A DNA stretch of 64,000 nucleotides. Source: Bacilli bacterium (GTDB taxonomy: Bacteria > Bacillota_I > Bacilli_A > RFN20 > UBA1709). A program made the position numbers and the translations under genes. Below the pieces are notes generated by a model. The model was given only the letters and a program-made list of their open reading frames with translations. It searched no databases and had not been told where the DNA came from. The stretch lies in NCBI GenBank assembly GCA_034115825.1, contig JAXESU010000002.1, positions 538,233-602,232 of the forward strand. Direction: 5' to 3'. Below are positions 1 through 64,000 of the stretch, piece by piece; position 1 is the first letter of the stretch; the number at the start of each line of letters is the position of its first letter.

Positions 1-1
1 T

Positions 2-841
2 GTTTGTGCGCTTTTATCAAAAGCTATAGGCAATAATCTAACTGCTATTTTTGTTAATCATGGTTTACTTCGTTTACATGAAGAAGATGAAGTAATTAAT
101 AACTTTAAAGATTTTAATTTAAACTTTAAATATGTTGATGCAAGTGAAAACTTTTTAAATAGACTTGCCGGAGTTATTGATCCAGAACAAAAACGTAAAA
201 TTATTGGTGATGAATTCATTAATGTTTTTGTAAATGAAGCTAATAAATTAGAAGGAATTAAATATTTAGCACAAGGTACTATTTATCCAGATATTATTGA
301 AAGTGGTACAAAATTCCATAAAGTTGTTAAATCTCACCATAACGTTGGTGGTCTTCCAGAAAAGTTAAACTTTAAATTAATTGAACCATTAAAAATGTTA
401 TTTAAAGATGAAGTTAGAGAAGTTGGAAGATATCTTGGTTTAAGTGATGATTTAGTCTCACGCCAACCTTTCCCAGGACCAGGACTTGGTGTTAGATGTT
501 TAAATGGTATTACAAAAGAAAAATTAAATTTATTAAAACAAGCTGACTATATTTTAAGAGAAGAAGTAAAGAAAAATAAATTAGATAAAGCTATTTGGCA
601 ATATTTCTGTGTTCTTCCATCTGTTAAAGCAGTTGGTGTAAGAAATAATAGTCGTAGCTATGAAGATGCTATTGTTATTAGAATGGTCAATAGTATTGAT
701 GCAATGAGCGCTAAATTCTATGAAATGGAATATGCTTTATTAAGACATATCTCATATCGTATTACTCATGAAGTAGTAGGTATTTCTCGTGTTTTATTAG
801 ATATTACTGATAAACCACTTGGAACAATTGAATTTGAGTAG
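2..841 (+). CDS. guaA: GMP synthase (glutamine-hydrolysing), C-terminal portion; 5-prime end lies outside the window
   Basis: Frame-2 translation from the window edge reads ...LTAIFVNHGLLRLHEEDEV...HHNVGGLPEKLNFKLIEPL...SRQPFPGPGLGVRC...ISYRITHEV..GTIEFE*. These are the ATP-pyrophosphatase and dimerisation-domain motifs of GuaA. Stop TAG at 839-841. Confidence 0.9.
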   Translation, partial: VCALLSKAIGNNLTAIFVNHGLLRLHEEDEVINNFKDFNLNFKYVDASENFLNRLAGVIDPEQKRKIIGDEFINVFVNEANKLEGIKYLAQGTIYPDIIESGTKFHKVVKSHHNVGGLPEKLNFKLIEPLKMLFKDEVREVGRYLGLSDDLVSRQPFPGPGLGVRCLNGITKEKLNLLKQADYILREEVKKNKLDKAIWQYFCVLPSVKAVGVRNNSRSYEDAIVIRMVNSIDAMSAKFYEMEYALLRHISYRITHEVVGISRVLLDITDKPLGTIEFE

Positions 842-866
842 AAATAATAATTAAAGATAAAGTATT

Positions 867-897
867 AACTATTGTAAGTCATACAACAGTTGTTTTT
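867..897 (+). terminator. weak intrinsic terminator candidate after guaA
   Basis: Hairpin aactattg / caacagtt (one mismatch) followed by GTTTTT. Confidence 0.3.
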
Positions 898-1149
898 AGT
901 ATGATTTTTATTAATTTAATATTGAAGATAAAGTTATGTATTGAATTATGATATATTATTAGTAAAGTTTTTAATTTAAAATATCGAGAATCGACATAAT
1001 ATATATTAAATAAAATTAAGTTTGAAATACAATTTGATTAGGAAAAAATTTATTTGTAAAAGTCTAGTTGTATTCAATATTCATTAAATTATTGAAAAAT
1101 AATAAATATCTTCACCCAAATGATTAAAAAACAGGAAAAGAGGGATAGC

Positions 1150-3300
1150 ATGAAAATAGATTTGCACTGTCATACTAAGAAAACTAAAAAAGGTGATCCT
1201 GATACAAGGGAAGTTGATGCCAAAACTTTTAGAGAATCTGTTTTAAGTGCAGGAGTAAAAATAGTAGCTATAACAAATCACAATGTTTTTGATATTAAAC
1301 AATATTATTCATTTGTTTCAATTGCTAGTGATGATTTTCAAGTTTGGCCAGGTATCGAACTAGACGTAGAAGGTGAAATTCAAAATGGTCATGTTATTAT
1401 TGTTAATAATCCAAAAACAGTAGGAGTTTTTGATGAAAAAGTAAAAGAATTGATTGGTGATAGAAATCCTGATGAAGTATTAATTAGTATTGATGAGTTA
1501 ATTTCTTTTTTTAGTGAATTAGATGCAATTGTATTACCGCATTATTATAAACCTAAGTCCTTAGATGAAAATTCTATAGAAAAAATTAAAGAGTCGATTA
1601 TTGATGATTATAGATTCTTTTATGAGCCAAGTAGTTATAGAACAATGGGTATTTTAATTAATCATAAACAATCTTCTTTAATGGGATCTGATGTAAAAGA
1701 TTGGAAAAAATACGATCAAAATATTTTTTCGGAATTAAAACTGGATGTTGATACTTTTGATCAGTTTATATTATTAGCTAAAAAAGATCCGATTTTAGTT
1801 GATACTTTATTACACAAGAAAAATCAAACTATGATTGATATTGGTTATAAAGGAACTGGAAAGAACAAAAAGTATTCTGTTGAGGAATACGCACCAATAT
1901 ATGATGATATAAATATTATTTTTGGAACTAAAGGAACTGGAAAAAGTAATGTGTTAGAGCAAGTTAAAAAGTATTATATATCTAAAAACATTGATTTTAG
2001 TTATTATACTCCAAACAACACAAATGATGAGATTAATTCAAAACTAAAAGTATTTGATTCAGAGAGATTATTAGAAAAGTATTCTCTAAAAAATTTTGCA
2101 AGTGAATTTGAAAAGATTTCCAATTGGACAGAAGCGTCTATTACTCAGTTAAAAGATTTCATTGATTATTCAAAGTGTACTAAAATTAGTAAGAACAAAG
2201 AAAAACTAAAAATATTAGATACCAATATTTTTCTTGATGTCAGTGAAAAAGAAATAGATAAACAAAAAAAATATTCAGAATCTTTAAATGATATTTGCTC
2301 AAAATTAGATAGTATAGAGTTAGAAAAACATCTTGATAGTACAGAAATAGAGACATTATATACTATTTTAGGCAAGATTAATTATAGTATATATTCATTT
2401 TTGAAAGAAGCATGGATTGATTATGAAACTAAAAAACATTCTAATTTTACTATTGAAATGATGAAAAAAATTGTTGAGGAAAATACAGAAACAAAAACTA
2501 AACCAAGTAAAACTGGATTGTTTGATTTTGTTAATAATAGATTAGAATTAATTATTAATGTTAATCAAGTATGTAAAGGATTTGAACATAATTTTGCTTG
2601 TTCACCTATTAAAATAGGTAAATTGGAAGAAAACAAGATTTTATATATGGTAACTAAACATAAAATGCTTGATTCAAAAAGTAAAACAGATGAATTTAAG
2701 CATAATATCACACAACTTAGAGAAACAAAAGATAATTTGTTTAAGTTACAAAAGCATCTTTTTGATGTAAATATCAATGAAATAATTAGAGAGTTAAGTG
2801 ATAATTTGACGAGTTATTCAATTTTATCACTTGATGATTTTCTTGGAGTAAAAAAGGTATTTACGTTAGAACCAACAAAATTAGATGAAATAGAAGAATA
2901 TATTCCATCTACTGGAGAAGCTACTATGATAATTTTACAGGAAAAATTGAATGATAATAAGGATGTATTTATTTTGGATGAACCGGAAAAAAGTTTAGGA
3001 AATACATATGTAAACGACATTATTGTACCTAAATTAGTAAGTTTAGCAAAATCTAGAAAAGTTATTATTGTAGTAACACATAATGCGAATATAGCAGTTC
3101 GTACTTTTCCCTATACTTCTATATTAAAAAAATACCAAGAAGGGAAATATGAAACTTTTATTGGTAATCCTTTCGTCGATAAATTAACACAAATTGGTAA
3201 TGAGAGTAATTGTTTAAATTGGAAAGAGGAAAGTATTAAGATTCTTGAGGGCGGAATACTTGCGTTTGACGAACGAGGTGAGATATATGGCAGAAAATAA
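1150..3300 (+). CDS. PHP-family metal-dependent phosphoesterase/nuclease domain fused to an ABC/AAA_21 (OLD-type) ATPase; candidate defence protein
   Basis: RBS AAGAGGGA lies 6 nt before ATG 1150 (the ORF track's ATG 1120 has no RBS). PHP motifs at the N-terminus: DLHCHT, AITNHN, GIELDV, GHVIIV, LPHYY, INHK. Walker A GTKGTGKS, preceded by a degenerate copy GYKGTGKN. About 360 aa of K/E/L-rich insertion follow, then signature-like PSTGEAT, Walker B VFILDEPE and H-loop VVTHNANI. Confidence 0.75.
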   Translation: MKIDLHCHTKKTKKGDPDTREVDAKTFRESVLSAGVKIVAITNHNVFDIKQYYSFVSIASDDFQVWPGIELDVEGEIQNGHVIIVNNPKTVGVFDEKVKELIGDRNPDEVLISIDELISFFSELDAIVLPHYYKPKSLDENSIEKIKESIIDDYRFFYEPSSYRTMGILINHKQSSLMGSDVKDWKKYDQNIFSELKLDVDTFDQFILLAKKDPILVDTLLHKKNQTMIDIGYKGTGKNKKYSVEEYAPIYDDINIIFGTKGTGKSNVLEQVKKYYISKNIDFSYYTPNNTNDEINSKLKVFDSERLLEKYSLKNFASEFEKISNWTEASITQLKDFIDYSKCTKISKNKEKLKILDTNIFLDVSEKEIDKQKKYSESLNDICSKLDSIELEKHLDSTEIETLYTILGKINYSIYSFLKEAWIDYETKKHSNFTIEMMKKIVEENTETKTKPSKTGLFDFVNNRLELIINVNQVCKGFEHNFACSPIKIGKLEENKILYMVTKHKMLDSKSKTDEFKHNITQLRETKDNLFKLQKHLFDVNINEIIRELSDNLTSYSILSLDDFLGVKKVFTLEPTKLDEIEEYIPSTGEATMIILQEKLNDNKDVFILDEPEKSLGNTYVNDIIVPKLVSLAKSRKVIIVVTHNANIAVRTFPYTSILKKYQEGKYETFIGNPFVDKLTQIGNESNCLNWKEESIKILEGGILAFDERGEIYGRK

Positions 3301-3607
3301 GTTTGTAAAAGTGAAATTAAATTGTATTGATGAGAAATATTTACTTGAGTTCAATTTATCAGAAGTTAAATCTATTAGTTTATATGATGAAAATATGGAA
3401 CAATTAAAAGAATTATTCACTCAAATTATGAAGGATTTAATCAAAAATAATTTAAAATTTAAATTAGAGATATCTGAAGAAGCTAAGAATGGCTCTAATC
3501 AATTGGCATGTGATGTCGCAATCACATATGTTGATAAATTGAACACTGAGATTGAGACATTAATTCAAACTGATAACTTAAAAGAAGTGCGAGAGCATTT
3601 TAGTTAA
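3287..3607 (+). CDS. small acidic hypothetical protein (106 aa), translationally coupled to the PHP-ATPase gene
   Basis: ATG 3287 is preceded by AGGTGA (6 nt) and overlaps the upstream stop (3298-3300) by 14 nt. MAENKFVKVKLNCIDEKYLLEF...; no recognisable motif. The upstream in-frame ATG at 3245 lies inside the ATPase gene without an RBS. Confidence 0.55.
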   Translation: MAENKFVKVKLNCIDEKYLLEFNLSEVKSISLYDENMEQLKELFTQIMKDLIKNNLKFKLEISEEAKNGSNQLACDVAITYVDKLNTEIETLIQTDNLKEVREHFS

Positions 3608-4371
3608 TTTGCTTTTTTGATTATTAGAAACTATCTATATAGACTATCATATAAGATTTAGTGAATATTATATTTTTAACGAATTTGTATGTATAAAAAT
3701 TAATAAAGTAATTATTTTTAAAAAGAAACATTTAAAATTAACTAAGCTAATTACAATATAATTATGATACTATTATTGTTAGTTTAGTGATTTTAATATG
3801 ATACTATTAGTTTGTTACAAGTATACGCATTGTAAAAAATATGTGACAAAAGTAGATGTTTTATATAGAAACAAACTTAATTTGGTTAGAGAAGATAGAA
3901 CTGTTAAGAGGGTTTGAATAGTACAATAGTATTTTATCTATTTTATGTGGTAAGTAGTTTATGGGATTGTTTGTTTTATTAAATATTTTTTAAGAATATT
4001 TATTTAAGTGCCAAAAATAAATATTAAAAAGATAAAAGTTAAGTATGAAAAAAAGTTTTACAGATGAGTTATAAGAAAATAATATGACGGTTATTTTGGG
4101 TAAAATGCTAGAATTAGAGAAAGAAAAGTATAAAGATAAACTAATAAATATAATTATATGAGTTATTGGTGGAAAAGGAGCTCTTATATCTATTGGTTTG
4201 TTATGTTATAGGTTAGTAAGAATAAACTTTTCTTAGATAGTATACTATCTACTTTATTGACATTCTTTTCGGACTTCTTTTAATACATACATTGATTATA
4301 TTGATTCAATTAATTGTATTAATGGTTCGGTTTATGGATTTAAAAAGATGAAGATATTGGAGGGATTTAAA

Positions 4372-4842
4372 ATGACAACCAAGGAAATAGTATACAAATA
4401 TGAAAAGAAAGTATTTAAAAGAGCTTTATTAACACATTTAAAACCAATTACAATTTCAACATTTAGTCAATGCTTTATTGCTATGGTTTGTGGCTTTATT
4501 TACCTTAATGCTTATATGAATAATGATATTGTTTTATTCAATATTACTGCAATACCAGCGATGATTTGCTTACTTGGGGCAGGTATTGGATTAGTAATTT
4601 ACATTATCTTTTTTAAAAATTTATTAATAACAGCATATAATTGGTCATATGATCATTACCTAACTATTGATAATAATCAAGTAGTATTATTACTAAAATC
4701 GAGTGATGGTTTAAAAGAAGAAAAATATAAATTTCCGATTAAAAAAATTAAATTGGAGAAAGATAATTATTTAATTTTTAAGAATAATAATCATTTTGTT
4801 TATGTTCCAAAAGAACTTTTTGATGCTAGTAAGCAAGATTAA
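4372..4842 (+). CDS. small membrane protein, YcxB-like (two TM helices plus a bacterial PH-like domain)
   Basis: GGAGGG lies 8 nt before ATG 4372. Hydrophobic segments FIAMVCGFIYL and AIPAMICLLGAGIGLVIYIIFF are followed by a soluble C-terminal domain. Confidence 0.55.
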   Translation: MTTKEIVYKYEKKVFKRALLTHLKPITISTFSQCFIAMVCGFIYLNAYMNNDIVLFNITAIPAMICLLGAGIGLVIYIIFFKNLLITAYNWSYDHYLTIDNNQVVLLLKSSDGLKEEKYKFPIKKIKLEKDNYLIFKNNNHFVYVPKELFDASKQD

Positions 4843-4941
4843 TTATATTAAAAATTTTGATTATTTAAGTACATATAGAAGAGTATGTAAATAGAAGTAA
4901 GTTCAAAATAATGCATAACTTAATTAGTTAAATGTAATAAT

Positions 4942-4980
4942 AAAAAACAGTTACTGTAATGTTACAGTAGCTGTTTTTTT
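4942..4980. terminator. bidirectional rho-independent terminator between the convergent YcxB-like gene and cat
   Basis: aaaaaa-CAGTTACTGTAAT-GTTACAGTAGCTG-ttttttt; a 13-bp stem with one G-T pair, flanked by an A-run and a T-run. Confidence 0.7.
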
Positions 4981-5002
4981 AACTAAATATTATCTATATA
5001 TT

Positions 5003-5623
5003 TTATTTAAAATGATTAATTAATTCTTGTAAAGTATTTATAAATTTTCCAACATGATAGCCATCACAAACAGCGTGATGAACTTGAATAGCAAGAGGGA
5101 TAAAACGTTGATTATTATTTTCAAAAAATTTGCCGAAGGTAAAAATAGGTAATAAATATTTTCCATCATTATAAATATTGATGTTAAATGATGTAAAAGT
5201 AAACCATGGAATCATCGATACATCAAACGTATTTAATGGACGATCTTTTTTTGGCTCAAATGAAGTAGTATTTAAATATTTTTTTAAATCTTGATGATAA
5301 TTTTCTAAAAACACACGATAGTCATCATTATATAAAGTATAAATTGAAGAAAAAGTTTCACTTTCTTTATTAAAAATAGTATATGCTGGATTCATTTTAT
5401 CAAAAATAACTAACTTATCATTAATTGAAGTTGTTTTAAATTCATCAATGTTATTTATTGTTTTAGTTAATAAATAAAGAAGGGTAGGATATAATTTAAA
5501 ATTTTTAAGATTAGTAATATCTAGATTAACTACTGTTGAATATGTGCAAGGACACTTTGTAGTATAATGCTTAAAGTGTTCTTTTCTTTTATAAGTATTT
5601 AAATCAATTTCTTTATAATTCAT
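5003..5623 (-). CDS. cat: type A chloramphenicol O-acetyltransferase
   Basis: MNYKEIDLNTYKRKEHFKHY...SMIPWFTFTSFNINI...PLAIQVHHAVCDGYHVGKF: the classic CAT N-terminus and the HHAVCDGYH catalytic-His motif. RBS AAAGGA lies before ATG 5623; the ORF-track extension MKERKKV has no RBS. Confidence 0.9.
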   Translation of the reverse strand: MNYKEIDLNTYKRKEHFKHYTTKCPCTYSTVVNLDITNLKNFKLYPTLLYLLTKTINNIDEFKTTSINDKLVIFDKMNPAYTIFNKESETFSSIYTLYNDDYRVFLENYHQDLKKYLNTTSFEPKKDRPLNTFDVSMIPWFTFTSFNINIYNDGKYLLPIFTFGKFFENNNQRFIPLAIQVHHAVCDGYHVGKFINTLQELINHFK

Positions 5624-6656
5624 AACTTTTTTCCTTTCTTTCAATGCTATTTATATAACAGTTTAATTCCTTAAAAGTAAGATTAGCAGGTAAGTGATTA
5701 AATATTGTAGTAGGACTATTTTTCCCGCCACGAAGGCTAATATAATAATCAATAATTGATTCTTTAGCTTCGTTTAATGAGGAATACTCATGAATTCCTT
5801 TTGTTTCACTATTTGCGGTTTCAAGATGATAATATTTATTATTTAATTTATAAATAACAAAGCAATGCATGTGTTCATTTTCATCAAAGTTATTAAATGT
5901 TTCATCTTCGTAAATTCGACAACAATATAAATAGTTTTTAACTTTTATTTTGTTAAGCAAATAGTGAATTAAATAAGCTTGTTCAATACAAGTTCCACAT
6001 CTATATTTAAAAATTGCTTTTAAAGACATTGTTCGATAAAGAAGACGGAAACCTTTCATTTCTTTATTACTATGATAAATTTTATTGTTATCAATAAAAC
6101 CATAACTAATATTATTGCTAATAAAATTATAAATATCTCTTGGAGTTTTAATATTTTCAATTTTATTATAAAAAGAAGGAGAATAGTCAAAGGAGATACG
6201 TTTATCACCATTTGCTAAATAAATGGTTCCACATTGTTTAAATCCATAATTAAAGAGTGCTTTTTGCATTACTAAATTGTCTTTGTGAGTATCGATTCGT
6301 AAATAATTACATTTAGTTAGACAATAGTTAAAAATCTTTCTTGTAATATTAGGTATATTTGATTTTTTAGCAACTTTATGAATGACTCCATATTGCTCAT
6401 TTTTATTCCAGTTTCCTTCAATATAATCGTAGGTTGGATCATTAGTTATCGCAAAAGAAAAGCAGGCTTCAATATTATCATTTTCCTTTAAAATATATAA
6501 AATTTTCTTTTTTATATCATTTAAGATCATTTCTTTAGTCGGATATCCTTTTTGCCATTGATTAATATTGTTTGTTATAACCATAAAGTTTTGGGCATAT
6601 ACATATATTTCCATGATTTTATCAATATCTTTTTTAGTTGCTTTTTTAATAATCAT
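5613..6656 (-). CDS. fusion protein: N-terminal GNAT acetyltransferase plus a C-terminal papain-fold Cys-His-Asp/Glu domain (arylamine-NAT-like / transglutaminase-like)
   Basis: N-terminal approx. 150 aa GNAT-like (MIIKKATKKDIDKIMEIY...IHKVAKKSN..ITRKIFNYCL). C-terminus YRCGTCIEQAYLIHYLL (R-x-G-x-C-x-E, as in the NAT RGGYCFE motif), HMHCFVIY, YHLETAN. Stop overlaps the cat start by 11 nt. A TATAAT -10 box lies immediately upstream, and GGTGA before ATG 6656. Confidence 0.65.
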   Translation of the reverse strand: MIIKKATKKDIDKIMEIYVYAQNFMVITNNINQWQKGYPTKEMILNDIKKKILYILKENDNIEACFSFAITNDPTYDYIEGNWNKNEQYGVIHKVAKKSNIPNITRKIFNYCLTKCNYLRIDTHKDNLVMQKALFNYGFKQCGTIYLANGDKRISFDYSPSFYNKIENIKTPRDIYNFISNNISYGFIDNNKIYHSNKEMKGFRLLYRTMSLKAIFKYRCGTCIEQAYLIHYLLNKIKVKNYLYCCRIYEDETFNNFDENEHMHCFVIYKLNNKYYHLETANSETKGIHEYSSLNEAKESIIDYYISLRGGKNSPTTIFNHLPANLTFKELNCYINSIERKEKSYEL

Positions 6657-6790
6657 TTTTATCACCATTTATTATTATACCTTAATTTATTTAATGTATT
6701 AAATAATATTTACAATTTTATACTCATTTACTATAATAGATATAATTACTATCGACAAAAGTAATTAGTTAGAAAGAAGGAAGTAAAATT

Positions 6791-7891
6791 ATGAATAAGT
6801 ATTATGATAATTTTGAAATCACATCTTTAGACACAGAAATTTTAGAAGAAAAAGATGGCTATTATGTTTTTAAAGACACTATTTTTTATGGTGAAAAAGG
6901 TGGAATGCCAAGTGATGAAGGAACAATTAATGGTTTAGAAGTAGTTGAATTAAAATATGATGGTGACACTTTACTTCATAAAGTAAATGGAACTTTAACT
7001 AATCCAATTCATATGGAAGTTAATAAAGAAGTACGTGAAATTAACACTTCTGTTCAAACAGCTTTCCATATTTTAGATGGTTACTATGCTAAAAGAGGTC
7101 AATATTTACCTGCTGTAGGAGTTCATCCAAATAATCAATGGTTTGAAGTAAATAGTAAAGATATTACTAAAGAAGATTTAATGGAAGTTCAAGAATTTAT
7201 GAACAAAGTTATTGATGATGATGTTAAAGTTACTTTTGAGTACATTAATGGAAAAGATTACTATAATGAAAAGTATCAACATTATGATTTAGTACGTATT
7301 GTTAATATTGGTGATTTAGATAGTCAACCATGTGGAACTCTTCATCTAAATCATACTTCACAAATTAAAAGTTTTGTTATTTTAGACTTTGAAAAAACAA
7401 GTAAAGGTACAAGAGTTTATACTTGTGTAAATAAAGTTTGTGATGAACATTTAAAAAATTATTATAATTTATTAAAAGAAACAGGTAAAATTTTAGGTGT
7501 TAAAAAAGAAGAAGTAATTGAAAAAGCTAGTGAAGTAACTGCTTCCAATAAAGCTTTAAAGAAAGAAGTTCAAGATCTTAAAAAAGAATTGATGGATTTA
7601 AAAGCTAACTCCATTTTACAAGACGAAAATTTAATGTATAAGTATGAAACTAGTGATGCTAATGATTTACGTCTAATTGGTCAAAGTTTAATGAATCGTG
7701 TAAATGGTAATAAAATAGTTTATGCCTTAATTAATGATGAAATTAACTTTGCAATTGTTTCTTCAAGCAATGAAGCTCGTAATTATTTAGAAAAAGTTAA
7801 AACTTTAGGCAATGTCATTGGTGGAGGTTCTCCTAAAATTGTTACTGCTAAAGTAAAAGCAAATGAAGAAGACTTCTTAAATTTATTTTAG
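6791..7891 (+). CDS. alaX: AlaX-L type alanyl-tRNA editing protein (AlaRS editing-domain homologue with a DHHA1-like C-terminus)
   Basis: Zn motifs VQTAFHILDG and QPCGTLHLNHT (HxxxH ... CxxxH), a coiled-coil linker, and C-terminal GNVIGGGSP like the AlaRS C-terminal domain. Confidence 0.7.
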   Translation: MNKYYDNFEITSLDTEILEEKDGYYVFKDTIFYGEKGGMPSDEGTINGLEVVELKYDGDTLLHKVNGTLTNPIHMEVNKEVREINTSVQTAFHILDGYYAKRGQYLPAVGVHPNNQWFEVNSKDITKEDLMEVQEFMNKVIDDDVKVTFEYINGKDYYNEKYQHYDLVRIVNIGDLDSQPCGTLHLNHTSQIKSFVILDFEKTSKGTRVYTCVNKVCDEHLKNYYNLLKETGKILGVKKEEVIEKASEVTASNKALKKEVQDLKKELMDLKANSILQDENLMYKYETSDANDLRLIGQSLMNRVNGNKIVYALINDEINFAIVSSSNEARNYLEKVKTLGNVIGGGSPKIVTAKVKANEEDFLNLF

Positions 7892-7895
7892 TAAT

Positions 7896-7927
7896 TAAGT
7901 GAACTAATATTAGTTCACTTTTTTGTT
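7896..7927 (+). terminator. intrinsic terminator after alaX
   Basis: AAGTGAACTA-atat-TAGTTCACTT followed by TTTTTGTTT. Confidence 0.65.
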
Positions 7928-7964
7928 TAATGTGAAAGTTTTAACAACTTTGTGAAAAAACTTA

Positions 7965-8019
7965 TTGAAAAGCACAATATCTTTTTTTATAATATAAATG
8001 TAAGTCAAACTGACATTTA
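7965..8019 (+). promoter_or_regulatory. sigma-A-type promoter (TTGAAA-17-TATAAT) plus an imperfect 25-bp palindrome between -10 and RBS; likely TetR operator
   Basis: TTGAAA 7965-7970, TATAAT 7988-7993. TAAATGTAAGTCAAACTGACATTTA at 7995-8019 (symmetric except for 2 positions). Confidence 0.5.
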
Positions 8020-8039
8020 TTACAAAGGAGATTATAATT

Positions 8040-8657
8040 ATGTCTTTATTAGATGTTCGCAATCAAAATATTGAAAAAGTTACTAAAGAAGCTTTAAAGA
8101 TGTTTGTAAGTAAAGGAATAGAGAATAGTAAAGTAAGTGATATTGCTAAAAATTGTGATTTAGCAGAGCGCTCATTATTTCGATATTTTCCGACTAAAGC
8201 TGATTTAGTATTAGCGGCAGCAAAGTTGTTTTGGCATGAAATGGTTAAAAATTCATATAATGTATTAACTCAAATCGATAATTCTTTAGATGGTATTGAT
8301 CAACTATCAATTGTTGTCAAAACTTATGCCCATCAATTTTTTGATAATAAAGAAAAATTAATATTTGTTCAAGAAAGTGAAGTTTATTTATATCGATATA
8401 ATAAAGGAATATTAAATCCTGTTGATTTATTAAATAATCAAGATGCTCCTATGTATCAAGTGATACAAAAAGGAGTTAAAGATGGTTCAATAAAAAATCA
8501 AAATATTGAAGAATTATATCTAATAGTTTATGACAGTTTATTAGGGTTTATGCAAAAAATGGCTACAGGAATATATGCTAAATCACTAAGTAAAGCTGAA
8601 CAATTGCAATATTTAAATCTTTTTTGTGAAATGTTAGTTAATTCATTTAGAAAATAA
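8040..8657 (+). CDS. TetR/AcrR family transcriptional regulator
   Basis: N-terminal HTH: VSDIAKNCDLAERSLFRYFPTKADL. RBS AAAGGAG. Confidence 0.8.
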   Translation: MSLLDVRNQNIEKVTKEALKMFVSKGIENSKVSDIAKNCDLAERSLFRYFPTKADLVLAAAKLFWHEMVKNSYNVLTQIDNSLDGIDQLSIVVKTYAHQFFDNKEKLIFVQESEVYLYRYNKGILNPVDLLNNQDAPMYQVIQKGVKDGSIKNQNIEELYLIVYDSLLGFMQKMATGIYAKSLSKAEQLQYLNLFCEMLVNSFRK

Positions 8658-8670
8658 AGGAGAGGAAAAA

Positions 8671-10206
8671 ATGAATAATGTATATGATTGCATCATTATT
8701 GGTGGAGGTAATGGTGGACTTGCTAGTTGTGCCACATTAGCTAAAGAAGGTAAAAAAGTTATTTTATTTGAAAAACATAATATTCCCGGTGGATGTGGGA
8801 CAAGTTTTAGAAGGGGACGTTTTGAGTTTGAAGTTGCCCTACATCAATTAAGTAGTATGGGTACAAAAGAAAAACCAGGACCTTTAAGAGAACAATTTAG
8901 ACGTTATGGTATTGAAGATCAAATTGATTGGATTGAAATAAAAGAATTATTTAGAGTTAATTTTCCTGATGGAACTGGTGTTAGTTTACCTGCTGATAAA
9001 GAAAAATGTATTGATTTTTTAAGTAAAGAATTCCCTAATGAAAAAGAAAATATTAAACGTTATTTTGATGTTGTTTATAAGTTTTGTTTTGAAGCTAATG
9101 ATTTTGCAAGCAAAAGTGCTAAAAGTAGTAAAGAACCAAATGCCCTTAAAAAAGGTGTAATGAAATTTGCTTTCCCTAAAAAATATAAAACTTTAGCTAA
9201 TTATGGTCTAAAATCAACTCAAGAAGTTTTAGATGAATTTTTTAAAGATCAAAAATTACAATTAGCTTTAAGTGCATATTGGTGCTTTATGGGAGTTCCA
9301 CCTAAACGTTTCCCGTTTTCGATTTTAGCTAAATGTACGTGTTTTTATTTAGAAGATAAACCATTTTATTTAAAAGGAACATCAATGATGATGAACCAAG
9401 CTATTATGGATGCAAGTATTAAAATGGGGGCAACTGTTAAACTTAATTGTGGTGTTAAAAAGATTATCGTTAAAAATAATGAAGCTGTTGGAGTTGTTTT
9501 AGAAAATGGCGAAAAATATTATGCTAAAAAAATTATTTCTAATATTTCTCCATTACATACTTATGGAGCTTTGATGGATAAAGAAGATGTACCAGAAAGC
9601 GCTCGAGAATATTTAAAACCATATACAGTTGGTATTAGCGCATTAACATGTTTTATTGGTTTAGATTGTCCACCGAGTGAAATTGGTTTTAAAACATCAT
9701 TTACATTAAATTATAAGTCGATGGATGCTAACAATGATTTTAAAGATGCTTATAAATTATTACCGGAAAATGATCCACTTGTAGCTACTTGTTATACGGT
9801 TGATGATGAAAGTGTTTCACCAAAAGGAACGAGTGTTATTACAGCAGGTGTTTTAAAATATGCAACTGAATGGGAAAAATTAACAGCTGAACAATATTAT
9901 GAAGCTAAATATGAAGCTGGTAAACGAATCGTAGACCGACTTGAAGAAATGTATCCAGGATTTAAGAGTCATATTGAAGAAATGGAAATTGCTACTCCAT
10001 TAACTCATATGCGCTATTTAAACCATCCAGGAGGCGCAATTTATGGCTATGAACAAGACTTAAATCAATCAGTCTTTTTCTTTCCATCTGAAAGTAAAAT
10101 TAAAAATTTAGAATTTGCTAGTGGCTGGGTTAATGCTTGTGGATTTGGGCCTAACTATATGTATGCTGATAAAATTGCATTAAAAGTAGCAAAGGAGATT
10201 AAATAA
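8671..10206 (+). CDS. FAD-dependent oxidoreductase of the phytoene-desaturase / NAD(P)-FAD amine-oxidase-like family
   Basis: DCIIIGGGNGGLASCATLAKEGKKVILFEKHNIPGGCGTSF: dinucleotide-binding GxGxxG followed by the GG motif. Confidence 0.75.
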   Translation: MNNVYDCIIIGGGNGGLASCATLAKEGKKVILFEKHNIPGGCGTSFRRGRFEFEVALHQLSSMGTKEKPGPLREQFRRYGIEDQIDWIEIKELFRVNFPDGTGVSLPADKEKCIDFLSKEFPNEKENIKRYFDVVYKFCFEANDFASKSAKSSKEPNALKKGVMKFAFPKKYKTLANYGLKSTQEVLDEFFKDQKLQLALSAYWCFMGVPPKRFPFSILAKCTCFYLEDKPFYLKGTSMMMNQAIMDASIKMGATVKLNCGVKKIIVKNNEAVGVVLENGEKYYAKKIISNISPLHTYGALMDKEDVPESAREYLKPYTVGISALTCFIGLDCPPSEIGFKTSFTLNYKSMDANNDFKDAYKLLPENDPLVATCYTVDDESVSPKGTSVITAGVLKYATEWEKLTAEQYYEAKYEAGKRIVDRLEEMYPGFKSHIEEMEIATPLTHMRYLNHPGGAIYGYEQDLNQSVFFFPSESKIKNLEFASGWVNACGFGPNYMYADKIALKVAKEIK

Positions 10207-11369
10207 TGAAAAAGGGAATTAAAGAAACATTACTAGGAACACTAGTACATGGAAAAGAAGTTTTAAATAATATAGATGTCTTACGTAAAACAAGTAATGA
10301 TAAAATTGTTGAATATAATTTAGCTGATAATGTTATTAATAAATTACATCAAAAAGAATTACATTTAGTTGTTAATGAAATAATTGATACTCATAAAAAT
10401 GCTAAAATATTTCGTTTAGTAAGTGAAGATAATTACTTACCTCCTTTTGAAGCAGGGCAATATATTAATTTATTTGTTGAGATTGATGGAGTTTATACAT
10501 CTAGACCATATAGTATTTCTTCATCACCACTTCAAAGAGCTTATTATGAAGTTACTATTGCAAGAGTTAATGATGGATTTGTTTCTTCTTACTTTTTAGA
10601 TAAAGTTAAAGTAGGTGATAAATTAATTGCTAATGGTCCAAGTGGAGTATTTCATTATAATAAAGTATTTCATTCACCTAAAGCACTTTTTATTGCTGGT
10701 GGTAGTGGAATTACACCATTTATGTCAATGTTACGTGAAATTTTAAGCGCTAAACATGACCGTGATGTTGTTTTACTTTACGGTTGTCCAGAACTTAAAA
10801 ATGCCTTATATCATGATGAATTAACATATTTAAGTAAAACATATAATAACTTTAAATATCATTTAGTTTTATCAAATGAAGTTAATAAAGATTATGAGCA
10901 TGGATTTATTTCTAAAGAATTAATTACTAAATTAGTTAAAGATTATAATGAAAGAACTAGTTATATTTGTGGGCCACAAGTTATGAATGCTTTTGTCGAA
11001 AGTAATTTAAAAGAATTAAATGTACCACTTAAACAGATTCGAAGAGAAATGTTTTCATCAAATAAAAATGTTATTAAAGAAGAAGGTTTCCCTAAATCAT
11101 TAACGGGGGAAGAAGTATTTAATGTTAAAGTAAATGACCAAATGATAAAAGCTAAAGCAAATGAATCATTATTAGTTGCTTTAGAAAGAAACCATATTAG
11201 AGTTAATGTATGCTGCCGAAGTGGGGAATGTAGTTTATGTAGAGTAAAACTTGTTAAAGGTAAAGTATATTTAGCAAAAGGTATTTTACTACGTAAAGCT
11301 GATGAAAAATTTGGTTATATTCATTCTTGTAAAGCTTATCCATTAACTGATCTTGAAATTATGTTATAA
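10206..11369 (+). CDS. ferredoxin-NAD(P) reductase-type oxidoreductase with a C-terminal plant-type 2Fe-2S ferredoxin domain
   Basis: RPYSISS (FAD-binding RxYS), GGSGITPF (NAD-binding), CCRSGECSLCRV...C (2Fe-2S). Start overlaps the upstream stop. Confidence 0.75.
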   Translation: MKKGIKETLLGTLVHGKEVLNNIDVLRKTSNDKIVEYNLADNVINKLHQKELHLVVNEIIDTHKNAKIFRLVSEDNYLPPFEAGQYINLFVEIDGVYTSRPYSISSSPLQRAYYEVTIARVNDGFVSSYFLDKVKVGDKLIANGPSGVFHYNKVFHSPKALFIAGGSGITPFMSMLREILSAKHDRDVVLLYGCPELKNALYHDELTYLSKTYNNFKYHLVLSNEVNKDYEHGFISKELITKLVKDYNERTSYICGPQVMNAFVESNLKELNVPLKQIRREMFSSNKNVIKEEGFPKSLTGEEVFNVKVNDQMIKAKANESLLVALERNHIRVNVCCRSGECSLCRVKLVKGKVYLAKGILLRKADEKFGYIHSCKAYPLTDLEIML

Positions 11370-11399
11370 AGTAAGTGACAAGGTTCACTTACTTTTTTA
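11369..11399 (+). terminator. intrinsic terminator after the reductase gene
   Basis: AGTAAGTGA-caagg-TTCACTTACT followed by TTTTTT. Confidence 0.65.
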
Positions 11400-11400
11400 A

Positions 11401-11442
11401 TTGACAAAAATTAATAATCTTGATAAAATGAACATTGTTCAT
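11401..11442 (+). promoter_or_regulatory. promoter TTGACA-17-TAAAAT with a 15-bp perfect palindrome operator overlapping -10/+1
   Basis: TTGACA 11401-11406, TAAAAT 11424-11429, ATGAACATTGTTCAT at 11428-11442. Confidence 0.6.
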
Positions 11443-11457
11443 ATTGGTGGTGAGAAG

Positions 11458-12009
11458 ATGAATAAACAAGTTATTAGTAAAGAAAAAATTATTGAAATTA
11501 GTAAAGAAATGATTGCTCAAGATGGTTTTAATAGTATCAGTATTCGATCAATAGCCGAAAAAGGTAATGTTTCGATTGGGGTTATCTATAACTATTTTCA
11601 AAATAAAGATGAAATATTAATGGCAACAATCGAAGCCATTTTTAAAGAAATAGGTAAAGAATTATTACTTAATGATGATATTTCATTTATAAAGATGGTT
11701 AATGATATTTTTAATACTTTTAAAAATGGTAGTAATAAATATCCTAATTTTTTCTCCTTGCATACGTTAATGATTTCTTCAAATGAACGTCAAAAAGGAA
11801 GAGAAGTAATGAATGATTATTTTAAAGAATTAAAAAAACATTTATTAAAGTGTCTTAATAATGATTTAGATGTTAATCAGTCAATATTTAATAATCTAGA
11901 TAAAGAAAAGTATGTTGATTTTGTTTTTACTAATATTTTAAGTTTATTAATCAATCATGAAAATAATTGTGAAGTATTACTTTTTTCAATTAAACACACT
12001 ATTTATTAA
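11458..12009 (+). CDS. TetR family transcriptional regulator
   Basis: GGTGGTGAGAAG precedes ATG 11458. HTH: ISIRSIAEKGNVSIGVIYNYFQNKDE. The ORF-track start at 11401 would begin inside the promoter. Confidence 0.75.
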   Translation: MNKQVISKEKIIEISKEMIAQDGFNSISIRSIAEKGNVSIGVIYNYFQNKDEILMATIEAIFKEIGKELLLNDDISFIKMVNDIFNTFKNGSNKYPNFFSLHTLMISSNERQKGREVMNDYFKELKKHLLKCLNNDLDVNQSIFNNLDKEKYVDFVFTNILSLLINHENNCEVLLFSIKHTIY

Positions 12010-12028
12010 TGCTCATTGAGCATTTTTA
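12009..12028 (+). terminator. short hairpin plus T-run after the TetR gene (partial terminator/attenuator)
   Basis: ATGCTCA-tt-GAGCAT followed by TTTTT. Confidence 0.4.
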
Positions 12029-12040
12029 AATGAACAAATA

Positions 12041-12053
12041 TGAACAATGTTCA
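12041..12053 (+). promoter_or_regulatory. second copy of the TetR operator palindrome upstream of the membrane-protein gene
   Basis: TGAACAATGTTCA is a perfect 13-bp palindrome with the same half-sites as 11428-11442. It sits 25 nt before RBS AGGAGG / ATG 12078. Confidence 0.55.
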
Positions 12054-12077
12054 CTTTGCTTGATAGGAGGTATATAT

Positions 12078-12740
12078 ATGCAAGGAATTATTGAAACTAT
12101 TTTCGATGTTTGTTACCTTACATTAGTAATTAGTATTGGTATTTTAATGATCGTTAAAAGTAAAGGAAACAAACAATATTTATTATTTGGAATTATGGCT
12201 GTTACTCTAGGATTTGGTGATTCATTTCACCTTGTTCCAAGAATGATTGCTCTTTTAACTACTGGTTTAGATAGTTATACCAAAGCCTTAGGTATAGGTA
12301 AATTTATTACTTCAATTACGATGACTATTTTCTATGTAATTTTATATTATGTTTATCGATTACGTTATAAGGTAAAAGGTCAATTAACAACGACAATTTT
12401 AGTATATGGATTAGCGATAATTAGAATTATTTTATGTTTATTCCCACAAAATGAGTGGTTAAGTGCTTCTCAACCTTTAAGTTGGGGTATTTATCGAAAT
12501 ATTCCATTCGCTTTACTTGGTATCCTAATTATTGTGTTATTTTTTAGAGGAAGTCGTAAACATCAAGATAGTAACTTTAAATGGATGTATTTAACAATTG
12601 TTCTAAGTTTTGCCTTTTATCTTCCAGTTGTTTTATTTGCTGATGTTTATCCATTAATTGGAATGTTAATGATTCCTAAAACATGTGCTTATGTTTGGAC
12701 AGTATTAATTGGTTATTTTGATATGAAAGCAGTGAAGTAG
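12078..12740 (+). CDS. polytopic membrane protein (6-7 predicted TM helices), function unknown
   Basis: AGGAGG precedes ATG 12078 (MQGIIETIF...). The ORF-track ATG 12030 lacks an RBS and overlaps the operator. Confidence 0.6.
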   Translation: MQGIIETIFDVCYLTLVISIGILMIVKSKGNKQYLLFGIMAVTLGFGDSFHLVPRMIALLTTGLDSYTKALGIGKFITSITMTIFYVILYYVYRLRYKVKGQLTTTILVYGLAIIRIILCLFPQNEWLSASQPLSWGIYRNIPFALLGILIIVLFFRGSRKHQDSNFKWMYLTIVLSFAFYLPVVLFADVYPLIGMLMIPKTCAYVWTVLIGYFDMKAVK

Positions 12741-12741
12741 G

Positions 12742-13152
12742 ATGAAAAAATATTTTAAAATTGCCTTTATTTATTTAATTTTAGTCTTAGTTAGTGGTGT
12801 CTTTTATCGTGAATTTACAAAATTTAATCAATTTGATGGTAAAACAACTTTAGCAGTTACTCATTTACATTTCTTTGTTTTAGGTACATTATTTTTCTTG
12901 ATTTTAGCCTTAATAAATAATATTATTGATCTTCAACATCATAAATTATATAAGCCATTTATGATTTGTTATAATATAGGACTTCCATTAATGGTTATTA
13001 TGTTTTATGTAAGAGGTATTATTCAAGTCTTAGAAGTCAATATTTCTAGTTCTATTTCATCAATGATTTCAGGATTTGCAGGTATTGCTCATATTTTAGT
13101 TGGAGTATCATTAATTTTTATTTTTACTATTTTAATAAAAAAAGCAAAATAA
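12742..13152 (+). CDS. small membrane protein (4 TM helices), function unknown
   Basis: Hydrophobic throughout; start 2 nt after the upstream stop. Confidence 0.6.
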   Translation: MKKYFKIAFIYLILVLVSGVFYREFTKFNQFDGKTTLAVTHLHFFVLGTLFFLILALINNIIDLQHHKLYKPFMICYNIGLPLMVIMFYVRGIIQVLEVNISSSISSMISGFAGIAHILVGVSLIFIFTILIKKAK

Positions 13153-13216
13153 ACTCTTTTAAAAGGGTTTATTTTTTTGTATTTATGATAAAATAAAATT
13201 ATCGAGGTGAAGTTTT

Positions 13217-14206
13217 ATGAAAATTGGAATAATGGGTGCTGGTAAAATTGCTCATACAATGGCAAAGACAATTGTAAATATGCATGATAATAATATTATT
13301 TTAGAAGCAATTGGATCACGAAACATTCGAAAAGCTCAAGAATTTCAAAATCAATATAATATTAAAAAAGCATATGGAAGTTATTTGGATTTAGTTAATG
13401 ATAATGATTTAGATTTAATTTATATAGCGACACCTCACTCCGAGCATTTTAATAATGCTAATTTATGTTTGGACCATAATAAACATTGTTTAATCGAAAA
13501 ACCAATGTGCGTTAATTATAAAGAAGCAAAATATTTATTTGATAAAGCAAACCAAAAAGGACTATTATTAACTGAAGCAATTTGGACAAGATATATGCCA
13601 TCAGCCAAGTTTTTTAAGCAAATAATTGCATCACAAATTATTGGGGAAGTAAATAGTGTTGAAGCAAGTTTAGGATATAATTTAGTCAATGTTCCTCGAC
13701 TAAATGATCCTTATTTAGCCGGTGGAGCATTATTGGATGTTGGTATTTATCCACTGACATTTGCGTGTTTAGTTTTTAATTCATTACCGATTTTTGTCGA
13801 TGGCAATTGTGTTAAAACTAAAAACAATTTAGATGCAAGTGATAATATAACTTTAATTTTTGAAAATAATAAAATAGCCTGTTTACATGCAACAATGATT
13901 TCGAAAACTAGTCGAAAGGGTTTTATTTATGGTAGCAAAGGTTATTTAGTTGTTGATAACATTAATAATCCTTCTAAAGTAAGTCATTATGATAATGATG
14001 ATCATTTAATTAATGAACTTAGTTTCCCTAAACAAATAACTGGTTTTGAATATCAAATTTTAGAATGTTTCGATGCTATTAACAACAAACACCTTGAATG
14101 TCAAAGTGTTAAACAAATTGAAGTTTTAACAATTATGCAAACAATGGATACTCTAAGAAAAAAATGGGGAATTATTTATCCATTTGAAAAGGAGGAAGAT
14201 TTATGA
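13217..14206 (+). CDS. Gfo/Idh/MocA family NAD(P)-dependent oxidoreductase
   Basis: MKIGIMGAGKIAHTMAKT...EKPM. Confidence 0.8.
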   Translation: MKIGIMGAGKIAHTMAKTIVNMHDNNIILEAIGSRNIRKAQEFQNQYNIKKAYGSYLDLVNDNDLDLIYIATPHSEHFNNANLCLDHNKHCLIEKPMCVNYKEAKYLFDKANQKGLLLTEAIWTRYMPSAKFFKQIIASQIIGEVNSVEASLGYNLVNVPRLNDPYLAGGALLDVGIYPLTFACLVFNSLPIFVDGNCVKTKNNLDASDNITLIFENNKIACLHATMISKTSRKGFIYGSKGYLVVDNINNPSKVSHYDNDDHLINELSFPKQITGFEYQILECFDAINNKHLECQSVKQIEVLTIMQTMDTLRKKWGIIYPFEKEEDL

Positions 14207-14793
14207 TTATTACCGTAAGCCGAGAATTTGGGGCTTCAGGAAGAGAAGTTGCTAAACTTTTAGCAAAAGAATTAAATTATCAATATTTTGATAAAGAAAT
14301 TTTAAAGGAAACAAGTAAAGTAAGTGGATTATGTTTAGATTATTTAGATAAACAAGATGAGAAAAGTTTTAATAGTTTTTTATCTTCACTTATGTCATCA
14401 ACTAGTGCTATAAATGGCAAAGAATCAATGGAAGACATTATTTTAAAAGCTAATAAAGAAGCAATTATTAATATTGCTAATAAAGATAATGTTGTTATTG
14501 TTGGCCGTTGTGCTGATTATATTTTAAAAGATTATAGTAATGTACTACGTGTATTTATTGTTGCAAATGATGAATATCGTATTAGTCATGTTGCTAGTCG
14601 CGATAATTTAACTTTAATTGAAGCGAGTAAAAAAATCCGTAAAATGGATAAAATTAGAGCTAATTATTATCAAAATTATACTGATGCAACTTTTGGTGAT
14701 CCAAGTAATTATGATTTATGTTTAAATGTTGCTTCCTTAGGCAAAGAAAAGGTTGTTAAGATAATTAAAAAATTAGTCAAAGGAGAAGAATAA
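14203..14793 (+). CDS. cytidylate kinase-like family protein
   Basis: MIITVSREFGASGREVAKLLAKELNYQYFDKEIL; 4-nt overlap with the upstream gene. Confidence 0.75.
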   Translation: MIITVSREFGASGREVAKLLAKELNYQYFDKEILKETSKVSGLCLDYLDKQDEKSFNSFLSSLMSSTSAINGKESMEDIILKANKEAIINIANKDNVVIVGRCADYILKDYSNVLRVFIVANDEYRISHVASRDNLTLIEASKKIRKMDKIRANYYQNYTDATFGDPSNYDLCLNVASLGKEKVVKIIKKLVKGEE

Positions 14794-15566
14794 TGAAAAT
14801 AGGTTTTATAGGTTTTGGTAATATGGCGAGTGCCATTTGTGAAGGTTTAATTAAAAGTGGATTTAATAGCAATGATATTTATGCTTCAAGTCTACATTAT
14901 GATAAATTAATCCAAAGAACAAATAAATATCACATTAATCCTTTAAAAGATAATAATAGTGTTGCTAAAACTTGTGATGTTATTATTTTAGGAGTTAAGC
15001 CATTTCAAATGGAACAAGTTATTAATGAAATAAGTGATAATTTAAATAATCAATTAATTATTTCCATTGCTGCTAGTTTTACTTTTAATAGTTTAATTAA
15101 GTTATTTAATAAAAAAGTAAATCTTGTTGTAACAATTCCTTCAACTCCAATTGCTAGTTTAGAAGGAATAACTATTTGTGATCAAAAGACGAGTTTAACT
15201 AAGACACAATTAGAAACATTTCTTTCTTTATTCTCTAAAATGGGTTTAGTCGAGTTTGTTAGTGAAGATAAATTAGATATTGCATCAACATTAAGTGGAT
15301 GTGGACCAGCTTTTATTAGTATGGTAATTGAATCACTTAGTGATGCTGGAGTAAAACATGGATTAACTTATGAAGAAAGTTTTCGTTTAGTAAGTAAAAT
15401 GGTTTTAGGTAGTGCTAAAAAATGTTTAGAAACAAAAACTCATCCGGCTATTTTAAAAAATGAAGTATGTTCTCCTAAAGGAACGACAATTAAAGGTGTT
15501 GCAAAACTTGAAGAGTTAGGACTTAGAAATGCTTTTATTAAAGCGATAGATGAAATAGTTGGATAA
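14793..15566 (+). CDS. proC: pyrroline-5-carboxylate reductase
   Basis: MKIGFIGFGNMASAICEGL...ILGVKPFQ...GCGPAFI...SPKGTTIKGV. Confidence 0.85.
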   Translation: MKIGFIGFGNMASAICEGLIKSGFNSNDIYASSLHYDKLIQRTNKYHINPLKDNNSVAKTCDVIILGVKPFQMEQVINEISDNLNNQLIISIAASFTFNSLIKLFNKKVNLVVTIPSTPIASLEGITICDQKTSLTKTQLETFLSLFSKMGLVEFVSEDKLDIASTLSGCGPAFISMVIESLSDAGVKHGLTYEESFRLVSKMVLGSAKKCLETKTHPAILKNEVCSPKGTTIKGVAKLEELGLRNAFIKAIDEIVG

Positions 15567-15596
15567 AAAAGGAGTAAAATGCTCCTTTTATTTTTC
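15565..15596. terminator. bidirectional terminator between proC and the convergent TetR gene
   Basis: aaaaAAGGAG-taaaatg-CTCCTT-ttattttt. Confidence 0.6.
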
Positions 15597-16145
15597 AATT
15601 AATTTAATTGTTTTATCAATAAATTCATCAATATTAATATTATTATTTAACTTTTGTTGAATAAATAAGCCATCAGAAATAATAATCAATAGAGTCGATA
15701 AATATTTGGAATCAGTATATTTACTCGATAATTTATCAGCAATTAAATCGATAAATTGATTATAATGACGAATTAATTCTTTTCGTAAAATTAAATTATT
15801 TGTTGTTGCTTCTAAAAAAAGTTGAAGTCGACTATTAAGAGTTGAAATATTACGTTTAATAATATAAGAAATAGCACGATGAAGTGAAGTATCTTTACTT
15901 AAATCATCGATCCAATTAACAAAATCATTATATTGTTTATCTAAATCCTTATTTGCTATATCAATAATAATATCGTTTTTCGTTTTATAGTAATAATATA
16001 ATGTACCACATGAAATATTTGCTTCACTAGCTATTAATTTTAATGAGATACTATTTAAAGGACGATTTTCACATAGGTTGATTAAAGTATCTTGAATCAA
16101 TTCTTTGATATTTTCATTACGAATTTTTGCCATTTTCATCACCAA
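15588..16145 (-). CDS. TetR family transcriptional regulator, divergent from the glpA-like operon
   Basis: HTH: ISLKLIASEANISCGTLYYYYKTKND. The start may instead be ATG 16133 (MAKIRNEN). Confidence 0.75.
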   Translation of the reverse strand: MVMKMAKIRNENIKELIQDTLINLCENRPLNSISLKLIASEANISCGTLYYYYKTKNDIIIDIANKDLDKQYNDFVNWIDDLSKDTSLHRAISYIIKRNISTLNSRLQLFLEATTNNLILRKELIRHYNQFIDLIADKLSSKYTDSKYLSTLLIIISDGLFIQQKLNNNINIDEFIDKTIKLIEK

Positions 16146-16160
16146 TTTTATTATACTATA

Positions 16161-16218
16161 TTGACAATAAAAATAGTAGGTATTACTATTATATTAGATA
16201 GTCGGTCAAACAACCGAC
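16161..16218 (+). promoter_or_regulatory. candidate promoter plus an inverted-repeat operator for the glpA-like operon
   Basis: TTGACA 16161-16166, -10 TACTAT. Inverted repeat GTCGGT-caaaca-ACCGAC at 16201-16218, just upstream of RBS AAGGTGA. Confidence 0.4.
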
Positions 16219-16232
16219 AAGAAGGTGAAAAT

Positions 16233-17888
16233 ATGCATAAAAGAATAGTAAATGATGTTATTTATTTAACTGGTGAAGTTTCTTCATATGAAGAAAAATT
16301 AAAGTTGGGTAAACAAAATGTCAAAAAAGGATTCCATGTCGTTAATAATATTGTTGTTAAAGGTTTAAAAGAAGAAAAAATTCGTAAACCAAATATCTAT
16401 GATCAAAGTTTAGATGGTTTAAATGTTGACGTTTTAATTATCGGCGGTGGGATTAGTGGATGTTCTTTACTCCGTGAATTAACTAGATATAATCTCAATG
16501 TTTGTTTGATTGAAAAAGAAAGTGATGTTGCTTTTGCGGCTAGCGGAAGAAACGATGGTGAAGTTCATCCTGGTGTTGATTTAAAAAAAGGAAGTTTAAA
16601 ACAAAGCCTAGTTGTTAAATCAAATAGAATCTATGAAAGTGTTTGTAAGGAATTAGATGTCAAATTTAAACGCGTTGGTCAACATGTTATTTTTACTAAA
16701 TCTTCTTATTTACCAGTTATTCAATATTATAAACATAATCGAGTCAAAAAATGTGGTGTAGATGATACTAAAATTATTAAAAAAGAACAATTATTTAAGA
16801 TGGAGCCACATATTAATAAGGAAGCAAAATTTAGTTTATATAATAGTATGGCTGGAATTGTTTGTCCATATTCTTTATGTATTGCTTATTGTGAAAACGC
16901 AATTAGTAATGGGGCAAAAGTGTATTTAGAGACAATGTGCTTAGGATTAAATTTACAAAATGATTCAATTAAGGAAGTTATAACTAATAAAGGAAAGATT
17001 AAAGCTAAAATTGTCGTTAATGCTAGTGGAACATATGCTGAAGAAATTGCCAAAATGGCCAATGATCAATTTTATTCAATCCATCCTCGAAAAGGGACAG
17101 ATTTAATCTTTGATAAAAAAGCTTTTGGCGAATTAAATAGTATTGTAAGTAAAAAAGATTTAAAGAAAAATAAAGCGCATTCAAAAGGTGGAGGGATTAT
17201 TTTAACTGTTGATAATAATATTTTAGTAGGCCCTGATGCTATTGAAACACCATTTAAAGAAGATTTTAGTGTAAGTAAAGAAAGTATTGATAACATTTTT
17301 AATAAACAAAAAGAAGCATATCCAAATTTAAAAAGAAGTGATATCATAACTTATTTTAGTGGAGTTAGAGCTTGCACATATGAAGAAGATTTTGTTATTG
17401 AGTGGGGAAGAAACTGTCATAATTTATATCATATAGCAGGTATCCAATCACCTGGTCTTACAACCGCACCTTTGGTTGCTAAAAATGTTAGTAAAGAAAT
17501 AGCTTTAAAATTACATGCTTCAATTAATGAAAACTTTAATCCAATTAGAAAAGGATATGGTCATTTAAATGAATTAGATGAAATTAGTCGAGATAGATTA
17601 ATTAAACAAAATAGTGATTATGGAATTATTATTTGCCGCTGTGAAGAGGTTTCAAAAGGTGAAATTATTGATTGTTTAAAATCACCTTTACCAATCAAAA
17701 ATATTGATGGTATAAAAAAACGTGTGCGTGCTGGAATGGGGCGCTGCCAAGGAGGTTTTTGTTCACCTTTAGTTTCAAAAATTATCGCGGATTTTTATAA
17801 TATTCCAGTTGAAAAAGTAACGAAAAATTCATTAGAAAGTTATATTTGCCTAAAGTCAAATAAGGGTGGTGAAAATGATGGATTATGA
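16233..17888 (+). CDS. FAD-dependent oxidoreductase of the GlpA/LhgO (DAO) family with a C-terminal BFD-like [2Fe-2S] domain
   Basis: AAGGTGA precedes ATG 16233. VDVLIIGGGISGCS...ASGRNDGEVHPG, and C-terminal CRCEEVSKGEI...GMGRCQGGFC. The ORF-track start at 16092 overlaps the divergent TetR gene. Confidence 0.8.
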   Translation: MHKRIVNDVIYLTGEVSSYEEKLKLGKQNVKKGFHVVNNIVVKGLKEEKIRKPNIYDQSLDGLNVDVLIIGGGISGCSLLRELTRYNLNVCLIEKESDVAFAASGRNDGEVHPGVDLKKGSLKQSLVVKSNRIYESVCKELDVKFKRVGQHVIFTKSSYLPVIQYYKHNRVKKCGVDDTKIIKKEQLFKMEPHINKEAKFSLYNSMAGIVCPYSLCIAYCENAISNGAKVYLETMCLGLNLQNDSIKEVITNKGKIKAKIVVNASGTYAEEIAKMANDQFYSIHPRKGTDLIFDKKAFGELNSIVSKKDLKKNKAHSKGGGIILTVDNNILVGPDAIETPFKEDFSVSKESIDNIFNKQKEAYPNLKRSDIITYFSGVRACTYEEDFVIEWGRNCHNLYHIAGIQSPGLTTAPLVAKNVSKEIALKLHASINENFNPIRKGYGHLNELDEISRDRLIKQNSDYGIIICRCEEVSKGEIIDCLKSPLPIKNIDGIKKRVRAGMGRCQGGFCSPLVSKIIADFYNIPVEKVTKNSLESYICLKSNKGGENDGL

Positions 17889-19122
17889 TGTAGTTGTTAT
17901 TGGTGGGGGACCAAGTGGATTAGCTGCTTCTATTAGTGCATATGATAATCATCAACATGTCCTTCTAATTGAAAGAGAAGCACGATTAGGGGGAATATTA
18001 AAACAATGTATTCATGATGGATTTGGTCTAATCACTTTTAATGAAAAATTAACTGGACCAGATTATGCCACTCGCTTTATTAATGAAGTTTATAAAAGAA
18101 AGATTGATGTTTTGTTATTAACATTTGTTACTAAAATAATTAAATTAGAAGATGGTTTTGAATTACATATTGTTAATGCAAATGGCGTTAGTAAAATAAC
18201 TTCAAAAACTTTAATATTATCTTCTGGGTGCCGTGAAAGAACGGCTCGCCAAGTTAGTATTGTTGGAACTAGACCAAGTGGTTTATTAACCGCTGGTACT
18301 GCTCAAAACTATATCAATTTACTTGGTCAAAAGGTGGGTCAAAATGTTGTTATCTTAGGAAGTGGCGATATTGGTCTTATTATGGCAAGAAGACTTACCT
18401 TAGAAGGTAGTAAGGTGCTTGGGGTGTATGAAATAAAAAATACTCCAAGTGGTTTGAGTCGAAATATTAATCAATGCTTAAAGGATTTTGATATTCCTTT
18501 ATATTTATCACATACAGTTACCAAAGTGTTTGGAAAAGATCGCTTAGAGGCTGTTGAAATAGCTAAAGTTGATGAAAATTTAAAGATTATTCCTAATACG
18601 AGTGAAATAGTAAAATGTGATACTTTAATTGTTTCAGTCGGTTTGATTCCTGAAAATGAATTAATTGAAAAACTAGGCGTAGTAATTGATAATAGAACAA
18701 AAGGGGCAAAAGTTGATCAAACATTAATGACTAGTATTGATGGTTTATTTGTTAGTGGTAACTGTTTGCATGTTTTTGATTTAGTCGATTATGTAACTGA
18801 ATCGGCTATTAAAGCAGGAAATAGTGCAAGTAGTTATCAAAAAGAAAAACGTAATTTAATCAATATTGAAATTAAAAATAATTTAAGCTATGTTGTTCCA
18901 CAATGTTTAGATTTAAATAAACAATTAGATGTTACCTTTTATTTTAGAAGTAACAAAGAATTAAAAAATGCCAAATTAATAATTAAAGTTGATGAAAAAG
19001 TTGTTTTAGAAAAACGCTATCTTAAGTTATTACCGCCGGAAATGGAACGCTTGGTATATACGTTTAAAGATTTAACCAAAGAAAGCAAAGTATCAATTGA
19101 TGTGGAGGAATTAGGTAAATGA
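17866..19122 (+). CDS. NAD(P)/FAD-dependent (pyridine nucleotide-disulfide-type) oxidoreductase
   Basis: YDVVVIGGGPSGLAASI... and a second GxGxxG, VVILGSGDIGL; overlaps the upstream stop. Confidence 0.8.
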   Translation: MVKMMDYDVVVIGGGPSGLAASISAYDNHQHVLLIEREARLGGILKQCIHDGFGLITFNEKLTGPDYATRFINEVYKRKIDVLLLTFVTKIIKLEDGFELHIVNANGVSKITSKTLILSSGCRERTARQVSIVGTRPSGLLTAGTAQNYINLLGQKVGQNVVILGSGDIGLIMARRLTLEGSKVLGVYEIKNTPSGLSRNINQCLKDFDIPLYLSHTVTKVFGKDRLEAVEIAKVDENLKIIPNTSEIVKCDTLIVSVGLIPENELIEKLGVVIDNRTKGAKVDQTLMTSIDGLFVSGNCLHVFDLVDYVTESAIKAGNSASSYQKEKRNLINIEIKNNLSYVVPQCLDLNKQLDVTFYFRSNKELKNAKLIIKVDEKVVLEKRYLKLLPPEMERLVYTFKDLTKESKVSIDVEELGK

Positions 19123-19475
19123 AAGAGTTAATTTGTATTGTTTGCCCTAATAGTTGCCTTTTAAGACAAGATGAAAATGGACAAATAAGTGGTAATAAAT
19201 GTCAAAGAGGTCTTGCTTTTTTTGAAAATGAATTAAAATGTCCTAAAAGAACTTTGCAAACAACTGTAAAAACAATTTTTAAAGATGTTCCAGTAATAAG
19301 TGTTAAAACAACGAATGAAGTAAATAAAAAAGATTTATTTTTAATAATGAAAGAGTTAAATAAAGTTACTTTAGATAAATACTATCATTATGGTGATGTT
19401 ATCATTAAAAATATTTTAAATAGTGGTGTAGATATAGTTATTACAAGTAATTTACTTGAGGAGGAAAGAAAATGA
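19119..19475 (+). CDS. DUF1667-type small Cys-rich protein, third member of the glpA-like trio
   Basis: CIVCPNSCLL...CQRGLAFFENELKCP; 4-nt start/stop overlap. Confidence 0.7.
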   Translation: MKELICIVCPNSCLLRQDENGQISGNKCQRGLAFFENELKCPKRTLQTTVKTIFKDVPVISVKTTNEVNKKDLFLIMKELNKVTLDKYYHYGDVIIKNILNSGVDIVITSNLLEEERK

Positions 19476-21229
19476 GTCATAAGCCATACAAAGGATTTGA
19501 GCCTAAATGGGTTAAAGAAGTAGCACCTAAAAAAAGCTATCGTTCAATATTTAGATGGGGAGATCCAGAATTTTTTAAATTTCCTAAAGAGACATTATAT
19601 AAAATGATGAAAGAAAAGTTTAAAATGAATGATGATGATTTTAAACAATACATTTGTAATAATGATGTTGGAATGGATGAAGTTAAACTTGATCAAGCAA
19701 AATATGCACCTAAAATTGATCAAAAACACGTTGATGCTTTTAAACAAATTGTCGGTGAAGATAATGTTAGTCAAGAAGATTATGATCGTTTAAGTGTTGC
19801 TTATGGACAAACGGGTTTTGATTTATTAAGATTACGTCATAAACAAATTGATTCTTTGCCTGATGTTGTTTTATATCCGTCTAGTCATGATGAAATTCAA
19901 CAAATTGTTGATTATATTGCTAAAAATAATTTGAAATTATATGTTTATGGTGGTGGCAGTAGTGTAACTAGAGGTGTTGAACCAGTTATGGGTGGAGTAT
20001 CTTTAGATATGCGTAAAAACTTTAATAAAGTAATTGAGTTTAATGAAATTGATCAAACAATTACTGTTCAAGCAGGGATGTCTGGACCAGATTTAGAAAA
20101 ACATTTAAATAATGCTATAAGTGAATTTGGTGCCAAAAGACAATATACATGTGGTCACTTTCCTCAAAGTTTTGAATATTCATCTGTTGGTGGTTGGGTC
20201 GTAACTCGTGGTGCTGGTCAAAATTCAACATATTATGGTTGTATTAGTGATATTGTTATGTCTCAACGTTATGCAACAATAAGAGGTGAATTTAAAACTT
20301 CACCTTATCCACGTGAAGCAACCGGGCCAAATTTAAATCAATTAATGATGGGTAGTGAAGGAACTTTTGGTATTTTAACCGATGTTAAATTAAAAGTATT
20401 CCGTTATATGCCTGAAAATCGTAAACGTTTTAGTTTTATCTTTAAAACTTGGACTGATGCGATGAATGCGGCAAGAGAAATGATGCAAAAAGAATGTGGT
20501 TTTTCGTCTGTCTTTAGATTATCAGACCCAGAAGAAACAAATTTAATGTTAAGATTATATAATGTTGATGAAACTCCTCTTCAAAAAATATTAAATCTAA
20601 GAGGTTATAAAGATATGGAAAGATGTCTATTCTTAGGTTTTACTGATGGTGAAAAAGGCTTTTCTAAAAACGTTTATAAAAATATCAAACGTATTGCTCG
20701 CCAATATGGTGGTATGTCTCTTACAGGATTTGTTTGTAAAAGTTGGGAAAAAGGTCGCTTTAATGATCCATATTTACGTGATTCATTAATGGATTTTGGC
20801 GTTACTATTGATACAATGGAATGTAGTGTAAACTGGTCAAATATGGCACAAGTCCATAAAGATGTTCGTGAAGTATGTCATAAACTTCCAAATATGATTG
20901 TTACAACTCATATGTCACATTGTTATCCTCAAGGGGCTAACTTATACTTCATTTTTATGGGAAAAATTAGTGAGGTTGAAGAATTTAGAAAATATCATGC
21001 CTCTATTTTAGATGCTATTCAAAAATCGAAAGCTGCCATGTCACATCACCATGGCATTGGTAAAATGTTTGGACCATGGCTTGAAGGACAATTAGGACAT
21101 AATGAATATGGTGTTATTCGTCATTTAAAAGAATATTTTGATCCAAATTACAATTTAAATCCTGGAGGTACTTTAGGATTAGATGTTAAAGAAGAAGATA
21201 AACATTATACAAGAGATGATATAAAATAA
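19472..21229 (+). CDS. FAD-linked oxidase (FAD_binding_4 plus C-terminal domain), alkyl-DHAP synthase / GlcD-like
   Basis: VVLYPSSHDEIQQIVDY...YGGGSSVTRG, C-terminal SHHHGIGK; 4-nt overlap with the upstream gene. Confidence 0.75.
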   Translation: MSHKPYKGFEPKWVKEVAPKKSYRSIFRWGDPEFFKFPKETLYKMMKEKFKMNDDDFKQYICNNDVGMDEVKLDQAKYAPKIDQKHVDAFKQIVGEDNVSQEDYDRLSVAYGQTGFDLLRLRHKQIDSLPDVVLYPSSHDEIQQIVDYIAKNNLKLYVYGGGSSVTRGVEPVMGGVSLDMRKNFNKVIEFNEIDQTITVQAGMSGPDLEKHLNNAISEFGAKRQYTCGHFPQSFEYSSVGGWVVTRGAGQNSTYYGCISDIVMSQRYATIRGEFKTSPYPREATGPNLNQLMMGSEGTFGILTDVKLKVFRYMPENRKRFSFIFKTWTDAMNAAREMMQKECGFSSVFRLSDPEETNLMLRLYNVDETPLQKILNLRGYKDMERCLFLGFTDGEKGFSKNVYKNIKRIARQYGGMSLTGFVCKSWEKGRFNDPYLRDSLMDFGVTIDTMECSVNWSNMAQVHKDVREVCHKLPNMIVTTHMSHCYPQGANLYFIFMGKISEVEEFRKYHASILDAIQKSKAAMSHHHGIGKMFGPWLEGQLGHNEYGVIRHLKEYFDPNYNLNPGGTLGLDVKEEDKHYTRDDIK

Positions 21230-21238
21230 TCATCAATA

Positions 21239-21270
21239 AAGGTAATCTATCAAAAGATTGCCTTTTTTTG
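21239..21270 (+). terminator. intrinsic terminator after the FAD-linked oxidase gene
   Basis: AAGGTAATC-...-GATTGCCTT followed by TTTTTTG. Confidence 0.55.
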
Positions 21271-21410
21271 TCAACAACTTATGGTTGCAATTACACTTAT
21301 AATATGATACATTAAAATTAAAGATATTTACTTATAATAATATGGATGTGATTAAAATGAAAATATAAGCTAATAATAAGGAAAAATTAATTAAATGAGG
21401 AGGGAAAACT

Positions 21411-21686
21411 ATGAGTGAAAAGTATCAAAGATGGATAAAATATTTATTAGCTATAGCAATTGTTATTATTGCAAATAGAGTTGTGTATAAAGTAATTATG
21501 GAAGAATTAATGGGGAATGTTGTTCAAAATTATTTTATAGTTATTTTGGGTGCATCTTCAATAATTATATATTTAATCATTAATTATAAATATATTTCAG
21601 CAATTATTAAGGAGAAGTTTTCTTATTTAAACTATGTAATACTTGTAATTGGAATAATTCCATTTATATTTTATTTAATTTACTAA
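21411..21686 (+). CDS. small hydrophobic protein (91 aa, 3 TM helices)
   Basis: GGAGGG RBS; entirely hydrophobic. Confidence 0.5.
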   Translation: MSEKYQRWIKYLLAIAIVIIANRVVYKVIMEELMGNVVQNYFIVILGASSIIIYLIINYKYISAIIKEKFSYLNYVILVIGIIPFIFYLIY

Positions 21687-21704
21687 GTTATAAAATGTTA
21701 TTTT

Positions 21705-21735
21705 GGCAACTAGTGGAAGCTAGTTGCTTTTTTAT
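21705..21735 (+). terminator. intrinsic terminator
   Basis: GCAACTAG-tggaa-GCTAGTTGC followed by TTTTTTATT. Confidence 0.7.
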
Positions 21736-21781
21736 TGTAAATATGGAAAAAAAGTTTATAATTTAAAATAGGTGATTACAT

Positions 21782-22540
21782 ATGAAAATTAATGATTTTT
21801 TAGCTTTAGTTGATCAAGAAAAACAAGATAAAGTAAAACCTTTATTAGATTATTTAGATAAATACTATTGTTATGATGAAAACATGAGTGACAAATCAAA
21901 AATGCCTTGTTTTACTTTCAATCATAGTTTTATTAAGATTGGATGCCGCAAAAACTATTTAAGTATTTATTTTAGTAATAATAATGCTTTTAGTTTTATT
22001 AAAGAAAATTATCCATATTGTAAAATTAATGAAAAGTGTATTAATTTTTCATATGATAGAAGTCTTCCTTATGTTTTATTATATGTCGTTTTTGATAAAA
22101 CATTAGATGTTTTAAATATCGATGATAAAGACATTAATTATTCTAAAGTTTATGATTTAATTTATAATGATTTAAATAAAGAAGAAGATGTAAATTATGT
22201 TAAAAAAATTCATAAATACAAAGTTTTAGAATTAGTAGCATATAAAGATAACCAAGAAGTAGGTTATATAATGTTTTCTAAAATCAATAAGTTTATTTTA
22301 GTGTGTCCACTTGTTGTTAAAAAAGAATATCAAAAAAGAGGGATTGGCACTAAATTAATGAATATTGGTTTAGAACGATTTAAAGAAGAAGATATTTATT
22401 TAGTGGGCGATATTAATTATTATCAACGTTTTGGTTTTAAACAAGTTGAAAATAGTTTAAATAAAAGTAATTACCCTAATGAATATGTCCTTCATTTAGG
22501 AATAGGAAAAGAAGTGTTTAGTTTAGAAGGGGTTGAATAA
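21782..22540 (+). CDS. two-domain protein: YdhG/DUF1801-like N-terminal domain plus C-terminal GNAT acetyltransferase
   Basis: Promoter TTGTAA-17-TATAAT upstream. C-terminus VVKKEYQKRGIGTKLM (acetyl-CoA-binding motif). Confidence 0.65.
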   Translation: MKINDFLALVDQEKQDKVKPLLDYLDKYYCYDENMSDKSKMPCFTFNHSFIKIGCRKNYLSIYFSNNNAFSFIKENYPYCKINEKCINFSYDRSLPYVLLYVVFDKTLDVLNIDDKDINYSKVYDLIYNDLNKEEDVNYVKKIHKYKVLELVAYKDNQEVGYIMFSKINKFILVCPLVVKKEYQKRGIGTKLMNIGLERFKEEDIYLVGDINYYQRFGFKQVENSLNKSNYPNEYVLHLGIGKEVFSLEGVE

Positions 22541-22541
22541 A

Positions 22542-23294
22542 ATGTCATATACTGATATTAACTCAAAAGTTTTTGATAAATGGAATAAGGAAGATTGGGA
22601 ATGGGGAAGACCAATCAGTCATGAAGAGTTTATCAATGCCAAAAAAGGTGATTATAATATTAAATTAACCCCAACTAAATTTGTTCCTCATTCTTGGATT
22701 GGTGATGTTAAAAACAAAAAAGTTTTAGGGTTAGCAAGTGGTGGTGCTCAACAAATGCCCATAATGGCTGCTTTAGGCGCAAAGGTAACAGTTTTAGATT
22801 ATAGTGATAGTCAACTAGAAAGTGAAAAAAAGATGGCTATAAAAGAAGAATATGATATTAAAATTGTTAAAGCAGATATGTCAAAACCACTTCCATTTAA
22901 AGACGAAGAATTTGATTTAATTATCCATCCAGTTTCTAATTGTTATATTGAAGAAGTATTGCCACTTTTTAAAGAATGTTATCGCATTTTAAAAAAACAA
23001 GGACGATTAATAAGTGGACTTGATATTGGTTTAAATTATGTTTTTGATGAAGATGATGAAACAAGTGTGAAGTTTGGCTTACCATTTAATCCCTTAAAAG
23101 ATAAAAACTTATATAATTTATGTTTACTAAATGATTGGGGGATTCAATTTTCTCATACGATTGAAGAACAAATTAGAAGTCAATTAATTGCAGGTTTTAC
23201 TTTAGAAGATTTATATGAAGATTATAACGGTTATGGCAAATTAAATGAATTTAAAATTCCAACCTTTATTGCAACGAAGGTGATTAAGTTATGA
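22542..23294 (+). CDS. class I SAM-dependent methyltransferase
   Basis: VLGLASGGAQQMPIMAALGAKVTVLDYS (motif I). GAAGGGG RBS precedes ATG 22542; the ORF track uses TTG 22533. Confidence 0.75.
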   Translation: MSYTDINSKVFDKWNKEDWEWGRPISHEEFINAKKGDYNIKLTPTKFVPHSWIGDVKNKKVLGLASGGAQQMPIMAALGAKVTVLDYSDSQLESEKKMAIKEEYDIKIVKADMSKPLPFKDEEFDLIIHPVSNCYIEEVLPLFKECYRILKKQGRLISGLDIGLNYVFDEDDETSVKFGLPFNPLKDKNLYNLCLLNDWGIQFSHTIEEQIRSQLIAGFTLEDLYEDYNGYGKLNEFKIPTFIATKVIKL

Positions 23295-23713
23295 TTAATT
23301 TTATTAAAAAAGTTTTAAGTTTAGAAATTGTTAAATTTTTAATTGTCGGTGGTATAAACACGCTTATGGGAGGAATTTTAATTCCTTATTTAGTTCGACT
23401 TTTTTTACAAGGTGAGCCAAGATTTTATGGTATTGATATATCATTAACAGTAGGGTATTTAATTTGGTTCACTTTTGCCTATCTTTTACAAGTAAAATAT
23501 GTATTTAATACTAACTTTAATATTAAAAGATATTTATTATATCCTCTAACACAAATCCCGAATTATTTAATCAATCAAGGATTCCTTTATCTTTTTGAAA
23601 AAGTACTTAAATTATCGTCACTTATTTCATTATTTTTAGCGGCAATTTTAGCGGTTCCAATTATGTTTATTATTGTTCGATTGGTGGTGAAAGATAAACA
23701 TGAAAGAGTATAA
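23291..23713 (+). CDS. GtrA-family membrane protein
   Basis: 140 aa, 4 TM helices, FLIVGGINTLMGGIL...; overlaps both neighbours. Confidence 0.7.
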   Translation: MINFIKKVLSLEIVKFLIVGGINTLMGGILIPYLVRLFLQGEPRFYGIDISLTVGYLIWFTFAYLLQVKYVFNTNFNIKRYLLYPLTQIPNYLINQGFLYLFEKVLKLSSLISLFLAAILAVPIMFIIVRLVVKDKHERV

Positions 23714-24215
23714 AAAACCTTCAGTAACAGCAGATAATATTATTTTTACTTATAAAGATAATCAATTATATGTTTTATTAATTAAGCGAAAAAATCCTCC
23801 ATTTAAAGATTACTATGGGTTCCCTGGAGGGTTTTTAGAAGAAAATGAAAATTTAGAAACTTGTGCTAAACGAGAATTATTTGAAGAAACTAATGTTAGT
23901 AACGCTAACTTAATTGAATTAGGGATGTTTAGTGATCCAAATCGTGATGAACGAGGATGGATTATAAGTGATTGCTTTATGGCAATAATTAATTATGATG
24001 AATTAGTTTATAAAGCAGGCGATGATGCTAGTGAAGCTAAATTATTTAAACTAGATTATTATCATAAAGACGATAAACTATATGTTACTTTAAGTAATGG
24101 TAATATTGTTTTAGAAAATATTATTGATGAAAAGAATAACATGATTAAATCAAGTTTATGTTTTGATCATTTAAAGATGTTAAAAAAAGCTTTAACAAAA
24201 TTAAAGACAATATAA
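23700..24215 (+). CDS. NUDIX hydrolase
   Basis: Nudix box GFPGGFLEENENLETCAKRELFEETNV. Confidence 0.8.
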   Translation: MKEYKKPSVTADNIIFTYKDNQLYVLLIKRKNPPFKDYYGFPGGFLEENENLETCAKRELFEETNVSNANLIELGMFSDPNRDERGWIISDCFMAIINYDELVYKAGDDASEAKLFKLDYYHKDDKLYVTLSNGNIVLENIIDEKNNMIKSSLCFDHLKMLKKALTKLKTI

Positions 24216-24216
24216 A

Positions 24217-24250
24217 AAGACTCAATCAATTACGATTGAGTCTTTTATTT
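24217..24250. terminator. bidirectional terminator between the NUDIX gene and ppdK
   Basis: AAGACTCAATC-aatta-CGATTGAGTCTT followed by TTATTT. Confidence 0.75.
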
Positions 24251-24255
24251 ATTCA

Positions 24256-26910
24256 CTATTTCTTGTTTTTAACAGCAGCTTGAGCAGCAGCTAAACGAGC
24301 AACTGGAATACGGAATGGTGAACATGAAACATAGCTTAAACCAACTTTGTGGAAGAATTCGACAGAAGAAGGATCGCCACCAGTTTCACCACATACACCG
24401 ACCTTTAAGTCAGGACGTGTTTCTCTACCAAGTTTAGTAGCCATAGCAACTAATTTACCAACGCCAGCTTGGTCTAAGTGAGCAAATGGATCACTTTGAT
24501 AAATCTTATTGTTATAGTAAGCATCTAAGAATTTACCAGCATCATCACGTGAGAAACCGAAAGTCATTTGAGTTAAGTCATTTGTACCAAAACTGAAGAA
24601 TTCAGCTTCTTTAGCGATTTCATCTGCAAGTAATGCAGCACGAGGAATTTCAATCATTGTACCAACATGGTAGTTTAAGTTAACGCCAGCTTCTTTAATG
24701 ATGCTGTCAGCAGTTTCAACTACGATGTCTTTAACGAACTTCATTTCTCTTGGTTCACCAACTAATGGAATCATAATTTCTGGAACGATATTCCAATCAG
24801 GGTGTTTCTTATTAACGTTGATAGCAGCTTCAATAACAGCGTGAGTTTGCATCTTAGCAATTTCAGGATAAGTTACTGCTAAACGGCAACCTCTATGACC
24901 CATCATTGGGTTAAATTCATGTAAACGAGCAATTGTTTCATGGATTTCATCAACTGTTACATTTAATTCTTTAGCTAATTCAACGATATCTTCTTCTTGA
25001 GTAGGTAAGAATTCATGTAGAGGTGGATCTAAGTAACGGATAGTTACTGGTCTAGTTTCCATTTCTTCGTAAATAGCTTCAAAGTCACTTCTTTGCATTG
25101 GAAGAATCTTATTTAATGCAGCTTCTCTTTGTTCAACTGTTTTAGCTAAGATCATTTCTCTTACAGCCTTAATTCTTGAAGCTTCGAAGAACATATGTTC
25201 AGTTCTTGTTAAACCGATACCTTCAGCACCAAAGTTAACAGCAGTACGAGCATCTTTTGGAGTATCAGCATTAGCACGGACTTTTAATGTTCTTAATTCA
25301 TCAGCCCAACCCATTACACGACCAAAGTCGCCAGTGATTGATGCTTCAACTGTAGGAATAACACCTGCATAGATGTTACCAGTAGAGCCATCTAATGAAA
25401 TGTAGTCACCTTCATTGAAAGTAACACCATTTAATGTAGCAGTTTTAGCTTCTTCGTTAATTACAAGTTCAGTACAACCTGCAACACAGCATTTACCCAT
25501 ACCACGAGCAACAACAGCTGCGTGAGAAGTCATACCACCACGAGCAGTTAAGATACCTTGAGCATAGTCCATACCTTCGATATCTTCTGGTGAAGTTTCA
25601 AGTCTTACTAAGACGACTTTTTCACCATTTTTAGCCCATGCAACAGCGTCATCAGCTTCAAATACAACTTTACCACAAGCTGCACCTGGAGAAGCTGGTA
25701 AAGCTTGACCTGTAGGTTTTGCTTTCTTTAATTCTTTAGGGTCAAACGTAGGGTGAAGTAAAGTATCTAATTGAGATGGTTCAACTAATAAGATAGCTTC
25801 TTCTTTAGTTACTAAACCTTCATCATATAAGTCACAAGCAATCTTTAAAGCTGCTTGAGCTGTTCTTTTACCATTACGAGTTTGTAACATGTATAATTTT
25901 CTATTTTCAATAGTAAATTCCATGTCTTGCATGTTCTTGTAATGTTTTTCTAAGTTTTTAGCTGTTGTACAGAATTGTTCATATACTTCAGGCATAATAG
26001 CTTTTAATTCGTTAATGCTTAATGGAGTTCTAATACCAGCAACAACGTCTTCACCTTGTGCGTTGATTAAGAATTCACCATAAATAGCATTTTCACCTGT
26101 AGCTGGGTTTCTTGAGAAAGCAACACCAGTACCACAGTTATCACCCATGTTACCGAATGCCATCATTTGAACGTTAACAGCAGTACCGATATCGTGAGGG
26201 ATATCATTCATCTTACGGTAGTAGATAGCACGAGCGTTGTTCCAAGATCTAAATACAGCTTTAACAGCAGCTAATAATTGGTCTTGAGCATCTGTAGGGA
26301 AGTCTTCACCTTTTAATTCTTTATATTTAGCTTTGTATTCAACAACGATTTCTTTTAAATGTTGTGCAGTTAATTCAGTATCATACTTTAATCCGTTAGC
26401 TTCTTTTTTGCCATCTAAGATTTTATCAAAGTTTACTTTTCCTAAATCTTCAACAACATCAGCATACATTTGGATGAAACGGCGATATGAATCGTATGCG
26501 AATCTTTCATTATTAGTTAATTTAGCTAAACCTTCTGCAACTTTATCGTTCATACCAAGGTTTAAAACTGTATCCATCATACCTGGCATAGAAATTCTAG
26601 CACCAGAACGAACAGATACTAAAAGTGGGTTTTCTGGATTACCAAATTGTTTTCCAGTTAATGCTTCAAGATCTTGCATTGCTTTCTTAATTTGTTCAAC
26701 AATTTCAGGAGCAACAGTTTCTTTATCAGCATAATAGCGGTTACAAGCTTCAGTTGTAACTGTGAAGCCAGGAGGGACTGGTAATCCAGCACAAAGCATA
26801 TCAGATAAGCCAGCACCTTTACCACCTAATAGGTTACGCATTGCTTGCATGCCGCCTTTTTTTAGGACTTCTTGGCCTTCACTAAAAGCATATACATATT
26901 TTTTGTTCAT
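24256..26910 (-). CDS. ppdK: pyruvate, phosphate dikinase
   Basis: 884 aa; GGMTSHAAVVARGMG (phosphohistidine domain), N-terminal ATP-grasp and C-terminal PEP-utilising motifs; RBS AAAGGAGAAG. Confidence 0.95.
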   Translation of the reverse strand: MNKKYVYAFSEGQEVLKKGGMQAMRNLLGGKGAGLSDMLCAGLPVPPGFTVTTEACNRYYADKETVAPEIVEQIKKAMQDLEALTGKQFGNPENPLLVSVRSGARISMPGMMDTVLNLGMNDKVAEGLAKLTNNERFAYDSYRRFIQMYADVVEDLGKVNFDKILDGKKEANGLKYDTELTAQHLKEIVVEYKAKYKELKGEDFPTDAQDQLLAAVKAVFRSWNNARAIYYRKMNDIPHDIGTAVNVQMMAFGNMGDNCGTGVAFSRNPATGENAIYGEFLINAQGEDVVAGIRTPLSINELKAIMPEVYEQFCTTAKNLEKHYKNMQDMEFTIENRKLYMLQTRNGKRTAQAALKIACDLYDEGLVTKEEAILLVEPSQLDTLLHPTFDPKELKKAKPTGQALPASPGAACGKVVFEADDAVAWAKNGEKVVLVRLETSPEDIEGMDYAQGILTARGGMTSHAAVVARGMGKCCVAGCTELVINEEAKTATLNGVTFNEGDYISLDGSTGNIYAGVIPTVEASITGDFGRVMGWADELRTLKVRANADTPKDARTAVNFGAEGIGLTRTEHMFFEASRIKAVREMILAKTVEQREAALNKILPMQRSDFEAIYEEMETRPVTIRYLDPPLHEFLPTQEEDIVELAKELNVTVDEIHETIARLHEFNPMMGHRGCRLAVTYPEIAKMQTHAVIEAAINVNKKHPDWNIVPEIMIPLVGEPREMKFVKDIVVETADSIIKEAGVNLNYHVGTMIEIPRAALLADEIAKEAEFFSFGTNDLTQMTFGFSRDDAGKFLDAYYNNKIYQSDPFAHLDQAGVGKLVAMATKLGRETRPDLKVGVCGETGGDPSSVEFFHKVGLSYVSCSPFRIPVARLAAAQAAVKNKK

Positions 26911-26983
26911 TTTAAAAAATTTGTTATTTTTTTAGCAAAAATAACTTCTCCTTTCTTTTTTACCGATATAATTATACAATGTT

Positions 26984-27026
26984 TGAAAACGATTTTCAAT
27001 TTTTTTGTGTTAAAAAAACGATTTTC
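26984..27026. promoter_or_regulatory. two copies of the inverted-repeat element GAAAA-CGA-TTTTC in the ppdK promoter region
   Basis: TGAAAACGATTTTCA at 26984-26998 and AAAAACGATTTTC at 27014-27026. The proximal copy overlaps the -35 region of the ppdK promoter (minus strand, ...CGTTTTCAAACATTGTATAAT). Confidence 0.4.
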
Positions 27027-27108
27027 TTACCCTTTTAAGTATATAATAGTAGATTTTACTCGTATATTACTTTATAATATACGGCATAGAGGGAAAGGAG
27101 AATTTGAT

Positions 27109-28266
27109 ATGGAAAAAATAGATAGTAAGAAAAAATCCCACAATATTTTAAACGTTTCCCTTATTTTTATTTTTTCAATTATAGTCGTTTTCTTTTTTGT
27201 AAAAGATGATTTTAATGGGGTAGTTGATGTTTTGAGCAAAGCTCAATGGATATTTGTTGTTTTAGCAATCGGAGTTTTTTCATTTATGTATATTTTTGAT
27301 GCACTAATATTGTTTGTCTTAACACGAAAATCCAAAAAAGATTATACATTTAAAGAAGCCATCTTAAATGCGATGGTTGGTTCTTTTTTTAGTGCTATTA
27401 CACCTAGTGCAACCGGCGGACAATTTGCTCAAGCTTATGTGTTTGAAAAGCAGGGAGTTCATATAGAAAATTCGGGTACAGTATTAATTCTTAATTTTAT
27501 TGCATATGAGTTAGTACTTGTCTTATACTGTTTTGTTACAATATTATTTCGTCAGGGAAATTCAATGAATATTGTTGAAATATTCGGCTTAAAGATTAAT
27601 TTTTTAACTTTAGTAATAATTGGTTTTGGTATTAATTTGTTTGGTATTTTTGGCGTTATCTTTTTGGCATATTTTAAAGGTGTTGAAAAGTTTGTTAAAT
27701 GGATTTGCAAAATATTATATAAAATTCATATTGTTAAAGATTTAGAAAAAATGAATCGCAAAGTTGATCATAAAATTAAAAAGTTGCGTAAAGAGTTAAG
27801 TGATATAAAAGGTAACTTAAAACCGTTTATTATTGCATGTTTATTGTATGTTTGCCGATTTAGTTTTTATTTTTCTATTCCATTCTTTTGTGCATTAGCA
27901 CTCAATGTTAAAGTCGAACCAATTCAAATTTTTACTGTTTTAGCGTTGAGTTCATATATTTCACTTTTAGCCTCATTTGTTCCAATTCCAGGTGCAAGCG
28001 GTGGAGCCGAGTTTTTCTTTGGTTTAGTGTTTGCTAATTTTTTTGGTAGTAAAACACTATTGGCTTCTGGAATGTTAATTTGGCGATTTGCTACTTTCTA
28101 TTTTGGTTTAATTATAGGATTCTTTGTAGTAATGAATTTCAATCATAAACGCCGAGTAAATATCTATAAAGAAGTAAAAGATGAGTATCGTTGGATGGTT
28201 TTAAAACGTAAATATGTTAATAACCAAAGTATTAGTAACGAAGAATCAAGCAATAGTTCAATTTAG
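27109..28266 (+). CDS. flippase-like (MprF/LPG-synthase TM-region, UPF0104) integral membrane protein
   Basis: GGAGAA precedes ATG 27109. Eight or more TM helices and motifs like SFFSAITPSATGGQFAQAYVF. The ORF-track start at 26872 overlaps ppdK. Confidence 0.65.
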   Translation: MEKIDSKKKSHNILNVSLIFIFSIIVVFFFVKDDFNGVVDVLSKAQWIFVVLAIGVFSFMYIFDALILFVLTRKSKKDYTFKEAILNAMVGSFFSAITPSATGGQFAQAYVFEKQGVHIENSGTVLILNFIAYELVLVLYCFVTILFRQGNSMNIVEIFGLKINFLTLVIIGFGINLFGIFGVIFLAYFKGVEKFVKWICKILYKIHIVKDLEKMNRKVDHKIKKLRKELSDIKGNLKPFIIACLLYVCRFSFYFSIPFFCALALNVKVEPIQIFTVLALSSYISLLASFVPIPGASGGAEFFFGLVFANFFGSKTLLASGMLIWRFATFYFGLIIGFFVVMNFNHKRRVNIYKEVKDEYRWMVLKRKYVNNQSISNEESSNSSI

Positions 28267-28819
28267 CAATAATCAAGAACTTGAAGTAAGTATAAATACT
28301 TATCTTGATTTACATTTACGTGAAGGTTTAGATATTGAACTTAAAGAAATTAAGGCCAAAGAAGATTACTATAAAGCATTAGAATATGGTCTTAAACTAA
28401 CTAGAAAAAGAGAATATTCCTCTTTTAAAGTTAAATTAATGATCAACAAAAAATATAGTGAAATAGTTACTAATCAAGTAATTAAAAGATTAGAACAATT
28501 AAGCTTAATTGATGATGAATATATTATTAATAAAACAATTAATAAATGTTTGACTCGAAATTATGGTAAATTAAAAATTATTCATCAGTTAGAGATGGAT
28601 GGTTTTAAAGATGTGGACAAGTATTTTACTTTAGAAGTAGAAGAACAGATTAATGAAAATATAAATCAAGCCGCATATAAGTATATTAAATCGCATAAGC
28701 GTTATAACAATGATAAAATGAGACAAAATTTATATCGATATTTATTATATTTAGGGTATAATAATGAAGAGATAAATCATTATATGTCATTGTTTGGAGG
28801 TGAAAATAATGGTTATTGA
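28214..28819 (+). CDS. recX: RecX family regulatory protein
   Basis: ITKVLVTKNQAIVQFSNNQELEVSINTYLDL... and three-helix repeats; conserved position next to yhaM. Confidence 0.65.
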   Translation: MLITKVLVTKNQAIVQFSNNQELEVSINTYLDLHLREGLDIELKEIKAKEDYYKALEYGLKLTRKREYSSFKVKLMINKKYSEIVTNQVIKRLEQLSLIDDEYIINKTINKCLTRNYGKLKIIHQLEMDGFKDVDKYFTLEVEEQINENINQAAYKYIKSHKRYNNDKMRQNLYRYLLYLGYNNEEINHYMSLFGGENNGY

Positions 28820-29738
28820 TTTAAAAGAAAATACGGAAATTAAAGAAAAGTTTTTGATTGCCAATATGACAAGAGGAGTAACAAATGCTGGCCTTAGTTA
28901 TTTAAATATTGTTTTTCAAGATCATACTGGTCAAATTGAAGGTCGAAAATGGGAAATTAAGGATAATGATGAGGAAGTTTTTCAAATAGGAAATATTGTT
29001 GAAATAAAAGCCCAAGTTATCAAATATCGCAATGTTTTACAACTTAAAGTTGGACAGGGTGAAATTGTAAAACCAGAAGATATTGATATAGCTGATTATA
29101 TAGCTAGTGCTCCAGTTAGTCGAGAAGTGCTTCAAAGAAAATTGTTTGATTATGTAAATAGTATTGAAAATCTTGAAATTAAAAAAGTTGTTGAATCAAT
29201 TGTTACACAAAATATTTTATCATTAGTTATTTATCCTGCTGCAAGTCGTAATCATCATGAATATGCATCAGGATTAATTCATCATACAGTTTCAATGCTA
29301 GATGATGCAAATGCTTTAGCAAAGTTATATAAAAATTTAAATCGTTCATTTTTATATGCAGGGATTATTTTACATGATATTGGTAAGACAATTGAATTAT
29401 CAGGTCCAGTGTTACCTAAATATACTTTAGAAGGAAAGTTAATTGGGCATATTTCAATTATTCAAGCTTTAATAAAAGAAACATGTGATAAACTTGAAGT
29501 AAGCGATGAAGTAGCAACTATTTTACAACATCTAGTTTTATCTCATCATGGGAAAAAAGAATTTGGTAGTCCAGTATTACCTCAAATTTTAGAAGCAGAA
29601 GTTATTTATTTAATCGACAATTTAGACTCTAGAATCAATATGATTGAAAAGATGCTACAATCAGTTAATGAAGGGGAATTTACACAACGTGCTCCTTTTT
29701 TAGAGGATCGTTCATTTTACAAGCCCAAGATAAAATAA
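28809..29738 (+). CDS. yhaM: 3-prime to 5-prime exoribonuclease YhaM (OB-fold plus HD domain)
   Basis: GGAGGTGA lies 6 nt before ATG 28809. HD motifs ASGLIHHTVSM...LHDIGK...HLVLSHHG. Confidence 0.85.
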   Translation: MVIDLKENTEIKEKFLIANMTRGVTNAGLSYLNIVFQDHTGQIEGRKWEIKDNDEEVFQIGNIVEIKAQVIKYRNVLQLKVGQGEIVKPEDIDIADYIASAPVSREVLQRKLFDYVNSIENLEIKKVVESIVTQNILSLVIYPAASRNHHEYASGLIHHTVSMLDDANALAKLYKNLNRSFLYAGIILHDIGKTIELSGPVLPKYTLEGKLIGHISIIQALIKETCDKLEVSDEVATILQHLVLSHHGKKEFGSPVLPQILEAEVIYLIDNLDSRINMIEKMLQSVNEGEFTQRAPFLEDRSFYKPKIK

Positions 29739-29768
29739 AAAAATTCATCGTAATGATGAATTTTTTTA
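29739..29768. terminator. bidirectional terminator between yhaM and the HIT gene
   Basis: aaaaaaAAATTCATC-gtaat-GATGAATTT-ttttt. Confidence 0.7.
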
Positions 29769-30182
29769 TATATTACTATTAATACTTTTTGCTAGTTTTG
29801 CTAATTTATCAAAATTAATATTATTACTATTATCAAGATGGTTAATACTAAAACCATCATTATCATATCTAGGAATTAAATGTAGATGATAATGCATAAC
29901 AACTTGGCCAGCTTTTTCACCACAATTATTAATAATATTAATTCCTTTTATACCATCTAGTGATTTCATCATTGCTTGAGCAATTTTTTGAGCAACGATA
30001 TTTAAATGAGCTAAAACATTACTATTAATATCTAAAAAATTTGTAAAGTGTTGTTTAGGGACAACTAATGTATGACCATCTGTTATTTGAGAAATATCCA
30101 TAAAAGCAACGACTAAATCATCTTCATAGACTTTTGTTGATGGAATCTCACCATTAATAATTTTGCAAAATAAACAATCCAT
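29766..30182 (-). CDS. HIT family (histidine triad) nucleotide hydrolase
   Basis: MDCLFCKIINGEIPS...HYHLHLIP (HxHxHxx motif). Confidence 0.85.
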   Translation of the reverse strand: MDCLFCKIINGEIPSTKVYEDDLVVAFMDISQITDGHTLVVPKQHFTNFLDINSNVLAHLNIVAQKIAQAMMKSLDGIKGINIINNCGEKAGQVVMHYHLHLIPRYDNDGFSINHLDNSNNINFDKLAKLAKSINSNI

Positions 30183-30233
30183 TTTAATACCTCCAAAAAA
30201 AGGAAGACGATAACGCCTTCCTTTTAAAATTAA

Positions 30234-31568
30234 TTATTTTTCAAAACCGTAAGTTTCTTTTAAATAATCATATAGTGCTTGTTCATATACATTAACACCA
30301 TATTGTTCTAAATAATAAGAAACAGCGTTTTTAACGTTTGTTGAGTTTTTAGTTAAAGCATTAGCACCTTCAACTTTTAAAGCCTTGTCAGTAGTAGTTT
30401 CATCAATGATTTCATAACGGACAACATAATATGAAGTACCTGATTTGAATACTTTACTACCTTGGTCAGTAAAATCTAAGAAATTTGATTTTGCTTCATC
30501 TTCACGAGTTGTTTTAAATAATTTTGTATCAATACTTGCTTCAACTAAGGCGCCAGTAGTATCATCGTTAGCCATAGTTTTTTCTTTATAACCAAGTGTA
30601 TTATATACTTCAAGTTGTTTTAATAAATAACCAAATTCTTTAGAATAAGCACCATTATTAGTATAAGTGTTCATAGCATCTTTAACTTTTGTTTTTTGTG
30701 TGTCACTTAACTTATCGTTAATGACCATATTTCCATTGCCATCATCGACAAAGTAATCTTTAATGTATAAATCTTTATATTTTAATTCGGCTTCTGTTGT
30801 TGGATTATCGTTAATAACTGCGTAATCTTTAGCAACTTTATCTAAAGCAACTTTTTCATAAGAAGATTGGAATTTAGTTTCAGATAAAGTTTTAAACTCA
30901 TCAAAACTCATCTTATCATTAGTTAATTCTTTTTCTAATGCTTCTTTAATTTCAATTGCAGCATTTGAATCATTAGGTGTAAAAGTGAAGTATTGAACTT
31001 TTCTAATTTTCTTTGTTTTAAAATAATCTACCTTTTGAGTTAAAATATATTCTTCTTTTAATAATTGAGAATAAATATCATAGTCAGCTTTTTTAGCAAA
31101 ATAATCACTGTAATCAGCTTTTAAAACTGAATGTAATCCTTGATACTTAACGAGATTAGATAAATCTTCAGTTTCTTCAAATAATTTTCCATCTTCTGGA
31201 ACAATAATTTTATAACCTTTTGATTGTAAATCTTCGACTAGTAATCTTTCTTGGAATAGACCATCTTTTTTATATGAAGAAGTATAAAATTCATCTAAAA
31301 CATCATTTTTACGTTCTTCATAGATATTTAAATCTTTAAAATTTTCTGATTTATTATAAACATCTTTTGAAACTTGTAAGATAAGCTCTTTTGCAGCATA
31401 TTCTGCTCCGATACTAGCATACATTTCATCATAAAATTCTTGATATGTAGTACCATTATCACCTACAATTGGATTTTTACCATTACTTGGTCCAATACTA
31501 CTAGAAGAACAACCAACTAATAATAAAGCAGCTAGAGCAAATGGAATAACTTTAATACCTTTTTTCAT
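30234..31568 (-). CDS. lipoprotein of unknown function
   Basis: Signal peptide plus lipobox MKKGIKVIPFALAALLLVGCSS; AGGAGG RBS. Confidence 0.7.
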   Translation of the reverse strand: MKKGIKVIPFALAALLLVGCSSSSIGPSNGKNPIVGDNGTTYQEFYDEMYASIGAEYAAKELILQVSKDVYNKSENFKDLNIYEERKNDVLDEFYTSSYKKDGLFQERLLVEDLQSKGYKIIVPEDGKLFEETEDLSNLVKYQGLHSVLKADYSDYFAKKADYDIYSQLLKEEYILTQKVDYFKTKKIRKVQYFTFTPNDSNAAIEIKEALEKELTNDKMSFDEFKTLSETKFQSSYEKVALDKVAKDYAVINDNPTTEAELKYKDLYIKDYFVDDGNGNMVINDKLSDTQKTKVKDAMNTYTNNGAYSKEFGYLLKQLEVYNTLGYKEKTMANDDTTGALVEASIDTKLFKTTREDEAKSNFLDFTDQGSKVFKSGTSYYVVRYEIIDETTTDKALKVEGANALTKNSTNVKNAVSYYLEQYGVNVYEQALYDYLKETYGFEK

Positions 31569-31585
31569 TTTTCATAACCTCCTTA

Positions 31586-33235
31586 TTATTTATTGCCATA
31601 TATTTCTTCGTGAAGTGAAATATCAGCTTCAACTTTGCGAACATAAGTGTCTAAAGTTGATTCGATAGCGTTGTTAATTTTTGTTTTATGAGCATCTAAT
31701 TTTAAATCAACGTAATCATTGACAGCTTTTGCAATTTCTTCATCGTTAACTTTGACTTTATTTTGATAAACTTTAAACATTTTATATGACATAATTTGTT
31801 GATCAGCACTAACAGAAGTGGCGTATCCACCTTGTAAGAAGTTTGTTACACGACCTTCAATTTCAGATTTACGATTTTTTTCAAGTGTAGCAACTGATTC
31901 AGAATAACCTTTATTGAATAATGGGTTTTTATAATAACCATTTTCGATACCTTCTAAATTTAAGTTAGTCATGAAGTATTCAACCGAATCTTCAAGTGTG
32001 TGATCTAAAGAAGACCAAGTAACAGAGATGAAATGAATCCCATATTCACTACGTGTTACAACAATAGGATTATTGTTTTCATCAACAACATATCCTTGAT
32101 CATTAGTGCGAACATCTTTTTCATTACCACTACCTGCAAGTGTAGTTTTGTTATTAACTTTTAAATATTTGAATCCAGAGAAATTGAAATATTTATTAAA
32201 GGCCATATTTCTAGGGTAGCGAGTGTAATCTTCATCTTTTCCAGGGACTTGATTACCAACGCTGTGAGCGTTATCAATTAAATCTTTTACAACATCTTCA
32301 ACTACAATGTAATCAACAGTTTCATAAATTCCATTAGTTTCAAACATAGTTTTATCTAAATTCAATGAAGTAACAATGTTATTGTATTTTTCATTATTAC
32401 CACTTGCTTTTGCATTATAAGCAATAGAAGAATAAACACCTAATTTAAATTCATTAACAAATGAAGTGTATTCATCAACAATGCCTAAGTTACCGCCATT
32501 TTTAGCTGAACCATCATCACTTTCATCAACCGCAACTTCAGCAAATGAATTGCTAGTTTTGTTTCCTAAAGCTAATCTTTTAACAACTGTACCTAATTTG
32601 ATTGATTCTTGTTCTGTAATGTTTGCTTGAGCAAAAACATTACCAGTATCAGCAGTTTTAACTAAAACATGTTTCATAATCATTGGAGTAGCATTTGAAA
32701 CATAGTCTTTTAATAATGAAGCTTCATTAATATCGATTTTGCCATCTTTGACTTTTGGTTCAAGGTTGTTAGCTTGATAGTTTTTGTTTAATTGAGTTTT
32801 TTGTTCAGCTAAAATATAACTATCTTCTAAGTCTTTACGAGTTTCAAAACCTTCTTGAGCAAGTAAAGCTTTTTCAGCCATTCTTTCAGTTAAACCATTT
32901 TCAGTAGCATATGTTTTAACTTTTTCTTTCCATTCATCCATTTTAAATGCAACGGCATTTTTAATATTGTCATCGACTTCAACTTCTTGTTGAATAATTG
33001 CTTTTTCAATAGCGTTATATAATTCTCTAGCGCCTTCTTCAGATTTCAAGAAACTATAAGTGTATGAACCTTCATTTCCAAGAAGATCATCAGCAGTAAA
33101 GTTTTTATCACCATAACTGAATAAGACATCTTTACCATCGATTACTAAAGGTTTAACATTACCACTATTACAAGCAGTTAAAGTTGTTGCACCCAATAAT
33201 AAAAGTAAAGAGAGTGAAATTGCAGATTTTTTCAT
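31586..33235 (-). CDS. prsA: PrsA-like lipoprotein foldase (parvulin-type PPIase)
   Basis: AAGGAGG precedes ATG 33235. Lipobox LTACNSG. Parvulin motifs KHVLVKTADTG and SAKNGGNLG. Confidence 0.6.
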   Translation of the reverse strand: MKKSAISLSLLLLLGATTLTACNSGNVKPLVIDGKDVLFSYGDKNFTADDLLGNEGSYTYSFLKSEEGARELYNAIEKAIIQQEVEVDDNIKNAVAFKMDEWKEKVKTYATENGLTERMAEKALLAQEGFETRKDLEDSYILAEQKTQLNKNYQANNLEPKVKDGKIDINEASLLKDYVSNATPMIMKHVLVKTADTGNVFAQANITEQESIKLGTVVKRLALGNKTSNSFAEVAVDESDDGSAKNGGNLGIVDEYTSFVNEFKLGVYSSIAYNAKASGNNEKYNNIVTSLNLDKTMFETNGIYETVDYIVVEDVVKDLIDNAHSVGNQVPGKDEDYTRYPRNMAFNKYFNFSGFKYLKVNNKTTLAGSGNEKDVRTNDQGYVVDENNNPIVVTRSEYGIHFISVTWSSLDHTLEDSVEYFMTNLNLEGIENGYYKNPLFNKGYSESVATLEKNRKSEIEGRVTNFLQGGYATSVSADQQIMSYKMFKVYQNKVKVNDEEIAKAVNDYVDLKLDAHKTKINNAIESTLDTYVRKVEADISLHEEIYGNK

Positions 33236-33401
33236 AATTTTCCTCCTTAAAAATTCCAATGCAAATCTATTTTACTCTAAAAATGGCCCTTTTTCAATTA
33301 AAATATTAAATAAATTATTTATTTAACAAAAAAATTATTATATTATTTGTATTTTGCTTTCAAAAAATATAAAATACATTTTGTTAAGGAGTTGATTTTT
33401 A

Positions 33402-34214
33402 ATGTCAAAATTAAAAATTATTGATTTACACGTAAGTGTAGATGGAAAAGAGATTTTAAAAGGAATAAATTTAGAAATTAATGAAGGCGAAACACACGCC
33501 CTATTAGGGCCAAATGGTCACGGTAAATCAACATTATTAAATGTAATTATGGGTCATCCAAAATATGTTGTTACTAGTGGACAAATTTTATTAGATGATG
33601 AAGATGTTTTACAAATGAGTGTTGATGAACGTGCTAAAAAAGGATTGTTTTTAGCTTTTCAATACCCACAAGAAATTAATGGCGTTTCTGTTTCGGATTT
33701 TTTAAAAAGTGCAATTAATGCCAAAAGAGAAACACCTATTTCTTTGTTTAAATTTATCAAAGGATTAGAAGATTCTGCTAAAGAAGTTGGTTTTACCCTA
33801 GATATGGTTCATCGTTCAATTAATGAAGGTTTTTCGGGTGGAGAAAAGAAACGTAATGAAATTCTACAAATGCGCTTACTTGAACCTAAAATTTCATTGT
33901 TGGATGAAATTGATTCTGGTTTAGATGTAGATGGTTTACATCAAGTTGCAAAATCAATTAATGCTTTAAAAGAACGCACAAATTTAGGGCTAGTAATTGT
34001 TTCTCACTATGCTCGATTATATACGTTAATTAAACCACAATTCGTTCACGTTATTGTAAATGGTAAAGTAGCAGTTAGTGGCGATGAATCTATCATTAAA
34101 AAGATTGATGAAAAAGGTTATGAATGGATTAAAGAAGAATTAGGTATTGAAATAGTAAAAGAAGAGGTAAAACCAGTACTTTTAGAAAGTTGTGCTCGTA
34201 AAGAGGTAAAGTAA
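33402..34214 (+). CDS. sufC: Fe-S cluster assembly ATPase SufC
   Basis: Walker A GPNGHGKST, signature FSGGEKKR, Walker B LLDEIDSGLD. Confidence 0.9.
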   Translation: MSKLKIIDLHVSVDGKEILKGINLEINEGETHALLGPNGHGKSTLLNVIMGHPKYVVTSGQILLDDEDVLQMSVDERAKKGLFLAFQYPQEINGVSVSDFLKSAINAKRETPISLFKFIKGLEDSAKEVGFTLDMVHRSINEGFSGGEKKRNEILQMRLLEPKISLLDEIDSGLDVDGLHQVAKSINALKERTNLGLVIVSHYARLYTLIKPQFVHVIVNGKVAVSGDESIIKKIDEKGYEWIKEELGIEIVKEEVKPVLLESCARKEVK

Positions 34215-34215
34215 A

Positions 34216-35046
34216 ATGCTTATCAATTTTAGTGAAATTTTAAACCATAATTTTCCTAATTTAATCTATCAGAACAATACTTTATTTTTAAATGGAAATA
34301 TTGATATAAAACTTAACTATGATGTAAAGGTAGAAGAATTGAAAATAGTTGCTAATAGTGGTGAAATATCGCTTGTCGAATTTAATCCTAGTTATTCGCA
34401 AATTGATATTGTAGTTAACGTTTCAAGTAGTTTAAAGCATAGTAGCATTTATAGTAATAAGTCTAATTCCGATAATGTTAAAATTAATGTTGAAAATAGT
34501 GGAATTTACAAACGAATTTTAATTGATTTGGTTGTATCAAATTTGAATATTAATTCATGTATAAATTTAGTTGCAGATGGTTCGGAAAGTGATTATCAAT
34601 CGGCAACAATCAGTTATGATCAAAATATTAAACATCATACAGTGACAACAAATAATTTAAGTCGTTTTAGCAAAGGTAACATCTTAAATTATGGAATTGT
34701 TTATGGCGATGCTATTTTAGATATTACTGGTATTGGGGATATTAAAAAAGGTGCCAGTGTAAGTGAATCGCATCAAAAGACGGTTATTGTTACATTTGAT
34801 GAAAAGTCAAAAGGTTATGCTCGACCATTTTTATATATTGCTGAAGATGATGTAAAAGCAAGTCATGATACAGCAGTAGGTAAAATTGATGAAGAAGTAA
34901 TATTTTATTTAACTTCACGTGGTGTAAGTGAAAAGGAAGCAAAAAGATTTATAGCACTTGGATATTTTAAACCGATTATTAAAGAGTTAAATGATGATGA
35001 AACTCAACAAAAAATTATTGATTATCTAGAGGGAGTGATCAAATAA
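34216..35046 (+). CDS. sufD: Fe-S cluster assembly protein SufD (short form)
   Basis: Position between sufC and sufS; the C-terminal beta-helix region resembles SufB/D (GRGVSEKEAKRFIALGYF). Confidence 0.7.
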   Translation: MLINFSEILNHNFPNLIYQNNTLFLNGNIDIKLNYDVKVEELKIVANSGEISLVEFNPSYSQIDIVVNVSSSLKHSSIYSNKSNSDNVKINVENSGIYKRILIDLVVSNLNINSCINLVADGSESDYQSATISYDQNIKHHTVTTNNLSRFSKGNILNYGIVYGDAILDITGIGDIKKGASVSESHQKTVIVTFDEKSKGYARPFLYIAEDDVKASHDTAVGKIDEEVIFYLTSRGVSEKEAKRFIALGYFKPIIKELNDDETQQKIIDYLEGVIK

Positions 35047-36272
35047 TGCTTAATGTTAAGGAAATTAGAAAAGATTTTCCAATGCTAAATAAACAAATTC
35101 ATGGTAAAAATGTTATATATTTAGATAATGCAGCAACAACTCTTAAGCCACAAAGTGTTATTGATGCAGTGTCATACTATTACACTGATTTAGGTGCAAA
35201 TGCGCATCGTGGCGATTATGATTTATCACATGATGTTGATGTTTGTTATGAAGAAGCTCGTAAAAAAGTAGCTAATTTTATTAATGCTGATTATAAAGAA
35301 GTCTTTTTTACTTCAGGCGCGAGTATGTCTTTAAATAGTGTTGTTTATGGTGTAAGTGAGAAGTTTTTGAATGAAGGCGATGAAGTCTTAATTACTCAAG
35401 CAGAACACGCTTCTAATGTTTTACCTTGGTTTAAAATGCAACAAGATAAGAAAATAACAATAGGATACATTCCGCTTGATGAAGAAGGAAGATTAACAGT
35501 CGAAAACGTAAAAAAAGCAATAACTCCAAGAACTAAAGTCATTAGTGTGGCTCATGTTACAAATGTTTTAGGTTATTGTGCTGATATAAAAGGGATTTGT
35601 GAAGTTGCACATCAAAACAATATTTTAGTTATTGTTGATGGTGCACAAAGTGTTCCTCATCTTAAGGTTGATGTGAAAGATTTGGATTGTGATTTTTTAT
35701 GTTTTTCAGGGCACAAAATGTGTGGACCAACTGGAATTGGAGTCGTATATGGAAAATATAAACTCTTAGAAGAATTACCACCATTAATGATGGGGGGCGG
35801 CATGAATTCTAGATTTGATACATGTGGTGATTATATGTTAGTCAAGCCTCCTCATAAATTTGAGGCTGGTACTCCACATATTGAAGGGGCAATCGGTTTA
35901 GGTGCAGCTGTCGATTATTTAATGAAAATTGGAATGGATAACATTCAAAAATATGAAAAAGAATTGCATGATTATGCTATTAAAAAAATGAAAGAAATTC
36001 CAGGAGTTAAAATTTATAATGAACATGGTGACACTGGAGTTATAACATTTAATTATAAAGATGTATTTGCACAAGATATTGCGTCGCATTTAAATAAATA
36101 TGGCGTTTGTGTTCGTGCAGGTCAACATTGTGCTAAAATTTTAATGGATTATTTGGAAACTACAGCTACTGTTCGTATGTCTACATACTTCTATAATACT
36201 TTTGAAGAAATAGATGCCTTTGTTGAAGCTTTAAAAAAAGGAGATGACTATTTAGATGCCTTCTTTGGATGA
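35046..36272 (+). CDS. sufS: cysteine desulfurase SufS
   Basis: PLP-lysine motif SGHKMCGPTGIGV; C-terminal active-site Cys in RAGQHCA. Confidence 0.9.
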   Translation: MLNVKEIRKDFPMLNKQIHGKNVIYLDNAATTLKPQSVIDAVSYYYTDLGANAHRGDYDLSHDVDVCYEEARKKVANFINADYKEVFFTSGASMSLNSVVYGVSEKFLNEGDEVLITQAEHASNVLPWFKMQQDKKITIGYIPLDEEGRLTVENVKKAITPRTKVISVAHVTNVLGYCADIKGICEVAHQNNILVIVDGAQSVPHLKVDVKDLDCDFLCFSGHKMCGPTGIGVVYGKYKLLEELPPLMMGGGMNSRFDTCGDYMLVKPPHKFEAGTPHIEGAIGLGAAVDYLMKIGMDNIQKYEKELHDYAIKKMKEIPGVKIYNEHGDTGVITFNYKDVFAQDIASHLNKYGVCVRAGQHCAKILMDYLETTATVRMSTYFYNTFEEIDAFVEALKKGDDYLDAFFG

Positions 36273-36687
36273 TAAAATGTTGCGTGAAATTATAATGGAT
36301 CACTATCAATATCCACGCAATAAAAGAACAATGACTGATACAAAATACGATTCGATTCATATGGATAGTGAGTCTTGTACCGATGATATTCATGTATATT
36401 TGTGGTATGAAAATGGTATTATCAAAGATGTCGCTTTTGATGGAATTGCTTGTACAATTGCAACATCTTCCACTTCAATAATGACTGAACTTTTAATTGG
36501 AAAAACCAAAGAGGAAGCAAAGAAAATTATTGATAATTATATGAATATGATTTATGAAAAACAATATGATGAAGATTTGTTAGAAGAGGCAAATGCTTTT
36601 AAATATACATATCGTCAAGCTAATCGAATTAATTGTGCAACAATTGGTTGGAAAGGAATTAACGAGTTATTAGATAGAAAGGAGTAA
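36256..36687 (+). CDS. sufU: Fe-S cluster scaffold SufU (IscU-like)
   Basis: IMDHYQYPRNK...CTDDI...GIACTIATSS; overlaps the sufS stop. The start may instead be ATG 36277. Confidence 0.85.
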   Translation: MPSLDDKMLREIIMDHYQYPRNKRTMTDTKYDSIHMDSESCTDDIHVYLWYENGIIKDVAFDGIACTIATSSTSIMTELLIGKTKEEAKKIIDNYMNMIYEKQYDEDLLEEANAFKYTYRQANRINCATIGWKGINELLDRKE

Positions 36688-36693
36688 TAGCTT

Positions 36694-38088
36694 ATGGATA
36701 AAAAATACATCGATGATGAATATAAATATGGTTTTAAAGATGAAGACGTTTCCATTTATAAAACTAATAAAGGACTTAATGAAGATGTAATACGTGCTAT
36801 TTCTCATAAGAAAAACGAACCAAATTGGATGCTTGAGTTCCGTTTAAAATGCTTTGAGTATTTTAAAAAAGCCCCACTTCCTAATTATGGACCGGATCTT
36901 TCTAATTTAGAATATGATGATTATACTTATTTTATTCGTTCTAGTGAAGATGTTTCTAATAAATGGGAAGATGTTCCAGAAACAATCAAAGATACATTTG
37001 ATAAATTAGGTATTCCTGAAGCAGAACATAAGTTTTTGGCAGGAGTATCAACTCAATACGAATCAGAAGTAGTTTACCATAATATGCTTCAAGAGGTTGA
37101 AGAAAAAGGGGTTATATTCCTTGATACAGATAGTGCATTAAGATTATATCCAGATTTATTTAAAGAATATTTTAATACAGTTGTTCCATATTATGATAAT
37201 AAATTCGCTGCCTTAAATGGTGCTGTTTGGTCCGGTGGTTCATTTATATATGTTCCAAAAGGTGTAAAGTTAGAAAAGCCTTTACAATCATATTTTAGAA
37301 TCAATTCTGAAAGAATGGGACAATTTGAAAGAACACTAATTATTGTTGATGAAGGAGCAGATGTCCATTATGTAGAAGGTTGTACCGCTCCAATTTATTC
37401 TAAGGATTCTTTACATGCAGCAGTAGTAGAAATTGTTATTAAAAAGAATGGAAAATGCCGTTATTCAACTATTCAAAATTGGTCAAACAATATAGTAAAT
37501 TTAGTAACTAAACGAGCTCTAGTTATGGAAAATGGTATGATGGAATGGATTGATGGCAATATTGGCTCAATGCTTAATATGAAATATCCATGTTGTGTTT
37601 TAAAAGGAAATGGTGCAAAAGGATCATGTATTTCAGTTGCTGTTGCAAGTAAGAATCAACATCAAGATGCTGGAGCAAAAATGATTCATTTAGGCGAAAA
37701 CACATCTTCGGTAATTATTTCAAAATCAATTGTCCATGATGGTGGAATTTGTAATTATCGAGGAAAAGTTCAACATGGTCCTAATGCAAAAAATGCAAAG
37801 TCTCACGTTGAATGTGACACATTAATTTTAGATAATCAATCTATTACTGATACAATTCCAATGAATTTAGTTAATAATAATAGTTCGTTCATTGAACATG
37901 AAGCTACAGTATCAAAAGTTAGTGAAGAACAATTATTTTATTTGATGTCGCGTGGTTTAAGTAAAGAAGATGCAACTCAAATGATTATTATGGGATTTAT
38001 TGAACCATTTTCGAAAGAGTTACCAATGGAATATGCGGTTGAACTAAATCGTTTACTAAAACTTAATATGGAAGGATCGATTGGTTAA
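36694..38088 (+). CDS. sufB: Fe-S cluster assembly protein SufB
   Basis: 464 aa; C-terminal [17 protein letters not shown] and typical SufB core motifs. Confidence 0.9.
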
Positions 38089-38089
38089 T

Positions 38090-38118
38090 TAGGCACTAGA
38101 TTGTGCCTTTTTTAATAA
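38090..38118 (+). terminator. intrinsic terminator after sufB
   Basis: AGGCAC-tagattg-TGCCT followed by TTTTTTAAT. Confidence 0.7.
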
Positions 38119-38126
38119 AATATTTT

Positions 38127-38153
38127 TTAGCACTCTATTATTGACAGTGCTAA
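38127..38153 (+). promoter_or_regulatory. CIRCE-like inverted repeat (HrcA operator) overlapping the htpG promoter -35
   Basis: TTAGCACTC-TATTATTGA-CAGTGCTAA versus consensus TTAGCACTC-N9-GAGTGCTAA (26/27 match). TTGACA 38141-38146, a 16-nt spacer, and TATAAT 38163-38168. Confidence 0.7.
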
Positions 38154-38192
38154 AAATGGTGCTATAATTATTGGATGTAGGGAGATGATTTT

Positions 38193-40115
38193 ATGGAAAT
38201 CAAACAATTTAAAACAGAATCAAAACGTTTGTTAGATTTAATGATTAACTCAATTTATACGAATAAGGAAATATTTTTACGTGAATTAATTTCTAATGCA
38301 TCAGATGCTATCGATAAGTATCACGTATTATCTTTGAATGATGATAACTTAGTTAAAGAAACTAATTATCAAATTAATATTGAGGTTGATAAAAAGAATC
38401 GTACTATTACAATCAAAGATAATGGTATAGGTATGAACAAAGAAGAACTTGAAGAGAATTTAGGAACTATTGCTAATTCTGGTTCAAAAGCTTTTTTAGA
38501 AAAAATCAGTGATGAAAAACTAAAAAATGAAATGGATATTATTGGTCAATTTGGTGTAGGTTTTTATAGTGCATTTATGGTTGCTAGTAAAATTGAAGTT
38601 AAAACTAAATCACCATATAGTGAACAAGGATATTTATTTTTAAGTGAAGGTGAAGAAACATATTCAATTGATGAATGTGAAAAATTAGAACATGGTAGTG
38701 AAATCACTTTATATTTAAGAGAAAATAATGATGAAGAAAATTATGATAAGTTTATGGAATCATATGAAATAGAACATTTGGTAAAAAAATATAGTGATTA
38801 TATTCGCTATCCAATTTTAATGATGGTTGAAACATCTAAACCAAAGTTAGATGCTAACAATGAAATTATTGAAAACGAATATGAAACGGTAAGTGAATTA
38901 AAAACATTAAATTCAATGACTCCTATTTGGAAGAAAAAGAAAAACGAAGTTAGTGAAGAAGAATTAAATGATTTTTATAAGCAAAAATTTAATGATTTTG
39001 AAGACCCATTACTTACAATATTTTTTAATGTTGAAGGGATGTTAACTTATAATGCACTTATCTATATTCCAGCAAAAGCCCCTTATAATTTATATAGTGA
39101 GAAGTATGAAAAAGGTTTACAATTATATACTAAAGGTGTCTTTATTAAAGATTCATGTAAAGAATTAGTGCCAGATTATTTGCGTTTTATTAAAGGCTTA
39201 GTTGACTCTAGTGATTTATCATTAAATATTTCGCGTGAAATGTTACAACACACACGTCAATTAGAAAAAATAGCTAACTCAATTGAGAAAAAAGTTTTAA
39301 GTGAGTTAACAAAATTAAAAGAAAATGATTATGATAAATACTTAAAGTTCTTTAAAGAGTATGGAATAAACTTTAAATATGGTATTTATAATTCATTCGG
39401 TACTAATAAAGATAAATTACAAGATTTGTTAGTTTATAAATCAATTAATCAAGAAAAAGAGATTACTTTAGAAACATATGTTAATAACATTAAAGAAAAT
39501 CAAGAATTTATTTACTATGCTTCTATGAAAACAAAAGAACAAGTTTTAGCAATGCCACAAATGGACAAGATTAAAAAACTTGGTTATGATGTCTTAATTT
39601 TACAAGATGATATTGATGAATTTACAATTAGTATTCTTCAAGAATATAAAGGTAAAAAATTTAAATCAGTAAATCAAGGAGATTTAGATGTTTTATCTAA
39701 GGAAGAAGAGGAAGCATTTAACTCATTAAAAGAAACTAAACAACCATTATTAACAAAAATTAAAGAAATTCTTCAAAGTGAAGTTAGTGACGTTGTTTTA
39801 TCAAAACGTCTTCAAGACTCACCAGTATGTTTGGTTTCAAGTGAAAATGGCGTGTCTTTTGAAATGGAAAAAGCAATTAATGCAATGCCACTCGATGATA
39901 AAGTACATGCAACTAAAATTTTAGAAATTAATCCTAATCACGATTTATTTAAGGCGATTGAAAAAGCTTATGATAATAATAGTGAATCATTAAAAGATTA
40001 TGCTACTTTATTGTATAATAATGCATTGTTGATGGAAGGATTTAATATAAAAGACCCAGCTTCATTTACTAACTTAATGGCAAAATTAATTATTGAAAAT
40101 GCAAATAAAAAATAG
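38193..40115 (+). CDS. htpG: molecular chaperone HtpG (Hsp90)
   Basis: LRELISNASDAIDK, IGQFGVGFYSAFMVA (GHKL ATPase motifs), C-terminal dimerisation domain; RBS GGGAG. Confidence 0.95.
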   Translation: MEIKQFKTESKRLLDLMINSIYTNKEIFLRELISNASDAIDKYHVLSLNDDNLVKETNYQINIEVDKKNRTITIKDNGIGMNKEELEENLGTIANSGSKAFLEKISDEKLKNEMDIIGQFGVGFYSAFMVASKIEVKTKSPYSEQGYLFLSEGEETYSIDECEKLEHGSEITLYLRENNDEENYDKFMESYEIEHLVKKYSDYIRYPILMMVETSKPKLDANNEIIENEYETVSELKTLNSMTPIWKKKKNEVSEEELNDFYKQKFNDFEDPLLTIFFNVEGMLTYNALIYIPAKAPYNLYSEKYEKGLQLYTKGVFIKDSCKELVPDYLRFIKGLVDSSDLSLNISREMLQHTRQLEKIANSIEKKVLSELTKLKENDYDKYLKFFKEYGINFKYGIYNSFGTNKDKLQDLLVYKSINQEKEITLETYVNNIKENQEFIYYASMKTKEQVLAMPQMDKIKKLGYDVLILQDDIDEFTISILQEYKGKKFKSVNQGDLDVLSKEEEEAFNSLKETKQPLLTKIKEILQSEVSDVVLSKRLQDSPVCLVSSENGVSFEMEKAINAMPLDDKVHATKILEINPNHDLFKAIEKAYDNNSESLKDYATLLYNNALLMEGFNIKDPASFTNLMAKLIIENANKK

Positions 40116-40140
40116 AGAGGAATTTCCTCTCTATTTTATT
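40106..40140. terminator. bidirectional terminator shared by htpG and the convergent hypothetical gene
   Basis: aaaaaATAGAGAGG-aattt-CCTCTCTAT-tttatt. Confidence 0.75.
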
Positions 40141-41747
40141 TCTTGACGAGTTAAATCATTTTTTAATTTACTAATTGCATAGGTTAGTCCTAATTCAATT
40201 TGCATATATTCATCATGTGATAATTTATTTTTTAAATCATAATATTTGATAATATTATATGATAGTCTTTGTGTTAATTCATTAATTAAAAGTAATGGTT
40301 TTACTAAATCAAAATTTATTTGTGTTGGATCAAATGCATAAGGAGTGATGTGTGTGAAAGCATTACTTTCTTCATAGAATCCTAATAAATAATGAGTTAT
40401 TTCTTTATTATTTAATAAGTTATTTCCTAATAGGTCAACAAAGAAAGGGGAATTAGGAACATTCTCATTATTAATATTTTTAAGATATAGTGCCCAACCA
40501 TTTAGGCGAAGAATTTTATTGTCATCTACAATAACATTAAAGTTTTTACGGTAGTATGAACGAATTTTTTCAACATTTTCAATATGAACGTTATTTACAT
40601 CAACTGGATCTTCTTTTCCTCTCATATTATATTGAATTAAAAAATTGATAGCAGTTATTTTAGCATCATAACTTTTAATATTTTGATGTAAATAATATAT
40701 TTCTGAACGTTCATCATCATCATTAAGTAAACAATTTATTAAAGAAAGTGATTCAATAACATATCTTGCTTGCGCGTAAAACATCATAACATCAAATATA
40801 TAATATGACATTAACATATCGTCATAATGTGATGACAAATCATATAATAGATAGGTAATACTTAATGATTTATAACTAGCATTGTTGATACTTGACGCCA
40901 ATGAGATAATTGAATATGGTAGTGAATGAACATATTCACTTATCTGTTCTTTATTTTTAAGATATGTTTGGCGGATATCGTGTTCTTTAAAATCATTAAT
41001 TTTATTTTTTAAAATATCATCAAGTAAAGAATAGCACTCTTTATCAATTAGATTTTCATAGACGGAAGCTAAATTTGATAGAATATTGTAACAACAATCA
41101 TAGACAATACCATTAGAAATAAATAAAGCAGCTATATTAGAAATTTCTTCACCTACTTTTTTATCTTTAATTGATTCGGCAAATTTAAATGATGGGTGTA
41201 CAAAAGTATCAAAATTTTTGATTAATGTTGAATAATAATATTCATAATTTTTATTATCACCAAAGTCAACAAAATGTAAAATGTCTTTTAAAGCACTGCA
41301 TTTTTTCCCCTTTACTCGAGGAAGCCAACTAAATCTTTTCATATATTTTTTTAAATCAATTGATGTTTGATCAATTTCAGTATATGTTTCATCGATTCTA
41401 TCAACGTCACTTTTTAATGTTGCATAATACTTTTCGGCAAGCAAAGGGTTGTTTTGAATGATATTTAAGATAAGATTGGATTCAAGGCAGTTTCTTAGTA
41501 AAATTCTATTTGCATTAGCTTTTGGCATCATTGTGTATTCTTCTTGGTCGATGTCATCATATACAGATAATAGATATGATTTTAAAGAATGAACAAAGCC
41601 ATTAAAACATACGTAAGCTGATTTATAGAAATAAGTGTCTTTTGTAGAACAATTTTTAAAAGCAATTTCAATAATATCAGCGAAAGCAAAATATTTTTTT
41701 ACTTCTTTTAAAATATTTTCCTTAATTTTATTTATCACAACTATCAC
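40131..41747 (-). CDS. large hypothetical protein (about 535 aa), alpha-helical, Y/N/L-rich, no recognisable catalytic motif
   Basis: The ORF runs the full length on the minus strand. The only possible starts are GTG 41747 (abutting GAAGG) or GTG 41738 (AAGGTGA plus 5 nt). Promoter TTGACT upstream. No Walker, HTH or signal-peptide features. Confidence 0.6.
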   Translation of the reverse strand: MIVVINKIKENILKEVKKYFAFADIIEIAFKNCSTKDTYFYKSAYVCFNGFVHSLKSYLLSVYDDIDQEEYTMMPKANANRILLRNCLESNLILNIIQNNPLLAEKYYATLKSDVDRIDETYTEIDQTSIDLKKYMKRFSWLPRVKGKKCSALKDILHFVDFGDNKNYEYYYSTLIKNFDTFVHPSFKFAESIKDKKVGEEISNIAALFISNGIVYDCCYNILSNLASVYENLIDKECYSLLDDILKNKINDFKEHDIRQTYLKNKEQISEYVHSLPYSIISLASSINNASYKSLSITYLLYDLSSHYDDMLMSYYIFDVMMFYAQARYVIESLSLINCLLNDDDERSEIYYLHQNIKSYDAKITAINFLIQYNMRGKEDPVDVNNVHIENVEKIRSYYRKNFNVIVDDNKILRLNGWALYLKNINNENVPNSPFFVDLLGNNLLNNKEITHYLLGFYEESNAFTHITPYAFDPTQINFDLVKPLLLINELTQRLSYNIIKYYDLKNKLSHDEYMQIELGLTYAISKLKNDLTRQEIK

Positions 41748-41750
41748 CTT
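41739..41750. repeat. left copy of a 12-bp perfect inverted repeat (AACTATCACCTT)
   Basis: Reverse complement of 41827-41838. Each copy supplies the AAGGTGA RBS of one of the two divergent genes. Confidence 0.6.
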
Positions 41751-41826
41751 CTTATATTTTCTTAATTATATAATAGTCAAGAAAAATTATAAATACTAAT
41801 TTATAAAAAAATATGTTATTATTAAA

Positions 41827-41838
41827 AAGGTGATAGTT
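41827..41838. repeat. right copy of the 12-bp inverted repeat (AAGGTGATAGTT)
   Basis: See 41739-41750. The 76 bp in between contain the promoter of the minus-strand gene. Confidence 0.6.
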
Positions 41839-42684
41839 ATGATTAAAATGATTGCAACTGATTTAGATGGAACATTATTACATCCTAAAAGGCCATTTAC
41901 TCTTGTTTCAAAGCAAAATATCAAATTTTTACAAGGCTTTGGAAGTGCAGGAGGAAAAGTAACATTAATCACTGGCCGATCAACTGAATTTTGCCATAAA
42001 GTAGTTAAAAAACTTAAGGTTCCATGTGATATAATCTCATACACTGGTTCAGTAATAATCAAAGATGGAAAAGTATATTCGGAAGAGTTTATTCCTTTTG
42101 AAGTGGCTAATGAGTTACATAAGGTATTAGATAGTGCGAAATTTCGTTTTGCTCGTGTTTATATGCTTAAAGATAAACCATTTTTATCTAATGGTTTCGA
42201 ATATAATTTTTTTGTTAGATTTATTATGTTTTTAATGAACGTTAAAAAAATAAGATATTATGATCCAATAAAATTTTCTAAAAAGTATTTTAAAAATAAT
42301 TTCAATGAAGATGGAAAAGTATGCAAAATGATGGTTTTATACTTTAAATCAAAAAAGAAAAAGGTGTTAGAAGAACTGGAACCAGTATTTAAAAAATATA
42401 ATGATATTTTAGAGTTTCAAGTCTCACAAAATTGTATTGAAATTACTAAAAAAGGTTGCAATAAAGGTGAAAGACTAGAAGAATTAGTAAAATCATATGG
42501 AATCAACAATAATGAAGTGGCTGTAGTTGGAGATGATGGAAATGATATTTCAATGTTTGAACGTTTTCCAAACTCTTTTGCAATTAAAAGTGGTACAAAA
42601 GAATTACAAGAAATAGCAAAATATAAAGTTAAAAATATAAGTGAGTTAGCAAAGTATCTCACAGAATTAAATGTTGATTTATAA
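41839..42684 (+). CDS. Cof-type HAD-IIB family hydrolase
   Basis: AAAGGTGA precedes ATG 41839. MIKMIATDLDGTLL (motif I DxDGT), VVGDDGNDISMF (motif III). Confidence 0.8.
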   Translation: MIKMIATDLDGTLLHPKRPFTLVSKQNIKFLQGFGSAGGKVTLITGRSTEFCHKVVKKLKVPCDIISYTGSVIIKDGKVYSEEFIPFEVANELHKVLDSAKFRFARVYMLKDKPFLSNGFEYNFFVRFIMFLMNVKKIRYYDPIKFSKKYFKNNFNEDGKVCKMMVLYFKSKKKKVLEELEPVFKKYNDILEFQVSQNCIEITKKGCNKGERLEELVKSYGINNNEVAVVGDDGNDISMFERFPNSFAIKSGTKELQEIAKYKVKNISELAKYLTELNVDL

Positions 42685-42718
42685 TTGATTTTATATTAAA
42701 ATATAAAGAGTTATTGAG

Positions 42719-43003
42719 GTGTTTATTATGAAAAAAAAGTTGTCTATTATTGAAATGGTTATTATATCTATTTTTGTTTTAATTATTTTGGCTTCATTGT
42801 TTATAGCTGCATCAGCTGTTTTTCGCGCCGAGTATGCTTTACAATTAGAGTATTACATCCAAAAAACATACGCTTATTATGATTTTAATTTAGTTAATGT
42901 TGCTACTGTTGTTGCTATTGTTACATGCATAATTGCTGTTTTTGTTTTAGTAGTTTTAGATAATAAATATAAAATTGTTAAGCGAAAAGTGGTTAGAAGA
43001 TAA
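42719..43003 (+). CDS. small membrane protein (2 TM helices)
   Basis: GAGGTG RBS; hydrophobic segments at the N-terminus and mid-protein. Confidence 0.5.
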   Translation: MFIMKKKLSIIEMVIISIFVLIILASLFIAASAVFRAEYALQLEYYIQKTYAYYDFNLVNVATVVAIVTCIIAVFVLVVLDNKYKIVKRKVVRR

Positions 43004-43009
43004 AAAAAT

Positions 43010-43038
43010 AAGAAGGCGTGACCTTCTTTTTTTTGAAA
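43010..43038 (+). terminator. intrinsic terminator
   Basis: AAGAAGG-cgtga-CCTTCTT followed by TTTTTTTGAAATT. Confidence 0.7.
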
Positions 43039-43047
43039 TTTGTTATA

Positions 43048-43138
43048 TGGCGGAGGAAGAGGGGTTCGAACCCTCGCGACCTATTAAAGTCCTACGAGCT
43101 TTCCAAGCCCGCCCCTTCAACCACTTGGGTATTCCTCC
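43048..43138 (-). tRNA. tRNA-Ser (anticodon GGA), class II with a long variable arm, CCA encoded
   Basis: Minus-strand sequence GGAGGAA-TA-CCC-AAGTGGTTGAA-GGG-G-CGGGC-TTGGAAA-GCTCG-(variable arm)-GAGGG-TTCGAAC-CCCTC-TTCCTCC-GCCA. The acceptor stem pairs perfectly, the T-loop is canonical TTCGAAC, and the anticodon loop is UUGGAAA. Confidence 0.85.
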
Positions 43139-43147
43139 AACTTTTAA

Positions 43148-43176
43148 GATTATACTAAATATTTTTTTTGATGTAA
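43148..43176 (-). promoter_or_regulatory. promoter for tRNA-Ser (TTTACA-17-TATAAT on the minus strand)
   Basis: TATAAT (revcomp at 43148-43153) lies 10 nt upstream of the tRNA 5-prime end; TTTACA is the revcomp at 43171-43176. Confidence 0.6.
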
Positions 43177-43179
43177 AGG

Positions 43180-43530
43180 GTGGAAAAAATGAAAAAATGT
43201 CATGTGTGTGGGAAAGAAATTAATGAAGTTGATGTTTATTGTCCGCATTGTGGGCAAAAATTAATTGATGAAGTTCAAACTAATAAAGAAACAAAAGAAA
43301 TTCCGTTAAAAAAACGAAGTGTAACATTGATGTTAGCCTTCTTTTTAGGTGCTTTTGGCTTTGAGGATTTATACATGCATCGTTTAACGGCATTTTATTT
43401 AAAATTTGGTTTAGCTTTTATTTCAATGGGATTACTAGTTATTCCTTTAATGATTATTGGTTTTATTCATTTTTTGATAATTTTATTTAATAAAGAATAT
43501 AAAGATGGATTAGGGAGAAAATTAATATGA
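43180..43530 (+). CDS. zinc-ribbon plus TM2-domain small membrane protein
   Basis: CHVCGKEINEVDVYCPHCGQKL, followed by two TM helices (TLMLAFFLGAFGFEDLYM...). The start may be ATG 43189. Confidence 0.65.
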   Translation: MEKMKKCHVCGKEINEVDVYCPHCGQKLIDEVQTNKETKEIPLKKRSVTLMLAFFLGAFGFEDLYMHRLTAFYLKFGLAFISMGLLVIPLMIIGFIHFLIILFNKEYKDGLGRKLI

Positions 43531-44477
43531 GGGAATTTTTTGTTAAAGATAAAGAAGAAAATCAACGATTAGATAAATACTTACGTAAAAATATGGATGA
43601 TGTAGCATTAAGTAGTATTTATAAAATATTTCGAAAAAAAGATGTTAAAGTAAATGGTATTAGAGAAAAAGAAGATTATTTAGTTAAAGTAAATGATAAG
43701 ATAATTGTTTATGTTGAAGAAAAAAAGCATAATGATCATCAGGAAATAAAAAAATATCAAAAGGAATTTGATGTGATATACGAAGATAATAATATATTGA
43801 TTGTTAATAAACCAATAGGCTTAGAAGTTCAAGATGATGGAAAGAATAATTTGACTTCTCAAGTATTGACTTATCTTAATAGTAAAAATGAGTATTTTTA
43901 CGAAGATAATTTTAAACCAAGTCCAGCCCATCGATTGGATCGAAATACTTCAGGACTAGTTGTATTTGGTAAATCAGTTAAAGTTTTGCAAGAATTAAAT
44001 GAGTGTTTTAAGAATAGAATAGGAATAGAAAAATATTATCTAGCATTGGTTTTGGGAAAGACAAAAGAAAAAGAAACGCTTTCTTTCCCTCTACTTAAAA
44101 ATGAAAAATCTAAAATTGTTAAAGTTGATTTTGAAAAAGGTTTAACTGCTAAAACCAAGTATCAATTAGTTTGGACAAATAATAATTATTCTTTGCTAGA
44201 AGTTCAATTAATGACAGGACGAACACATCAAATTAGAGTTCATTTGTCATATATTGGACATCCATTAATTGGTGACGAGAAATATGGTGATTTTAAAGAG
44301 AATAAATTATTCTATAATCAATTTAAATATCGTTATCAGTTTTTGCACGCCTATAAAATGTGTTTTACTAATTTAAATGGTGTACTTAAGTATTTAAACA
44401 ATCGTAATTTTATGGCACCATTAACAAGTGATAAAATAACTATTTTAAAAGCTTTAGGTTATAAAAATTCTATTTAA
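43527..44477 (+). CDS. RluA-family 23S rRNA pseudouridine synthase (RluD/YjbO-like, N-terminal S4 domain)
   Basis: S4-like N-terminus RLDKYLRKNMDDVALSSIYKIFRKKDVKVNG; catalytic motif HRLDRNTSGLVVF. Confidence 0.85.
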   Translation: MREFFVKDKEENQRLDKYLRKNMDDVALSSIYKIFRKKDVKVNGIREKEDYLVKVNDKIIVYVEEKKHNDHQEIKKYQKEFDVIYEDNNILIVNKPIGLEVQDDGKNNLTSQVLTYLNSKNEYFYEDNFKPSPAHRLDRNTSGLVVFGKSVKVLQELNECFKNRIGIEKYYLALVLGKTKEKETLSFPLLKNEKSKIVKVDFEKGLTAKTKYQLVWTNNNYSLLEVQLMTGRTHQIRVHLSYIGHPLIGDEKYGDFKENKLFYNQFKYRYQFLHAYKMCFTNLNGVLKYLNNRNFMAPLTSDKITILKALGYKNSI

Positions 44478-44531
44478 GATATCTTACAATTTAGTGGTTT
44501 TGTGTTATAATTAAATCATGGTGGTGATAAT

Positions 44532-45104
44532 ATGTTTCAAACAATAAATTTTGATATTATTTTTGCAATTGTATTGATAACTTTACTAATTTGTTCAGTT
44601 TTTAAAAATAGCCGTAAAATTAAGGTTAATTTTGTACTAATGTTTTTTAGTTTATTAATCGTGGGGTGCTTAAGTTATTTTAAAGCAATCGATTATTTGG
44701 TTTTGCATTTTGGTAACTTTTTTAATAAAGTAATTGGCTATATACCAGATAGTCTAGTTAACGAAAATACATATGGTATTTTGTATTACATAATTCTTTT
44801 ACTATCTACTTTAGTTATATTCGGTTTTTTTAAACTACTAGGACTTCTAATAAGAACAGAGAATTATCGTTATAAAGAAGATCCTACTTATGTAACTTTA
44901 CATTCACCTGTTAGTGCAATATTTGTTACTTTTTTCAAATGTTTAATAATTATGTATTTGTTTGTTACTTTAATAGTTCTTTTAAATCCAATTTTACAAT
45001 TTGATTTTGCAAATTCATATGTAATTGAAGCATTTAATCGTTATGATGTTTTAGTTAAATATTTATTGGATAAAGGGAATTCCATTTTTATGTCATTGAT
45101 TTAA
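44532..45104 (+). CDS. membrane protein, possibly CvpA-like
   Basis: Promoter TTACAA-16-TATAAT at 44487-44515; 4 TM helices; no further motif. Confidence 0.45.
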   Translation: MFQTINFDIIFAIVLITLLICSVFKNSRKIKVNFVLMFFSLLIVGCLSYFKAIDYLVLHFGNFFNKVIGYIPDSLVNENTYGILYYIILLLSTLVIFGFFKLLGLLIRTENYRYKEDPTYVTLHSPVSAIFVTFFKCLIIMYLFVTLIVLLNPILQFDFANSYVIEAFNRYDVLVKYLLDKGNSIFMSLI

Positions 45105-45117
45105 GGAGGTATTAATC

Positions 45118-46182
45118 ATGAGAGAGTATGATAAAGTTGCTTTATTGTTCGAGATGTTAATTGATACCGATTTAGCATCAGTTAATCGAAAAATTACTGA
45201 AATTAAAATGAGTAAGGAATACAATAGATTGTCTGAAGCAATTGTTGCGTTATCGACTACAGAATCAATGAAAGATGTTGTTCGACGTTATAATAAATTA
45301 GATATAGAAGGTATATTGACTTTTGAACGTGCTTTAGAAGTTGAAAAAGAAATTAAAGAATTAGATAAGAGAATTGGTTTTTTAGGAAATTTCAATCCAT
45401 ATTTAGTAAATGAAGATAATGCTCGACAATATGGTATAAAAACTGTTGGGGATGTTAGCGTTGAAGTATCTGCCAATAATATGAAAGTGAATGATTTTAC
45501 AACTAAAGAAGGTGTTACGACTAATCATCGTCGTAAAATAATGAAAATTAAAGCATTCAACTGGTATAAAGAAGCTAAAAAAGCAGTATACTTAATTATT
45601 GAAAATACTAAATTGTATTTAACAAGAATTCGAAAGTCAAAAGTTAGATTTAAAAGCTTAGGACTAGAATTTATTATATTAAGTCTTTTATTATGTGCTA
45701 GTTTAGGGTTAACCTTCTTTTCAAAAAATATGGAGGCATTCAGATTAGGTGCCCTTAATAATTCAATGATGATCCTTGGGTTAGTTAGTTTGTATACGTT
45801 ATTAATCTCGTTTATGTTTGTCTCTATTATTAGAGTCCATTATCGTTATTATGGATTTAGAATGGCTTCTAAGATGCGAAAAAATTTAAAATATCAACAA
45901 CAAGTAATTCGTGAATTAGATGAATGTTCAATAAAGTTCGAACGTGATTTAATTTCACAAGTTAGAAAACCTCGAAAAGTTAAAACATCGCTTGTTTCAA
46001 CGGGTATCTTAAATGAAAAAAATAATTTATCATTTAATGAAGTATTCGAATATATGTATAGTGAAAAAGAGTATTATTATTCAAAACATAAGACAGTATT
46101 AGTCCTAAGTAATATATTCTTTATGATTGGCGTTTTAGCAGCAGTAATATTAATATCTTTACCATTAATTATTGCATTATAG
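45118..46182 (+). CDS. hypothetical membrane-associated protein (soluble N-terminal domain, 3 central TM helices, C-terminal TM)
   Basis: AAGGAGG RBS; no recognisable motif. Confidence 0.55.
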   Translation: MREYDKVALLFEMLIDTDLASVNRKITEIKMSKEYNRLSEAIVALSTTESMKDVVRRYNKLDIEGILTFERALEVEKEIKELDKRIGFLGNFNPYLVNEDNARQYGIKTVGDVSVEVSANNMKVNDFTTKEGVTTNHRRKIMKIKAFNWYKEAKKAVYLIIENTKLYLTRIRKSKVRFKSLGLEFIILSLLLCASLGLTFFSKNMEAFRLGALNNSMMILGLVSLYTLLISFMFVSIIRVHYRYYGFRMASKMRKNLKYQQQVIRELDECSIKFERDLISQVRKPRKVKTSLVSTGILNEKNNLSFNEVFEYMYSEKEYYYSKHKTVLVLSNIFFMIGVLAAVILISLPLIIAL

Positions 46183-46194
46183 GAGGACGATTTT

Positions 46195-46911
46195 ATGGAA
46201 ACATTGAATAAAATGCTAGAAGATTTAATTAATAAAGGTAGTTATTTTGTTGATGAAGATAATAAAATTGTTCTTACACGTGAGCATTTAGGCGAAACTC
46301 TAGCAGGTAATTATGAAGCTAGCATAATGGCTTTACAAGATGGCAATTTATTAAAAGCTTTTAAAGCTTGTGATTTAGATGCATATAATTATTTAAATGA
46401 ATTACAAAGTAAAGATTTAGATTTATCACTTGTTTTATTTCATTTACAATATTTCTTAAACAAAAATTTACCTTTATCATTTAAAGAGACTGTTTTTAAA
46501 GATTTAAAATCATTTGGGCAATTACTATTTGATAATAGAATTGATGATTATATTATTGAAGAAATTTTAAAAAATCAAATAACAAGTAAATATTTAAAAA
46601 TAAAAGGCATTGATGAAGTTAGTAAAGTAATGTTTGATAATATTGTTTTAGCCGAAAATTTAGTTAATGAACAATTTGAAGTTGCAAAAAAATTAGTTGC
46701 ATATGCACTTTTAGAGAAAGAAGATTATACTTATGCTTCTAAGAAATTTAATAGCATTGAAGAGTTATATGATTTCTTATTGCAAAAGAAAAAATTAATG
46801 CGTTTTTCAAAAACATTTAAAGAAGATTATAATTTCATGGCTTGGATAATTTATTTAGGAAAATATGATTTAGTTAAATTATGGAGCGAAAGAATCCAAT
46901 ATTTTGATTAG
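46195..46911 (+). CDS. hypothetical soluble protein (238 aa)
   Basis: GGAGGA RBS; alpha-helical; no motif recognised. Confidence 0.55.
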   Translation: METLNKMLEDLINKGSYFVDEDNKIVLTREHLGETLAGNYEASIMALQDGNLLKAFKACDLDAYNYLNELQSKDLDLSLVLFHLQYFLNKNLPLSFKETVFKDLKSFGQLLFDNRIDDYIIEEILKNQITSKYLKIKGIDEVSKVMFDNIVLAENLVNEQFEVAKKLVAYALLEKEDYTYASKKFNSIEELYDFLLQKKKLMRFSKTFKEDYNFMAWIIYLGKYDLVKLWSERIQYFD

Positions 46912-46932
46912 GTTAGAGAGGATGTTTTACAC

Positions 46933-48627
46933 ATGAAAGAATTAGAAAATTATAATTTATGGTTAAGCAAAAGTGATTTAGATAAAGATCTTCGTGAAGC
47001 AATGCAAAAGATGAGTGAAGATGAGATTTATGATGCTTTTTATTGCAATCTTGAATTCGGTACGGCCGGTATTCGTGGCGTTTTAGGCCCTGGAACAAAT
47101 AGAATGAATAAATATGTTGTTCGTAAAGCTAGTTATGCTTTTGGTCAATATGTTTTAAAATATGTGAATAATGCTAAATCTCGAGGTGTTGTTATTGCTC
47201 ATGATAATCGTCATATGTCTCGTGAATTTTGCATTGAAACTGCAAGAGTTTTATTAACATTAGGTGTTAAGGCTTATATCTTTGATTCTTTAAGACCTAC
47301 TCCTGAACTTTCGTTCGCTGTTAGAGATTTAAATTGTGCTGGTGGTGTAGTTATTACGGCTTCGCACAATCCTAGACAATATAATGGATTTAAGGTCTAT
47401 GATGAACATGGATGTCAATTAGTACCTCATTTAATTGATAAGTTATTAGAATTTTATAATGGTGTTCATAATGTTTTTGATGTTAAAGTCGATTTAACTG
47501 TTGATGATAGTATCATTACTTTAGATCATTCTTTAGATTTACGTTATTATGAAGCAGTTGATAAAATTAGACTAAATCGCAATCTTAAAACAAAAGATTT
47601 CACAGTCGTATATACTCCTGAACATGGTACGGGATTAAAGGGTGTTGAATATTTATTATTGAATCAAGGTTATAACTTACATTTAGTTAAAGAGCAATGC
47701 AGTCCTGATCCGGATTTTTCAAATACTAAATCACCTAACCCAGAAGAGAAAGGGGCATTTGAAAAAGCTATTGAACTTGCCAAAAAAGTTAAAGCTGATT
47801 TAATAATTGCTACAGATCCAGATGCAGATCGTTTAGGTGTTGTAGAACTTCATAATGATGAACCTGTATATTTTACTGGTAATCAAACAGGTGCAATGTT
47901 AATTGAATATATTATTAATTCACATAAGCAAAATGGCACTTTCAAGGATAATTATGTTGTTTTTAATACAATTGTTACATCTTCTTTAGGTGCTAAAATT
48001 GCATTGGCCTCGGGAGTAGATGTTAAATCAACACTTACCGGTTTTAAATTTATCGGTGAGCAAATTGATATTCTTAAAAAAGAAGATAAACAAAGATTTT
48101 TATTCGGTTATGAAGAATCATATGGTTATTTAATTTCTTCAATTTGCCGTGATAAAGATGCATTACAAGCATCAACATTAATATGTGAAATGGCATGTTA
48201 TTATAAAGAACAAGGTTTAACATTAAAAGATGTTCTTCACAATATATATGAAAAATATGGCTATTTCTATGATAAAGTAAAATCAATTTCATTTAGTGGT
48301 GAACAAGGTTTACAAAAAATCAAAGATATTCTTCAATATTTTAGAAAATCAAAATTAAAACGTTTAGGTGACATGAATGTAATGTATCTAGAAGATTACT
48401 TGTACAGTGTCAAAGAAGGAAATCATGAAAAATACTTATTAACTTTACCTAAGTCAAATGTTTTACGTTATATCTTTAGTGATGGTAGTTTTGTTGCTAT
48501 ACGTCCAAGTGGTACTGAGCCTAAATGTAAATTCTATTTTAATGTAATTGGAAACAATAAAGAAGATGCATTACAAAAAGGCTTGTCACTTGAAAAGTTT
48601 ATTGATGATCTTGTAAAAACAATATAA
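46933..48627 (+). CDS. pgcA: phospho-sugar mutase (alpha-phosphoglucomutase / phosphomannomutase family)
   Basis: Active-site ITASHNPRQYNGFK, metal loop ATDPDADR, sugar-binding GYEESYG. Confidence 0.85.
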   Translation: MKELENYNLWLSKSDLDKDLREAMQKMSEDEIYDAFYCNLEFGTAGIRGVLGPGTNRMNKYVVRKASYAFGQYVLKYVNNAKSRGVVIAHDNRHMSREFCIETARVLLTLGVKAYIFDSLRPTPELSFAVRDLNCAGGVVITASHNPRQYNGFKVYDEHGCQLVPHLIDKLLEFYNGVHNVFDVKVDLTVDDSIITLDHSLDLRYYEAVDKIRLNRNLKTKDFTVVYTPEHGTGLKGVEYLLLNQGYNLHLVKEQCSPDPDFSNTKSPNPEEKGAFEKAIELAKKVKADLIIATDPDADRLGVVELHNDEPVYFTGNQTGAMLIEYIINSHKQNGTFKDNYVVFNTIVTSSLGAKIALASGVDVKSTLTGFKFIGEQIDILKKEDKQRFLFGYEESYGYLISSICRDKDALQASTLICEMACYYKEQGLTLKDVLHNIYEKYGYFYDKVKSISFSGEQGLQKIKDILQYFRKSKLKRLGDMNVMYLEDYLYSVKEGNHEKYLLTLPKSNVLRYIFSDGSFVAIRPSGTEPKCKFYFNVIGNNKEDALQKGLSLEKFIDDLVKTI

Positions 48628-48656
48628 AAAGAGTGGATATTTTCCACTCTTTTTTA
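48627..48656. terminator. bidirectional terminator between pgcA and trpS
   Basis: aaaaAGAGTGG-atatttt-CCACTCT-ttttt. Confidence 0.7.
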
Positions 48657-49643
48657 ATAATTAAATCCAATTTTATTATAAACTTTTAATAATTTTTTGT
48701 GTGCAATATAAGAAGCTTTTGCTGCTCCTTCTTTAAGGATGTCATATATTATTTTTGATTGTTTGATATCATTATATTTTTTTTGGATTTCAGTTAATAA
48801 ATTATAAACGATATCACCTAAATCTTTTTTAAAAGTACCATAATTACTATCAACATATTTTTTTTCTACTTCGTCAATTGAAAGATTAGTTAATGCACTA
48901 TAAATAGAAATTAAATTGGAAATACCCGGTTTATTAATAACATCATATTTAATATGGCAATCAGAATCGGTTACCGCAGACATAATCTTTTTTCTAGCAA
49001 TATTAGGATCATCTAATAAATAAATACAACCTTTATCTAGTTCATCATCACTTTTTGACATTTTTTTTGATGGGTCTTGTAGTGACATAATTCGACTACC
49101 TGTTTTACTAGTAAGGGGCTTTGGAATTTTAAAAGTTTCTCCATATTTGGCATTAAATCTTTCGGCTAAATCACGTGTTAGCTCAACGTGTTGTTTTTGA
49201 TCATCACCAACAGGTATATAATCAGGATCATAAAGAAGAATATCGGCTGCCATTAAACATGGATAAGTAAACAATCCTACAGTATGACTTCCATTCGGAT
49301 TTTTAGCGATTTTATCTTTATATTGAGTCATTCTATTTAATTCACCCATGTAAGCATTACAATTCATTATGAATCCTAAATTAGCATGTTCTAAAACATC
49401 TGTTTGAACAAATAGCGTAGTTTTGTTGGGATCAAGACCACAAGCAACATAAAGCATTGCTAAATCTAAAGTGTTTCTTTTTAATTCTAGTTTATCTTGT
49501 GGAACAGTAATTGCATGCATATTGGCAATGAAAATAAATAGTTCATATTCATCTTGATATTTGACAAAATTTCTAATAGCTCCTATATAATTTCCTAAAG
49601 TGACTTTTCCTGATGGCTTAATACCCGATAACATTCTTTCCAT
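48654..49643 (-). CDS. trpS: tryptophan--tRNA ligase
   Basis: HIGH-like SGIKPSGKVTLGNYIGA at the N-terminus, KMSKS present; GGAGGA RBS. Confidence 0.9.
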   Translation of the reverse strand: MERMLSGIKPSGKVTLGNYIGAIRNFVKYQDEYELFIFIANMHAITVPQDKLELKRNTLDLAMLYVACGLDPNKTTLFVQTDVLEHANLGFIMNCNAYMGELNRMTQYKDKIAKNPNGSHTVGLFTYPCLMAADILLYDPDYIPVGDDQKQHVELTRDLAERFNAKYGETFKIPKPLTSKTGSRIMSLQDPSKKMSKSDDELDKGCIYLLDDPNIARKKIMSAVTDSDCHIKYDVINKPGISNLISIYSALTNLSIDEVEKKYVDSNYGTFKKDLGDIVYNLLTEIQKKYNDIKQSKIIYDILKEGAAKASYIAHKKLLKVYNKIGFNY

Positions 49644-49850
49644 AAAATCATCCTCCTAAACAATAAAAAAAGCACCTTTTTAAAGGGACGATTAATCTCG
49701 TGGTGCCACCCTAATTGATACTCTTGTTTCTTTAACGCAGAATTTACGATCAAGTTAATTAAACATCCATTTTGATAATTAAATTGTAATAGTTTTCATC
49801 AACCACTATTTTTCTAGAAGCGAATTTAATATCTACTCTTGTTTATTGAT
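49644..49850 (-). ncRNA. T-box riboswitch leader of trpS
   Basis: Minus-strand leader contains the F-box GCGTTA and the T-box AATTAGGGTGGCACCACG (plus 49699-49716). A terminator hairpin GCACC..GGTGC plus TTTTTTT lies directly upstream of the RBS. UGG candidates in stem I are AAUAGUGGUUG and AAAAUGGAUG. Driven by TTGACA-16-TATAAT (plus 49857-49884). Confidence 0.8.
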
Positions 49851-49878
49851 ATATTAATTATAGTTAATATATTTAATT

Positions 49879-49899
49879 TGTCAAGGTTAACCTTGTAAG
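49879..49899. promoter_or_regulatory. 14-bp perfect palindrome CAAGGTTAACCTTG sitting between and overlapping the -35 boxes of the divergent trpS and spx promoters
   Basis: Plus 49882-49895. TGTCAA (trpS -35, minus) at 49879-49884; TTGTAA-17-TAATAT (spx, plus) starts at 49894. Confidence 0.45.
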
Positions 49900-49938
49900 A
49901 ACACTAAAAACGTTGTAATATATTAATAGGTGATAATT

Positions 49939-50373
49939 ATGATTAGAGTATATACTTCTCCTTCTTGCTCATCATGTCGCAAAGTGAAGGAATTTTTAAA
50001 GAAAGAAAATATTGAGTTTGTAGAAAAAAATATATTTGCGTCAGTTTTAAATGAAGATGACTTAAAAGACATTTTAGCTAAATCGGAAAATGGTGTTGAT
50101 GATATTATTTCAAAGCGTTCAAAAATTATTAAAGAGAGTAATGTTAATATTGATGATATGAAATTACCTGAATTGATCGACTTTATTAGACATAATCCAA
50201 CGGTATTAAAACGTCCAATTATTGTTAATGATCGTCTTATTCAAGTTGGTTATAATAATGAAGAAATTCGTGTCTTTTTACCAAAAGAGTTGAAATGCTT
50301 AATTAATGACAATTGTAGTCCAAATTGTCCCGGATATGCTAAATGTAGTCAAGAAAAAGATTGGCCTAAATAA
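49939..50373 (+). CDS. spx: Spx/ArsC-family global regulator with a Cys-rich C-terminal extension
   Basis: AGGTGA lies 6 nt before ATG 49939. MIRVYTSPSCSSCRKVKEFL...RPIIVNDRLIQVGYNNEEIRVFLPKEL is a near-canonical Spx core with the CxxC switch. It carries an extra tail KCLINDNCSPNCPGYAKCSQEKDWPK. Confidence 0.8.
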   Translation: MIRVYTSPSCSSCRKVKEFLKKENIEFVEKNIFASVLNEDDLKDILAKSENGVDDIISKRSKIIKESNVNIDDMKLPELIDFIRHNPTVLKRPIIVNDRLIQVGYNNEEIRVFLPKELKCLINDNCSPNCPGYAKCSQEKDWPK

Positions 50374-50407
50374 AAAACTCGTGTTATTCACGAGTTTTAT
50401 TTTTTGC
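50374..50407. terminator. bidirectional terminator between spx and the CYTH gene
   Basis: aaaaAACTCGTG-ttatt-CACGAGTT-ttatttttt. Confidence 0.75.
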
Positions 50408-50971
50408 CTCTATACATCGTTTAATTTTAGAATAGCCTTTATGAAAAGAAGTAATATTTATTTGCTTAAATAATGTATTTAAATCATTATAAGCATCTTC
50501 TAAATTTGTATTAACTTCGTATTCGATCTCATAATCAACTATATTTAAATAAGAAGATTCATCGAAGAATAGTTCACCATTTTTATATGGAATAGTGGCT
50601 CTTTTTGTTGTTAGACTAGCGATGAAGTGTAAGTCCTTCAAGGAAAGATTTAAATTATGTAGTACATTTTCTAATTCTTTAATTTCAACATTATCGTTTT
50701 TAAGAAGCTTATTAAAGGTAGTTTTATCAATTGCTATATTTGTTTCAAGAAGGCCTTCTTTATAAGGAATCTTTGTAGTTGCTTCATATGTATTATCTGG
50801 TAATAATCTTACTCTCATTGCCGCATGATGATTAATTAAATCATAATTAATAGTATCAAAATAATAATTTGTTTGGATGAAGTAGGAATCAATTTTAAAA
50901 TGGTTAACAAGTTTAAGATAATCATTTTTATCAATTAAATATTTTGCTTCAATTTCTAAATTTTTTGCCAT
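50384..50971 (-). CDS. CYTH-domain protein (YjbK-like triphosphatase/adenylate-cyclase fold)
   Basis: N-terminal EIEAKYLI (ExExK motif); approx. 190 aa. Confidence 0.75.
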   Translation of the reverse strand: MAKNLEIEAKYLIDKNDYLKLVNHFKIDSYFIQTNYYFDTINYDLINHHAAMRVRLLPDNTYEATTKIPYKEGLLETNIAIDKTTFNKLLKNDNVEIKELENVLHNLNLSLKDLHFIASLTTKRATIPYKNGELFFDESSYLNIVDYEIEYEVNTNLEDAYNDLNTLFKQINITSFHKGYSKIKRCIEAKNKTRE

Positions 50972-51034
50972 TTATATATCACTCCTTATTTATATATGAT
51001 ACAATAATAAAAGTAATTTAGAAAGGGTGAAGTT

Positions 51035-51832
51035 ATGAAAAGATTTTATATTATTGCTAAAACGGATAATTTCTCTCAAAGTATATATCGTACATTGCGT
51101 GATAAATTAATTGCTGCTAGTTTAATTGAAGATAAATATAATCCTGAACTTTTAATTGTATGTGGTGGAGATGGTAAAGTTTTAAGAAGTATTCATCATT
51201 ATCTTAGAACAATTGATAAAATTAAAATTATGTCGATATTAACAGGAACATTAGGTTTTTCAAGTGATTTTCTTCCAAATGAATTAGAAGAATTAGTTAA
51301 CAATATTAAAAATGATAATTATTTTGTCGAACAACATAATTTGTTAAAAATTTGCGTAAATAAGAATCGCGGAAATAGTGAAGTGTATTATGCCTTAAAC
51401 GAATTTAGAGTTGAAAATCGTTTTAGAACATGTGTGGTCGATGTTTATTTAAACAATAATTTATTCGAAACGTTTAGGGGTAATGGCTTAATTGTATCAA
51501 CTTCTTTTGGCTCAACAGCATATAATCGTTCACTTGGAGGAGCGATAGTTTCCCCATCTTTAAAAGTTATGCAATTAACAGAAATTGCTGGTATTCATCA
51601 TAATTCATATCGCTCATTAAATTCACCTTTAATTTTAGATAAAGATACAATTATAAAATTTAAGGTTTATGAAACCAAAAAATGTATTCTTGGTTTAGAT
51701 CATCTAATTTTAAATAATGATTTTGTTAATGATATTGAGATAAGTTTAAGCGATAAACAAGTTTCATTCATCCATTATAAAAATATTACATTCATTGATC
51801 GTTTAAAGAAAGCATATATTGTTGAAAAATAA
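51035..51832 (+). CDS. nadK: NAD kinase
   Basis: LLIVCGGDGKVLRS (GGDG), NEFRVEN, STSFGSTAYNRSLGG. Confidence 0.85.
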   Translation: MKRFYIIAKTDNFSQSIYRTLRDKLIAASLIEDKYNPELLIVCGGDGKVLRSIHHYLRTIDKIKIMSILTGTLGFSSDFLPNELEELVNNIKNDNYFVEQHNLLKICVNKNRGNSEVYYALNEFRVENRFRTCVVDVYLNNNLFETFRGNGLIVSTSFGSTAYNRSLGGAIVSPSLKVMQLTEIAGIHHNSYRSLNSPLILDKDTIIKFKVYETKKCILGLDHLILNNDFVNDIEISLSDKQVSFIHYKNITFIDRLKKAYIVEK

Positions 51833-51841
51833 AAGACATTG

Positions 51842-52273
51842 TTAATCAATGTCTTTTTTCATCATGATATGTTCAATATTTGCATCCATGAAAATATCTC
51901 CATCACATTTATAGCCGAGTTTTTCATAGAAACATTTTATATAGTATTGGGCACCTAGTTCAATATGTTTAATTTTACTTTCTTTTAATATTTTTTCAAG
52001 ATGAGTTATAAGAGCTGTTCCAAGGTGATGACGACGATATTCTTTTAAAACACAGACTCTACCAACGTGAGCTGTGTCTTTTGATGGGAAGAGAACACGT
52101 AAAGTGGCACAAGGAATATTTTCATAAAATAATAATAAATGAAGGGCGTCACAATCATATCCATCCATTTCAAGTTCGAGGGGAACATTTTGCTCTTCGA
52201 TAAAAACTTTAGTTCTAATATCGAGACATTTTTCAAAATCATCTTGGGAATTAACTTCAATAATTTTAATCAT
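51842..52273 (-). CDS. GNAT family N-acetyltransferase
   Basis: 143 aa; RVCVLKEYRRHHLGTALI (acetyl-CoA-binding motif). Confidence 0.8.
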   Translation of the reverse strand: MIKIIEVNSQDDFEKCLDIRTKVFIEEQNVPLELEMDGYDCDALHLLLFYENIPCATLRVLFPSKDTAHVGRVCVLKEYRRHHLGTALITHLEKILKESKIKHIELGAQYYIKCFYEKLGYKCDGDIFMDANIEHIMMKKDID

Positions 52274-52830
52274 AATTTTACTCCTAATTTAATTAATGAT
52301 TCATAAACTAAATTTACTGGAAGGCCGACAATAGTAAAATAATCTCCATTTATTTTTTTAATGAATTTTGAACCTAGTCCTTGAATAGCATAAGCTCCTG
52401 CTTTATCAAATGGTTCAAGTGAATTTATATAGTCATCAATTTCTTGATCATTTAATTTTTTAAAATACACTTTGGCTTTCTTGGCTAGGCATATTTTTTT
52501 CTTTTTTGATAAAATTGTTAATCCAGTTATAACCTCATGTGTAGAATTACTAAGTAATGTTAGCATTCTTTTAGCATCATCAATATTTTTGGGCTTTCCC
52601 AAAATTTGATTATTTATACATACAATAGTATCTGAACCTATTATAATATCGTTTGGGTAATTTTTTTGGACTGTTAATGCCTTATAATATGAAAGTAATT
52701 TCACTAATTGAAGAGGATTTTTTTCATCAATGAGAGATTCATCAAAATTTGATTCACATATAATAAAATCTTTTGTAATTAGTGATAGAAGTTCTTTTCT
52801 TCTTGGAGATTTACTTGCTAATACTATCAT
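52270..52830 (-). CDS. maf: Maf-like nucleoside triphosphate pyrophosphatase
   Basis: MIVLASKSPRRKELL..., GSDTIV, GKP motifs. Confidence 0.85.
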   Translation of the reverse strand: MIVLASKSPRRKELLSLITKDFIICESNFDESLIDEKNPLQLVKLLSYYKALTVQKNYPNDIIIGSDTIVCINNQILGKPKNIDDAKRMLTLLSNSTHEVITGLTILSKKKKICLAKKAKVYFKKLNDQEIDDYINSLEPFDKAGAYAIQGLGSKFIKKINGDYFTIVGLPVNLVYESLIKLGVKL

Positions 52831-54598
52831 CTTTTTTACTCTTTATTGTACGACGACGTTTTGTAGAATCTTTAGCATCTTTGACAACATATTCAAAGCC
52901 ATCGTCATTCGTTACACGTTTATTAAGTATAACAGGCATAATCATTGGATTACGATTAGTTCTCTCATAAATAAGACTGGATAAACTATTTTTAATAGTA
53001 TTTTTAATAGCACCAAAAGTTACTTTTCCTTTCAAAAATAGTTCGTTCAAATCTTTATTTAATATGTCACTAGCTTCATCGATGAATGATTGTTGTTCAG
53101 TAAAATATGTGAATCCACGTGAAATAATATTTGGTTTGGAAATTAAACTATTGTTACGAGAATCCATAACAATGACAGCAACTACAACACCATCACTTGA
53201 TAGAACTTTACGATCTTTAATAACAGCAGTAGAAAGACCTGAAGTATCTTTTCCATCAACATAGATATCATCTGTATCAACACGACGAAGTGGACGAACA
53301 ATGCCATTTTCTAAAAGTAAAACATCACCATTAGCACATACAAAAGTATTTTCTTTTGGAATACCAATAGTTTCTGCTAATTGAGCATGTATTTTTAACA
53401 TATGATATTCACCATGAATAGGCATAAAGTATTTAGGTTTAAAAAGAGTTAACATCATTTTTAATTCTTCTTTGTTAGCGTGTCCTGATGCATGGATGTT
53501 AGTTAAAATTGATGAAGTTAAAACATCTGCGCCATTTCTAATTAACAAGTTAACAACTTTATTGACTGATTGACCATTTCCTGGAATTGGTGATGAGGAG
53601 AAAACAACTGTATCTCCAGGAAGAATACGAATATGTTTATGTGAGCCATTTGCAATACGAGATAAGGCAGCCATTGGTTCACCTTGAGAACCGGTACATA
53701 AGATTAATAATTCATCACTTCGATAAGTTTTAACGTCTTCTGGTTGAATGATGAAAGAATCAGGACAACGAATGTATCCATAATCACGCCCGATTGAAAC
53801 GGTTTTTTCCATTGAACGGCCGATAATACAAATTTTGCGATTAAACTTAACAGCAGCTTCAACAATTTGTTGAATACGATGGATATTTGAAGCAAAAGTA
53901 GCAACAATTAATCTTCCAGGAGCATTACGGAAAACTTCATGAATAGACTCAACAACACTTTTTTCGCTTAAAGAAATCCCTTCTTGTTCAGCGTTTGTTG
54001 AATCAGACATTAATAGCGTTACTCCTTCTTCACCGATACGCGCGATTTTATGAAAGTCAATATGTTGACCAACTGGAGTCAAGTCTAATTTAAAGTCACC
54101 AGTTGTAACGATTCGACCACCAGGTGAGAGAATAGAAATTCCCACTGAATCAGGGATAGAGTGGGTTGTTGAAAAGAAATCAACTTTAAAAGCCCCTATT
54201 GTTAAAGAGGAGTTACCATCAATTTCGACAATTTTTACTTTTTGTCGAACGCGATTTTCTTCTAATTTATTTCTAATTAAAGCAGCAGCAAGACGTGGAG
54301 CAAAAATCATCGGAACATTAACTTTTTGAAGCAAGAAAGGAATGCCTCCAATGTGATCTTCGTGACCATGAGTAATAACTAAAGCTCTAATTTTATATTG
54401 ATTTGTTTGTAAATATGCATAGCTTGGTATAACATAGTCAATTCCAGGTAAATCATCTTCGGGGAACATAACACCTGAATCGATAATTAATAAGTCATTT
54501 TCGCTTTCAATACAATACATATTTTTACCGACTTCGCCTAATCCACCAAGCGCAAAAACAGCAGTTTGATTATGAAGTAAAACTGACATAGTTCTCAT
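52811..54598 (-). CDS. rnj: ribonuclease J
   Basis: QTAVFALGGLGEVGKNMY, metallo-beta-lactamase VITHGHEDHIGG, beta-CASP and C-terminal domain. Confidence 0.9.
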   Translation of the reverse strand: MRTMSVLLHNQTAVFALGGLGEVGKNMYCIESENDLLIIDSGVMFPEDDLPGIDYVIPSYAYLQTNQYKIRALVITHGHEDHIGGIPFLLQKVNVPMIFAPRLAAALIRNKLEENRVRQKVKIVEIDGNSSLTIGAFKVDFFSTTHSIPDSVGISILSPGGRIVTTGDFKLDLTPVGQHIDFHKIARIGEEGVTLLMSDSTNAEQEGISLSEKSVVESIHEVFRNAPGRLIVATFASNIHRIQQIVEAAVKFNRKICIIGRSMEKTVSIGRDYGYIRCPDSFIIQPEDVKTYRSDELLILCTGSQGEPMAALSRIANGSHKHIRILPGDTVVFSSSPIPGNGQSVNKVVNLLIRNGADVLTSSILTNIHASGHANKEELKMMLTLFKPKYFMPIHGEYHMLKIHAQLAETIGIPKENTFVCANGDVLLLENGIVRPLRRVDTDDIYVDGKDTSGLSTAVIKDRKVLSSDGVVVAVIVMDSRNNSLISKPNIISRGFTYFTEQQSFIDEASDILNKDLNELFLKGKVTFGAIKNTIKNSLSSLIYERTNRNPMIMPVILNKRVTNDDGFEYVVKDAKDSTKRRRTIKSKKDDSISK

Positions 54599-54667
54599 CT
54601 CCTATCTATATTCAACTATTATCATATGTAATAACATTTCATAATAACTCTATTTTATATTATATAT

Positions 54668-54700
54668 TAAAAAAAAGGATTTGTAAATAAAACAAATCCT
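54668..54700 (-). terminator. intrinsic terminator of the alcohol dehydrogenase gene (minus strand)
   Basis: Plus aaaaaaaAGGATTTG-taaataaaa-CAAATCCT; on the minus strand the hairpin is followed by a T-run. Confidence 0.7.
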
Positions 54701-55862
54701 ATTCTAAACAATTTTTATAAATATTAACAACATCTTGAATTGTTAGTTTCTTAAATCCATTTATAACTCCATCTTTATTACAAGCTTTTGTTGCCATTTC
54801 TAAGAAGTAAGTTTCATCAATATTAACTTCTTTTAATGATGAAGCGACATTTAAACGTTTATAGAAGAAATTTTTTGTTTCTTCAATTGCTTTTTTGGCT
54901 ACAACCCATTTATCGTCATCATTGATATCAAAAACATTGCGACCATAAGCAACAAAACGATCAATAGTGGATTCATCTAAGATATATTCCATCCATCGAG
55001 GAGTTAAAATGGCAAGTCCAACACCATGAGTGATATCATAATAAGCACTCAAACTATGTTCCATTGGGTGACAAGACCAAGCATTATTTTCTTTTCCACA
55101 TTCAATAAGACTATTAATTGCAAGGGAAGAAGTCCACATTAAATTGGCTCTTGCTTCATAATTATTAGGTTCATGATAGGCAATTTCACCATATTTAATA
55201 ACGGTTTTTAATAATCCTTCAGCAATTTTATCACTTACAAAGGCATCTAAACGATTGTCAAAATAGACTTCAATAATATGTGAAAAAATATCACAAGTAC
55301 CAGCGGCAGTTTGATATTTAGAGACACTCATTGTATAAGTAGGGTCCAAAACACTACAAGTTGGAATAAATAACTCACTTCCAACTCCAATTTTTTCTTT
55401 TGTATTTAAATTGGAAATAACAGCACCACCATTCATTTCGCTTCCGGTTGCACTTAAAGTTAAAATTGTATAAATTGGTAAACATTCTTTAACAGCGACT
55501 TTACGCTTTACAATATCCCAAGCATCACAATCAAGTTTACTTGCTCCGGCAATAACTTTAGAGCAATCTAATACGCTACCACCACCAACGGCTAAAATAG
55601 CGTCAACATTATACTTTTTACAAAGTCTAGCACCTTCATTAACACTGGTAACTCTAGGATTTGGTTCGACACCACTTAATTCAATAATGTTTTTATCATT
55701 TAATAATTTATATACTTCATCATATAAACCACTTTTTTTAATACTTCCACCACCATATACTAACAATATATTGTGATGATTTTTCATTTCATCTTTTAGT
55801 TGTAAGATAGCATTTTTGCCAAATAAAATTTTTGTAGGAACATGGAAATCAAAATTTTTCAT
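54699..55862 (-). CDS. iron-containing (group III) alcohol dehydrogenase
   Basis: GGGS..D motif AVGGGSVLDCSKVIA and the metal-binding His cluster CHPMEH...HG. Confidence 0.85.
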   Translation of the reverse strand: MKNFDFHVPTKILFGKNAILQLKDEMKNHHNILLVYGGGSIKKSGLYDEVYKLLNDKNIIELSGVEPNPRVTSVNEGARLCKKYNVDAILAVGGGSVLDCSKVIAGASKLDCDAWDIVKRKVAVKECLPIYTILTLSATGSEMNGGAVISNLNTKEKIGVGSELFIPTCSVLDPTYTMSVSKYQTAAGTCDIFSHIIEVYFDNRLDAFVSDKIAEGLLKTVIKYGEIAYHEPNNYEARANLMWTSSLAINSLIECGKENNAWSCHPMEHSLSAYYDITHGVGLAILTPRWMEYILDESTIDRFVAYGRNVFDINDDDKWVVAKKAIEETKNFFYKRLNVASSLKEVNIDETYFLEMATKACNKDGVINGFKKLTIQDVVNIYKNCLE

Positions 55863-55873
55863 AAAATACCTCC

Positions 55874-56464
55874 TTATATTTCAATAGCGCCATCAATTTT
55901 TTTCCAAGGTGTTTCTTTATTAATGTGATCAAAATACAAAACACCATCTAAATGGTCAATCTCATGTTGAAGCACAATTGCTTCATAGCCTCTAAATTTT
56001 TGTGTAATCGTTTTTTTGGTTAAATAATCATACCCTGTGACGGTTATAAAAAAATATCGAGGGACAAAACCTTCTTTATCTAATTTAACGCTTAAACATC
56101 CTTCTCCACCTCTTAGATAAGCAAGGCGGGCAGAGTGGGAAACTATTTTAGGATTAATTAGTACATATTCAAGTTTATTAGTGACCTTATTTTCTTCATC
56201 AAAATATTCAATAAAGATAGCAATCATTTTTTTGGATATCCCTAATTGTGGTGCAGCTAAACCAACACCTGGTCGCAAATTATATTTGATTGCATTTTCT
56301 TCAATACTTGCAAAACGAAGGTAGTCAATTAAATACAAAGCAGTTTCTTCGTCTTCCTTGCTAAGAGGAAATGAAACATCACTCGCTTTTTTTCTTAATA
56401 TTTTATTTTCATTTTTATTACTTTCATCTAGAATTTTTCGTATATTAAACATACAATCACCCAT
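55874..56464 (-). CDS. def: peptide deformylase
   Basis: GVGLAAPQLG, EGCLS, QHEIDHLDG. The start may instead be the downstream Met (MFNIRKIL). Confidence 0.9.
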   Translation of the reverse strand: MGDCMFNIRKILDESNKNENKILRKKASDVSFPLSKEDEETALYLIDYLRFASIEENAIKYNLRPGVGLAAPQLGISKKMIAIFIEYFDEENKVTNKLEYVLINPKIVSHSARLAYLRGGEGCLSVKLDKEGFVPRYFFITVTGYDYLTKKTITQKFRGYEAIVLQHEIDHLDGVLYFDHINKETPWKKIDGAIEI

Positions 56465-56534
56465 TTGTAATTATAACACTATTAATTGAATTAAAAAATA
56501 TAAATGTGATAAAATATGATAGGAGGAGTCAAAA

Positions 56535-56864
56535 ATGGATGAGTTATTGATAAAAATAAGTGAATTAAGAGAGATGATAATTAAAAGTGAACTTTACCAA
56601 AAAGTTAAAGTACTTGAAAATAAATTGTTAGATGAAGAAAGAGCATTAATTATTGATTTTAAACAAAAAGAAGATGCTTATAATGATGCAATTCGTTTAG
56701 GATATTACAATGATTCTTATTTAATCTCGCTTCAAAAAAGCAAGGAGAAATTATATAGTACAACTAATTATCAAAATTATAAAAATGCTCTTAATGAAAT
56801 GAATGATTTTTTAAGTAAAGTTAGTCAATTAATTTATCAAGGGGTCATTCGTGATTTAGATTAG
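56535..56864 (+). CDS. YlbF/YmcA-family (UPF0342) small regulatory protein
   Basis: 109 aa, helical, characteristic MDELLIKISELREMI...YQKVK N-terminus. Confidence 0.6.
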   Translation: MDELLIKISELREMIIKSELYQKVKVLENKLLDEERALIIDFKQKEDAYNDAIRLGYYNDSYLISLQKSKEKLYSTTNYQNYKNALNEMNDFLSKVSQLIYQGVIRDLD

Positions 56865-56865
56865 T

Positions 56866-57396
56866 ATGAGAGTAATTGCTGGTAAATATCGTGGTATGAT
56901 TTTAAAAACACGCGAAGGTTTAAAAACTAGACCTACATTAGATAATGTGAAAGAAGCGATGTTTAATATAATTGGTTTTAAAATCTATAATAGTGTAGTT
57001 TTGGATTTATTTTCTGGAAGTGGTGCTTTAGGGATTGAAGCATTGTCTAGAGGAGCAAAAGAAGTTGTTTTCAATGATGCCGATAAAGAAGCTATAACTT
57101 ATATCAAAGATAATTTAGAACGATTAAAAGTTGAAGAATCGTACAAAATTTATAATTTGGATTATAAAGAATGTCTTAATAGAATAAATAAGCCAATTGA
57201 CATCGTTTTACTTGATCCGCCATATAAATTATATGTTTATGATGAAATTCTAAAATATTTAGAAGAGCATAATTTATTAAATGAAAATGCATTGATTATT
57301 TTCGAGTGTGAAAAAGAATTTCAATTTAGTACTGAAAAATATAAAGTAAAAGAGTATAAGTATGGGAAGAAAAAATTAATTACATTAAAGAGGTAA
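56866..57396 (+). CDS. rsmD: 16S rRNA (guanine966-N2)-methyltransferase RsmD
   Basis: MRVIAGKYRGMILKT..GLKTRPT, VLDLFSGSGALGIEALSRGA, LDPPY. Confidence 0.85.
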   Translation: MRVIAGKYRGMILKTREGLKTRPTLDNVKEAMFNIIGFKIYNSVVLDLFSGSGALGIEALSRGAKEVVFNDADKEAITYIKDNLERLKVEESYKIYNLDYKECLNRINKPIDIVLLDPPYKLYVYDEILKYLEEHNLLNENALIIFECEKEFQFSTEKYKVKEYKYGKKKLITLKR

Positions 57397-57399
57397 AAA

Positions 57400-58197
57400 A
57401 TGGAGAAAGTCGATTTACATATTCATAGTTATTTTTCAGATGGAGTAAAAAGTGTTGAAGAAATTGTTGAGTTAGCTAAAGATTTAAAGTATTTTGCTAT
57501 TTGTGATCATAATGAATATCTAGGTTCCTTACAAGCAACAAAATTATCAAATAAAGCTATTTTAGGATGTGAAATAGACTGCGTTTACGATAATACATTA
57601 ATTCATATACTGGGATATAACTTTGATTACCAAAATCAAGAGTTGATAAAGCTATTAAGTGAGAGCAAGGAAAGAATTGAGAACCAAGATTTTAATACAT
57701 TAGTAAAAATGAGTGAAAAATATCCTAATATTGATTTATCTTATTATAAAAATTATCATTATGATAAAACACGTGGTGGATTTAAAATGTTAAATTATTT
57801 TATTGATTTAGGGATGGTTAACAATATGTATGATTTTTTTACGTTAATTGAACCATTTGAAGAAGAAAAAAATGATTTATATAATGTTAAAGAAGTTATC
57901 GATATTATTCATAGAGCAAATGGCGTTGCTATTCTTGCTCATCCAATTAAAATGATTAAAAAAAATAATCTTGAGGACTATATTAATCAATTTATTAAAT
58001 TTGGTATTGATGGAATTGAATGTTATTATCCATCTCATTCAATAGATGATATTGATTATTTGTTATCTATTGCAAATAAGAATAATTTAGATATTACTTG
58101 TGGCTGTGATTTTCATGGACATTCTAATACAATTAAAATAGGGCAATTAGATGTAGATTATCAAAAATTAAGATTAAAAAAAGTGACTGGAAAATAG
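57400..58197 (+). CDS. stand-alone PHP-domain phosphoesterase (TrpH/YciV-like)
   Basis: DLHIHSYFSDG, CDHNEY, GCEIDC, ILAHP. Confidence 0.8.
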   Translation: MEKVDLHIHSYFSDGVKSVEEIVELAKDLKYFAICDHNEYLGSLQATKLSNKAILGCEIDCVYDNTLIHILGYNFDYQNQELIKLLSESKERIENQDFNTLVKMSEKYPNIDLSYYKNYHYDKTRGGFKMLNYFIDLGMVNNMYDFFTLIEPFEEEKNDLYNVKEVIDIIHRANGVAILAHPIKMIKKNNLEDYINQFIKFGIDGIECYYPSHSIDDIDYLLSIANKNNLDITCGCDFHGHSNTIKIGQLDVDYQKLRLKKVTGK

Positions 58198-58204
58198 TCA
58201 CTTT

Positions 58205-59794
58205 TTAAATATTTTCTATATTTGGGTCGATATAAATGGTTTTGTAATTTTTAAGAATTACTTTACCAATTTTGCCACCATTAATTTTTTTGACATTTTT
58301 GATATTAGTATAATTTACTGGTACAGTAGAAGAGTAACGTGCCTTTGAATAATATGCTGCAAGGTTAGCTGCATAACGAATGATATTTTCATCCAATGTT
58401 GAAACTTTAACTAAAATATGGCTTCCTGGATAGTCTTTTACATGGAAAAAATAATCATTATAATTAGCTAAGGAAAATGTGATATATTCATTTTGTAAAT
58501 TATTTTTGCCAATATAAAATATGGCGCCGAATTTTTGAAATTCAGTAACTTTTATTTTCTTTGAAACTGGTTTTTTGTTTAATTTCTTCTTGCTCTTGAT
58601 ATAACCATAATCAATAAGCTCGTTTCGTATTTGTTCAATATCATCTTTATTGCCAACTTCAATTTGATATTGAAGGTTTTCAAAATAGTTAAGATCATCA
58701 TTAGCTATTTCAATTTGTTCTTTAATAAAGGTTAATGATTTTTGTGCTTTTTGATATTTATTGAAGAAGCGAACGGCGTTTTTGGAGACATTAATTTTAT
58801 CATCTAATGGGATAATTAAGTTTTCTTCGCTAATTTTTATCTCTTTTAAACGCATATTTAATTTATCATTTGCGTAGGTAAAAATAGCATCACCATACTC
58901 CATATACTTTCTAGAATTATTAGCATCTTCTATTTCTTTGTTTAATTTATAAAGCTTTTCTTTCAATCGTTTAAGATTGGTCTTAATAATATTGTTCAAA
59001 TCACTAATTAATTCTTGATGTTGAATATAATTCATTTTTATCTTTTGAAAGGCAACAATTCCTTCATTAATTGAAAATGTATGATATTCTCCTAAATGGC
59101 TTAATGGTATTAAGTGATAGTCTTTTTGATGAACATAAAGAGTATTTGAATTAATTATTGAGTTTATAATATCGTTAAAAGACTCGTGTTCTAATCGATG
59201 TGCAATTTCTATCTTAACATTTTTACTTAATGTCGGGAATTCACTATTTAAGTCCTTATTAACATCATATTTATCAATTAGAGGATTTTTTGAAGTAAAT
59301 AGTGGTGGAAATTTGTATCTAGCTCCTGGCATTAAAGTTCGATTTGTATTTTCATTTGGGCCTTGCTTATTTAAACAATCGATGATGATATTATCATCTT
59401 TCGTTAATATGAGATTTGTTTGTTTGCCAGTTAATTCAACAAATAGAAATTTTAAATGTGGATCACCTAAGTCATCAAATGATTTGATGATAAATTTTAA
59501 AATACGATCATTATTTATTTGTTCGATATCAATGATAATTCCACCTTCTATTTGCTTTCTTAAAAAATAAGTGAAGTGGTTAGGAAAAGCATATTGATTA
59601 TTATCTTTAGTAAACGAAATAAAAGAATTATTTGTATTTGTTGCTAAAATTAAATCATAAATATTTTTGTCCTTATATAAAGTGAAGCAATAATCTAAAT
59701 TGGAAATATTATTAATTTTATTAATACGGGAATTAGAAAACTCATTTTTAAGAAGATGAAACATTTTTTCAAAAATAATAATATCAAAAGCCAT
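58205..59794 (-). CDS. rqcH: NFACT-family ribosome quality-control protein RqcH / FbpA-like
   Basis: N-terminal NFACT-N (FLFVELTGKQTNLIL...), coiled-coil middle, C-terminal NFACT-R/DUF814 (FHVKDYPGSHILV). Confidence 0.75.
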   Translation of the reverse strand: MAFDIIIFEKMFHLLKNEFSNSRINKINNISNLDYCFTLYKDKNIYDLILATNTNNSFISFTKDNNQYAFPNHFTYFLRKQIEGGIIIDIEQINNDRILKFIIKSFDDLGDPHLKFLFVELTGKQTNLILTKDDNIIIDCLNKQGPNENTNRTLMPGARYKFPPLFTSKNPLIDKYDVNKDLNSEFPTLSKNVKIEIAHRLEHESFNDIINSIINSNTLYVHQKDYHLIPLSHLGEYHTFSINEGIVAFQKIKMNYIQHQELISDLNNIIKTNLKRLKEKLYKLNKEIEDANNSRKYMEYGDAIFTYANDKLNMRLKEIKISEENLIIPLDDKINVSKNAVRFFNKYQKAQKSLTFIKEQIEIANDDLNYFENLQYQIEVGNKDDIEQIRNELIDYGYIKSKKKLNKKPVSKKIKVTEFQKFGAIFYIGKNNLQNEYITFSLANYNDYFFHVKDYPGSHILVKVSTLDENIIRYAANLAAYYSKARYSSTVPVNYTNIKNVKKINGGKIGKVILKNYKTIYIDPNIENI

Positions 59795-59904
59795 AAAATC
59801 ACCATGATTATTATATAATTTTATTTAAATTATGTAAATAATATTGACATCAAGAAATCGATTTAATATAATGGTTTTTAATATATTAAAAGGGGGGAGT
59901 AAAG

Positions 59905-60465
59905 ATGAAAAAGGGTAAATTAATAATTTTAAGTGGACCTAGCGGTGTCGGTAAATCAACAGTTAGAAAGGAATTGTTCAAGAAAGATGAGCTTAATTTA
60001 AAGTATTCTATCTCAATGACAACTAGAAAGCCACGTGAAGGTGAAAAAGATGGTGTCGATTATTTTTTTGTTACTGTAGATCAATTCAAACAAGCAATAA
60101 AAAATGGTGAATTATTAGAATATGCAGAATTTGTTGATAATTTTTATGGAACGCCAAAATTCTATGTCGATAAGTTGCTTAATGAAGGTTATAATGTCGT
60201 TTTAGAGATTGAAGTTGAAGGCGCAAAACAAGTAATGGTTCAATGCCCTGATGCTATTTCTATCTTTATTATTCCTCCAACATTTGAAGCTTTAGAAAAT
60301 CGTATTAGAGGAAGAAGAAGCGAAAGTGAAGATACGATTCAACTTCGTTTACAAAAAGCTCGTTATGAGTTACTTTTAACGAAAAACTATCAACATGTAA
60401 TCACTAATGATTCTATTGAACACACATGTGAAGTGATTGCTGATATTATTGAAAATCATGATTAA
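59905..60465 (+). CDS. gmk: guanylate kinase
   Basis: LIILSGPSGVGKSTV...SMTTRKPREGE...YFF. Confidence 0.9.
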   Translation: MKKGKLIILSGPSGVGKSTVRKELFKKDELNLKYSISMTTRKPREGEKDGVDYFFVTVDQFKQAIKNGELLEYAEFVDNFYGTPKFYVDKLLNEGYNVVLEIEVEGAKQVMVQCPDAISIFIIPPTFEALENRIRGRRSESEDTIQLRLQKARYELLLTKNYQHVITNDSIEHTCEVIADIIENHD

Positions 60466-60757
60466 ACCATTTGTACCTAGTATCCTTGATGTAATAGATA
60501 ATGGTGTGTTCATTTTGTATTTTTCTAATACAGATTGCGCTCCGTGTATTATGTTAGAAAAGATTTTATTACAAATTGATGAGTGTGATTTTTATAAATT
60601 AAATATTAGTGAATACTTAGAAATAGCTCAAAAACTTGATGTTACATCAATCCCTTCAATAAAGATATTTAAAAATGGTATAAATATATCAAACATAATT
60701 GGGGTTAGAAGTGAAAAAGATATTCGCAAAATCTTAAAACATTTCAATATTATATAA
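60458..60757 (+). CDS. small thioredoxin-like protein (CxxC)
   Basis: ATG 60458 overlaps the gmk stop. FILYFSNTDCAPCIMLE...IPSIKIFKNG follows the thioredoxin-fold pattern. Confidence 0.55.
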   Translation: MIKPFVPSILDVIDNGVFILYFSNTDCAPCIMLEKILLQIDECDFYKLNISEYLEIAQKLDVTSIPSIKIFKNGINISNIIGVRSEKDIRKILKHFNII

Positions 60758-60764
60758 AATAAAA

Positions 60765-60795
60765 ATCTTCTTGTATTTCAAGAGGATTTTTTATT
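60765..60795 (+). terminator. intrinsic terminator
   Basis: ATCTTCTTG-tattt-CAAGAGGAT followed by TTTTTATTTTT. Confidence 0.65.
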
Positions 60796-60947
60796 TTTGT
60801 TTCGCTAATAATTTTGAGTTTAGTAAAACTAATATAAAAGTTTAGAAAAAAAACAAAAAAATATATTGCAAATTAGCAAAAAAAATATATAATAATCACG
60901 TAATAATAAAAAATAAGTTTTATATTACTAAACAAAGGAGCGGTTTG

Positions 60948-61481
60948 ATGGATATTGGTAAAAAGATTAAAGAACTACGTTTAAAGAATAGTTTAACTTT
61001 ACAGGAATTAGCTAGTAGATGTGAATTAACTAAGGGTTTTTTATCTCAAGTTGAAAATGATTTAACTTCACCTTCTATTTCGACGCTAGAAGATATACTA
61101 GAAGCTCTTGGAACAACTTTAAGCGAATTTTTCCAAACACATGATGATGAAAAAATCATTTTTAAAAAAGATGACTTTTTTGAAGATGAAACTGAGGATT
61201 ATAAAATAAGTTTTATTATTCCTAATGCTCAAAAACATGATATGGAACCAATTATTATCGAAATTAATCCTTCATGTTCATCTAAAACGATTTATCCTTA
61301 TGAAGGAGAAGAATTCGGTCTTGTTTTAAGTGGCATATGTAAATTACGTTATGGAGATAAAGACTATGTTTTAAGACAAGGGGAGACTTTTTACGTTTAT
61401 GGTGATAAAGAACATGTCCTAACAAATATTGGATTACGACCTTGTCGTATTTTGTGGGTTTCTAATCCACCATCATTTTAG
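60948..61481 (+). CDS. XRE-family HTH regulator with a C-terminal cupin domain (PuuR-like)
   Basis: [41 protein letters not shown] (HTH); C-terminal cupin ([10 protein letters not shown]..., [13 protein letters not shown]). Confidence 0.8.
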
Positions 61482-61497
61482 AAAGGGGAACATTTTT

Positions 61498-63018
61498 ATG
61501 AAAAAAAATAAAAAAGTTTTAATTGAATTGAAAAATATTCACAAAGTATTTGAAGATGGGGTTACGGTTTTAGAAGATCTTAATTTAAAGATTTATCAAA
61601 ACGAATTTGTAACATTTTTAGGACCATCAGGTTGTGGTAAAACAACAACTTTAAGATTGATTGCTGGATTTGATATTCCAACAAGTGGACAAGTGTTATT
61701 AACCGGCGAAGATATTGCTAATCTTCCTCCATATAAACGTCCAATTAATACAGTTTTCCAAAGATATGCTTTATTTCCACATTTAGATGTTTACGATAAT
61801 ATTGCTTTTGGTCTTAAACTAAAACGTATTGAAGAAAAAGTAATTGATAAAAATGGTAATGAAGTAATTAAAACACGTAAATTAACTCGTGATGAAATTG
61901 ATGCTAAAGTAACTAGAGCATTAAAAATTGTTGACCTTGAAGAATTTGAGTGGCGTGACATTACAACGCTTAGTGGTGGTCAACAACAACGTGTTGCGAT
62001 TGCACGTGCAATTGTAAATGAACCACAAATTTTGTTACTTGATGAACCTTTAGGTGCTTTGGATTTAAAGATGCGTAAAGATATGCAACTTGAATTAAAA
62101 GAAATGCACAAAAAATTAGGTATTACATTTATTTATGTTACTCACGATCAAGAAGAGGCTTTAACAATGTCTGATACTATTGTCGTTATGAATGATGGTG
62201 AAATTCAACAAATTGGTTCACCAACAGATATTTATAATGAACCAAAGAATGCTTTTGTTGCTGACTTTATCGGTGAATCTAATATTTATAATGCGACAGT
62301 TGTTGATCAATATAAAGTTCGTTTTTTGAATCATGTATTTGATTGTGTTGATGATTTCCCAAAAAATGAATTAGTTGATGTTGTCGTTCGTCCTGAGGAT
62401 GTTATTTTACTTGAAAAAGATAAAGGTATGGTTAACGGTAAATTAGTATCTAAAATTTTTAAAGGTGTATATTATGAATATTTAGTTTTAGTTGGTAAAA
62501 ATGAAGTTTTGATTCAAGATACAACTAATCGTGAAGTTAATCAAGAAGTTAGTATTTCAATTGATAAAGAAAATATTCATTTAATGAATAAAATCTTCAC
62601 AGAGAATAGATACGATGCAACAATTACTAGTGATTATAAAGTTTGTTTTGCTGGTGGAGAATTTGAATGTGATGTTACGCAATTATTTAAAGGAAGTAAA
62701 ATTAATGAAAATGGTCTTTTAGTTGATGATAAAAATAATGAAATTGATGTTACTGATTTAGAAGTAATTGCAACTGTAAATATGAAAGATATCGAGATTA
62801 TTGATAATGAAGAAGATGGTGTAGTTGCTGGTGAAATTATTTCAATTATTTATAAAGGTGACCACTATCAAGTTATCATTAGAACTGAAGATGAAGATGA
62901 CTTTGTTGTTGATACTGAATGGACATGGAATGAATTTGATAAAGTAAGTGTAAAAATTGCAAGTAACAAAATTAAATTAAAATTAAAGGAAGAAAATAAA
63001 GCTCATGCTAAAAAGTAA
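61498..63018 (+). CDS. potA: spermidine/putrescine ABC transporter ATP-binding protein PotA with an extended C-terminal region (about 507 aa)
   Basis: Walker [10 protein letters not shown], signature [14 protein letters not shown], Walker [12 protein letters not shown]. About 140 extra C-terminal residues after the TOBE region. The ORF-track start at 61429 overlaps the regulator gene. Confidence 0.85.
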
Positions 63019-63811
63019 ACTTCATTTTCAAAGAAAACAATTGACAATTCCTTATGCATTGTTTTTACTTTTCTTTGTTATTGCTCCATTAATTTTGGTT
63101 ACTTACTATGCATTTACTGATGGTGTTACAGGTAGTTTTACTTTCAATAATTTCATTAAGTTTTTTAGTTCTACTGATAGTTTAAATACATTTTTAGTTT
63201 CTCTTCTTATCGGAGGGGGGAATACGATTATTTGTCTTTTAATTGGTTATCCAATCGCAATGATTTTAGCAAACAAAAAATATAATAAGAGTTATGTTAT
63301 CGTCTTATTATTTATTATGCCAATGTGGATTAACTTTGTTCTTAGAACAGCAGCTTTAAGAGATGTTTTGTTCTTCCTTGGAATTAGAGGTGGCGAAAAT
63401 CCTTATTTAACTACAATGATTGGTATGGTCTATAACTATTTACCGTTTACTATTCTACCATTATATACAACAATGTTAAAAATGGATCGCTCTCAAATTG
63501 AAGCCGCTAGCGATTTAGGTGCTAATCCTTTCCAAACATTTTACAAAGTTATTTTACCAATGACTTTCCCTGGAATTGTTAGTGCAGCCACAATGGTATT
63601 TATGCCAACAATGTCTTCATACGTAATTTCAGATGTAATGGGTGAAAGAATGATTAGTTTAATCGGTAATTTGATTCAATTGAATTTCGATCAAGGTATG
63701 TGGCATGATGGAAGTGCTATTGCTTTAATAATGTTAATTATCATTGCTATTAGTGCTTTCTTTACTCGTAATATGGATAAAGAAAAGAATGCGAGGGGTA
63801 GTTTATGGTAA
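63005..63811 (+). CDS. potB: spermidine/putrescine ABC transporter permease PotB
   Basis: Six TM helices and the EAA-like loop [21 protein letters not shown]. Confidence 0.85.
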
Positions 63812-64000
63812 AAAAATGTTTAGCAAAAGGTGCTATTTTCCTTACATTGTTTTTAATGTACCTTCCAATTTTAGTATTGATTGTTTTTAGCTTTACAGAT
63901 TCAAAAAATATTGGCGTTTGGAATGGTTTTAGTTTTAATTTATACGTTTCTCTTTTTAAGAATAAGGAGATATTACAAGTCACTTTAAATACGATTATTG
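63805..64000 (+). CDS. potC: spermidine/putrescine ABC transporter permease PotC, N-terminal part (continues beyond the window)
   Basis: [30 protein letters not shown]...; overlaps the potB stop. Confidence 0.7.
   Translation, partial: MVKKCLAKGAIFLTLFLMYLPILVLIVFSFTDSKNIGVWNGFSFNLYVSLFKNKEILQVTLNTII

What the first reader, a model, noticed from the sequence alone, without database searches (positions are those of the whole stretch)
40131..41747. Orphan 535-aa alpha-helical protein with a non-ATG start, convergent with htpG
SEEN: a single long minus-strand ORF with no Walker, HTH, signal-peptide or TM features. It is Tyr/Asn/Leu-rich. The only possible initiators are GTG codons next to AAGGTGA, and it has its own TTGACT promoter and shares a bidirectional terminator with htpG. 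One R-x6-H stretch (RSEIYYLH) is the only HEPN-like hint. INFERENCE: a lineage-specific protein of unknown role inserted between conserved genes. Abi-like or other conflict proteins often look like this, but there is no positive evidence.
Basis: seen in the sequence. Interest (0 to 1): 0.5.

Follow-up and report, generated by a model that had tools for sequence, protein, structure and literature searches.

The report
Conserved two-module DUF5677-like helical protein
The ORF is a real, well-conserved gene for a soluble all-helical protein made of two diverged copies of a poorly known domain (DUF5677-like); it is inherited vertically with the same upstream neighbours in a small group of uncultured Bacilli, so it is not an inserted orphan, but what it does is still unknown.

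Summary
The minus-strand ORF is real: a 535-aa CDS (40131-41738) starting at GTG 41738, where homologs have ATG. It is under purifying selection (dN/dS about 0.1-0.2) and shares a strong bidirectional terminator with htpG. It is not an orphan. About 30-50 homolog clusters (28-75% identity) exist, all in uncultured Bacilli MAGs, and none on phages, plasmids or viral contigs. It is not an insertion either. GC content matches the neighbours, and 14 of 17 distinct contexts keep the same divergent upstream genes: a 91-aa two-TM protein and/or a Cof-type HAD phosphatase, plus Ppx/GppA in one clade. The protein is an internal duplication of a roughly 250-aa helical module. Both modules give weak, recurrent matches to Pfam DUF5677, and one distant member scores above threshold. 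The invariant residues are paired between modules (R82/E86/H181 and R325/E329/H463, plus H351). Two conserved Rx6H motifs with a polar residue after the R resemble HEPN RNase sites, but no profile or fold search proves HEPN membership, and no solved structure matches specifically. My best guess is a lineage-specific R/E/H-dependent hydrolase, possibly HEPN-like and acting on RNA or nucleotides, linked to its upstream neighbours. Defence is not excluded but has no positive support. Interest is modest.

The parts
40131..41738 (-). CDS of the 535-aa protein ('X'), including the TAG stop at 40131-40133. GTG start at 41736-41738.
   Evidence: ORF list and sequence. Homologs start with ATG at the aligned position. 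28+ homologs, dN/dS 0.12-0.24.
41744..41750 (-). Shine-Dalgarno AAGGTGA, 5 nt before the GTG start.
   Evidence: Sequence. Homologs have GGAGG/AGGTGA at the same distance.
41765..41793 (-). Most plausible promoter: TTTATA-17 nt-TATAAT (-10 at 41770-41765).
   Evidence: Scan hit with 10/12 matches. Homologs carry an extended -10 (TGnTAnAAT) 8-15 nt before their SD. Not statistically above chance in this AT-rich DNA.
40109..40137 (.). Bidirectional intrinsic terminator shared with htpG: 13-bp stem, 3-nt loop, T-runs on both strands.
   Evidence: MFE -16.5 kcal/mol, z = -5.1, 0 of 200 shuffles as stable.
40989..41738 (-). N-terminal helical module (aa 1-250), DUF5677-like. Invariant R82, E86, D111, H181, P182.
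40134..40985 (-). C-terminal helical module (aa 252-535), a diverged repeat of the N-module. Invariant R325, E329, H351, W415, H463.
41481..41495 (-). R82-x3-E86 (LLRNCLES), invariant pair in the N-module helix 79-96.
   Evidence: Aligned by hhalign to R325-x3-E329.
41196..41219 (-). K174-N175-x5-H181 (KNFDTFVH-PSF): [R/K]-N-x5-H at the end of a helix running into a loop, the HEPN-like position.
   Evidence: R 17 / K 11 of 28, N 25/28, H 28/28 in the core family; H and P invariant in the broad alignment. Secondary structure. Motif definition from PMC3710099.
40752..40766 (-). R325-x3-E329 (ARYVIES), invariant pair in the C-module.
40686..40709 (-).
   Evidence: R 28/28, S/N 26/28, H 28/28 in the core family. 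R is lost in 4 of 21 sequences of the broad alignment; H is invariant.
40350..40373 (-). E456-E457-x5-H463 (EESNAFTH-ITPY), the C-module counterpart of the K174..H181 motif, with Glu in place of the basic residue.
   Evidence: hhalign column mapping K174~E456 and H181~H463. Conservation.
41839..42684 (+). Divergently transcribed Cof-type HAD phosphatase (Hydrolase_3). A conserved upstream partner of X.
   Evidence: Pfam E = 1.6e-45. Orthologs are divergent from X in 10 distinct contexts.
42719..43003 (+). Small (about 91 aa) two-TM protein gene, probable ATG at 42728. A conserved upstream partner of X; no known family.
   Evidence: Alignment A2 at 22-47% identity over full length. Two hydrophobic segments. 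Found divergent from X in 10 distinct contexts.
38193..40115 (+). htpG (HSP90), convergent downstream neighbour. Adjacent only in the clade with X identity of 49% or more.

Best explanation
X is a genuine, vertically inherited, cytoplasmic all-alpha protein specific to a small lineage of uncultured low-GC Bacilli. It arose by tandem duplication of a roughly 250-aa helical module that is remotely related to Pfam DUF5677. Each module keeps an invariant Arg-x3-Glu pair on one helix and an invariant His at the end of a later helix (R82/E86/H181 and R325/E329/H463). The C-module adds a third invariant His (H351). These steps are shown.

Inferred: the two modules pack as a pseudo-dimer, and the invariant Arg/Glu/His residues form one or two catalytic or ligand-binding sites. 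Both modules carry an Rx6H motif with a polar residue after the R, and the N-module motif sits at a helix end running into a loop. On that basis the chemistry I consider most likely is a HEPN-like, metal-independent phosphodiester hydrolysis of RNA or a nucleotide-derived substrate.

The gene has its own promoter and terminator. It is kept next to a divergently transcribed 91-aa two-TM protein and/or a Cof-type HAD phosphatase, and sits directly downstream of Ppx/GppA in one clade. So it probably acts with these in a lineage-specific housekeeping or stress function, not as a mobile defence gene.
For: - Real gene: 28 homologs and 31 representative clusters; dN/dS 0.12-0.24; confident AF2 model, pLDDT 88, pTM 0.90.
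- Duplication: hhalign of the N-half against the C-half gives P = 2.4e-4 to 5.8e-5 over 227-240 columns with motif-to-motif correspondence.
- DUF5677 link: hits on N-halves in 8/28 members, on the C-half in P0026 and in 3 of 7 isolated C-halves, and 32 bits (above GA 27.1) in P0051.
- Invariant polar residues.
- Vertical inheritance and linkage: GC content equals the neighbours; 14 of 17 contexts keep small TM, HAD or Ppx upstream while the other flanks vary.
- Not mobile: no relatives on phages, plasmids or viral contigs.
Against: - No HEPN-family profile is matched by any member.
- The upstream acidic motif is R-x3-E, not the usual E-x3-[KR].
- The window protein has Lys, not Arg, at position 174.
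- The basic residues of both Rx6H motifs are mostly lost in the five most distant members.
- R344-H351 lies at the start and middle of a helix, not at a helix end.
- I could not read the model coordinates, so spatial clustering of the invariant residues is untested.
- Neighbour conservation could partly reflect the difficulty of breaking short (82-170 bp) divergent intergenic regions, with no functional coupling behind it.
Confidence: 0.4

Rival explanations
1. X is an Abi-like or other conflict protein: a single-chain two-HEPN-like RNase toxin that is activated on phage infection, possibly with the small TM protein as partner or effector.
For: - Two conserved Rx6H motifs.
- A 2025 preprint found DUF5677 domains enriched next to serine recombinases in Bacillota defence islands (PMC12632615).
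- The most distant member, P0051, lies within 8 kb of NERD, two HNH, DNA methylase and MTaX1 genes.
- P0010 is flanked by AAA_14/DUF4143 ATPases.
- The family is narrow and patchy-looking.
Against: - No PADLOC hit for the window protein, and no recurrent hit in 21 members.
- No relatives on phages, plasmids or IMG/VR contigs.
- GC content equals the neighbours.
- Stable chromosomal position between htpG/suf and HAD/rluD housekeeping genes, and conserved partners down to 30% identity.
- Purifying selection and a single copy per contig.
- The DUF5677 ORF tested in the preprint was not among the five that reduced plaquing.
Confidence: 0.15
2. X is a non-catalytic helical scaffold or adaptor. The conserved polar residues mediate binding to a partner, for example the divergently encoded two-TM protein, or stabilise the fold.
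For: - The fold searches return only generic helical bundles, BAR-like domains and designed repeat proteins.
- No catalytic family is matched.
- The basic residues of the Rx6H motifs are dispensable in the distant clade.
- There is a conserved pairing with a small membrane protein.
Against: The ten residues invariant across 15-100% identity are nearly all Arg/Glu/Asp/His, plus one Trp and one Pro. They occur as matched sets in both modules, which is more typical of active or ligand sites than of interaction surfaces.
Confidence: 0.2
3. X is an accessory enzyme or regulator of phosphorylated-nucleotide or polyphosphate turnover, working with Ppx/GppA, the Cof-type HAD phosphatase and a NUDIX hydrolase, for example by binding or hydrolysing (p)ppGpp, polyP or a nucleotide derivative.
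For: - In the roughly 40% identity clade, X starts a few nt (4 to 9 in the called genes) after a short 305-307-aa Ppx/GppA gene, a likely operon.
- A Cof-type HAD gene is divergent from X in 10 distinct contexts.
- A NUDIX gene is convergent with X in two clades: it overlaps X's 3' end in one (L009/L023) and lies about 1 kb downstream in the other (L007).
Against: - There is no Ppx/GppA or NUDIX gene anywhere in this 64-kb window.
- No nucleotide-binding family or motif was detected.
- The association with three kinds of phosphohydrolase may be coincidental in small genomes rich in such genes.
Confidence: 0.15
4. The ORF is a chance open frame or a decaying pseudogene in AT-rich DNA.
For: A non-ATG start and an AT-rich, low-complexity-looking composition.
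Against: Full-length homologs at 28-75% identity with 10 invariant residues, dN/dS well below 1, ATG starts in homologs, and a confident structure prediction.
Confidence: 0.01

Closest known systems
Pfam DUF5677 (PF18928), a bacterial domain of unknown function
   Same: It is the only family that family members match repeatedly. The hits cover profile positions ~28-158 of 166, spanning the R-x3-E helix through the His-Pro loop, in both halves of the protein. One distant member (P0051) scores 32 bits against a gathering score of 27.1.
   Different: The window protein itself gives no DUF5677 hit even at E <= 10, and most members are below threshold. Here the module is duplicated in tandem within a 500-600-aa protein and carries extra helices. 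DUF5677 has no known function, so the link names a fold and not a mechanism.
HEPN superfamily RNases, especially the AF0298-like HEPN-T and AbiV type (Anantharaman et al. 2013, PMC3710099)
   Same: - Helical bundle.
- Conserved Rx6H motifs with a polar residue after the R.
- The N-module His sits at a helix end running into a loop.
- An invariant upstream Glu.
   Different: - No sequence-profile link to any HEPN family.
- The upstream motif is R-x3-E, not E-x3-[KR].
- The window protein has Lys in place of Arg.
- The modules are about 250 aa with 12 helices, not about 120 aa with 4.
- No HEPN hit when the N-module is searched alone.
Single-chain proteins with two HEPN domains that form an intramolecular composite site (such as Cas13); comparison from general knowledge only
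   Same: Two related helical modules in one polypeptide, each contributing conserved Arg and His residues.
   Different: There is no homology evidence at all, no CRISPR or other defence context, and the geometry of the two modules was not examined. This is an analogy and not a classification.

Membership tests
Pfam DUF5677 (PF18928) | Score at or above the Pfam gathering threshold (27.1 bits) against the family HMM | tested here: not met
   The window protein has no hit at E <= 10. 8 of 28 members score 13-23 bits. Only the distant member P0051 passes, at 32 bits. The link is transitive, through within-family homology (E = 9e-4 between the window protein and P0051).
Pfam DUF5677 (PF18928) | The match covers most of the domain profile and recurs at the same place in independent members | tested here: met
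   Profile positions ~28-158 of 166 map to aa ~78-190 in seven members and to the C-half in P0026 and in 3 of 7 isolated C-halves.
HEPN superfamily | Conserved Rx4-6H motif with a polar residue (N/D/H) right after the R | tested here: met
   [R17/K11]174-N(25/28)-x5-H181(28/28) and R344(28/28)-[S/N](26/28)-x5-H351(28/28) in the core family. The basic residue is lost in most of the 5 distant sequences, and the window protein has K174. Definition from PMC3710099.
HEPN superfamily | [quoted passage not shown] | tested here: inconclusive
   This holds for K174..H181 (helix 164-179, His in the loop). It does not hold for R344..H351, which lies within helix 342-355. Helix numbering relative to a HEPN core could not be established.
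HEPN superfamily | Upstream conserved acidic residue, typically within E-x3-[KR] | tested here: inconclusive
   E86 and E329 are invariant, but they occur as R-x3-E, the reverse order.
HEPN superfamily | Four-helix up-down bundle specifically similar to solved HEPN structures | tested here: inconclusive
HEPN superfamily | Sequence-profile similarity to a HEPN-clan family | tested here: not met
   No HEPN_*, DUF86 or Abi_C hit at E <= 1 in any of 38 members scanned against Pfam. No PDB sequence-profile hit.
HEPN superfamily | Metal-independent RNase activity that depends on the motif His | not testable with these tools
   Requires biochemistry.
Known anti-phage defence systems (PADLOC-DB 2.0) | Match to a defence-protein HMM and/or location in a defence island or mobile element | tested here: not met
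   0 hits for the window protein and no recurrent hit in 21 members. The neighbours are htpG, the suf operon, HAD, tRNA-Ser and rluD. No relatives on phages, plasmids or viral contigs.

The most novel reading that the evidence does not exclude
X founds a previously undescribed enzyme family: a single-chain pseudo-dimer of two DUF5677-type modules whose paired Arg/Glu/His sets form a HEPN-like composite RNase or nucleotide hydrolase site. It would be fixed as a core chromosomal gene in a reduced-genome Bacilli lineage and act with a dedicated small membrane protein and a Cof-type phosphatase. If so, it would give the first functional handle on DUF5677 and show a HEPN-like nuclease recruited to housekeeping instead of conflict.
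Probability: 0.15. Interest if true: 0.6.

Novelty: new variant of a known kind. Interest (0 to 1): 0.33.

Why it matters
If the inference holds, this small family links the uncharacterised Pfam domain DUF5677 to a concrete, testable catalytic hypothesis: paired R-x3-E...His sites and Rx6H motifs. It would also show the domain in a tandem, single-chain form. A gene trio that stays together while its surroundings change (X, a 91-aa two-TM protein, a Cof-type phosphatase, with or without Ppx/GppA) points to an unrecognised pathway in a poorly studied group of gut and digester Bacilli. On present evidence, though, it is one more conserved hypothetical protein, so the practical value is a corrected annotation ('DUF5677-like tandem-domain protein', not an orphan or an insertion) and a set of specific mutants to test.

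Tried and rejected
- Direct family assignment: Pfam, NCBIfam, PADLOC and PHROGs on the window protein gave only noise. Family-wide scans of PADLOC, NCBIfam and PHROGs gave no recurrent hit.
- PDB sequence-profile searches with the full family and with the N-module gave only chance hits with E > 0.2.
- Foldseek against the PDB found nothing with E < 0.05. The afdb50 library was unavailable.
- Two profile searches meant to reach canonical DUF5677 proteins (A3 and A5) returned only known members, so I could not build a DUF5677 alignment for profile-profile comparison.
- tblastn against phages and plasmids, and an IMG/VR scan, found no relatives.
- Presence/absence next to htpG: htpG relatives at 57-64% identity lack X, but they also lack every other window neighbour, so they say nothing about insertion.
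- A search for a shared operator in the divergent intergenic regions found only -10 promoter boxes.
- Rfam on 37-46 kb found only the tRNA.
- The 91-aa gene downstream of P0051 is not the small TM protein: it has no hydrophobic segment and no BLAST match.
- Rejected: a spurious ORF or pseudogene; a recent horizontal insertion; TTGACT as the -35.

Full report
OBSERVATION. The window has one long minus-strand ORF at 40131-41747. The frame has no ATG before Met72. Two GTG codons are available, at 41747 and 41738, and the first lies inside the AAGGTGA Shine-Dalgarno sequence. The second follows that sequence by 5 nt. Ten homologs from other contigs start with ATG at the position aligned with GTG 41738, each behind a GGAGG or AGGTGA site. 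The 535-aa reading is therefore correct, and the non-ATG start is peculiar to this genome. A 13-bp GC-containing hairpin at 40109-40137 spans both the htpG stop (40115) and the X stop (40131) and has T-runs on both strands. It folds at -16.5 kcal/mol, z = -5.1 against shuffles. The protein has no hydrophobic segment. Its composition is L/I/N/K/Y-rich, as expected for 25% GC DNA.

Homologs carry an extended -10 box (TGnTAnAAT) 8-15 nt before their SD, and TATAAT is the positional equivalent of that box in the window. Its -35 would be TTTATA, which is the hit returned by the scan. Promoter-like sites are not enriched over shuffles in this region (34 against 26 +/- 5).

NOT AN ORPHAN, AND A REAL GENE. 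A word-indexed search of 5.8 billion proteins found 28 homologs at 29-100% identity. An exhaustive HMMER search of 1.84 billion cluster representatives found 31. A GTDB scan found 12 loci in about 10 species. All are metagenome-assembled 'Bacilli bacterium' or 'uncultured Eubacteriales' genomes. Pairwise dN/dS against the 50-75% identical orthologs is 0.12-0.24, with dS saturated. AlphaFold2 with the 28-sequence alignment gives a confident all-alpha model (pLDDT 88.1, pTM 0.90).

NOT AN INSERTION. GC content across X (0.25) equals that of htpG and the HAD gene. I collected 17 non-redundant genomic contexts.
- The order small TM - HAD <- | -> X <- htpG is kept in every member with X identity of 49% or more (window, L001, L002/3 without HAD, L032, L033).
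- Below that level the downstream gene changes (LRR_5, P-II, NUDIX/DUF445, Band_7, AAA_14/DUF4143), and so do the genes further upstream (RNase J/FtsK, xanthine permeases, DAO).
- The immediate upstream side persists. A divergently transcribed two-TM protein of about 91 aa (alignment A2; hydropathy) and/or an orthologous Cof-type HAD phosphatase is present in 14 of 17 contexts, down to 30% X identity.
- In the 39-42% identity clade, a short Ppx/GppA gene ends just upstream of X on the same strand (4 to 9 nt in the called genes).
- The exceptions are L017, L022 and the most distant clade (L025).

No relative exists in 50,697 phage records, 72,556 plasmids or IMG/VR. This pattern is vertical inheritance of a small linked gene group, not a mobile insertion.

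ANATOMY. The alignments (A1, 28 sequences; A3, 21 sequences reaching 15% identity) leave ten invariant residues: R82, E86, D111, H181, P182, R325, E329, H351, W415 and H463. They form two parallel series:
- YLL..YDD at 55-62 and 296-307
- R-x3-E at 82-86 and 325-329
- [KR]RFSW at 134-138 and RLNGW at 411-415
- helix-end [R/K]N-x5-H-P at 174-182 and EE-x5-H-x-T at 456-465

hhalign of the N-half profile against the C-half profile gives P = 2.4e-4 (local) and 5.8e-5 (global) over 227-240 columns and reproduces exactly these correspondences. The protein is therefore an internal duplication of a module of about 250 aa. H351, with R344, lies in a helix that hhalign treats as a C-module-specific insertion.

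FAMILY LINK. The window protein matches nothing in Pfam, NCBIfam, PADLOC or PHROGs. Scanning every member is more informative. DUF5677 (PF18928) is the only recurrent family, hit by 8 of 28 members with a best E of 7e-5. The match covers profile positions ~28-158 of 166 on aa ~78-190, and falls on the C-half in P0026. Three of seven isolated C-halves hit it independently. The most distant family member, P0051, scores 32 bits, above the 27.1-bit gathering score. So the modules are remote DUF5677 relatives. The literature on DUF5677 is nearly empty. One preprint found it enriched next to serine recombinases in Bacillota, but the tested ORF was not among the five reported to reduce plaquing (PMC12632615).

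HEPN QUESTION. [quoted passage not shown]

X has two conserved Rx6H motifs. The second sits exactly at a helix end running into a loop in both AF2 models. Invariant E86 and E329 lie on earlier helices, but in the order R-x3-E.

Structure comparison does not settle the question:
- Foldseek against the PDB finds nothing.
- No member matches any HEPN-clan profile.
- The basic residues of both motifs are mostly lost in the five most divergent sequences, and the window protein has Lys at position 174.

I therefore treat 'works like a HEPN-type hydrolase' as the leading mechanistic guess. I do not file X as a HEPN member.

MECHANISM AND RIVALS.
- Shown: a conserved soluble two-module protein with paired invariant Arg/Glu/His residues; its own promoter region and terminator; stable linkage to a small membrane protein, a Cof-type phosphatase and, in one clade, Ppx/GppA.
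- Inferred: the invariant residues form catalytic or ligand sites, possibly a composite site between the pseudo-symmetric modules, that perform phosphodiester or phospho-nucleotide chemistry in a lineage-specific housekeeping or stress role (confidence about 0.4).
- Rivals: a non-catalytic adaptor (0.2); a role in (p)ppGpp, polyP or nucleotide turnover suggested by the Ppx, HAD and NUDIX neighbours (0.15; weakened because no Ppx or NUDIX gene is in this window); an Abi-like defence toxin (0.15; supported only by the motifs, the preprint's enrichment result, and the defence-like surroundings of the distant paralog P0051); a spurious ORF (refuted).

LIMITS.
- I could not read the model coordinates, so clustering of the invariant residues is untested.
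- The AlphaFold database library was unavailable.
- Canonical DUF5677 sequences could not be retrieved for profile-profile comparison.
- Conservation of the divergent neighbours may partly reflect the short (82-170 bp) shared promoter regions and not functional coupling.

VERDICT. The object is a new, tandem-duplicated, highly diverged variant of the DUF5677 domain family with HEPN-like motifs. It is of modest interest, with clear experiments available to test it.

Noticed in passing
window 43048-43138 (-): tRNA-Ser (anticodon GGA) just beyond the small TM gene. The mechanical ORF 42975-43223 (+) that overlies it is spurious. A second bidirectional terminator-like hairpin lies at 43010-43028.
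   Followed up: partly
window 41830-42684 (+): The HAD (Cof-type, Hydrolase_3) ORF is listed from GTG 41830, but homolog alignments begin at 41839 (ATG, 'MIKMIATDLDGT'). HAD orthologs in eight loci share an extended -10 box (TGnTAnAAT) about 10-15 nt before their SD.
   Followed up: partly
window 42719-43003 (+); L002:7567-7842, L007:7624-7902, L009:7615-7887, L033:2777-3073, L034:4372-4659: A family of two-TM proteins of about 91 aa with a basic C-terminal tail and no Pfam match. It is repeatedly encoded divergently from X. Its own distribution and function were not explored.
   Followed up: partly
L004:7073-7996, L011:7074-7991, L019:5065-5958: In the 39-42% identity clade, a short (305-307 aa) Ppx/GppA gene ends 4 nt (L004) to 9 nt (L011) before X, a probable operon. 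No Ppx/GppA gene is present in the 64-kb window.
   Followed up: partly
L025:8001-17478: The most distant family member (P0051, DUF5677 above threshold) lies near NERD, two HNH nucleases, a DNA methylase and MTaX1. This looks like a restriction or defence neighbourhood, unlike the window.
   Followed up: no
L002:11661-12380 and L003:5123-5842: In the 64%-identity relative, a 239-aa barnase-type 'Ribonuclease' (PF00545) gene sits between htpG and sufB. It is absent from the window and from L001, so it is a small indel in otherwise conserved synteny.
   Followed up: no
L013 and L014 (MAG STD2_121): One MAG carries two contigs with near-identical HAD-Ppx-X loci (Ppx 96-100% identical). This is probably strain heterogeneity in the bin and not a true duplication.
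   Followed up: no
window 33402-38088 (+): A complete suf Fe-S cluster operon (ABC ATPase, SufD-like, SufS aminotransferase, NifU-type SufU, SufB) lies directly upstream of htpG and is syntenic in L001 and L002.
   Followed up: no
window 44532-46911 (+): Three consecutive genes (190, 354 and 238 aa; the first two are clearly membrane proteins) have no Pfam match in the syntenic relatives either (L001: 191, 352 and 245 aa). They form another lineage-specific block.
   Followed up: no
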